Shown here: positions 1 through 36,991 of the stretch, one piece after another
Numbering within the stretch: position 1 is the stretch's first letter
Layout: every line of letters starts with the position of its first letter
Assembly (NCBI GenBank): GCA_020718605.1
Contig: DYRR01000002.1
Span: 13,357 to 50,347, forward strand
Source: Chthoniobacter flavus
Lineage (GTDB): Bacteria; Verrucomicrobiota; Verrucomicrobiia; Chthoniobacterales; CAKUMP01
Direction of reading: 5' to 3'
Length of the DNA: 36,991 nt
Position numbers and translations under genes: made by a program
The notes under the pieces: model-generated
Told to the model about the DNA's origin: nothing
Database searches by the model: none
What the model saw: only the letters and a program-made list of their open reading frames with translations

Positions 1-229
1 CGGAAACCCGTCCGTCTTCTCCGAGCACAGGAATATGGGCGAGATGGTGTTCCGATGCCAGGCGCACCATTTCCGCCACCAATGTCTCCGGGCGGACAAA
101 GACCACGTCCATCCATGGCCGCATCAGATCGTGCGCCCGTGTTTTCCGAAAATCGATCACTCCATCGATGAGCCGACGTTCCGGACCCGATATCGTGCCG
201 AAGTTGGGAATGCGATACACATCGGACAC
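1..229 (-). CDS. CBS-domain CorC/TlyC(HlyC)-family protein, N-terminal part; continues off the left edge
   Basis: Edge-truncated, so absent from the ORF track. My minus-strand translation from GTG at 229 gives VSDVYRIPNFGTISGPERRLIDGVIDFRKTRAHDLMRPWMDVVFVRPETLVAEMVRLASEHHLAHIPVLGEDGRVS, open to position 1. An in-frame TGA lies just upstream at 235-233. The pattern E..LI.GV.DF....V.D.M.P..D matches the linker plus first CBS repeat of CorC-type proteins. Confidence 0.55.
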   Translation of the reverse strand, partial: MSDVYRIPNFGTISGPERRLIDGVIDFRKTRAHDLMRPWMDVVFVRPETLVAEMVRLASEHHLAHIPVLGEDGRVS

Positions 230-346
230 GGATCATTTTCCAGAAGTCGGGCAGGGCAGCACAAGGAAATTTTAATCGGCGGGAGAATACGGGTAATTTA
301 GGCTTCTCGAAAGGACGGAAGACATGTAAGCATGGGCTGACAAAGG

Positions 347-3300
347 ATGAACCCCGCGCCCCCCACAGAGATCCGGAGCCCGTCCATGGTGCGATGGAAA
401 AGCGTTGCGTTGTGGTCCGGGATCGCATTGGCGCAGTTTGGCGCCGCGCGGTTCGGGCTCCAGTTCATCACCATGGGAGACAGCGTCTCCCCGATCTGGC
501 CGGCCAGTGGACTGGCCCTGGCGGTTCTGCTCCTTGCGGGAAGATCTTATTGGCCGGCGGTGTTGCTGGGCTCGTTTCTGGCCAACATGGCGTCGCCGGT
601 GCCGATCTGGGTGACATTATTCACGGCGGTTGGAAGCACCGCCGCCGCCTGGCTTGGGGTGTGTTTGATGAAACACCGTTCTTTTTTCCAACCCTCGATG
701 GAGCGCCTGGTGGATGTGTTGAGTCTCTCGATGCTTGGGGGGCTTTTGAGTTGCGGACTGGCGGCCACCCTGGGAGTCCTCACTCTTGCCATCGCCGGGA
801 AAATCGCGCCCGGGAATTTTCTGAAGGAATGGTTTGTTTGGCTCTCCGGGGATGTGATGGGAGTGATGATTGTGACGCCCTTTCTGCTCACCTGGTTGAG
901 CCCCACCCAGTTCCGGGTAACACGCCGCACCCTGCCGGAGTTCGCCGCACTGCTGGCGGGATCCCTTGTGGTATGTTGGACAGCCTTCACCTGGACCGGC
1001 AGCCGCCAGATTTTTGATTATCCGTTCGGGCTGGCTCCCTTTGTGATGTGGGCGGCCCTGCGATTCGGGCCACGCGGGGCTTCCACGCTCACTCTGCTGA
1101 TTGCCGGATTCGGCGTCTGGGCCGTGGCGCATCAAGCGGGATTTCTTACCTCCCCGTCGATGAAAAGCAATGCGCTGTTGTTGCAGGCATTTCTGGCTGT
1201 CACCTGGATCACGGGCCAGATGCTTGCCGCACTCACCGCGCAACAGAAACGGACCGAACAGCGGCTGCTCAACTCGGAACAGCACCACAGGCAGCTTTTC
1301 GACCAGAATCCGCAGATTTTGCTGGTCTATGACCGCGAAACCCTCGCGTTCCTCTCGGTGAACAAAACGGCGCGCAACCATTTCGGATATCAGCCGGAAG
1401 ACTATACGGGAATGAAAGTCACGGACCTCGTTCGGGAAGCGGACCGCGAGGAGGCCGCAAGGAGATTCCACAATGTCGGCGATGAGGAAACTCTCTCGGG
1501 GACATGGAATTTGGTCAGCGGCGGCCATACCCCCGTCTATGCCGGACTTTCCTTTCAGAAAATGTTGTTCGACCAGCGCGATGCGGTGCTGGTGCTTGTG
1601 GAAGATATCACCGAGCGGATGCGGGCCGATGAAAATCTGCGCCGGTATGAACGCAAACTCACCCTTCACATTGAACAGACCGCCATTGCCGTGATTGAGT
1701 GGGACCGGGATTTCCACGTGGTGGAATGGAACCCCGCCGCAGAAAAAATCTTCGGTTATATCAAGTGGGAAACGATCGGAAAGAACGGTCCAAGTCTTAT
1801 CGTCCCGGCACATCTGATCCCACAAGCCAACGAAATATGGAACCAGATCATCCATGGCAGCGAACCAGTCCGATTCTCCAATGAAAACATCACCAAGGAC
1901 GGATCCATCATTCATTGCGAATGGTTCAACACGCCGCTCATCGATTCCCATGGCGAGGTGATGGGCGTGGCCTCGCTGGTGCAGGATGTGACCCAGCGGG
2001 AGCACGCCGCGCTGGCGCTGAGGGAGTCCGAGCAGCGCCTGCGAAGCATCATCGACAGTTTCCCGATGGGCATTCATCTTCTGGAACTCCACGACGACGA
2101 CCAGCTCATCCTCATCGGCGCGAATCCGGCCTGCACTTCGATCTTCGGCGTGGACAGCGCGGAATTGCTGGGAAAACCCTTTGAGGAGGCCTTTCCCGCC
2201 ATGGTGGACACACAGATCCCCCGCATGTATCGCGAGACTGCCCGACAGGGAAAGACTTGGTGGACCGATCAGGTGGTGTATGACGGCGACCGGATCTTCG
2301 GAGCGTTCGAGGTGAACGCGTTTCGGACCACGCCCGGGAAACTCGTGGCCCTCTATGTCGACGTCACCGAACGCCGGCGCGCCGAGGAGGCGTTGCGGCT
2401 GCGGGACAAGGCGATGGGTGCCATCGCGCAGGGCATCGCCATCACCTCCCGCGTCACCAGTGCCGGCACCCCCTTCATCTACGCCAACCCCGCCTTCCAG
2501 CATCTCACGGGATACGGACTCGATGAACTGGCCGGGAAAAACTGGAAAATCCTCGCCGCCAACAACACCGATCCCGACGATCTCGACACGATCGAGTCCG
2601 CACTCATCCGGCAGCAAACCTGCTCGGTGGATCTGCAATGCTGCCGCAAAGACGGCACTCATTTCCTCACCACCATCAGCGTCTCGCCCATCCCCGATCA
2701 CGAGGGGCGGATCAGCCATTTCGTTTGGGTATTCACCGACGTGACCGCCATCCGCAACCTGGAATCCCAATTCCGTCAGTCGCAGAAAATGGAGGCCATC
2801 GGAAGACTCGCCGGCGGGGTGGCGCACGACTTCAACAACCTGCTCACCGCCATCATCGGGTACAACGATCTGATCCTTTCGGAACTGGGCTTTGAGAGTC
2901 CCCTGTCCGGACATTCCCGCGAAGTCCGCAAGGCCGCCGAGCGCGCCGCCGCGCTCACGGGCCAGCTCCTTGCTTTCAGCCGCCAACAGGCCATGGTGCC
3001 GCAGCGCATGGACATCAACCGCACGATCCGCGGCATGCTGGGGCTCCTGCGGCGATTGATCGGTGAAAACATCCGAGTGGATACTTCTCTTGCCTCGCAC
3101 GCGGGAGAAATCAAGGCCGAGCCCACCCAGATCGAACAGGTGATCATGAATCTCGCCATCAATGCCCGCGACGCCATGCCCGATGGCGGCACTCTCGCGC
3201 TGCGGACGGGACGCACTCGCATCACGCCCATCCAGGCCAATGCCACTCCAGGCCTTGCGGCCGGCGATTATGTCCAGATCACCGTCACCGACACCGGCCA

Positions 3301-3913
3301 CGGCATGGACGATACGGTGCGGGAACATCTCTTTGAGCCCTTTTTTACCACCAAGGAAAAAGGCAAGGGCACGGGACTCGGTCTTGCCACCTGCTACGGA
3401 ATCATCACCCAGACCGGCGGACACATCCACGTTCAATCGGTGCCGGGACGCGGGACTTCCTTCGAAATCCTCATTCCCAGACTGGATCCCGAGACAACCC
3501 CTGAACCCATGATTCCCACTGAAAACCCGGCACGGGGCGGCGGCGAGACGATCCTGGTTGCCGAGGATGACATGGCCGTGCGTCCGCTCACCACCAGCAT
3601 TCTCAAATCCCTGGGCTACCGGGTGATGGAAGCCGAAAACGGACTCGAGGCAAAACGCCGCATCACCGAGCATGGCGACCAACCCATCCAACTCCTGCTC
3701 ACCGACGTGGTGATGCCTGTGATGGGCGGCAAGGAGCTCGCCGACTGGATGCGCAAGAACCGGCCCGACACCCGCATCCTCTTCACTTCCGGCTATCTCG
3801 AAAACGCCCTTTCCATTGAGGACATGGGCGACTCGGAACAGACATTCCTGCAAAAGCCTTTCACTCCCCTCGCGCTGGCAAAAAAAGTGCGGGAAGTCCT
3901 GGATCGCGAGTGA
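347..3913 (+). CDS. Hybrid sensor histidine kinase: MASE1-like membrane domain, multiple PAS domains, HisKA, HATPase and a receiver
   Basis: 1188-aa ORF. It has a multi-TM N-terminus ([15 protein letters not shown]...), about four PAS/PAC-like repeats and the H-box [15 protein letters not shown]. ATPase boxes are [17 protein letters not shown] and GTGLGLA. The C-terminal receiver reads ILVAEDD...LLLTDVVMP...QKPF. Confidence 0.92.
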
Positions 3914-3953
3914 TGGCCGCGCACCGGCCGACTTCCACTCCAATCCGGGCACA

Positions 3954-6224
3954 ATGAAGTCACCCATGCATGGCAACACGGGGACTCTGTCATTCCGCAG
4001 CTTGATTTTTGGCGCCATTGCGATACTCGCCACGACAGGCATTCTGCTGTGGACCCTGGGGCGCCCCGCCTTCTGGAAAAAAGAGGAGAGCCTGTCTGCG
4101 GGAGCGCACGGACGCATCCGGGCATCCCACAACCCGGGTGCTCTCACATCTGAATCCTGCAAGAGCTGCCATGCGGACATTTTTGAGGAATGGAGGGAAT
4201 CGCATCATGCCCACGCCAACCGCATGCTCGATCCCGGCAGGGACCGGGAAGCCTTCGATCCCGCGCAGCGCCTCAAGTCCGGCAAAGTGGACTCCCTCTT
4301 CCACATGGTCCGCGGCCAGCCCGAGATTTTCACCCGGGACAGTCCTGGCCCGCCGCAGGCGTTTCATCCGGACATGGTGCTGGCCTACACGCCTCTCATC
4401 CAGTTTCTGATCCCCTTTCCCGGCGGACGCTGGCAGGTCACGGAAACCGCATGGGATCCCGCCCGCAAGGATTGGTTCAATGTCTATGGCTCCCACGGAC
4501 GCAACCCCGGCGAGTGGGGATCCTGGTCCGGGCGAGGCATGAATTGGAACTCCAACTGCGCGGCATGTCACATGACAAATTTCCAAAAGAACTACGACAT
4601 CGCCTCCGACTCCTACCGTTCCACCTGGGACGAAATGGCAATCGGCTGCACACAATGCCACGGGGTTGGACGCGACCACATCACCTCTCCCCCACCCCCG
4701 GGCTCCGGGCACAAGGCCGATGCCGCTTTGGCCCAGGAAACCTGCATGTCCTGCCACAGCCGCCGCGAGGAACTCACGATGAAATTCAAGCCCGGCACAC
4801 GATTTGCCGATCATTACCGTCTGGCACTGCCCAGCCAGCGCGGGCTGTATCACCCCGATGGACAGGCATTGGACGAAGTATTTGTCTCCGGCTCGTTTTT
4901 GATGAGCCGCATGGGATCGACCGGCGGCATCCGATGTCTGGATTGCCACAACCCGCACACCGGACGCACCATCCTGCCCGTAAGCAACAATGCCCTGTGC
5001 ATGTCCTGCCATTCCGCGCCCGGGCAGAACAACGCCCCCGCCATCGACCCCGTTGCCCACAGCCATCACACCGCCGAAAGCACCGGCAACCGGTGTGTGG
5101 ATTGTCACATGACCTTCACCCCCTTCATGGAGCGCGATCTGCGGCGGGACCACGGCATGCACTCGCCCGATCCGCTCCTGACCCGGGAACTCGGCATTCC
5201 CAACGCATGCAACAAATGCCACACCGACAAGCCGGTGGACTGGGCCATCGAGTGGACGGACAAATGGTACGGCTCAAAACTCGACCGACGTCAACGCGTC
5301 CGGGCCAGGCTTGTCGCCCGGGTCCATGCCGACGATCCCTCGGCCACGCCGGATCTGCTGCGGTTTTTGGCGGAGGAAGACATCCCCGCCTGGCGCGCGG
5401 CGATCGCCGGAATGCTCGGTGAACGCCTGGCCGACGATGGGGTGCGCCCCGCCCTGCGCACACTTCTGGAGGATGCCGACAGCATGGTTCGCACCGCAGC
5501 GGCGCAGGCCCTCGGCAACGATGAGCAAGAGCGAGCACTGCTGCGTCCGCTCCTGGACGATCCGGTCCGCGAAGTGCGCCTCGCCGCACAATGGGCAATG
5601 GGCCCGGAGATCCATCGGGATGCGAAGGGCTGGGCGGAACTCGCCGAATGGCTCAAGGTAAGCTCCGACCAGCCTGCGGGTGCCGCACGGCAGGGCCAGT
5701 TTGCCTTCGGCGAAGGGCACGATGCGGACGCCTTCGCATGGTATCAGCGGGCCATCGCATGGGATCCGCTCAGCGTGCCTTTGTTTCAGGATCTCGCCAC
5801 CATGAAAAATATGAGGGGCGACTCCGCAGGATCGCTCCAAACACTGCTGGAAGGCATCAAAGCCAACCCCGACAATGCCGACCTGCATTTCATGGCGGCT
5901 TTGGTGGAAGCCGAACGCGGAGACGAAACAGCGGCCGAGCGTTTATTCCGCGCAACCATCGCCAAAGATCCCTCCATGGCCCGGGCCTGGTATAATCTGG
6001 GGCTCCTGCTCTCCCAGCGCAGTCAGTTCGCCGAGGCGGTGGAATGCCTTCGCAAGGCCGGCTCGCTGGATCCCGGCAGTCCGGATTACCCCTATGCCCG
6101 CGCCACGCTTCATCTTCGCATGGGCGATCCCGCCGCCGCGCGCGAAGCGGCATCCGTCGCGCTGAAAGCCGCCCCCGGCCACCCGCCGTCCCGGGCTCTG
6201 CTGCAATCCCTGCCCGCCCGCTGA
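3954..6224 (+). CDS. Membrane-anchored octaheme c-type cytochrome fused to HEAT-like and TPR repeats
   Basis: Start moved to ATG 3954 (MKSPMHG..., TM helix FGAIAILATTGILLW) because the 3816 start overlaps the kinase. Eight CxxCH motifs are present: CKSCH, CAACH, CTQCH, CMSCH, CLDCH, CMSCH, CVDCH and CNKCH. These are followed by HEAT-like repeats (VRTAAAQALG, VREVRLAAQWAMG) and a TPR-like C-terminus (AWYNLGLLLSQRSQFAEAVECLRKA). Confidence 0.85.
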   Translation: MKSPMHGNTGTLSFRSLIFGAIAILATTGILLWTLGRPAFWKKEESLSAGAHGRIRASHNPGALTSESCKSCHADIFEEWRESHHAHANRMLDPGRDREAFDPAQRLKSGKVDSLFHMVRGQPEIFTRDSPGPPQAFHPDMVLAYTPLIQFLIPFPGGRWQVTETAWDPARKDWFNVYGSHGRNPGEWGSWSGRGMNWNSNCAACHMTNFQKNYDIASDSYRSTWDEMAIGCTQCHGVGRDHITSPPPPGSGHKADAALAQETCMSCHSRREELTMKFKPGTRFADHYRLALPSQRGLYHPDGQALDEVFVSGSFLMSRMGSTGGIRCLDCHNPHTGRTILPVSNNALCMSCHSAPGQNNAPAIDPVAHSHHTAESTGNRCVDCHMTFTPFMERDLRRDHGMHSPDPLLTRELGIPNACNKCHTDKPVDWAIEWTDKWYGSKLDRRQRVRARLVARVHADDPSATPDLLRFLAEEDIPAWRAAIAGMLGERLADDGVRPALRTLLEDADSMVRTAAAQALGNDEQERALLRPLLDDPVREVRLAAQWAMGPEIHRDAKGWAELAEWLKVSSDQPAGAARQGQFAFGEGHDADAFAWYQRAIAWDPLSVPLFQDLATMKNMRGDSAGSLQTLLEGIKANPDNADLHFMAALVEAERGDETAAERLFRATIAKDPSMARAWYNLGLLLSQRSQFAEAVECLRKAGSLDPGSPDYPYARATLHLRMGDPAAAREAASVALKAAPGHPPSRALLQSLPAR

Positions 6225-6231
6225 CCCGCCC

Positions 6232-6672
6232 ATGCGCTGGAGAATTCTCGCAATCCAACATCCCCGGCTCGCCTTTGCCCGCGCCGCGCTGGAGGAATAT
6301 CTTCCGCGCATCGCGGCCTTCACCCCGTGCGTGTTCGAGTCCGTCCAACCACGCCGCACGGAGGACGAGAGCACGGCATTGCTGCGGGCTTCGGAAGGTG
6401 CGTTCCGGGTCGCCCTCGATCCCGGCGGACGCCAACCCGACAGCGTTTCCTTCGCCCGATTGGTCGGGCAATGGGAATTGCGGCCCGAAAAATCCGTGGC
6501 CTTTCTTATCGGGGGCGCCGACGGCCACTTCAGGCCGCTGCTCGAATGTTCCGATTTTTCCTGGTCGCTGGGACCGCTCACCCTGCAGCACGAACTCGCC
6601 CTCGCAGTCGTGCTGGAACAATTCTACCGTGCCTGGACCATCCGGCGGGGTCTGCCTTATCACCGCGAATGA
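6232..6672 (+). CDS. rlmH: 23S rRNA (pseudouridine1915-N3)-methyltransferase RlmH (SPOUT family)
   Basis: 146 aa. The motifs AFLIGGADGH and LSLGPLTLQHELALAVVLEQFYRAWTI..G.PYH are the typical RlmH C-terminal knot region. Confidence 0.85.
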   Translation: MRWRILAIQHPRLAFARAALEEYLPRIAAFTPCVFESVQPRRTEDESTALLRASEGAFRVALDPGGRQPDSVSFARLVGQWELRPEKSVAFLIGGADGHFRPLLECSDFSWSLGPLTLQHELALAVVLEQFYRAWTIRRGLPYHRE

Positions 6673-8597
6673 GTGCCCGGATTCTTTCGGATAAAATGGC
6701 CGCCCACTTCGGGCACACCGCCTTCCGTCCGGGGCAGATGGAAGTCATGCAGGCATTGCTCGAAGGCCGCTCCGCACTCGCAATTTTTCCCACGGGCGGC
6801 GGCAAGTCACTCTGCTATCAGCTTCCCGCGCTCCTTCTCGAAGGTCTCACTCTGGTGGTCTCTCCGCTCATCGCGCTCATGAAAGACCAGGTGGACGCAC
6901 TCGTCGCGCGAGACATCCCGGCGGCGCGCCTTGACTCGACACTTTCCACGGCGGAAGTTTTTGCCCTCTTTGACCGCCTCTCCCCGGGCGGAATCCGGCT
7001 GCTCTATATCGCGCCCGAGCGCTTTGTGAGCGAGGCCTTCATGAGCCGCATCCGGCGCGTAAAAATCTGCCTGCTGGCCATCGATGAGGCGCATTGCATC
7101 TCCGAATGGGGACACAATTTCCGCCCGGAATATCTCCGCCTCGCCGCCCTGGCCGCGAAACTCCGAATTCCCCGGGTGCTCGCCCTCACGGCCACCGCCA
7201 CCCCGCCGGTGGCACTGGATATCTGCAGGGCATTCCGCATCAAAAAAGCCGACCGCGTGCAAACCTCGTTTCACCGGGAAAACCTCGCCATCCACATCAC
7301 CCCCATTGCGGGATCGCATCGGCTCGAACTGCTCACGGAGAAACTCACGACAGAAAAGCGCTTCCCCGCCATCGTGTATGTGACCCTGCAGGCCACCGCG
7401 GAAAATGTGGCGGCGCATCTTGCCGGGGCCGGTCTCCAAGCCCGGGCCTACCACGCCGGACTCGCGGACGACGTGCGCGCGCGTGCTCAGGATGATTTTA
7501 TGGCGGGCCGCTGTCAGGTGATCGTCGCCACCATCGCTTTCGGCATGGGCATCGACAAGGCCGACATCCGCGCCGTTTATCATTTCAACCTCCCCAAGAC
7601 CCTTGAGAATTATCAGCAGGAAATCGGACGCGCCGGGCGGGACGGCCTCGACGCACACTGCGGAATGCTCGCCTGTGCCGATGATCTCACCGTGCTCCGC
7701 AATTTCACCCTGGGCGACACACCCGGTGAACTCGCCCTGCGCCAGCTTGTGGATCATCTCCTCCGCCAGGGCGCGGCTTTCGACATCAGCCGCTACGACC
7801 TCTCGCGGACCACCGATATTCGCCCGCTCGTATTGGAGACCGTGATCACCTATCTCGAAAAGGAAAAAATTCTCGAACCCGCCGGCAGTTTTTACGCAAA
7901 CTATCAGATTGGGTTCCGCCAGCCCGAGGCGCGCGTGATCGCCGGCCACACTCCCGCCCGGCAGCGCTTTCTTCGCCGGATCTTCGACGCCGGAAAACGC
8001 GGTCCCCGCTGGCTCACCCTCAACGTGGCCAGCGCGGCGGACTCCACCGGGGAATCGCAGGATCGCATCCTCAAGGCGCTGCGTTTTCTCGAGGAGGCCA
8101 ACGACATTGAACTCAAGCCCGCAGGGTTGCGGCATCGATTCCATCGGTTGCCCGGCGCCGAAGGCCGTTCGCCCCGCGAAATCGCCACCTGGCTGCACGG
8201 CCTGTTTTTGGATCGCGAAAAAAAGGATCTCGTCCGGCTGGATCAAGTGGTCGCATTCGCCGAGGACCCCGGCTGCTCCACCAGGCATCTGCTCGCCTAT
8301 TTCGGAGAATTCCTGCCCGGCTCCTGCGGCCATTGCGGACATTGCGCGGGGGAACCGGCGGGAAAGCTGCCCCGCTCGCCGAACCGGGACATCACGCTGT
8401 CCGATCTCGAATGTATCGATGCGTTGAAGCGGGAATGCCATGCGGCCCTGCGCTCCACCCGGGCGCTGGCCCGGTTCCTGTGCGGCATCAACAGCCCGGC
8501 CGTGACCCGCGACCGCCTCACGCGCCACAACGCATTCGGACGTCTTGAGGACATCCCGTTTCACAAAGTGCTGGAGCAACTCGAAGCCGGTGAATAA
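6669..8597 (+). CDS. recQ: RecQ-family ATP-dependent DNA helicase
   Basis: Start set at ATG 6669 (MSARILSDKMAAHFGHTAFRPGQ...), which forms an ATGA overlap with the rlmH stop. The upstream 114 codons of the track ORF overlap rlmH out of frame. Motifs: PTGGGKSLCYQLPA, DEAHCISEWGHNFRPEY, TATAT, IAFGMGIDK, QEIGRAGRDG, and the Cys cluster CSTRHLLAYFGE...CGHCGHC. Confidence 0.9.
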   Translation: MSARILSDKMAAHFGHTAFRPGQMEVMQALLEGRSALAIFPTGGGKSLCYQLPALLLEGLTLVVSPLIALMKDQVDALVARDIPAARLDSTLSTAEVFALFDRLSPGGIRLLYIAPERFVSEAFMSRIRRVKICLLAIDEAHCISEWGHNFRPEYLRLAALAAKLRIPRVLALTATATPPVALDICRAFRIKKADRVQTSFHRENLAIHITPIAGSHRLELLTEKLTTEKRFPAIVYVTLQATAENVAAHLAGAGLQARAYHAGLADDVRARAQDDFMAGRCQVIVATIAFGMGIDKADIRAVYHFNLPKTLENYQQEIGRAGRDGLDAHCGMLACADDLTVLRNFTLGDTPGELALRQLVDHLLRQGAAFDISRYDLSRTTDIRPLVLETVITYLEKEKILEPAGSFYANYQIGFRQPEARVIAGHTPARQRFLRRIFDAGKRGPRWLTLNVASAADSTGESQDRILKALRFLEEANDIELKPAGLRHRFHRLPGAEGRSPREIATWLHGLFLDREKKDLVRLDQVVAFAEDPGCSTRHLLAYFGEFLPGSCGHCGHCAGEPAGKLPRSPNRDITLSDLECIDALKRECHAALRSTRALARFLCGINSPAVTRDRLTRHNAFGRLEDIPFHKVLEQLEAGE

Positions 8598-8641
8598 CTG
8601 ATGCCTATGCAAAGCCCTCATGCACGGGAATTTCGGAAAGT

Positions 8642-8660
8642 TATTCACAGGATATTCACA
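8642..8660 (+). promoter_or_regulatory. Tandem direct repeat TATTCACA-N3-TATTCACA (11-bp period) in an AT-rich patch upstream of the structured region
   Basis: TATTCACA occurs at 8642-8649 and 8653-8660. It is followed by an A/T-rich tract and -35/-10-like hexamers (TTAAAA 8666-8671, then TATTTT about 18 nt later; TTGACT 8698-8703). The promoter assignment is tentative. Confidence 0.3.
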
Positions 8661-8759
8661 AGCCGTTAAAAATAAACATTTTACGCGCATATTTTCATTG
8701 ACTTCCCCGCTGTTTTTCCCGAGATTGACGGCGGTTCTTTGAGAGAACAAAGGCGTTGC

Positions 8760-9641
8760 CGGAAGAAGCGGAAAGGCGAAAGCCGGACCGGGACCAAGGC
8801 CGCCTCGGGATAATTCCGGATCATAACCGGAGAATGGTCGGGTGCAGTTGGTGCGCCTGGCTCCCTGCCCGGACTGTTTGATTAAACGAACAGGCTTCCG
8901 GCGGGGCAAAGCTCACGGATTTCCCCGCGCGGGGTCGCACCTGCGCGGACATGCGAACATGGAAACCCCGCGGCGGGCGATGATTAGAAACCATCGCCCG
9001 GCCGAGTGAGAATCCGCAGAAAGTTTCGATCTGCGGAGGAAACACAGTGACCTGACACACGAGAGGTCGGAGTCGCTACTGTGAACCAGCACGCAAAGGC
9101 CAGCCTTGGCGGGACAACCCCGCCGGAAGATCCCCGCTCGCAAAGGGGAAGCGCAAAGGGCCGGCATGATGCGTGGAGGAAACGGGCCTGGCAAAGCCCG
9201 GGAAACCTCCTGAAGCGGGCGGCGTTAAAAACGGTGTCGCCCGGCTGCAAGAGAAAAGCGACTTGAGAGATAAGAGGTCAGACCCGTAGCCCCGGGCAAA
9301 CGCTCCGCCAAAAGCGGAGGCCGACCCGGGGGAAATCGGAAATGGCATGAAGCCCTTGCAGGCACGCCAAGTCCGTGTCTGGCGCGAATCCACCGGCGGG
9401 TGGGTTCCGAACCAGGCAAAGAGGCCTCACTCAACAATTCCGCGCCGGAAACGGACGGAACGGTCCTGCTGCGAGACCGAAGACTCCGCTTGCCGTGGAG
9501 AACAGCGTCGGGGAGCTGACAGCCGGCCGCAAGGCCGGGCGCCCAATGTTCAGCCGACGGGGAAGAGAGCGTGGCGAACTCCCACTCCCAACTTTGCGAA
9601 GGCCCCGCAGTCTCTGAAATGATGACTGCGGGGCCTTTTTT
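8760..9641 (+). ncRNA. Candidate large structured non-coding RNA of unassigned class (5' end uncertain, 3' end at an intrinsic terminator)
   Basis: There is no credible ORF in any frame across about 8598-9792; the track ORFs here are R/P/G/S-rich junk. Perfect stem-loops are dense: 8975-8982/8992-8999 (8 bp), 9013-9020/9030-9037 (8 bp), and 9043-9048/9078-9083 enclosing 9049-9053/9064-9068. Others are 9108-9113/9119-9124, 9175-9179/9206-9210 enclosing 9183-9187/9196-9200, and 9290-9296/9325-9331 enclosing 9303-9308/9314-9319. Also 9361-9366/9374-9379, and 9506-9510/9555-9559 plus 9515-9519/9550-9554 capped by 9523-9528/9533-9538 with a GCAA tetraloop. Many loops are GAAA/GCAA/CAAA-like. The strand is set by the T-tract terminator. 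Confidence 0.45.
9599..9641 (+). terminator. Rho-independent terminator
   Basis: A perfect 12-bp GC-rich stem (ggccccgcagtc 9601-9612 with gactgcggggcc 9624-9635) and an 11-nt loop, followed directly by TTTTTT (9636-9641). Confidence 0.85.
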
Positions 9642-9650
9642 CGCGGTGCT

Positions 9651-9797
9651 ATTAACCCGGCAATGAATTATAGTGACGTTGCAGACATTTTTTGGAGGGT
9701 CAGCGTCCTCGCCTGACCTGTTTTCAAGCCGGTCAGGGCAGGAGCCTGACCCTCCAACCACAACAGGAATATCACTACATTTATTTACCGGGTTAAT
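9651..9797. mobile_element. MITE-like element of about 147 bp: imperfect terminal inverted repeats of about 27 bp flanking a double-hairpin REP-like core
   Basis: The left end ATTAACCCGGCAATGAATTATAGTGA (9651-9676) compares with the reverse complement of the right end, ATTAACCCGGTAAATAAATGTAGTGATA (9770-9797). The first 10 nt are identical and about 21 of 27 match overall. The core at 9694-9755 is itself palindromic (ggagggtcag...ctgaccctcc). There is no ORF. The right end overlaps the ispG stop codon (TAA at 9795-9793). Confidence 0.55.
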
Positions 9798-11595
9798 ATG
9801 CCGGTCCGGCCAATGACTCCGGCGCGGGTGGCCCGATCCATTTGCCGTGTTCGGCGATGAGATCCTGGAGGCGATCCACCGCATCGGCTTCCGGGATATT
9901 GAACTTCACCGCCGTTTTTCCGACGTAAAGGTTCACCTTGCCCGGCGCCCCCCCGACGTAGCCGAAGTCGGCGTCGGCCATCTCGCCGGGTCCGTTGACG
10001 ATGCAGCCCATGATTGCGATTTTCACGCCCTTCAAATGACTGGTGGCGGCTTTGATGCGCGCCGTGGTGCTCTGGAGATCAAACAGCGTCCGCCCGCACG
10101 ATGGGCAGGCCACATAATCCGTCTTGAAAATGCGCGTCCCGGCGGCCTGCAGGATATTGTAGGCGAGCCGCATCGCCCGGTCCGGCGCCTCTTCGCCGCG
10201 CACGAGGATGCCATCGCCGATGCCGTCGCAGAGGAGCGACCCCGGCACGGTGCTTGCATCAAGGAGGGTTCGAAGAGAATCGGCTCCCGGGCCGACCGGC
10301 GGTTGCAGCGTGTCCTTGAGCACGATGAGATGAGGCGGACGCAGCCGCGCGGCAAGCAGGCGGAAAGCGCGGATCGGACACAAATCCAAACCATCCCGCA
10401 CGGTGACAATCTGGGGATGGTCCGTGGCATTGAGGGCATCCATCACCAACCCGTCGCGGGGATCGACTTCGTGAACCCCGGCATTTTCAACAATAATCTC
10501 GGGACGATAATCCCCCATGCGATCGATCCGGTGGGCGATCTTCCCGTGCGCGGTGCGCGGGATAAACACCCGCACCAATTCCTCGCCCCCGACGCCGATG
10601 CCGTCACATTCAAGTCGGGCGGACCTGCGGCGAACAAAGGAAAAAGGATCAAACGACAGCCGGTCCCCAAAGGATTCGCCCTGTGCGGAGCCTGCGGGTA
10701 TCCGGTTGAAAGGTTCCACCAAAGCCTGTGCCACCGGGATTTCGCGGACGCTGTCCTCGGTGAGCGAGACGCGCACGGTGTCTCCGATCCCATCGGCGAG
10801 AAGGGATCCGATTCCGATGGCGCTCTTGATGCGGGCATCCTCGCCGTCGCCCGCCTCGGTGACGCCGAGATGCACGGGATAGTTCCAGTCGGGTCCGAGT
10901 TCATCCAACCGGGATACGAGCAGGCGGTAGGCCTGGATCATGACCTTTGGGTTGCTGGATTTCATGGAAAACACCAGCGAGTGATAATCGAGGTCGCGGG
11001 AGATGCGGGCGAATTCCAAAGCGCTCTCCACCATTCCAAGCGGCGTGTCTCCGTAGCGGTTCATGATCCGGTCGCTGAGCGAGCCATGGTTGGTGCCGAT
11101 CCGCAGCGCGATGCCGCGCTCCCTGCAAAGGGCAACCAGCGGGGTGAACCGTTCGCGGATGCGCTCCAGTTCGGCATCGTATTGGTCGTCGGTGTATTCA
11201 CGGATGTCGAATTTTTTTGAATCCGCGTAATTGCCGGGATTGATGCGAACCTTGTCCACCCAGCGCGCCGATTCCATGGCCGCCTGCGGTTTGAAATGGA
11301 TGTCGGCCACCAGCGGCACTTCGCATCCGCGTTCGCGAAGCCCCCGGGCGATGTGTTCGAGATTCGCGGCGTCCTTGACCGTCGGCGCGGTGATCCGCAC
11401 GAGTTCACAACCCACGGACGCCAAATCGAGGGTCTGCCGGATACAGGCGGCGGTGTCCATCGTGTCGCAGGTGATCATGGACTGGACGCGGATGGGATTC
11501 GCCCCGCCGATCCCCACGCCACGAACCGTCACCGGGCGGGTGTTGCGGCGGGCATACCGCCAGGGATCGGGGCAGTGAAGCGGGGTGCGGTGCAT
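9793..11595 (-). CDS. ispG: 4-hydroxy-3-methylbut-2-en-1-yl diphosphate synthase IspG/GcpE, long form with an inserted domain
   Basis: 600 aa. Motifs include VGIGGANPIRVQSM, VRITAP, PLVADIHF, VRINPGN and the C-terminal Fe-S region CPSCGRT...MGCIVNGPGE. The length implies the insert-containing form. Confidence 0.93.
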   Translation of the reverse strand: MHRTPLHCPDPWRYARRNTRPVTVRGVGIGGANPIRVQSMITCDTMDTAACIRQTLDLASVGCELVRITAPTVKDAANLEHIARGLRERGCEVPLVADIHFKPQAAMESARWVDKVRINPGNYADSKKFDIREYTDDQYDAELERIRERFTPLVALCRERGIALRIGTNHGSLSDRIMNRYGDTPLGMVESALEFARISRDLDYHSLVFSMKSSNPKVMIQAYRLLVSRLDELGPDWNYPVHLGVTEAGDGEDARIKSAIGIGSLLADGIGDTVRVSLTEDSVREIPVAQALVEPFNRIPAGSAQGESFGDRLSFDPFSFVRRRSARLECDGIGVGGEELVRVFIPRTAHGKIAHRIDRMGDYRPEIIVENAGVHEVDPRDGLVMDALNATDHPQIVTVRDGLDLCPIRAFRLLAARLRPPHLIVLKDTLQPPVGPGADSLRTLLDASTVPGSLLCDGIGDGILVRGEEAPDRAMRLAYNILQAAGTRIFKTDYVACPSCGRTLFDLQSTTARIKAATSHLKGVKIAIMGCIVNGPGEMADADFGYVGGAPGKVNLYVGKTAVKFNIPEADAVDRLQDLIAEHGKWIGPPAPESLAGPAY

Positions 11596-11609
11596 CGAAA
11601 CGGACGGGA

Positions 11610-13046
11610 TCAGGGCTGCGGAGAGGGCGCCGGGGACGATTGGGCCGCCGGGACATCCTCCGCGTCACGATTTCTGAAAATGGAAAGATCCTGCACATCG
11701 AAAAACGTGACGTAGAGCATGTACCCGATGAGCAGCATCGCACAGGCGGTCTGGACGAACTCCAGCACGCGGGTGTTCACCGGCTTGCGGCGGATGGCTT
11801 CGATAAGGGCGATGGTGATGTGACCGCCGTCGAGCACGGGCAGGGGCAACAGATTGAGCAGGGCAAGGTTCACATTGAGCACCACACTGAACCAAAGCGC
11901 CATGCGCCAGCCGTCGGGATTTTCAAACATCATGTAATAAATCCGCATGATCCCCACCGGCCCGCTCAAATGCTGGGCCTTGATGTCCGATTTGGGCGAG
12001 AACAACGCACCCAGGGTGTTGACGATCGTCTGAACGCTCCCGGCCACCTGCTCGAACGGACGCGGGTGAATGATTCCCATGCGCCCGCTGAGATCCCACA
12101 CGATGCCGATGCGGGGCCGGGAGGGGTCGCCCACATGTTCTCCGGGCAGCAGCGTGGGTGTGACCTCCAGCGTCCGCCGATCCTCCCCGCGCTGGATCTC
12201 GATGGCGAACCGCTGCCCAGGGGTGGCCCGGATCATGTCGGAAAGAATACTGGGATGGTGCAACGGGGAACCATTGGCGGAGAGGAGGATGTCGCCCGCC
12301 AGAAATCCGGATTCAGCCGCAGGCGTGCCCGGCTGGACGGCGGCAACCATCGGGGTGAGTTTTGGGGCGATCTGGACCTGGCGCAGATTCGAGCGCCCCC
12401 AGCCGCGCCGGGGTTCGCGCACGGGAGTTGCCTCCAGATCGAGCACCTCCGATTCGCGCCGCACCCTGAAGGAGATCGTGTCGCCCTCGCTCCGAACGAC
12501 ATTCCATATCACGCTGTCCACCATGCCGGCGAAGCGGTTCACTTTGCGTCCATCGACTTCAAGAATCTCATCCCCGGGCTTGAACCCCGCAGCCTCGGCG
12601 GGACCACCCGCCTGCAAATACCCGATCGTGGTCGTGACCTCGGACTCCGCCACAGGACGTCCGACAATCCACACCAGCACGGCACAGAAAATGGCCAGCA
12701 AAAAACTGAACAACGGGCCCGCCGCCGCCACGATGATTTTGTCGAGAGCCGAGATCGGAGGGAGCGTCCCGGTTTCCGAAAGATTTTTCCCCTCGATCGC
12801 CTCCATGGGCGCCATCTGGGGCAGCGCGACAAATCCGCCCGCAGGGATGCACCCGAGACTGTACTCCACGCCCCCGATTTTCTTTTTCCATATGGGTTTG
12901 CCAAACCAGATTCCAAACCGCTCCACCACAAGACCGCGCCAGCGGGCCGCGAGGAAATGTCCGACTTCGTGGACGATGATGAGCAGATTGAAGAGGACGA
13001 GAACCTCTAAAATGATAAACGCGACGCGAAGAATACCGGTCAACAT
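11610..13046 (-). CDS. rseP: RIP site-2 metalloprotease RseP (M50 family) with PDZ domains
   Basis: 478 aa. It has HEVGHFLAARWRG (HExxH) in the first TM region, central PDZ-like segments, and a C-terminal LNLLPLPVLDGG motif. It lies 14 nt upstream of ispG. Confidence 0.92.
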   Translation of the reverse strand: MLTGILRVAFIILEVLVLFNLLIIVHEVGHFLAARWRGLVVERFGIWFGKPIWKKKIGGVEYSLGCIPAGGFVALPQMAPMEAIEGKNLSETGTLPPISALDKIIVAAAGPLFSFLLAIFCAVLVWIVGRPVAESEVTTTIGYLQAGGPAEAAGFKPGDEILEVDGRKVNRFAGMVDSVIWNVVRSEGDTISFRVRRESEVLDLEATPVREPRRGWGRSNLRQVQIAPKLTPMVAAVQPGTPAAESGFLAGDILLSANGSPLHHPSILSDMIRATPGQRFAIEIQRGEDRRTLEVTPTLLPGEHVGDPSRPRIGIVWDLSGRMGIIHPRPFEQVAGSVQTIVNTLGALFSPKSDIKAQHLSGPVGIMRIYYMMFENPDGWRMALWFSVVLNVNLALLNLLPLPVLDGGHITIALIEAIRRKPVNTRVLEFVQTACAMLLIGYMLYVTFFDVQDLSIFRNRDAEDVPAAQSSPAPSPQP

Positions 13047-13199
13047 GAAAGGATGGGGATGGGTGATTTATGAATGTGAACGGCGACCATAGCACCCCCC
13101 ACCCCACCCGGCAAGGGGCGAGAGTGACCGGGTCGGGATTCCCGATTGTTACAAAATCTTTCATTCTTAGGCATTGCGTTTGCGGAGGCGATATGGTGA

Positions 13200-14324
13200 A
13201 TGGACCCGTTCATGAAAATTCATTTTTGGTGGCTGCGATTTAGAAGACACATTCTTCCGGCCTGCGCTCTGTTGTTTGTATCCGTTCACGCCGGATGCAA
13301 AATGGAAGTCGCGCCCGTCGGGACGCCCGATCCCACACCCACCCCTGTCTCCACTCCAGAGACTCCAGAGCCGACGCCGGAATCCACTTCAGAGCCGACG
13401 CCGGAATCCACTCCAGAGCCTACTCCAGAGCCGACGCCGGAATCCACCCCCGAGCCGACGCCGGCAGCCCTGTCCTGGGAGGAACTCTCCAAGCGCAAAG
13501 ATCTCCAGCCCAGTCACACCCGCATCGAACGCCCCGTGGCTTTCCCGCTCGTCATCAATGGCCGGACCGTCGGCCAAACCCAGATGCAGGCGGGCACCGT
13601 CGTTGGGGTTCTTGGTATTTCCGAAGACACCGTCGCGGTGGCTCACGGCGACAAACGCGCCACCATTCCGGTCGCCTCGACCACGCTCGAGATTCAGATG
13701 CGCAATCTTTTGGCCAAATCCGGGACAGCCGAAACGGGCACCCCCGTGGAGATGGCTTCCGTTCCCGGGGCAACACCCCCGCCTTTCCAACCCGCCTCTT
13801 CCCCTGAATCTGCGATTGCCTCCTCCACCAAAATCCAAATGAAAGACCGGGTGCGAGCCGAAGTGGTGCGCCAGCGAAAAACCCGCATCGAAGGCGGGGA
13901 CTACGACGACAAAGTCGAGAGGATCGCTCTCAAGATCAAACTTTCCAACTCCGATCCGAAGCTTTCGTTCGAGAATCTCCGGGGCACCATCTATGTCTTC
14001 GCCGAGGACATACGGCGCCCGGGCTCCCACCGGTTGATGACCATTCAGAAATTCAAAGCCTCCCTGCCGGCCCGGGGGAACTTTGAGTTTGTCACAACCG
14101 AAGTCGAAAACGCCTACGACACCACCTACGCCAAATGGGGATACAAATACTCGGGGTGGATTCTTGCGATCCACGGGGCCGATGGAAAACTTGAGTTGCT
14201 CAAGTCCACCTCCCCCGCCTGGGAGGATGAAAGCAAACTGAGCGAACTCAAGGAGGACGGACGCTACGACCGCACCCTCAAAGAGCGCCTCAGAAACGCC
14301 TCGCGCAATTATATCGAACCATAG
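13200..14324 (+). CDS. Hypothetical secreted or lipoprotein with a Pro/Thr/Glu-rich repeat linker
   Basis: 374-aa ORF (alternative start 13212, MKIHFWW). It has a signal-like N-terminus ending LLFVSVHAGC, then TPDPTPTPVSTPETPEPTPESTSEPTPESTPEPTPEPTPESTPEPTP, then a globular C-terminal region I cannot assign to a family. Confidence 0.7.
   Translation: MDPFMKIHFWWLRFRRHILPACALLFVSVHAGCKMEVAPVGTPDPTPTPVSTPETPEPTPESTSEPTPESTPEPTPEPTPESTPEPTPAALSWEELSKRKDLQPSHTRIERPVAFPLVINGRTVGQTQMQAGTVVGVLGISEDTVAVAHGDKRATIPVASTTLEIQMRNLLAKSGTAETGTPVEMASVPGATPPPFQPASSPESAIASSTKIQMKDRVRAEVVRQRKTRIEGGDYDDKVERIALKIKLSNSDPKLSFENLRGTIYVFAEDIRRPGSHRLMTIQKFKASLPARGNFEFVTTEVENAYDTTYAKWGYKYSGWILAIHGADGKLELLKSTSPAWEDESKLSELKEDGRYDRTLKERLRNASRNYIEP
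13365..13464 (+). repeat. In-frame 24-nt tandem repeat (CCAGAGCCGACGCCGGAATCCACY) encoding (PEPTPEST)n
   Basis: Units lie at 13365-13388, 13389-13412 and 13425-13448. Partial units lie at 13413-13424 and 13449-13464. Confidence 0.85.
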
Positions 14325-14354
14325 GGACGGCACGCTCCCGATCCGCCGGGGAGT

Positions 14355-15050
14355 TCACTCGTTGCGCCGCACCCTGTCGCCGAAGATCGCCGTGCCAACA
14401 CGAACCAGCGTCGATCCCTCCTCCACCGCCACCTCGAAGTCACCGCTCATCCCCATCGACAACTCGGGAAGCCCGATGCCCAACTCGAGTTGCATCGAAT
14501 CACGCAACGCCCGCAATCGGGAAAAATACGGACGGGCCTTTTCCGCATCCTCGGCATACGGTGCCATCGTCATGAGACCGCGCACTTCGAGGCGGTCCAG
14601 TGTCGTGACCTTCTCCAACGCGGCGGCCAGTTCCCGGGGTTTCACCCCGAACTTGGTCCCCTCGCCCGACACGTTCACCTCCAGGAGAATGGCGGGGCGG
14701 AAGCCCTCCTCCCCGGCCACACGGTTCAGATCGGTCGCCGCCTCCACGCTGTCGATGCCGTGAAACAACTCAAACAAAGGCAGAGCCGCCCTCATCTTGT
14801 TGCGCTGAAGATGACCGATAAAATGCCAGCGGAGCCGTCCGGGCAATGCCGGTATCTTGGCACGGGCCTCTTGCACGCGGCTTTCCCCAAAAACATCCAG
14901 CCCGGCTTCGACGGCTTCCATCACCGACTCCGGGGGATGATTTTTTGAGACCGCCACCAGAGAAACGCAACCCGGAGACCGCCCCGAACGGGCCGCCGCG
15001 CGGGCAATCCGGTCCACAATGATTCCGCTGCATTCCGCAATATTAGGCAT
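14355..15050 (-). CDS. yggS: YggS/PLPBP-family pyridoxal-phosphate homeostasis protein
   Basis: 231 aa. Motifs LVAVSKNHP (PLP lysine), FGESRVQE, WHFIGHLQRNK, and MGMSGDFEVAVEEGSTLVRVGTAIFG are present. Confidence 0.9.
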   Translation of the reverse strand: MPNIAECSGIIVDRIARAAARSGRSPGCVSLVAVSKNHPPESVMEAVEAGLDVFGESRVQEARAKIPALPGRLRWHFIGHLQRNKMRAALPLFELFHGIDSVEAATDLNRVAGEEGFRPAILLEVNVSGEGTKFGVKPRELAAALEKVTTLDRLEVRGLMTMAPYAEDAEKARPYFSRLRALRDSMQLELGIGLPELSMGMSGDFEVAVEEGSTLVRVGTAIFGDRVRRNE

Positions 15051-15078
15051 GGATAAAGAATTATTTATTGACTATTCT

Positions 15079-15093
15079 ATAAGAAGGTCTTAT
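15079..15093. promoter_or_regulatory. LysR-type T-N11-A box (ATAAG-N5-CTTAT) in the yggS/LysR divergent spacer
   Basis: The dyad ataagaaggtcttat contains T-N11-A. It sits in the 58-nt AT-rich spacer, 16 nt upstream of the LysR start. Confidence 0.4.
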
Positions 15094-15108
15094 TCCTTAT
15101 CTTACCCC

Positions 15109-16032
15109 ATGCAAATCGAGACATTCAAGATTTTTTGTGATATCGCCGAAACCGAAAGCTTTTCCAAAGCGGCCGCAATCAACGAGATCACCCAGAGTGC
15201 CGTAAGCCAGCAGATCCGTTCTTTGGAGGAGCGCTACAAGGTCATGCTGATCGAGCGCGGAAAAAAGAATTTCTCACTCACCCAAGAGGGCCGCGTGTTT
15301 CTGGACGGCAGCAAATCGATCCTGGCCACTTTCGACCGGCTGGCCCATCGCATCTTGGAAATGCAGAACATTGTGGCGGGCGACCTCCGGATCGGCACGG
15401 TTTACAGCATCGGTCTGCATGAACTGCCTCCCTATCTGAAGGAATTCCGTCGCCGCTATCCGCAGGTGAAGGCAAAGGTGGAGTATCGCCGCTCCACCCA
15501 GCTTTACAGCGAAGTTCACGATGGCCTTCTCGATCTCGGTCTGGTGGCGTTTCCCGTAAAACGCAAGGGTCTGAAGGTGGAAAATTTCTGGCAGGACAAA
15601 CTCGTTGTCATCTGCCCGCCCGATCACGCCCTGAGCCGGAAGAAATCAATCCGGCTGGACCAGTTGTCCGGTGAAAAATTTATTCTGTTCGAGCCCGACC
15701 TCCCCACCCGCAAGGCCATCGACCGGTTGTTCAAGAGCCAGAAAGTGGACATTCATGTGGCCATGGAATTTGACAACATCGAAACGGTGAAACGCGCCGT
15801 GGAGATCGAAAGCGGCATCTCCATCGTGCCATCCACCACGGTGGCCCAGGAAGTCCTGACCGGCTCGCTGCACTCCGTGGAACTCGACGGCGTGGATGCC
15901 TGCCGCCCCCTCGGAATCATCACCAAACGCAACCGGGCCACCTCCCCCGCCCTGCGCCAGTTCATCGGTCTGCTCGAAGAAGGAGTCGGCGAAAAAGCCA
16001 CGCAAACGGCCGCCGCGGCAGTTCTCAAATAA
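15109..16032 (+). CDS. LysR-family transcriptional regulator
   Basis: Start set at ATG 15109 (MQIETFKIFCDIAETESFSKAAAINEITQSAVSQQIRSLEERY is a classic LTTR HTH). The 15019 start would overlap yggS. Confidence 0.9.
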   Translation: MQIETFKIFCDIAETESFSKAAAINEITQSAVSQQIRSLEERYKVMLIERGKKNFSLTQEGRVFLDGSKSILATFDRLAHRILEMQNIVAGDLRIGTVYSIGLHELPPYLKEFRRRYPQVKAKVEYRRSTQLYSEVHDGLLDLGLVAFPVKRKGLKVENFWQDKLVVICPPDHALSRKKSIRLDQLSGEKFILFEPDLPTRKAIDRLFKSQKVDIHVAMEFDNIETVKRAVEIESGISIVPSTTVAQEVLTGSLHSVELDGVDACRPLGIITKRNRATSPALRQFIGLLEEGVGEKATQTAAAAVLK

Positions 16033-16131
16033 TCGGAGCCGGGCAGCGGCGATCAGGCTGCGTTCCTTTCGGCCCGGAAGGCGGCCCGGACTTTTCCGCA
16101 ACCCGCAGCGGATTTCAGAGTTTGACCCTGC

Positions 16132-16505
16132 ATGCTGAAACCGCTTCCCGAGAGCCAGTGGACACCCGCCGCCGCCACGCATCTCCTCAACCGGGCAGCA
16201 TTTGCCGCCACCCCCGACCGGGTGCGGGCTCTGCACGAACAGGGCTTGAACGCCGCGGTTGCCGGATTGTTGAAAGCCCGGGATCCGGACGGGAAATTTT
16301 CACCGCCGCGCCGTTGTTCCTGGCGGGTGGTGCGCTCAAACCGGGAGTCCACGGCACCCACCCCAGTCTCACCCATCTCGACCACGGCGACCTGCGGCAC
16401 GGCATCGATTTTCGCAGTGTCTATGCCGGCGTGCTGCAGGACTGGCTCAAAGCCGATGCCCCGGCAGTGCTTGGACGCAAGTTTCCGACGGTTCCGCTCG
16501 TGTGA
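16132..16505 (+). pseudogene. Deletion remnant: DUF1800 N-terminus joined out of frame to DUF1501 C-terminus
   Basis: The frame starting at 16132 reads MLKPLPESQWTPAAATHLLNRAAFAATPDRVRALHEQGLNAAVAGLL, a DUF1800-type N-terminus, and degenerates after about 55 aa. A different frame from about 16299 reads FLAGGALKPGVHGTHPSLTHLDHGDLRHGIDFRSVYAGVLQDWLKADAPAVLGRKFPTVPLV followed by a stop, a DUF1501-type C-terminus. Confidence 0.6.
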
Positions 16506-16627
16506 GATGCCGTTTCATCTCACCCTCGATCCCTTTGCCAGACTTGTCGGCGTGGTTCGGGACAGGCCCTAATGTAATGTCCCGCAATCCACCTGTCTTG
16601 GATCGCTGCGGGCAAGCCTCAAAAAAA

Positions 16628-17761
16628 TCAGATTTCGTGGCCTCCACCGGCCCATTGACGGAGAAAATCCGCCAGTTCCCGCTGCATCGCACTGCGGGCG
16701 TTGCGCACAAAGAAACCAGAGACCGCACATCCCAGCGCCAGACAATCGGACGGATCGCAGCCGAGGGCGAGTCCGAGACTTATTCCCGCGTTGAAGCGGT
16801 CGCCCGCGCCGGTGCTTTTTTTCGGATTGGGGCAATAAGGCCCCGGCTGCATGCAAGGGTCGTCCGCATCCGCAGAGACCGCGAACGGTATGCGATGAAT
16901 GATGACCCGGGTGATTTCCAGGCGCGTCCGCAATGCCCCGGCCTGAGCCAGGGTTTCCTCCGGGGTGGCCTCGGCCGGAACAGGTGCGAGTCCCAACAAC
17001 CTGCAAAGAATGTTGGCCTCGTTTCCGTTCAGTCCCAGATTCACGGGGCCAACCGGTTCAAAGTTCCGCAGGATATCCGTCATTTCCAGAATGTCGGATG
17101 CCGAACGGCTCGATGGATCCACCAGATCGATCAGAAAATGGGGACGCTGGCGGAGCTTCGCAAACACCTCGTGCTGCAGCAAACGCCAGACTCCGGTCAT
17201 GTGCGGGTAAAGAGTCCAGTCGGTAAGGGCGATCACGCGGGCATCCGCGCAGGCAGTCTGATACACCCCCCCTTCGAGAAAGCTGCGGACCCGCTCTGGA
17301 GTAAATTCGGCCAACTGTTTCACCGCGCTGAACATGAGTTTGCCGTCATTGAATTCAAATGCCAGCGTGCGCCCCGGCTCACGGCCCCAGGAGTGGAATC
17401 CATGGCATTTTGCGGCGGTCTCCTGGAACGCCGCATGCACCGGATCCCCGAGTGTCGCAAAACAATCAACCTGTGCACCGAGGCTTGCCAGCCCGTCGGC
17501 CAGATTCACCGCACACCCGCCGGGATGCACATCGTTGACGACAATCTCGCGCAGGCTGCTGTGCCCGGCCGCAGACAACACCAGTTGGCCGAAGGTGGCG
17601 ATGTCGGGCACCGGGGTAAAGTCCTCCAGCGACCGGCGCTCGCCCACCAGGGAGATCATCTCATCGACAAATCCGTCGAACCCGGTGACCACCCGGCAGT
17701 CTCCTGTCACCGCCCTATCAACCCGTTGTGCAAGCACCGCAAGATCTGTCGCAGATTTCAT
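16628..17761 (-). CDS. PfkB/ribokinase-superfamily sugar kinase
   Basis: 377 aa. The N-terminal region reads VTGFDGFVDE. The C-terminal anion-hole motif is TGAGDRFNAGISLGLALG. The start forms an ATGA overlap with the upstream gene stop. Confidence 0.8.
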   Translation of the reverse strand: MKSATDLAVLAQRVDRAVTGDCRVVTGFDGFVDEMISLVGERRSLEDFTPVPDIATFGQLVLSAAGHSSLREIVVNDVHPGGCAVNLADGLASLGAQVDCFATLGDPVHAAFQETAAKCHGFHSWGREPGRTLAFEFNDGKLMFSAVKQLAEFTPERVRSFLEGGVYQTACADARVIALTDWTLYPHMTGVWRLLQHEVFAKLRQRPHFLIDLVDPSSRSASDILEMTDILRNFEPVGPVNLGLNGNEANILCRLLGLAPVPAEATPEETLAQAGALRTRLEITRVIIHRIPFAVSADADDPCMQPGPYCPNPKKSTGAGDRFNAGISLGLALGCDPSDCLALGCAVSGFFVRNARSAMQRELADFLRQWAGGGHEI

Positions 17762-18529
17762 AATTTGTCACTGAGCAGATGAATCACCGCAGGTTCGTCC
17801 TCCTCGACATCCGGGAACCGGCCGATATCGGGGTTCACAAATAAATTGTCATTGCTATCGTCGTTGGCGGTCGAAACCTCGCCAATGATGCAATCCACCC
17901 CTTCCGGCCAGAAAGCGTGATAAATGCCCGGGGTGAGCGTGATACGCTCGCCAGCCTGGAGGCGGACCACCTCCCCACTGCGACAGGCGCGGGGTCCGCC
18001 GTTGACCTGCACGGTGAATTCCTCTCCGCGCCGGGTCTTGTCGGGGTGTCCGGCCCACAGTTCCAGCGCCAGCACGCCGTGACGACAGATGATGTCCTCC
18101 TTTTTTCGTGCATGAGTGTGCAGCGGGGTCGTCTGGCCCCGTCCGCGCATACATGAGCTTCTCGCAGTATTCCTTTAGATGGGCCAGATCGACCCGGGAG
18201 AACACCTGCTTGCCGGTGGCGGAGACAAGATGAACGCCATCGGCACCGGGGCGGATGTTACGAACCGGGCCAAAGACACCGAAGGGGGCGCAGAAAAAAT
18301 CTCCGTGGAGCACCCGCAATATCACCGGCAGCCCCGGGGGAAGCGTTTCGCAGGCCCAGGGGGCCACGCTCAAAGGAGCGACTTTTTTTCGTCCCAAATC
18401 GAAAACGACAGGGCCGAGATGCCCCCCCAGACGCGTGACCGCCAAGCTGACACGGTCGGAGGCAAGCTGGAAAGAAGGCTGGCCTGCAACATCGGCCAGT
18501 CGCGATTGCTTCCCGGATTTTCCTTTCAT
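17758..18529 (-). pseudogene. D-lyxose/D-mannose isomerase-like cupin, interrupted by a 1-nt frameshift
   Basis: Two track ORFs (17855..18529 and 17758..18150) are the two halves of one gene. The upstream frame ends ...LKEYCEKLMYA. The downstream frame continues QTTPLHTHARKKEDII...GIYHAFW...GEVSTANDDSNDN. The span is 772 nt, which is 3n+1. The frames switch within 18133-18150, at a GGGG run (CCCC at 18137-18140 on the plus strand). Confidence 0.7.
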
Positions 18530-19569
18530 CGGTAGCTCATCCGGTTGGTGGTGAGTTGCAGATCCTGCTGGAGCGGGCGCAGCGGCTTCACGCCGGATGC
18601 CTGGAGCACACCGTGATAGGCTTTCACCGCCTCCACAGGGGCGATGTCACCATCCACCACGCGGCGCAGGAATTCGATAAAAGCCAGCGGACTTTCCGAG
18701 AGATTGATCTTGCGCCCGAACAGGGCGACGCGGGCACCATGTTTCCGCGCGTCATGGATCAGTTGGAACGCATCAAGCGTGGTGCCCGAACTCCCTCCAA
18801 GAATCCCGACCACCAGTTTCGAATCATAGGAAACAAGCTCCTCCAGGGGCCCGGGGCCGTTGTAGGGGATCTTGAGGAAAACCGGCCGGCCCGCCGACGT
18901 CACACCCGCCAGCGTGCGGATGATGTGATCGTTGAGAAACCCGGCGACTTTTTTGTCGGGGATGCCCGGATTGACATTTGGATTGAAGACCTCAAGGAAA
19001 TGGCGGAACCCCTTGCGCTCGGCTTCGATGCGGAAATCCTGATAATCCACCAGCGCCTTGTAGTCCCAGTCGATGTGGTTGGTGAAGGTGATGGAATACA
19101 GCCCGAGATCGGCGCCGGCAAAGGGAACGCTGTGGTTGTCGGTGAGATGCCCGTATTTGATGTGGTCGATGGTGGCCGTGCGGAACGAACGCGAGGGGTG
19201 TTCGGTCGGGTATTTTCCGCCACGCACCGCCCATACATCGGAGGTGTCATTGGCCCGTGCCGCCGGAGTGATGGCCGAACTCTCGAACAGCCGCTCATGG
19301 ATTGCGAGACGTTCGAGATTGGAAGCCGACAGCAGCACGATATCGACAATATCCTGGGTGATGACCCCGCGGATCTGGGCAAGATAATCGCCCAGAGTTT
19401 TCCAACAACCTTCCGATTCATTGTAGCCGTGCCGGCACGATCCGGTCTGCGGTCCCGGCGCGGTGATGCCAAACGCCATGTCGGCGTCCTTGGCATCCGC
19501 AATGATGAAATCCCTCGGATGCATGGATCCGGACAGCAGATTGGCGAGTTTTTGGTCGAGTCGTTTCAT
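18526..19569 (-). CDS. TIM-barrel class I aldolase-like protein (DeoC/FbaB/LacD superfamily-like; family uncertain)
   Basis: Start set at ATG 19569 (MKRLDQ...), which gives an ATGA overlap with the deoR stop. The motif order ADLGLYSITF, FLKIPYNG, GILGGSSGTT and GARVALFGRKIN resembles class I aldolases (K in a beta-strand, GG, GRN-like). This assignment rests on pattern recall only. Confidence 0.45.
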   Translation of the reverse strand: MKRLDQKLANLLSGSMHPRDFIIADAKDADMAFGITAPGPQTGSCRHGYNESEGCWKTLGDYLAQIRGVITQDIVDIVLLSASNLERLAIHERLFESSAITPAARANDTSDVWAVRGGKYPTEHPSRSFRTATIDHIKYGHLTDNHSVPFAGADLGLYSITFTNHIDWDYKALVDYQDFRIEAERKGFRHFLEVFNPNVNPGIPDKKVAGFLNDHIIRTLAGVTSAGRPVFLKIPYNGPGPLEELVSYDSKLVVGILGGSSGTTLDAFQLIHDARKHGARVALFGRKINLSESPLAFIEFLRRVVDGDIAPVEAVKAYHGVLQASGVKPLRPLQQDLQLTTNRMSYR

Positions 19570-20324
19570 GGCAGGATGCATTCAATTGAGCCGCCACGGA
19601 ACGCGGCGGGTGGTTTTTTATCGGTGAAAATAAATGCGAATTCGTTCCAGTCCGCGAATCGGATGGCGGCATTCTGACCCCACTTGGTGGCGTCGGCCAG
19701 CAGGAAGGAACGTCCGGCACGGCGGATCCATTCCCGCTTGATTGCGGATTCCAGAAGTTCGGTGGTCATGGCTCCCTCCACGGGATGCAGGCCGGAGGCG
19801 CCGATCAATGCGATATCCGCCCGCAGCCGGGTGAGGGCATCCAGCGCGAGCGCCCCGACCAGCGCACCGCTCACCGCACGGCGTTCCCCGCCCAACACCA
19901 ACAGTTTGGCCTCAAACCGCTCATGCCCCGCGATCAGGGGCAGCGAATTGGTGATGATCGTCAGATCCGTGCGCTGACGCAGCAGCAATCCAGCCTCAAG
20001 ACAGGTCGTTCCTCCATCGATGAAAACCGAGACACCCTTGGGAATCCGTGCCGCCACACCCGCCGCGATCGCGCGTTTTGCCTTGATCGCGCTGGCGGCT
20101 TTCTGGCGCAGACTGGCCTCCGCAGTTTCTCCGGGAAGCAGGACCCCGCCATGCACGCGCAACACCCGGTCGGTCCTGTCAAGATGATCGAGATCGCGGC
20201 GCATCGTGGCAATGGAAACGCCCAACTGCTCCGCCAGAACCCGGGCATCCAAACACCGGTGCCTGCGGAGCAGGCCAAGAATTTTGGTGTGGCGCGCTTG
20301 AGCGAACATGAGCGCATTATTCAA
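19566..20324 (-). CDS. DeoR-family transcriptional repressor
   Basis: 252 aa. It has an N-terminal HTH (ILGLLRRHRCLDARVLAEQLGVSIATMRRDLDHL) and a C-terminal DeoR sugar-phosphate sensor region (ALIGASGL). Confidence 0.9.
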   Translation of the reverse strand: MNNALMFAQARHTKILGLLRRHRCLDARVLAEQLGVSIATMRRDLDHLDRTDRVLRVHGGVLLPGETAEASLRQKAASAIKAKRAIAAGVAARIPKGVSVFIDGGTTCLEAGLLLRQRTDLTIITNSLPLIAGHERFEAKLLVLGGERRAVSGALVGALALDALTRLRADIALIGASGLHPVEGAMTTELLESAIKREWIRRAGRSFLLADATKWGQNAAIRFADWNEFAFIFTDKKPPAAFRGGSIECILP

Positions 20325-20419
20325 AAACGATCACAAACACGCAACCAAAATTTTTCGCGCCGCGTCAAACGCCCCGGCTGGGCAAGGAGGGCTCCGGTCC
20401 TGATCCCCGGGGAGAAGAA

Positions 20420-20493
20420 TCGGGCCGACTGGATTCGAACCAGCGACCTCTTGAACCCCATTCAAGCGCACTACCAAGCTGTGCTACGGCCCG
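20420..20493 (-). tRNA. tRNA-Pro (anticodon GGG)
   Basis: The minus strand reads CGGGCCG TA GCAC AGCTTGGTA GTGC G CTTGA ATGGGGT TCAAG AGGTC GCTGG TTCGAAT CCAGT CGGCCCG A. This gives a 7-bp acceptor stem and a full cloverleaf. The anticodon loop is A-T-GGG-G-T. CCA is not encoded. Confidence 0.93.
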
Positions 20494-20653
20494 TCTTCTT
20501 CCTGATTCGCAAGCCGGAACGAAGCTCCGGATGAATTCAGGAACGGGACTCTCGCTTTTGGAGCCGCGCAAGGCAAGCAGATTGTTTTTCATTTTTTTGT
20601 TTACCCATGCCGGAATCGCTGGCCAAGGTGATGTCCAACCTTATCAACACACC

Positions 20654-21670
20654 ATGATTATTGTCCTGCGTCCCCACGCCACTCCCGAGCAGATCGAAGA
20701 AGTCATCAAAGAGGTCGGCATTCTCGGCTATGAACCCCGGCCCATCCACGGCGCGCATCAGACCGTGATTGCGGCCATTGGCGACGAAACCACGCACCAC
20801 ACGCTGGAGTCGCTCAATGTCCTGCCACAGGTCGAGGGGGTGTTGCGCGTCCAAAAGCGTTTCAAACTCGTGAGCCGTGAGTCGCACCCGGAGGATTCGG
20901 TGATCGATGTGGACGGGGTGAAAATCGGCGGCAGCCAGTTCGTGGCAATGGCCGGCCCCTGTTCGGTGGAAAGCGAGGAGCAACTGCTTTCGACCGCCCG
21001 TGCGGTGAAAGCCGCAGGGGCGTCCATCCTGCGCGGCGGAGCCTACAAACCGCGCACGTCCCCTTATGAATTCCAAGGGCTCGGGCGCGAGGGTTTGCGT
21101 CTGCTGGATCTCGCACGGCGGGAGACGGGGCTGAAAATCATCACCGAAGTCCTCAGCGAACGCGATGTGGAGCATGTGGCCGCCGCGACGGACATACTCC
21201 AGATCGGCGCCCGCAACGCGCAGAATTTCCGGCTCCTCACCGAGGCGGCCCGCACCGGCAAGGCGATCCTGCTCAAGCGCGGCATGAGCGAGCGCATCGA
21301 GGAATGGCTGCTTGCCGCCGAATACATTCTCGCCGAAGGCAACAGCAATGTGCTTTTCTGCGAACGCGGCATCCGCACGTTTGAAACCTATACCCGCAAC
21401 ACGCTGGACCTCTCTGCGGTGGCCATCGCAAAAAAGGAATCGCATCTGCCCGTGATCGTCGATCCCAGCCAGGGATGTGGACGCGCGGATCTTGTGTGCG
21501 CCCTGTGCCGCGGCGCGGTGGCCATGGGGGCGGATGGCATCATAGTGGAAGTGCATCCCAACCCCGCCGAGGCGATGAGCGACGGCCAGCAGCAGGTGGA
21601 TTTTGCGGGATTCGATGCGCTGATGCGGGATTTGGATCCTCTGCTTGCCGCCGTGGGCCGCACGAGGTGA
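20654..21670 (+). CDS. 3-deoxy-7-phosphoheptulonate (DAHP) synthase, type I-beta with an N-terminal ferredoxin-like regulatory domain
   Basis: Start set at ATG 20654 (MIIVLRPHATPEQIEEVIKEV...). Motifs: AGPCSVES, LRGGAYKPRTSPY.FQG, IGARNAQNF, LKRG, and VDPSQG. Confidence 0.9.
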   Translation: MIIVLRPHATPEQIEEVIKEVGILGYEPRPIHGAHQTVIAAIGDETTHHTLESLNVLPQVEGVLRVQKRFKLVSRESHPEDSVIDVDGVKIGGSQFVAMAGPCSVESEEQLLSTARAVKAAGASILRGGAYKPRTSPYEFQGLGREGLRLLDLARRETGLKIITEVLSERDVEHVAAATDILQIGARNAQNFRLLTEAARTGKAILLKRGMSERIEEWLLAAEYILAEGNSNVLFCERGIRTFETYTRNTLDLSAVAIAKKESHLPVIVDPSQGCGRADLVCALCRGAVAMGADGIIVEVHPNPAEAMSDGQQQVDFAGFDALMRDLDPLLAAVGRTR

Positions 21671-21707
21671 CTTCCCCCCGAACGCGGCGCCTCCTCCCGG
21701 CGGAAAA

Positions 21708-21749
21708 CCGCCATACCGATTATTTGGTCCGATCGGACCGGTATGGCGG
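21708..21749. terminator. Long hairpin between the convergent DAHP synthase and hrpB genes
   Basis: An 11-bp stem (ccgccataccg 21708-21718 with cggtatggcgg 21739-21749) has an inner palindrome ggtccgatcggacc. On the minus strand it is followed by TTTTCC, so it favours termination of hrpB. Confidence 0.5.
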
Positions 21750-21784
21750 ACTCAAATCCCCCAGCGGCTGGAGGGCGTGACGGC

Positions 21785-24334
21785 TCAACCCAGGGGATTC
21801 TCGCGCCAGTCGTGCTTCGGGTACCTGCGCTGGAGTTGCGGCCGGATCTCCGGATACGTCTCGCTCCAGAACCGACCCAGTGAAACGGTCACCTGCACCG
21901 GGCGCCGGTTGGGAGCGAGGACATGAATGAGCGCACGATCGCGGCCGGAAGCGAGGACGAATCCGTCTTTCACACCAAACAACTCCTGAATGCGGGCCGC
22001 CAGCACGGGCGGTCCTTCGGCCGCGTAAACAAGACGGGCGTGTTGGCCGCCAGGCAGCTTCATTTTCTCCGGGGCATTCCTCTCCACAAAATCCCTCTGC
22101 GCATCCGTGAGCCATCCGCGCACGACCGGCCACACCGCTCGATCCCGGATTTCCCGCGCTGAAGTCGCCCCGTGGCAGATGTGTTCCATCAGGTCCAGGC
22201 GTTCCTCCATGCCGATGAGCGGGAGTTGCATCTCGGGAAAGTGGCGGGCCACATAGGCCAGGCGAAGTATCCATTGCTCCACCGCGTCGTCCCAGTGTTC
22301 CAGCGGCAGACGTCCGGCGGCGACTTCCGCAGCCAGGGCGCGGGCTGCGGCATCGGCGCCCGGTTCGCCGGCTTTGCCCTCCTCCAACACCAGGTCCCGG
22401 AAACGAACCGTGCGGCGACTGATGACCCGCTTGGCCGTCGGATCGAATGCCGTGACCTCATTCTCCGAAAAATCCCCGGCGAACATCTCCCGCAGCCAAT
22501 CCGGCTCGATGGCGGTCGCCTGCGATATGAGCACTTCGGCATCCCGCCCGCCTCCACCCGTCTCGCGAATTTCCGTGCCGACAAACAAAGCCCGATCCCG
22601 CACGGCACTTTCCCGCACCAGCGTCGCGCGCCGGCCATGCACCAGGGCGCAGCGAAGGGTCCCCCCATCGAGCCGCCGGGCCACCTGGTCGGAAAAACCC
22701 GCCAGGATGCAACGCGCCACGGCTTCCGGGGAGGCGGCCTGTTCGGAGACATTCAGCCCGGCATCGGCAGCGAGACGCAGAAACTGATCCAGCACCGGCC
22801 CAACTTGTCTGGCGGACTGGGCGTGAATGCCCAGGGGACGGCAGGCATCGGGGTGAAATTTCCGGTTGACCGCAAAGCGCCAGGCGCGCGAGAGCAGAAA
22901 AAAATCGGAGAACTCCTCTTCCCCGAACAACTCCTTCCGGCGCTGGTCCATGGCGCGACCGGTGCTGCGCAACAGGACCGGGCGTCCCTGTGTAAGAGCG
23001 GCGATGAGCGCCACCGCACGCACGCATCCGTGTTCTCCGGCGGCCAGAAACATGCGGGCGTGGCGTGGATGCACGGGAAAGGCGAGCATCCTCCGCCCGA
23101 GTTTTGTAAGGCCGCCCCCGGCGGATTCCAGTGCGCCGAGATCCGCAAGCAGCGTCTCGGCGCGTTCGATGGCGCGCGGGGCGGGCGCTTCCACCCATGG
23201 AAACTCGAGCAGATTGCCCGCACCCCACGCCCTCAGGCTGAGAACGGTCTCGCAGAGGTCGAGACGCCGGATCTCCGGCAATTCACGCGCCGCGCGCTCC
23301 GTATGATCGCGGGCGGTCCACAGCCGCAGACAATAGCCGGGCGCGGTCCGCCCGGCGCGTCCCGCCCGTTGATCCGAAGAGGCCCGGCTTATTTTTTCCA
23401 CCATCAGCGTGTTGATCCCGCGCACGGGATCGAACCTCGGGATGCGCGCCTGACCGGAATCAATGACCGTGCGCACCCCGTCGATCGTGAGGGAGGTCTC
23501 GGCGACATTGGTGGAAACAATCACCTTGCGCCTGTCGCACGGCGCGAACACGGCGTCCTGCTCGGCGGACTGCATTTCTCCATGCAAGGGCATCGCGACA
23601 AACTGCCGGGCGCAATTGCCTTCCTGAATCGCACGGATGGTGCGGTGAATCTCTCGGCTGCCGGGCATGAACACCAGCACATCGCCGCTCGTGTTCGGCG
23701 CGATGGTTTCGAGCGCCCTCGCTGCGGTCTCCCAAACCGGTTCATGCTCGGGATCGGGCGTGCGGTCCAGATGCGCAATCTCCACGGGAAACGTCCGACC
23801 CGCAGAGGATAGGACTTCGCAGGGGGCGAGATACTCGGCCACAGCCGCCGCATCGATCGTGGCGGACATCACCACGAGTTTGAACCCCGGGCGCTGTTCT
23901 GCAATCCGGCGCGCCATGGCAAGGCCGAGATCCGTCTGGATGTGGCGTTCGTGGAATTCGTCAAAAATCAACGCCCCCACCCCCGGCAGATCCGGACGTT
24001 CGATCATTTGGCGCAGCAGAACTCCTTCTGTCACGAAACGGATGCGCGTGGCATCGGAGATCACGCGTTCGAACCGCATCTGGTATCCGACCTCACCGCC
24101 GAGCGCGGAGTGACGCTCCGAAGCAACCCGGGCTGCGAGCAGGCGTGTGGGCAGGCGGCGCGGCTGGAGCACCACGATTCCGCCCCGCACCAGTCCGCGA
24201 TCCAGGAGGATCTGCGGAATCTGCGTGCTCTTTCCGGAACCCGTGGGCGCCTGGACGACCAGGCGGTCTCCCGCGCGCAACGCGGATTCGATGGCTCCGG
24301 CGATTTCGTAAACCGGAAGATCGCGCGGATTCAC
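21785..24334 (-). CDS. hrpB: ATP-dependent DEAH-box helicase HrpB
   Basis: 849 aa with a GTG start. Motifs: APTGSGKSTQIP, DEFHER, SAT, TNVAETSLTI, and QRAGRAGR, followed by a long HA2/HrpB C-terminal region. Confidence 0.92.
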   Translation of the reverse strand: MNPRDLPVYEIAGAIESALRAGDRLVVQAPTGSGKSTQIPQILLDRGLVRGGIVVLQPRRLPTRLLAARVASERHSALGGEVGYQMRFERVISDATRIRFVTEGVLLRQMIERPDLPGVGALIFDEFHERHIQTDLGLAMARRIAEQRPGFKLVVMSATIDAAAVAEYLAPCEVLSSAGRTFPVEIAHLDRTPDPEHEPVWETAARALETIAPNTSGDVLVFMPGSREIHRTIRAIQEGNCARQFVAMPLHGEMQSAEQDAVFAPCDRRKVIVSTNVAETSLTIDGVRTVIDSGQARIPRFDPVRGINTLMVEKISRASSDQRAGRAGRTAPGYCLRLWTARDHTERAARELPEIRRLDLCETVLSLRAWGAGNLLEFPWVEAPAPRAIERAETLLADLGALESAGGGLTKLGRRMLAFPVHPRHARMFLAAGEHGCVRAVALIAALTQGRPVLLRSTGRAMDQRRKELFGEEEFSDFFLLSRAWRFAVNRKFHPDACRPLGIHAQSARQVGPVLDQFLRLAADAGLNVSEQAASPEAVARCILAGFSDQVARRLDGGTLRCALVHGRRATLVRESAVRDRALFVGTEIRETGGGGRDAEVLISQATAIEPDWLREMFAGDFSENEVTAFDPTAKRVISRRTVRFRDLVLEEGKAGEPGADAAARALAAEVAAGRLPLEHWDDAVEQWILRLAYVARHFPEMQLPLIGMEERLDLMEHICHGATSAREIRDRAVWPVVRGWLTDAQRDFVERNAPEKMKLPGGQHARLVYAAEGPPVLAARIQELFGVKDGFVLASGRDRALIHVLAPNRRPVQVTVSLGRFWSETYPEIRPQLQRRYPKHDWRENPLG

Positions 24335-25107
24335 CGGGCGGCTTCCGCCTCATCGACAAGCCGCAGCGCCTCCATGAGAAGCGATTCCCAATGATTGTTG
24401 ATGGTGCGTTCGACGGCATGGAACGGCAGGTCCTCCACACTGCCGCCCTTCCAGGACACAATGGAATTGAAAGCGTTCACGCCAGCTTCGATCCCGGACT
24501 CGGCATGCACAATTTCGCCGAGCTTGAAATAAATAGTTCCCTCGCGCTCTCCTTCGGCGGTGAACCGCAGTGCGCAGGTGCTTTTTCCAATGGACTTGAG
24601 TTGGATCAAATCCGTGGGCGTGAGACTGGTGAGCGTCCCCGCGAAACTTTCGAACTCCGGCTTGGCGTCGGGCTCCGGCGGACGGGAAAGAAATTCCTTC
24701 ACCAGATCGCGCAGCACGGTGATATCAAAAGGTTTCCGCAATACATACGGCGTCCCGAAGCGCTCCGAAAAATTCTCGTCCACGATGAGCGGGGTGCCGG
24801 TGATGACGATCGTGTCGGCGCCGCGATGGTCGTCCCGCACCTGCCGGTAGAAATCCAGGCCGGTGCCATCGGGCAGTTCCACATCCAGAATAAACACCCG
24901 CACCGGGTACCGGCCCGCAAGCTGGAGAGCCTCCTTCACCGAGGCTGCGCGGAGCAGTGGAAAATCGCCCGCGACAGAGGCCAGAGCGCCACACACCAGA
25001 CTTTGGATCCGTACATCGTCATCGACGACCAGTATGACCGGCGAACCGGGGGACGGCGGTCCGCTGGACGCATTATTGAAACGTATGTTGCGCTTGATCT
25101 GTGACAT
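24331..25107 (-). CDS. Response regulator: receiver domain fused to a DUF4388-like C-terminal domain
   Basis: 258 aa. Receiver motifs are ILVVDDD, FILDVELPDGTG, and LRKPF. The C-terminus reads FAGTLTSLTPTDLIQLKSIGKSTCALRF...GTIYFKLGEIVHAE...GVNAFNSIVSWKGGS, the DUF4388 pattern. Its stop overlaps the hrpB GTG start (GTGA). Confidence 0.8.
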   Translation of the reverse strand: MSQIKRNIRFNNASSGPPSPGSPVILVVDDDVRIQSLVCGALASVAGDFPLLRAASVKEALQLAGRYPVRVFILDVELPDGTGLDFYRQVRDDHRGADTIVITGTPLIVDENFSERFGTPYVLRKPFDITVLRDLVKEFLSRPPEPDAKPEFESFAGTLTSLTPTDLIQLKSIGKSTCALRFTAEGEREGTIYFKLGEIVHAESGIEAGVNAFNSIVSWKGGSVEDLPFHAVERTINNHWESLLMEALRLVDEAEAAR

Positions 25108-25182
25108 GAACTGGCCGCAAGGATACCAGCCCCCCGGAAAATGTCAACGTGACCCTTGCCCCGCCAGCCCCAGTCAACCACC

Positions 25183-25968
25183 CTATCCGATGTCGCAGCG
25201 CGGACTGGATTCTCGCCTTGCCGCAGTGAGAATCTCCAGTGTCTCGCAACCCGCCCGCGCGGCGTGATCCCGCACAGTTTGGACGGCAAGTTCGGGTCGG
25301 TTGCAGTCGCTGCTCAGGTGCCCCAGAATCACACGGCGCAGCCCGCCGTCGAGAATCCCGCAAATCACCTCCGCCGCACCCTTGTTGGAAAGATGACCAT
25401 GCCGGGAGAGAATTCTCTGCTTCACCGCCCAGGGACGCCGGGTATCCTCCTGGAGCAGTTTTTCATCGTGATTGGTCTCGATAAGCAGCGTGTGCACCTC
25501 GCGGATGCGCTCCTTCACCAGCTTGGTGGCGAACCCAAGATCGGTGAGCACTCCAAAAGCCCCGCCGTCCCCATGGATCACAAACCCCACGGGATCGGCC
25601 GCATCATGGGGCACGGAAAAACTCCTCACCCCGAGGCCGCCAATCGAAAAATCGGATCCCGTCTGGAAAATCCGCCAGTTGCGATGGCTCTTGAGCGGCC
25701 CGTTGCGCAGCACGTCCGCCGTGAGCGAATTGCAATAAATGGGGAGATCCAGCTTTTTGCAAAGCACAGGAAGACCCTGGAAATGATCGAGATGCTCGTG
25801 CGTGAGCAACACCCCGTCCAGTGTGCCCGCATCGACACCGCACTCCGCAGTCCGCAACGCGAGCTGTCTCGCGCTCAAGCCCGCATCCACCAACAACCGG
25901 GTGCCGCCACAGACCACCAGCGCCGCGTTGCCCGAGCTGCCACTGCCCAATACCGTGATGCTGATCAT
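25183..25968 (-). CDS. MBL-fold metallo-hydrolase (YycJ/PhnP-like)
   Basis: Start set at ATG 25968 (MISITVLGSGSSGNA...). The motif THEHLDH, and later SRHGHLSN are present. The upstream 209 codons of the track ORF overlap the neighbouring gene. Confidence 0.85.
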   Translation of the reverse strand: MISITVLGSGSSGNAALVVCGGTRLLVDAGLSARQLALRTAECGVDAGTLDGVLLTHEHLDHFQGLPVLCKKLDLPIYCNSLTADVLRNGPLKSHRNWRIFQTGSDFSIGGLGVRSFSVPHDAADPVGFVIHGDGGAFGVLTDLGFATKLVKERIREVHTLLIETNHDEKLLQEDTRRPWAVKQRILSRHGHLSNKGAAEVICGILDGGLRRVILGHLSSDCNRPELAVQTVRDHAARAGCETLEILTAARRESSPRCDIG

Positions 25969-25996
25969 GCGAACGACCGGAAGAAAAAACCCGGAT

Positions 25997-26743
25997 TCAC
26001 ACCTCCCCGGGGGGCGTCTCTCCGTCTTCTGAAGATTGCGCTTGGACGACAGAATCTGCGGCATCCCCCGCAGACGGCGCCTCAACGGACTGCTGATTTG
26101 CAGCCGCCACATTTCTGGCATACACCGCCATTTCAATCTCACGAATGCGATGATTGGCATTTGCGGAGTGTTTGGTGTCGGGCATTTTCTCGGCCAACTG
26201 ATGCAGCACCGGCAACGCCCGCTCCTCGTCCTGCAAAAAGTTCCAGTAACAATCCACCAGCCGCTCCGCGATGAATGCCACCTCGTCCATCGGACGATCC
26301 CCCTCCAGATGGGAGGCAAGATATTCTGCGGCGTCCTCGGGCCGGCCAAGACGTTCGCACAGGAGCCGGGCGACTTCGCTGATCGCATGGGTGTCCAGCG
26401 GGTTCTTGTCCACGGCCCGGCGGTAGGCGATGACCGCGCCCTCGTATTCACCCTGATTGAGCAGCGAAAGCGCGTCGGCGTGAGGGCCTTTTTCGATCTG
26501 TTGATTCGGTGTGAAAAAGAAATGCCCCACCTGTTCTCCGAATGCCGGCAGGATCGTGCCCGCAAACACCACCCCCATGCCGATCCCGATGGCAATCATG
26601 GCAAGAAACAACATCATGATCTTGGTGGGATCACGGGCCGGATCATCGGGTTCGAGTGCCCAATCATGTTTGGCCTGTAAAAAAATAATTACAAAAAGCC
26701 ATCCGAGTGCCGCCACGATAATCAGCTTGGGAGCAATGCGCAT
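25997..26743 (-). CDS. Hypothetical two-TM membrane protein with a TPR-like cytoplasmic region
   Basis: Start is probably ATG 26743 (MRIAPKLIIVAALGWLFVIIF). A second TM segment reads IMMLFLAMIAIGIGMGVVFAGTIL, followed by a TPR-like stretch (GEYEGAVIAYRRAVDKNPLD). Confidence 0.65.
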   Translation of the reverse strand: MRIAPKLIIVAALGWLFVIIFLQAKHDWALEPDDPARDPTKIMMLFLAMIAIGIGMGVVFAGTILPAFGEQVGHFFFTPNQQIEKGPHADALSLLNQGEYEGAVIAYRRAVDKNPLDTHAISEVARLLCERLGRPEDAAEYLASHLEGDRPMDEVAFIAERLVDCYWNFLQDEERALPVLHQLAEKMPDTKHSANANHRIREIEMAVYARNVAAANQQSVEAPSAGDAADSVVQAQSSEDGETPPGEV

Positions 26744-26808
26744 ACTGGGGATGATCCTGCTCCCCCTCCCCGTTTGCCGCAAGTCAAAACAGACACATCA
26801 ACACGCGC

Positions 26809-27759
26809 TCACTCCGGCGCGGGCGCCGACTCCCGCAAAAATCGCTCCATAAACCCCAGAGCATCCGCAGGAACGGGAGGAGAACCGACCGATGTCTGTG
26901 TCAACTCCCGGAAAACAGTCCGGGCCCGCGAGGGATCGAGTGTTGCGATTTTTTGGGCGACATCGACACCCCGCCACTCCGGAGACCCGCGCAACACGCG
27001 CACAAGCTCCTCTGTGACTCCTGCATCGTGAAATCCCGCAAGCGCCAGGGCGGCGATCCGCCGGGCGGCGGCCGAATCGCTTTCGAGCACCGCCCGCAAT
27101 GGCCCGGAATGTTCGATATCGGCCAGCGATAAAATGGCCTCCTCGACTTCCATCCGGACATAGTCATCGGGGTCGTCCGCCTGGCGCAGAAGATATTTCA
27201 CCGCAGAAGGCCTGCCCAGCAATCCGAGGGTATGAGCCGCCTCGGCCCGCACCTGCCAGGACCCGTCCTTGAGGGCCAGCAGACACACCATCTGGGCGCC
27301 CGGATCTTTGAGGCACCCAAGAGCCTGAAGCGCGCTCTGTCTCACCTTGGCCTCCCGGTCATCCACCGCTCCGCGCAACTCTTTTTCCATGCCGTGCATT
27401 CTCAATATCCCAACCGCCCGGGCGGCATTGGCCCGGAGCAGCGGATTGGAATGCCTCATGCCTTCGAGAAGAATCGGATCGGAGCCGTGCTGTTCAAAAA
27501 GTGCCGCAAACGCCGCAGCTGCGGAGGAAGGAGCCTGGGATCGATTCATGGCAAGAGAGAGAGCCACCCGGCGGCGCATGACCTGCCGGTCATTTCCCGA
27601 AGGCAGGGCGAACAACTCGCTCTCCACGGATGCCTGATCGGGCGGCAGTATCCAGGCATCCTGGGGATTCGGGCCCTCGTCGCATCCCGGCAGCAACCAG
27701 CCTGCCAGGAGGAGCGCAACCGCAAACAGCGCGGGTCGAAGTGAGAATTCCATAAACAT
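26809..27759 (-). CDS. HEAT-repeat (PBS-lyase-like) protein, probable lipoprotein
   Basis: Start chosen at 27759 or 27753 (MFMEFSLRPALFAVALLLAGWLLPGC is signal plus lipobox-like). The track start of 27846 is also possible. Repeated HEAT units include NPLLRANAARAVG, KVRQSALQALG, WQVRAEAAHTLG, and DYVRMEVEEA. Confidence 0.7.
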   Translation of the reverse strand: MFMEFSLRPALFAVALLLAGWLLPGCDEGPNPQDAWILPPDQASVESELFALPSGNDRQVMRRRVALSLAMNRSQAPSSAAAAFAALFEQHGSDPILLEGMRHSNPLLRANAARAVGILRMHGMEKELRGAVDDREAKVRQSALQALGCLKDPGAQMVCLLALKDGSWQVRAEAAHTLGLLGRPSAVKYLLRQADDPDDYVRMEVEEAILSLADIEHSGPLRAVLESDSAAARRIAALALAGFHDAGVTEELVRVLRGSPEWRGVDVAQKIATLDPSRARTVFRELTQTSVGSPPVPADALGFMERFLRESAPAPE

Positions 27760-27887
27760 CGGACTGTCCAGCATACCGGCATCCATCTTGCGGTGCAAGC
27801 GTGCGCTGGTAATTGATCGGCGATTGACAACCCCTGCCCAGGTCATATCCTTGAGCTTATTCGCCCGGGCGGGCGGCCTTTCCTTTC

Positions 27888-28886
27888 ATGCCCAAGACCA
27901 TACGAGCCAACGACATTTTCCAAGCCCTGCAAGTCATCAACCAGCCGCTCTACAGCGTCGAGGAGAGAATTCGGGATCAGGCGCGCACTTTCGATCCCGC
28001 AGTGGAAGGGTACGTGGCCTACGCAATCGCCAGCCGGGGCAAACGCCTTCGTCCGGCTCTCGCGCTGCTGGCGGGTGGTTGCACCGGCGAGATCACCAGC
28101 GGCCACGTGGATCTGGCGGTCATCACCGAACTCATCCACCTCGCCACACTTGTCCACGACGACATCATCGATGGCGCGGAAATCCGCCGGGAATTGCCCA
28201 CGGCAAATGCAAAATGGGGCTGTGCGCTGAGCGTGTTGCTGGGGGATGTGTTGTTCGCCCACGCACTCAAACTCTCCACTTTTTTTCACGACAGCGAGGT
28301 GAGCCGCCATATCGCCCAAGCCGCCTCGGCGGTGTGCCAGGGCGAGATCATTCAGACACAGCGCCGTTTCGATCTCACCCTTTCGGTGCCGGATTATTTC
28401 CGCATCATCGAAATGAAAACCGCGGCGCTCTTTGCCGTTGCGGCGGAACTCGGCGCATTTATAAACAACGCCCCGCAGCACGCCATCTCCGGATTGAAAA
28501 CATTCGGCATCAAACTGGGCACCGCCTACCAGATCTACGACGACATCATCGACATCGCGGGCGATGAGGAATCCGCCGGCAAATCCCTCGGCACCGACTT
28601 GGCCAAGGGCAAACTCACCCTGCCCATTCTGGACGCACTCAAACTCGCCAACCCGAGAGATCGTGAGCATCTGCGCACCCTGATCCTCGACAACCCCGGA
28701 GAGAACACCCGGGAGGTCCGCTCCCTGGTTCAAAAACTCGGCGGCATGAAAAGTGCCATCCGGACCGCATCCACCCTTTGCCGGGACGGACGCCGCCAGC
28801 TTCTTCTACTGGAGGAAAACCCGCATCGGGAGGCGCTCCTTCAGATCGCGGGAAGCCTCGAAGCCACATTGCAGGATTTCAACTGA
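27888..28886 (+). CDS. Long-chain polyprenyl diphosphate synthase (IspB/HepT-like)
   Basis: 332 aa. It has GKRLRPAL, a first DDxxD (LVHDDIIDG), GEIIQ, and a second DDxxD (YQIYDDIIDI), and GKSLGTDL. Confidence 0.9.
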   Translation: MPKTIRANDIFQALQVINQPLYSVEERIRDQARTFDPAVEGYVAYAIASRGKRLRPALALLAGGCTGEITSGHVDLAVITELIHLATLVHDDIIDGAEIRRELPTANAKWGCALSVLLGDVLFAHALKLSTFFHDSEVSRHIAQAASAVCQGEIIQTQRRFDLTLSVPDYFRIIEMKTAALFAVAAELGAFINNAPQHAISGLKTFGIKLGTAYQIYDDIIDIAGDEESAGKSLGTDLAKGKLTLPILDALKLANPRDREHLRTLILDNPGENTREVRSLVQKLGGMKSAIRTASTLCRDGRRQLLLLEENPHREALLQIAGSLEATLQDFN

Positions 28887-28937
28887 GGCAGAATTCGGAA
28901 TGGGGACGGCTGTGCGGGGGGGGCACCGGGCCCGCTT

Positions 28938-28961
28938 TCCCGCTCCTCCCGGAGCGGGCTA
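28938..28961. repeat. 24-nt palindromic element TCCCGCTCCTCCCGGAGCGGGCTA (copy 1)
   Basis: The 8-bp hairpin is cccgctcc/ggagcggg. An exact reverse-complement copy lies at 36594-36617. A second hairpin, gggctac...gtagccc, follows here. Confidence 0.8.
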
Positions 28962-29026
28962 CAGGCTGCTTTCGTAGCCCGGCGCGGGAGCGCAGGGATC
29001 CGCCGGTGCATTGGCAGGGTGTCTTT

Positions 29027-29494
29027 CTATCCGGCCACAAAATACACAAACTTCCATTTGCCACCCAGTTTGCGGATCCCGGCGCGATAACCGTTGTATG
29101 GAACGGATGGGCTGGCAAATGCCGGGGGCACCACCAGAAACCCGTCCATGGGGACAAACTCCTCTTTCAGCACCATCGCAAGTTCGCCCCAGAGATTGTT
29201 GTCGTCCCAGAATTTGAACACACCGTCCCCTTCCAGCAGGGGCTCCAGCGAGTAGCCGAAATTTGGCGTCATCAGGGAGGCCATCAGGGCCATGTCGCGC
29301 GACGATGCCGCAGTGCGCAGATGTCCCAGAAATTCCTGCAACTCAAGATCGTTGGAGGGATCCGAGGCAGTCTTCGACGGGCTGCCGGCAATGTCCGTGG
29401 CATCGGAGGGTTTGGGGTCGTCGGGTTTTGTGGTTTTGCAGGCGCCCAAAACCACCATCCCAAGACACATCAGAATGCACGCAAGCTGTTTCAT
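29027..29494 (-). CDS. Hypothetical lipoprotein
   Basis: Start set at ATG 29494 (MKQLACILMCLGMVVLGAC is signal plus lipobox). A low-complexity linker follows, then a domain of about 110 aa with no family I can name. Confidence 0.65.
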   Translation of the reverse strand: MKQLACILMCLGMVVLGACKTTKPDDPKPSDATDIAGSPSKTASDPSNDLELQEFLGHLRTAASSRDMALMASLMTPNFGYSLEPLLEGDGVFKFWDDNNLWGELAMVLKEEFVPMDGFLVVPPAFASPSVPYNGYRAGIRKLGGKWKFVYFVAG

Positions 29495-29595
29495 GCGGCC
29501 ATCATGCCCCCACACCGTCCGGATATTCAACCGGAAACCGCTGTCCCGCATCCGCTTGTTTTTTCCATGGGAATTGCGTATTTAAGGGCGGTCCC

Positions 29596-31527
29596 ATGGC
29601 TTTCACCTCCGCCCGCCCGTCCGTCAGCCTTCTTCGATGGATCCTTCTGCTGACCGCCGCCGGGTTATTTTTCACCGCCATCGCAAACCGGGATTGGCGT
29701 CATGCCGTTGCGGACCGTGTCGCGCATTCGCGCAAACCCACGGTCGCCGACCATGTCCGCACCACGGAATGGTGGGGCCTGCTCGGCACGGGAGCATTGT
29801 GCGCGGCGCTTGCCGTTTCTGCGGGATGGTGGCTTCGGGATTATCGCAGGCCGCCCTTCCCCTCGCACCCGCAGGCCGCATGGACCCGGACCGCATGGAC
29901 GCTCGCGCTGACTGCCGTGGCGCTCGGCGGTTGGATACGCGCCCCCCGTCTGGGCGTGAGCGTGTATGGGGACGAAGAGCGGACAATCCGGCACAACGTG
30001 CGCGGGGTATTTGAACCGACAGCCTCCGGCACCCCCGCCTTCGAATCCGCCCCCTGGATCGACACCCTCTGGGAGAACAAGGAAGGCAACAACCCCCAGC
30101 TATTCAGCGTTCTGAGCCGGACATCGCTCTCCGCATGGCATCGGTTTGCCGGACACAAACCCAACGAATTCAGCGAAACCATGTTCCGCCTGCCGTCGTT
30201 TGTCGCGGGATTGCTGACCATCCCCGCCGCGATGTGGGTGCTGGGATTGCTGGGCCTCCCGAGGGCCGGTGCGGCCTGCGCCTTCCTCATCGCGATCCAT
30301 CCCTGGCATATCCGGTACAGCGCGGAAGGACGGGGGTACGCGCTGGCCATGCTGTTTTCCGTAACCCTGCTTGCATGCGCCCTGCAAACGATCCGGACCG
30401 GGCAATGGAGATGGTGGGCCGGCCTGGGACTGAGCCAAGTGGTGCTGCTTTGGTCTTATCCCGGGGCAATTTATGTCCCGGTGGCGCTTCACCTCGGTCT
30501 CATCGGATGGACTTTCGCCGCCAGAAAATCCGGGTATCCCGTGGACATCGGCTTTCGGCGATGGCTGGTTGCCAACGTTGTGAGCGGTGCGGTGTTTCTT
30601 CTGGGTGCCCTGCCCACAATCCCGCAGTTGCGCGACTATCTCGCACTGGAACGGGCCACGGGAGCCATGACTGCGGGGTGGCTCCTCAATTTCTGGAGTT
30701 ATCTTTCGGCGGGGCTCATGTGGCGGACGGATGATCCCGGCAATCCTTTGCATGTCACCGTGACCTCACTTGCCCGGACAGGCTCTCCGGTGTTCTGGAT
30801 GGTCCTCGTTGCACTGCCTCTGCTTGCGGTGACCGGTCTGGCGCGACTGCTGGCCGGTGGACGCGACCGCGTTTTCGCCGCAACGGCCCTGGTGCTGCCC
30901 GTCGTCCTCGGGTTTGCCCATCAACACGTGTCGGGGCATCTGCTCTACCTGTGGTATCTCATCTTTGCCCTGCCCGCTCTGGCGATTCTCGTCACCATCG
31001 GTGCCGAAACCCTGTCGGGATTCTCTCCCGGAACAGTGCGGCAAACAGTCGTCGCGGGGGTTCTCACGGCCATGGTGGCGGTGTTTGGTATCCTCACCCT
31101 GCCGCAGATCGAAGTCATCCGGCATCATTCCAAGGAGCAGGTCCGCGATGCGGTGGAGTGCGCCGCGGGATTCAGCGACCCATCGGGGAAACGACAGCCC
31201 GATGTCATGGTGATCAATTGCCTGAGCCATGCCCCCTTTTATCTGCCGTCCATGCCCAGAGCCCATCGGCCCGACCAGCTCATCCCGCTGCTGGATGAGG
31301 CGGTCCGGAGCGGGCGTCCGCTGTATCTGATTGAGGGCCACGAAGACCCAATCCGAATCCGATTGCCGGAAATCTGGACCATCCTTCAGGACCACAGTCT
31401 TTTCGAGCAGATCGCCGTGTTCCCCGGACTGGAGGAACGGCAGTTCAACCACTGCGTGCTGCGGTTTCACCCGGAACGGTGGTCGGAGATCGCGGAAACA
31501 ATCCGCTCCATCCAAAAAAACTACTGA
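29596..31527 (+). CDS. Polytopic membrane protein, GT-C fold glycosyltransferase-like (ArnT/PMT family-like)
   Basis: Start set at ATG 29596 (MAFTSARPSVSLLRWILLLTAAGLFF). There are at least 10 hydrophobic helices, an acidic motif in the first loop (YGDEER), and a soluble C-terminal domain. The family call is tentative. Confidence 0.55.
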   Translation: MAFTSARPSVSLLRWILLLTAAGLFFTAIANRDWRHAVADRVAHSRKPTVADHVRTTEWWGLLGTGALCAALAVSAGWWLRDYRRPPFPSHPQAAWTRTAWTLALTAVALGGWIRAPRLGVSVYGDEERTIRHNVRGVFEPTASGTPAFESAPWIDTLWENKEGNNPQLFSVLSRTSLSAWHRFAGHKPNEFSETMFRLPSFVAGLLTIPAAMWVLGLLGLPRAGAACAFLIAIHPWHIRYSAEGRGYALAMLFSVTLLACALQTIRTGQWRWWAGLGLSQVVLLWSYPGAIYVPVALHLGLIGWTFAARKSGYPVDIGFRRWLVANVVSGAVFLLGALPTIPQLRDYLALERATGAMTAGWLLNFWSYLSAGLMWRTDDPGNPLHVTVTSLARTGSPVFWMVLVALPLLAVTGLARLLAGGRDRVFAATALVLPVVLGFAHQHVSGHLLYLWYLIFALPALAILVTIGAETLSGFSPGTVRQTVVAGVLTAMVAVFGILTLPQIEVIRHHSKEQVRDAVECAAGFSDPSGKRQPDVMVINCLSHAPFYLPSMPRAHRPDQLIPLLDEAVRSGRPLYLIEGHEDPIRIRLPEIWTILQDHSLFEQIAVFPGLEERQFNHCVLRFHPERWSEIAETIRSIQKNY

Positions 31528-31611
31528 CCAGACTCCGGGGGCGGGTCCAGTCTGGCCAGAAGCAGATTGTGTTATGTTATTTCCGGTCGGCAGGCTTCAG
31601 CCGGCGATCTG

Positions 31612-32295
31612 CTATCCAATGTCGATCGTGTCACCGATCGGCGGCAGATGGAGCGATAGTCCGGCATTCCGGAACTCAAGCCCCGCAGAATCCCGGTCGA
31701 TTTGGATCGGAGGAAATGTGTCGTAATGAACTCCCAGCACCTCCCTGGCACCACACCACCGGGCCGCCTGAATCGCATCCGCGACTCCCATGGTGAAATT
31801 GTCTCCGATGGGCAGCGCGGCAAACAGGAGTTCCCCGCCCCTCGCGACGAGCTGCATGTCAAACGTAAGGGCGGTGTCCCCCGAATAATAGAACCGTCCC
31901 CGGGTTGATTCGATCACAAATCCACCGGGATTCCCCCCGTAACTGCCGTCCGGCAGGCTGCTGGAATGCACGGCGTTCACATATTGGGCCCGCCCGAAAC
32001 CGAATTTGGCCCAACCGCCATGATTCATCGCGTGAACCTTTGCGAGTCCCTGAGCCGAAAGCCACTGGGCGACTTCGAAGTTGGCGATCACAGTGGCTCC
32101 GGTTCTGCGGGCAATCGCGGGCGCATCGGCCACATGATCCGCATGCCCGTGCGAAAGAAGAATGAAATCGGCCGAAATGGTCTCCGGATCAATATGGCTT
32201 GCGAGCGGGTTGCCTGAAATAAATGGATCGAAAAGAAGACGTCCGTTCCCGGTCTCGACGGCAAAACAGGAATGTCCAAAGTAGGTGATTTTCAT
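31612..32295 (-). CDS. UPF0173-type metal-dependent hydrolase (MBL fold)
   Basis: Start set at ATG 32295 (MKITYFGHSCFAVETGNGRLLFDPF...). The motif SHGHADH is present. The length of 227 aa is typical. Confidence 0.85.
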   Translation of the reverse strand: MKITYFGHSCFAVETGNGRLLFDPFISGNPLASHIDPETISADFILLSHGHADHVADAPAIARRTGATVIANFEVAQWLSAQGLAKVHAMNHGGWAKFGFGRAQYVNAVHSSSLPDGSYGGNPGGFVIESTRGRFYYSGDTALTFDMQLVARGGELLFAALPIGDNFTMGVADAIQAARWCGAREVLGVHYDTFPPIQIDRDSAGLEFRNAGLSLHLPPIGDTIDIG

Positions 32296-32441
32296 GACCC
32301 CACAATGCCCCCATCGTATCCGGAATGCGAGCCCATTTCCGCAGGGGATGGGAGCGGAACGAAGTGCGCCCACCGCACTGCGATGTTTTATAAATTCAAC
32401 TGGCATTTCGATGCGATTTCTGCCAGATTTGGACGCACCCT

Positions 32442-33746
32442 ATGAACTCCCCTGCAACTCTCCCCACCCAGAATTCGATCAAAAAATTTCTCAAGGGCCT
32501 GAGCAAGTCGCGGTTTTTTACCATCTCGATTCTACTGCATGTGCTCGCCATCTTGATATTTGGCGGAACGGTTCTGTTCAATGTGTACGTGGAACCGGGT
32601 GATTTCGAGGGCGAACCCGGCGGGAATTTTGTGCAGGGCGATGCGTCGGTGAGAACCCCGCAGGCCCTTCCCCCGATTCCCACGACACCGACCCAGACCA
32701 TCACGGCGCCGACCCAGACCTCCACAAGTTTGCAGGCCATCACGACCATGAGCCAGTCCACGACCAATTTCGTCCTGCCGACATTGGCACCGGCCATCGC
32801 CCCCACCGCAAAGGATCTCGCCACTTCCGCGCCGACTCCCGTCAGCCCCGGCGCATCTCAGGGAATGACACGGGAAATCGCCCAGGGTATTGCGGGATTT
32901 TCGCAGGGCTGGTCCAAGGGACAGGGCACCGGAAGCGGCCTGGGGATTCGGAAACGCGAATTCCAGTTCACCGCATATCTGGCCAAGTACACCGGAGGCA
33001 ACTGGAACTCGACCGTGAGAACCAGCGGCGCGGAACCAAACCAGAAAATCACCTTCGGCAGCCTCCCCAATCTGCTCTACGTCATGCAATTCTGGTCCAG
33101 GGACAAAATCAAGGCCACGCCCGACCCCGTGCCGCTCCGCCTCGACAGCGACCAGATTTTTTCCATCAAACCCCCGTTTATCTTCTTTACCGGCACCCGG
33201 GATTTCAAACTCTCCGACAAGGAAATCGAAAACCTGCGCAAATACCTGCGTCTGGGTGGGGCGCTTTGGGGTGACAGCACCGTGCCCGGCAGAAGGAGCC
33301 GCTTCGACATCGCGTTCCGGCGGGAAATGAAGCGGGTCGTGGGCGATGTGGACAAGGACTGGGAATTGATCCCCCCGGACCATGCGATCTACGACCAGCG
33401 GCGCGTGTATTTCCCCGAGATCCGGACCACCCCTCCCGGCATCAACTACTATCAGGAACCGGTCTATGCCCTCAAAGTTTTCGGAGAAATCGCCATCCTC
33501 TACACCGCCAACGACTACGGCGACATGTGGCAGTTCGGCCTCAACAAAGACGGGAAATTCGACACCCGCAAGGACGTGAACGGCAATTATGTCGCAATGA
33601 ACCAAAGCCTTTACGATCTCCGCAACACCTACATCCGCAATATTTCCGAAGACAGCGTCGTCAATACCTACAAGTTCGGTGTGAACGTGATCCTGCATCT
33701 CATCACCCGGTGGGAAGACAAGGTTCGCTCGGTCCCAAAACTCTGA
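32442..33746 (+). CDS. DUF4159-domain protein with an N-terminal TM anchor and a Pro/Thr-rich linker
   Basis: 434 aa. The TM segment reads FFTISILLHVLAILIFGG. The C-terminal region reads FQFTAYLAKYTGGNWNS...PPFIFFTGTRDFKLSDKEIENLRKYLRLGGALWGDS...HAIY, matching the DUF4159 pattern. Confidence 0.75.
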   Translation: MNSPATLPTQNSIKKFLKGLSKSRFFTISILLHVLAILIFGGTVLFNVYVEPGDFEGEPGGNFVQGDASVRTPQALPPIPTTPTQTITAPTQTSTSLQAITTMSQSTTNFVLPTLAPAIAPTAKDLATSAPTPVSPGASQGMTREIAQGIAGFSQGWSKGQGTGSGLGIRKREFQFTAYLAKYTGGNWNSTVRTSGAEPNQKITFGSLPNLLYVMQFWSRDKIKATPDPVPLRLDSDQIFSIKPPFIFFTGTRDFKLSDKEIENLRKYLRLGGALWGDSTVPGRRSRFDIAFRREMKRVVGDVDKDWELIPPDHAIYDQRRVYFPEIRTTPPGINYYQEPVYALKVFGEIAILYTANDYGDMWQFGLNKDGKFDTRKDVNGNYVAMNQSLYDLRNTYIRNISEDSVVNTYKFGVNVILHLITRWEDKVRSVPKL

Positions 33747-33774
33747 CTCCGCCAAAGGGCTCTTTCACGCGCTC

Positions 33775-34017
33775 ATGTCTGTCTCACCCCGGTTGCTGGG
33801 TTTTCTGCGCTGTCCGGTGTCGGGGCAGACGCTGCGTGAGGCCACCCCCCCGGAAATCTCGGCATTCCGTTCCAAGGCGGGAGCGGTGCGGCCCGACCCC
33901 GGCACACCGCCACCCCACAACTCCGGGCCGCCGCTTGTGCGGGAGGACGGACGGATGGCATATCCGGTTGCCGATGGAATTCCTGTGCTGCTTCCCGATG
34001 CCGGCGTTGTTCTGTAA
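33775..34017 (+). CDS. Trm112/UPF0434-family small protein
   Basis: 80 aa. It has LRCPVSGQTL near the N-terminus and AYPVADGIPVLLPDAG at the C-terminus. Confidence 0.75.
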   Translation: MSVSPRLLGFLRCPVSGQTLREATPPEISAFRSKAGAVRPDPGTPPPHNSGPPLVREDGRMAYPVADGIPVLLPDAGVVL

Positions 34018-34047
34018 TCGGTTGTCCGGCTCCCGCCCTCATTTTCC

Positions 34048-34803
34048 ATGCGCAACAAAGCAATAATCACCAACCCCGCTCCCGGCATCGATCTCGACGC
34101 GCTCGACCAATCCCGTTCTCTCGAAGAAACGGAGTACAAGCAGCAACTCAAAAAACTCCAGCTTCGTCTGCTCCGCCTGCAACGGGGCATGCATGAGACC
34201 TCCCGTTCGCTGGTGATCGTGATGGAAGGACCCGATGCGGCGGGAAAAGGCGGAGCGATCCGCAGCATCGTGGAGAAACTCGATCCCCGGCTCATCCGGG
34301 TGTACTCGATCGTGAAACCCACCTCCGAGGAATACCAGTTCCACTATCTCCGGCGGTTCTGGCTGCGCCTGCCATCCTATGGACAGACCGCCATCTTCGA
34401 CCGCTCCTGGTATGGACGGGTGCTCGTGGAACGCGTGGAGGGATTCGCCACGGATGTCCAATGGCGCCGTGCCTACGCCGAGATCAATGAGTTCGAACGC
34501 TCGCTGGCGGAGGACGGGGCCATCATCGCGAAAATTTTCCTGCAAATCACAAAAGCGGAACAGCTCAAGCGATTCAAAAAGCGGCAGTCCGACCCCTATA
34601 AACACTGGAAAATCAGCGACGAAGACTGGCGCAACCGAAGGAAATGGCGTCAGCACAACAACGCCGCCCAGGAGATGTTCGGGCGGACCTCCTCCGCAAA
34701 TGCACCGTGGACCGTCCTCCCGGCCAACTACAAATGGCATGCCCGGATCGAGTCCTTGAAATGCATCATCAACGCTCTCGAAGGCGCTGGAATCAAGCCG
34801 TAG
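34048..34803 (+). CDS. ppk2: Polyphosphate kinase 2 (PPK2) family protein
   Basis: 251 aa. Motifs: VIVMEGPDAAGKGG (Walker A), YLRRFW, IFDRSWYGRVLVERVEGF, and the lid region. Confidence 0.9.
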   Translation: MRNKAIITNPAPGIDLDALDQSRSLEETEYKQQLKKLQLRLLRLQRGMHETSRSLVIVMEGPDAAGKGGAIRSIVEKLDPRLIRVYSIVKPTSEEYQFHYLRRFWLRLPSYGQTAIFDRSWYGRVLVERVEGFATDVQWRRAYAEINEFERSLAEDGAIIAKIFLQITKAEQLKRFKKRQSDPYKHWKISDEDWRNRRKWRQHNNAAQEMFGRTSSANAPWTVLPANYKWHARIESLKCIINALEGAGIKP

Positions 34804-34946
34804 CACCTGTCCGAAGACGGACGGTTGAAACGACGGCAGAAATCCCGCCGCGAAACACACCAACGCCCCGACATCGGCGGCATAAAGGATGGACATGGTT
34901 TCCGACCGGCCAAAAAAGGAAAAGTAAAAAAACCCCGGGGCATTTT

Positions 34947-35004
34947 GGTCAGGCTCCCGCCCTGACCGGCTTGAGAAAAAACAGGGCAGGCGAGGACGCT
35001 GCCC
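34947..35004. repeat. Second copy of the REP-like double-hairpin core, inverted relative to 9694-9755
   Basis: The sequence ggtcaggctcccgccctgaccggcttgagaaaaaacagggcaggcgaggacgctgccc compares with the reverse complement of 9697-9752, ggtcaggctcctgccctgaccggcttgaaaacaggtcaggcgaggacgctgacc. No TIRs are present at this copy. Confidence 0.8.
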
Positions 35005-35130
35005 TTCCAGAGATGCAGGAAAGCCGAAGCAAGCTTCGGGGTATGGACCCAACGGGAACCAATCCACTCCCCGAGACCGAGCGGCTTTTGGCGATCTCCG
35101 GCCCGGCTCCTCAGTTTCAGCCCACTGCGG

Positions 35131-35169
35131 GGATGCGCCTTCGTCGTCGAACCGGCATCCAGCCTTTTT
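35131..35169 (+). terminator. Weak terminator-like hairpin downstream of ppk2
   Basis: A 6-bp stem (ggatgc 35131-35136 with gcatcc 35155-35160) has a large loop. TTTTT lies at 35165-35169, 4 nt after the stem. Confidence 0.25.
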
Positions 35170-35250
35170 GCTTGCCGCGCGACCCTTTCCTACTTTTTAG
35201 ACACCCTCTCGGGCATTCCCAATACCGGACGACCGTAAAGGGCTGAAATC

Positions 35251-35267
35251 TTGACATCGACCGTCAA
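35251..35267. promoter_or_regulatory. Dyad TTGAC-N7-GTCAA overlapping a -35-like TTGACA, upstream of the antitoxin gene
   Basis: The sequence ttgacatcgaccgtcaa lies 21 nt upstream of ATG 35288. This position is typical of an autoregulatory operator in type II TA loci. Confidence 0.4.
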
Positions 35268-35287
35268 TCAGGCCAAGTTGGCCACAT

Positions 35288-35557
35288 ATGATCACCTCAA
35301 CAATTTCCAATACCAAAAACCGGTTAAGTGAGTTGCTGGCTCGGGTTCAATCCGGGGAAACACTGATCATCGTTGACAGAAAAACTCCTGTTGCCCGGGT
35401 TGAGCGGATTCGTGAGGTTGCGGACAACCCGCATATTTTACCCGCAGTAAAAAAGTGGAATCCTGCGCGCATCCTCGATCTGCCGATCCAGGCAGCCACG
35501 GAGGGATCGCCCAGCCTTGTCGCGGCGGTTGTCGATGAGAGAGAGGCGGGCTGGTGA
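35288..35557 (+). CDS. Type II antitoxin, Phd/YefM family
   Basis: 89 aa. ISNTKNRLSELLARVQSGETLIIVDRKTPVARV is the Phd/YefM N-terminal fold pattern. Its stop overlaps the toxin GTG start (GTGA). Confidence 0.8.
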   Translation: MITSTISNTKNRLSELLARVQSGETLIIVDRKTPVARVERIREVADNPHILPAVKKWNPARILDLPIQAATEGSPSLVAAVVDEREAGW

Positions 35558-35973
35558 ATTTTTGGGACACCTCGGCCATCGTTCCACTGCTGGTTCGCGA
35601 AGCGGACACCCCTGTGCGCGAAGCGCAGATCAAGGAGACTGACGGAATTGTCGTTTGGTGGTCAACAAGAGTGGAATGCGTGTCGGCACTTTGTCGTCGG
35701 AAGAGGGAAGGCCACCTTTCCCAGGCCGCGATCCAAGCCGCAATGACCCGCTTGCGCGCCCTTGACCAGCGATGGATGGTGGTTTCTCCATCGCAAGCCA
35801 TCCTCTCTCGTACAGAGAGATTATTGAAGCTCCACCCGCTCCGGGCAGCAGATTCTCTGCAGCTTGCCGCCGCGCTGCTCGCCACTCGGGAAGATCCGGA
35901 GAACTGCACGTTCCACACTGCCGACACCCGTCTGGCTCACGCCGCTGAACAAGAGGGATTCACTGTGATTTGA
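35554..35973 (+). CDS. vapC: Type II toxin VapC (PIN-domain ribonuclease)
   Basis: 139 aa. It has FWDTSAIVPLL (first acidic residue), LRAADSLQLAAAL, and a C-terminal D in TADTRLAHAAEQEG. Confidence 0.85.
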   Translation: MNFWDTSAIVPLLVREADTPVREAQIKETDGIVVWWSTRVECVSALCRRKREGHLSQAAIQAAMTRLRALDQRWMVVSPSQAILSRTERLLKLHPLRAADSLQLAAALLATREDPENCTFHTADTRLAHAAEQEGFTVI

Positions 35974-36046
35974 CTTGCCCCCCTCTCCCGTCTCCGTACC
36001 ACGATTCATCACCCCCGGCTTTATTGTGAAACCCAACTCTCCCGAT

Positions 36047-36490
36047 TCACCTCGGATACCAACATTGAGCGTTTGCGTCGTTTGCTGTAGCCCATGCTTC
36101 TCTTTGGCTTCGCCGGGTTTCCCATCTGTCTCGGGTATTCCCAATCCCCTCGGCTGTGGTTAAATTCCGGACTTGCTCGCCGTTGGACATGGGATAATCC
36201 TCCCCAAACAAAGCGGAGCACATAAGATCCAAGCCGACCATCGGCAGATCGAGGCGCTGCTGGTGCAAAAAGGCGGCCGCAGCACTGCGCAAACTGCCTT
36301 TGTATCCGGCCCCGGCGTAGTGACCCTGTGCGCCGCCTGGCGCAGAGGGTCTTCCCTTGGAAATTTCCGCCAATGCAAAGAGGGCGGCGGACGGAGTGTG
36401 TCCAAAATTGGGGATCCAAGCCGCAAAAATTGACGCATTGCGGCTGACCAGCGAATTCGGAAGAAATGCCGCCCGCTTCGTGGTACCCAC
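36047..36490 (-). pseudogene. Possible degenerate Y1 (IS200/RAYT-like) transposase remnant; very tentative
   Basis: The 147-aa ORF has three segments that loosely echo REP-associated tyrosine transposase motifs. AAFLPNSLVS sits where (A)xxMPNHVHLL would be, so the HUH histidines are lost. GHYAGAGYKGSL resembles GH.FQGRYK..L. GEDYPMSN resembles PEDY.WSS. The tail is R-rich junk. Confidence 0.25.
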
Positions 36491-36494
36491 ATTT

Positions 36495-36524
36495 CAATAA
36501 GTTAGCCCCCCAGCTAACTTATTG
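36495..36524. repeat. Perfect 12-bp AT-rich hairpin (caataagttagc-N6-gctaacttattg)
   Basis: The arms at 36495-36506 and 36513-36524 are exactly complementary, with a loop ccccca. No T-tract lies on either side, so it is not a classic terminator. Confidence 0.7.
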
Positions 36525-36593
36525 CCCCTCGTATAGCTTCTCCTGTACTGGGTATGAAATATGCGGGTTAGTTCGTGTTCATGCCAAGCACAC

Positions 36594-36617
36594 TAGCCCG
36601 CTCCGGGAGGAGCGGGA
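36594..36617. repeat. 24-nt palindromic element (copy 2, reverse complement of 28938-28961)
   Basis: The sequence tagcccgctccgggaggagcggga is the exact reverse complement of TCCCGCTCCTCCCGGAGCGGGCTA. Confidence 0.8.
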
Positions 36618-36767
36618 TCGCGCACCGCACAATCCCCCATTTTTTCCATATCCTCCAGAGGACCGTAATAATTCGGGTTTCGCCGGAACCGCCTCGCATG
36701 CGTGTTTTTTTGAAAAAACGGCTTGAAACATCCCGCAAGGCATGATGAGGTTCACGACTCGATCCAT

Positions 36768-36842
36768 TCCGGAGTAGCTCAGTGGTAGAGCGGTCGGCTG
36801 TTAACCGATTGGTCGTAGGTTCGAGCCCTACCTCCGGAGCCA
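36768..36842 (+). tRNA. tRNA-Asn (anticodon GUU), CCA encoded
   Basis: The sequence reads TCCGGAG TA GCTC AGTGGTA GAGC G GTCGG CTGTTAA CCGAT TGGTC GTAGG TTCGAGC CCTAC CTCCGGA G CCA. It forms a full cloverleaf. The anticodon loop is C-T-GTT-A-A. Confidence 0.93.
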
Positions 36843-36991
36843 TTTTCTTGGTTCACGAAACCGACCCTCTGTTGGTTTGCAGAAGTAGCCATTCTAAATT
36901 CCAGCGTAACGCTTTGTTGCTGTGGCACTTGCCGAAGATTTCTGATTGCGCCGTAATTCGTGCTGAGAGCGCACACTGGGCGGTTTTCACT

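Follow-up and report, generated by a model that had tools for sequence, protein, structure and literature searches.

A stand-alone MISL RNA gene of Verrucomicrobiota with predicted transcript ends and putative DnaA boxes upstream

The MISL motif was reportedly first described by Weinberg et al. (2017) in supplementary material, and its acronym presumably refers to neighbouring genes (MqsA, IspH, a symporter and a ligase), which we do not take to be a defining feature of the family. In the main text of that study (NAR 45:10811), MISL is not named, and in the searchable literature, it surfaces in the Ribonanza paper alone, as a chemical-mapping example, with function, partner and regulator undescribed. 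This neglected RNA falls into the same class of size and complexity as RNAs recently shown to be unexpected RNA-only assemblies (PMC12286853). ROOL and GOLLD are large ornate RNAs building RNA-only nanocages; OLE RNA, with a length of about 600 nt, forms a ribonucleoprotein with OapA/B/C and is a homodimer (PMC12286853).

Here, we analysed a window of 36,991 nucleotides (the whole stretch of DNA under study), in which the ORF of a RecQ-family helicase ends at position 8597 and the minus-strand ispG ends at 9793, leaving 1195 nt between them. A sequence-only reading of the window had singled out the segment 8598-9641 in this gap as an ORF-free, hairpin-dense and terminator-capped candidate for a large structured ncRNA of unknown class. 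According to our analysis, the segment is very probably a stand-alone MISL gene, giving rise to a single-copy, discrete folded ncRNA of Verrucomicrobiota of about 0.9 kb. It is a known RNA, rediscovered, and adds no new class.

Family membership and distribution

The core of the RNA was identified with covariance models (cmscan, Rfam 15). Positions 8808-9582 of the plus strand match RF03079 (MISL) with 468.6 bits and an E-value of about 1e-141 (gathering score 274.6), and the match spans model positions 1-751 of 751 and is not truncated. The "unknown class" thus gave way to a full-length hit to a described family. Within 8400-9900 and at E up to 1, cmscan against all Rfam families returned besides MISL only a chance-level snoRNA match (20.8 bits), leaving OLE, GOLLD, ROOL, RNase P, tmRNA, group I/II introns and riboswitches unmatched. 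The core is further supported by covariation, and nhmmer homology extends from 8807 to 9595. About 175 alignment columns are invariant across the window and 56 homologs, including a 25-nt core that was used as search pattern; the invariant MISL core sequences GAGAGNUAAGAGGNNAGACCCGUAG, GCCUCACUC and GGCGUCGGGGA are present in the window too, the consensus helices are the same, and the closest relatives are from the phylum of the family. The window clade shows only about 70-80% identity to the other MISL sequences found. Compared with the RF03079 model, the conserved unit is longer, comprising in addition 8734-8805, 9583-9595, the terminator, four long-range helices and the upstream DnaA-box-like sites. 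None of these differences affects family membership: the window segment is a member of the MISL family, on which we have next to no doubt.

The sequence-only reading had named presence in relatives and conservation of the recQ/ispG synteny as checks on its proposal, and these two checks came out differently. We collected 84 homologous loci, 65 from representative genomes and 19 from metagenomes. Except for one locus labelled Candidatus Baltobacteraceae, all genome loci (64 of the 65) bear the label Verrucomicrobiota or that of one of its lineages, the nearest homologs being labelled Chthoniobacteraceae or Verrucomicrobiaceae. Each locus carries one MISL copy, also on contigs of 2-6 Mb, and 14 of 15 sampled related loci exceed the RF03079 gathering score (390-589 bits). 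The synteny, by contrast, is kept at none of the 84 loci, including the closest relative with 80% identity, and neither the RecQ-family helicase nor the IspG of the window was found by tblastn against all 84 loci. (An IspG protein identical to that of the window is encoded in GCA_020719905.1, on a MAG contig ending 47 nt past the ispG stop; for the recQ ORF in its present limits, no identical entry was found.) The lost synteny leaves the RNA reading intact, since RNA, promoter and terminator stay conserved at every location.

The neighbours of MISL are hrpB and typA/bipA in Opitutaceae, and gyrA or genes for a GH4 glycosidase, a Ser/Thr kinase, GDPD, a DNA methylase, an ECF sigma factor or a PPDK-like product in other clades; at one locus (L043), a tRNA lies 1.2 kb away. 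Synteny hence exists at clade level only (hrpB and typA in Opitutaceae), and a conserved protein partner was rejected. The neighbours implied by the acronym are not those of the window, which has the RecQ-family helicase and ispG; this mismatch is irrelevant to MISL membership because neighbours vary between clades. An association with phages was rejected as well, as the core motif was found on no viral contig and no tRNA was found within the 57 MISL loci scanned.

Fold and ends of the RNA

Projecting the MISL consensus onto the window gave canonical pairing for 160 of 172 consensus pairs and 14 stems with five or more uninterrupted canonical pairs each. The hairpin density remarked upon in the sequence-only reading is real, and the stems it gave as examples are helices of the projected consensus. 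The stems 9290-9296/9325-9331, 9303-9308/9314-9319 and 9183-9187/9196-9200 have all their pairs in the consensus (7/7, 6/6 and 5/5, respectively), the stem 9175-9179/9206-9210 has four of five, and the coaxial stack with a GCAA tetraloop corresponds to consensus helices at 9515-9554 with the cap CGCAAG. Across 57 aligned sequences, the Rfam structure is paired in 87.7% of 9395 cells, compared to 38-41% in slid controls. Compensatory changes are present at 129 of the 172 pairs, covariation in aligned homologs having been named beforehand as a check, and the observed values were reached by 0 of 500 shuffles. The inferred transcript (8733-9641) has a predicted folding energy of -428 kcal/mol versus -369 +/- 9 for shuffles (z = -6.7).

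Further helices were sought with an all-against-all stacked-helix column scan, which was adopted because the ranking of single-column covariation was too noisy from clade structure. Four long-range or pseudoknot helices were found outside the nested MISL consensus displayed by cmscan; together, they are paired in 98.1% of cases versus 27-49% in controls, and they carry a selection bias from the scan by which they were chosen. A candidate pseudoknot pairs the loop UCGCA with UGCGA (8935-8939 with 8952-8956; 96% paired, compensatory at 3/5 pairs), and a candidate long-range helix pairs AGUCGC with GCGACU (9071-9076 with 9258-9263; 99% paired, compensatory at 4/6), the window replacing the consensus GUUGC/GCAAC with a compensated variant. 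Two more candidate pseudoknots connect the linker CUGCAA to the loop UUGCAG (9245-9250 with 9356-9361; 99% paired, compensatory at 4/6) and the loop UGCUGC to ACAGCG (9467-9472 with 9502-9507; 98% paired, compensatory at 2/6, with one-sided G.U changes at two further pairs), all on the plus strand. In addition, a possible helix of about 9095-9105 with 9160-9172, enclosing two hairpins at 9108-9149, covaries in a realigned sub-block whose alignment is unclean for the window, and a kissing-loop candidate GAAAC/GUUUC (8987-8991 with 9023-9027) is nearly invariant with one compensatory case.

These patterns bear on whether the gap might instead hold a decayed or unrecognised protein-coding gene. 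There are stop-free stretches of 78-256 codons, though such lengths are expected at 63% G+C. Six ORFs inside the gap (79-219 aa) have no Pfam match, in line with the earlier statement that about 1.2 kb between recQ and ispG lacks a believable ORF, and the longest open stretch shifts from homolog to homolog in strand, frame and position. Most gap runs in the alignment are off-frame (2155 non-multiples of three versus 353 multiples), and the extensive compensatory base-pair changes argue in the same direction. With no Pfam match, no conserved frame and compensated pairs, the segment is not a coding remnant, in agreement with the sequence-only reading; we rejected the coding explanation, whose probability we consider virtually negligible.

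The conserved unit extends beyond the Rfam model on both sides. At its 5' end, a predicted sigma-70-type promoter is conserved on the plus strand (-35 TTGACT at 8698-8703, -10 GAGATT at 8721-8726, 17-nt spacer), at a fixed distance from a 5'-terminal hairpin in 67 loci. Within these, position 2 of the -10 element is A in 58 and position 6 is T in 60, and the first -35 position is T in 55. Transcription would start at about 8733, directly before the near-invariant hairpin GUUCnUUGAnnGAnC (8734-8748), which is 99% paired in 66 distinct sequences, with a plus-strand G.U wobble in six of them. Covariation is absent here, as the stem hardly varies at all, and on account of the same invariance, the hairpin is possibly a DNA operator and not an RNA element. 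The following 5' extension domain has a stem AGGCG/CGCCU (8751-8755 with 8801-8805) enclosing a lineage-variable hairpin; this stem has compensatory changes at all five pairs across clades and is paired in 83.6% of cells versus 23-46% when the partner is slid. At the 3' end, past the end of the Rfam model, a C-rich tail CACUCCCAACUUU (9583-9595; consensus CCCACYCCCAAnUUU) is aligned in all 57 full-length homologs, and nhmmer homology stops with it at 9595. The RNA is closed by the plus-strand intrinsic terminator already recognised by the sequence-only reading, for which we found perfect 14-bp arms (9599-9612/9624-9637), an 11-nt loop and a T-run to 9641 (-36.3 kcal/mol, z = -6.4). A consensus terminator scan missed this hairpin only because of its 11-nt loop. 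Where the sequence further downstream could be read, nearly all homologs have a G+C-rich hairpin with a T-rich tail a few nucleotides past the conserved tail, the stem sequence of the hairpin varying by clade.

The conserved features thus suggest with high confidence a discrete transcript with approximately these ends. The functional RNA appears longer than the Rfam model by a 5' domain and a 3' tail and, by prediction, has a knotted fold with four or more long-range helices. As for the segment 8598-9641, its designation as RNA stands from the inferred start at about 8733 onwards and falls for 8598 to about 8730, which would be promoter and protein-binding sites. Structured RNAs of large size between genes often turn out to be leaders, and 13 loci of Opitutaceae have a typA/bipA gene downstream in the same orientation, as would fit a cis-acting leader or riboswitch of a neighbouring gene. 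However, the strong terminator 3' of the RNA recurs in nearly all readable homologs, the downstream genes vary by clade, and the next gene in the window, ispG, is convergent, which makes a cis-acting element highly improbable. The earlier proposal of a large structured ncRNA of about 0.9 kb that is transcribed independently and is not a leader is consequently borne out by the conserved promoter and terminator and the varied neighbours.

DnaA-box-like sites upstream of the promoter

The promoter is preceded by several DnaA-box-like 9-mers. One of these, TTATTCACC in minus-strand reading, overlaps the recQ stop codon (8589-8597); the same element, GGTGAATAAC, lies about 200 nt 5' of MISL in window-clade relatives with other upstream genes. 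Two tandem plus-strand sites in 11-bp phase follow at 8641-8660, namely TTATTCACA (8641-8649), the sole perfect match within the 37-kb window, and ATATTCACA (8652-8660). Between the boxes and the -35 element lies an A+T-rich, UP-element-like spacer (8664-8697) that is partly conserved in the window clade. Two related loci (L081 and L073) are 84-88% identical to window positions 8639-8682, and positions -45 to -39 from the hairpin are A/T-rich across loci. Scanning with TTATNCACA and at most one mismatch, a consensus that may not be that of Verrucomicrobiota, we found at least one such site at -210 to -95 in 62 of 65 loci and at least two in 56, compared with 10, 0, 0 and 0 loci in control windows. 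The box density amounts to 40 times background. An unbiased 7-mer analysis showed 377-fold enrichment of TATTCAC, and the de novo consensus reads G-TTAT-T-CAC-A/C. T predominates at position 5 of the box (120 of 166 sites), with C, G and A also occurring, as in TTATNCACA. In about 440 kb of flanking sequence, there is one other tandem pair in 11-bp phase; it precedes a class II ribonucleotide reductase gene by 24 nt. In Escherichia coli, DnaA regulates the dnaA and nrdAB promoters, and ribonucleotide reductase is among its classic targets.

These E. coli promoters have several TTATNCACA-type boxes at or just 5' of the sigma-70 promoter, as does MISL; they differ from it in that the MISL product is a 0.9-kb structured RNA and no protein of replication or nucleotide synthesis, and in that DnaA binding is putative. 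A literature search on DnaA boxes in Verrucomicrobia returned nothing usable. From the site pattern, binding of the boxes by DnaA and control of the MISL promoter through them is a serious possibility, to which we accord somewhat less than an even chance. Since the box array accompanies the gene across the phylum, we propose that MISL synthesis may be coupled to DnaA. Direct control of MISL by DnaA, with two to five boxes at a fixed distance 5' of the promoter at nearly every locus, is put forward as a tentative reading.

The same sites could serve the chromosome, as oriC or as a DnaA-titrating or DnaA-reactivating site of the datA/DARS kind, with MISL adjacent or transcribed through it. Three to five boxes, facing either way and commonly in 11-bp phase, are followed by an A+T-rich stretch (box cluster 8589-8660 and stretch 8664-8697 in the window, the arrangement of an oriC), and in the closest relative (L068), the divergent neighbour is gyrA. 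However, the distance between boxes and promoter is fixed in clades with unrelated flanks, which fits promoter control, and GC skew speaks against an origin: 26 of 30 loci, the window included, have the same sign to the left and right of the site, and only two of the 30 show the change from negative to positive that would mark an origin. On either side of the boxes in the window, skew is negative, and the cumulative curve declines from end to end. The oriC reading was therefore rejected on GC skew, and a chromosomal role of the boxes, which could then be of the datA/DARS kind, altogether seems quite improbable.

Alternatively, the boxes might be sites of another regulator, for example a response regulator of the OmpR/PhoB family acting on TTCACA direct repeats 11 bp apart. 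The tandem TTCACA-N5-TTCACA in the window and many further loci and the predominance of T at position 5 of the 9-mer would suit such a protein. Against it, the TTAT half and the preceding G are conserved too, sites occur in both orientations with variable spacing, position 5 can also be C, G or A, and the sole comparable site elsewhere precedes the ribonucleotide reductase gene. We regard another regulator as unlikely. Should DnaA control be true, MISL would be the first large structured bacterial RNA in the regulon of replication initiation or the cell cycle, or mark a DnaA-titrating locus, and this orphan RNA would gain its first functional handle.

MISL among large bacterial RNAs

Taken together, MISL would be transcribed from the sigma-70-type promoter with a start at about 8733, and its synthesis may be coupled to DnaA and thus to replication or growth state. 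The transcript would open with the invariant hairpin and the covarying 5' stem, ahead of the Rfam model, fold into about 30 helices connected through four or more long-range or pseudoknot helices and end at the intrinsic terminator (9599-9641). The folded RNA is predicted to act in trans as a compact particle, RNA-only or ribonucleoprotein, and would be neither a cis-regulator nor an mRNA nor a simple antisense RNA; a trans-acting folded particle is, in our view, likely. For experiments, the analysis offers probable true transcript ends, additional tertiary pairings for construct design and testable DnaA-type boxes.

Such a particle could be an RNA-only homo-oligomeric nanocage like those of ROOL and GOLLD and not a monomeric ribozyme or a ribonucleoprotein. 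MISL shares with these RNAs the size class, an ornate fold of many helices and pseudoknots, the Rfam type "Gene" and the lack of an assigned function, and it has many conserved unpaired nucleotides. It differs in that cmscan gave no match to the ROOL and GOLLD families at E up to 1 and neither sequence nor structure matches, and in that MISL appears chromosomal, single-copy and vertically inherited, is limited to one phylum and is neither on viral contigs nor tRNA-adjacent (0 viral contigs with the core motif, 0 tRNAs in 57 loci). A self-complementary conserved loop was not identified. A nanocage is accordingly unlikely. Like MISL, OLE is a conserved RNA of large size, encoded on the chromosome in a single bacterial lineage, and a presumed housekeeping or stress RNA; it differs in phylum and has no Rfam match here, and MISL lacks a conserved adjacent partner gene across clades.

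Membership in the MISL RNA family

Comparison of the whole window with Rfam 15 at gathering thresholds yielded three matches, two tRNAs and MISL RNA (RF03079). The MISL match at 8808-9582 (+) scores 468.6 bits against a gathering threshold of 274.6 (E = 3.8e-141) and covers model positions 1-751 of 751 untruncated. It lies in the 1195-nt gap between the stop codon of a RecQ-family helicase gene (6327-8597, +; Pfam DEAD, Helicase_C and RecQ_Zn_bind) and the convergent stop of ispG (9793-11595, -; Pfam GcpE). The sequence-only reading had assigned this segment to an unknown class of structured RNA and had named a significant Rfam match as the mark of a known family. The segment is a member of the MISL family, which refutes the unknown class; the observation was correct, but its novelty is low because the family was already known. 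A permissive rescan of 8400-9900 (E up to 1) returned, besides MISL, a single chance-level snoRNA match, which at the level of the models excludes OLE, GOLLD, ROOL, RNase P, tmRNA, introns and riboswitches. The tRNA genes, at 20420-20493 (-) and 36768-36839 (+), are both distant from the MISL gene.

Using the invariant core GAGAGNTAAGAGGNNAGACCCGTAG as a search pattern in a set with a single genome for each bacterial and archaeal species, we found 65 loci, 64 of which are labelled as Verrucomicrobiota or a lineage within it, with Opitutaceae MAGs predominating. The exception (L060, DATKFW010000015.1) is labelled Candidatus Baltobacteraceae and is probably mis-binned, judging from its MISL sequence, which falls into the same verrucomicrobial clade as L010 and L053. 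A search pattern tailored to the clade of the window added 19 metagenome loci, and none of the viral contigs searched carries the core. With an iterated nhmmer profile each locus yielded a single homolog, sharply bounded at positions corresponding to 8807-9595, and 14 of 15 sampled loci exceeded the Rfam gathering score (390-589 bits). The closest relatives among the genomes, L007 (labelled Chthoniobacteraceae) together with L058 and L020 (both labelled Verrucomicrobiaceae), share about 71% identity with the window RNA, and a metagenome locus (L068) shares 80%.

Conserved fold and noncoding nature

The stems singled out beforehand are MISL consensus helices: 9290-9296/9325-9331 (7/7 pairs), 9303-9308/9314-9319 (6/6), 9183-9187/9196-9200 (5/5) and 9175-9179/9206-9210 (4/5). 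Projected on the window, the consensus gives 160 canonical pairs out of 172 and 14 uninterrupted stems of at least 5 bp, and against shuffles the fold of the inferred transcript (8733-9641) reaches z = -6.7. For covariation, 57 full-length sequences were aligned with MAFFT without fitting any structure, and the Rfam structure was projected on top. Of 9395 cells, 87.7% were paired, compared with 38-41% when the partners were slid by 1-3 columns. Compensatory changes occur at 129 of the 172 pairs, and none of 500 shuffles reached the observed values. The MISL fold is thus conserved, and the covariation expected among aligned homologs is present.

Four candidate extra helices (all +) emerged when column pairs not in the nested consensus were screened for stacking and covariation: 8935-8939 with 8952-8956, 9071-9076 with 9258-9263, 9245-9250 with 9356-9361 and 9467-9472 with 9502-9507. 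Jointly they are 98.1% paired (27-49% when slid), with compensatory changes at 13 of 23 pairs; because they were chosen from all column pairs, they require an independent test. A weaker candidate helix encloses the hairpins at 9108-9149. The conserved loops GAUUAGAAACC and AGUUUCGA of neighbouring hairpins are complementary (GAAAC/GUUUC, 8987-8991 with 9023-9027) and make up a likewise weaker candidate, a kissing-loop contact, for which one homolog (L040) carries a compensated GCAAC/GUUGC pair.

The six ORFs inside the gap between the genes gave no Pfam match, the longest open stretch shifts in strand, frame and position among homologs, and 2155 gap runs are not multiples of three versus 353 that are. 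Together with the compensatory pair changes, this rejects a gene remnant and bears out the earlier judgement that the region holds no believable ORF.

Predicted transcript ends and upstream boxes

The plus-strand intrinsic terminator already recognised in the sequence has perfect 14-nt arms (9599-9612 and 9624-9637), a T-run to 9641 and a folding energy of -36.3 kcal/mol (z = -6.4); its 11-nt loop made a consensus terminator scan overlook it. Past the Rfam model runs a conserved C-rich tail (9583-9595, +; consensus CCCACYCCCAAnUUU). A few nucleotides after it, nearly all homologs whose downstream sequence can be read have a G+C-rich hairpin that ends T-rich, the terminator stem sequences being clade-specific. 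On the 5' side, a near-invariant hairpin, GUUCnUUGAnnGAnC (8734-8748, +), lies 55-80 nt ahead of the model start, and a further stem (8751-8755 with 8801-8805, +) has compensatory changes at 5/5 pairs and is 83.6% paired (23-46% when slid). At fixed distances from the hairpin we found a -10 hexamer (A at position 2 in 58/67 loci, T at position 6 in 60/67) and a -35 element (T at the first position in 55/67), represented in the window by GAGATT (8721-8726, +) and TTGACT (8698-8703, +). We infer a sigma-70 promoter, with transcription beginning at the 5' hairpin (about 8733) and ending at 9641; the predicted primary transcript of about 0.9 kb agrees with the size first proposed.

Directly upstream of the promoter, 9-mers that match the DnaA box TTATNCACA form an array. 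With up to one mismatch allowed, at least one box lies between -210 and -95 from the model start in 62 of 65 loci, and at least two in 56, whereas control windows of equal size contain sites in 10, 0, 0 and 0 loci. Boxes occur in either orientation, often 11 bp apart, at 40 times the density of the flanks, and unbiased 7-mer counts place TATTCAC, TTATTCA and GTTATTC at the top (290- to 410-fold enriched). The window's sites are 8589-8597 (-, overlapping the recQ stop), 8641-8649 (the one site in 37 kb without a mismatch) and 8652-8660. The array accompanies the MISL gene whichever genes adjoin, and an origin of replication is rejected because the sign of the GC skew is the same on either side of the locus in 26 of 30 cases, the window among them.

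Tandem boxes phased at 11 bp occur only once more in the roughly 440 kb of flanking DNA. That pair (TTGTTCACA and GTATTCACA, L067 2582-2601) is located 24 nt before the start codon (ATG) of a gene for a class II, B12-dependent ribonucleotide reductase (2625-5810). Since DnaA is well known to act on ribonucleotide reductase promoters in E. coli, this site supports the DnaA assignment, although the boxes could possibly be read by an OmpR/PhoB-type regulator of TTCACA repeats instead. NrdR-box-like sequences lie further upstream in L067 (~2485-2527). We propose that MISL synthesis may respond to DnaA.

Gene neighbourhood and proposed working

In Opitutaceae, MISL is preceded by a divergent hrpB (DEAH/HA2 RNA helicase; 28 loci) and followed by typA/bipA (ribosome-associated GTPase; 13 loci). 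This clade-level order, noted for L023, L032 and about 28 more Opitutaceae loci, was not found outside Opitutaceae and may therefore be inherited rather than a functional link. Neighbours in other clades include gyrA, a GH4 glycosidase, a Ser/Thr kinase, GDPD, a DNA methylase, an ECF sigma factor and a PPDK-like gene, and the recQ/ispG synteny, which had been put forward for checking, is kept in none of the related loci searched. The conserved limits of MISL are independent of the neighbouring genes. As the neighbours vary and a terminator follows, the evidence argues for an independent trans-acting gene, in line with the initial proposal of a discrete transcript rather than a leader. We propose that the RNA works in trans, folded into a compact particle.

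A nested palindrome of about 150 nt (9650-9798; outer arms 9650-9676 and 9772-9798, inner arms 9692-9723 and 9726-9757) sits between the MISL terminator and the end of ispG and resembles a repeat of the REP or MITE kind, its inner unit of about 65 nt having a second, diverged copy at 34947-35008 (-). A MAG contig with an identical IspG (L066; GCA_020719905.1, DYPQ01000036.1) breaks off 47 nt beyond the ispG stop codon, at about 9746 within the repeat, which probably breaks assemblies and could so hide MISL in MAGs. Elsewhere in the window, a tandem 12/24-nt repeat of ACTCCAGAGCCGACGCCGGAATCC units (13362-13469), within overlapping long ORFs, would code for a Pro/Thr/Glu-rich low-complexity linker.

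Residual interest stems from MISL being essentially unstudied in the literature searched, and from the probable transcript ends beyond the Rfam model, the extra helices and the DnaA-box-like input as leads. Whereas ROOL and GOLLD have a phage and tRNA context, MISL has neither, a tRNA scan of 57 MISL loci having found none. OLE, ROOL and GOLLD all proved to be homo-oligomers (PMC12286853), and by analogy with them, self-assembly of MISL would be a worthwhile question.
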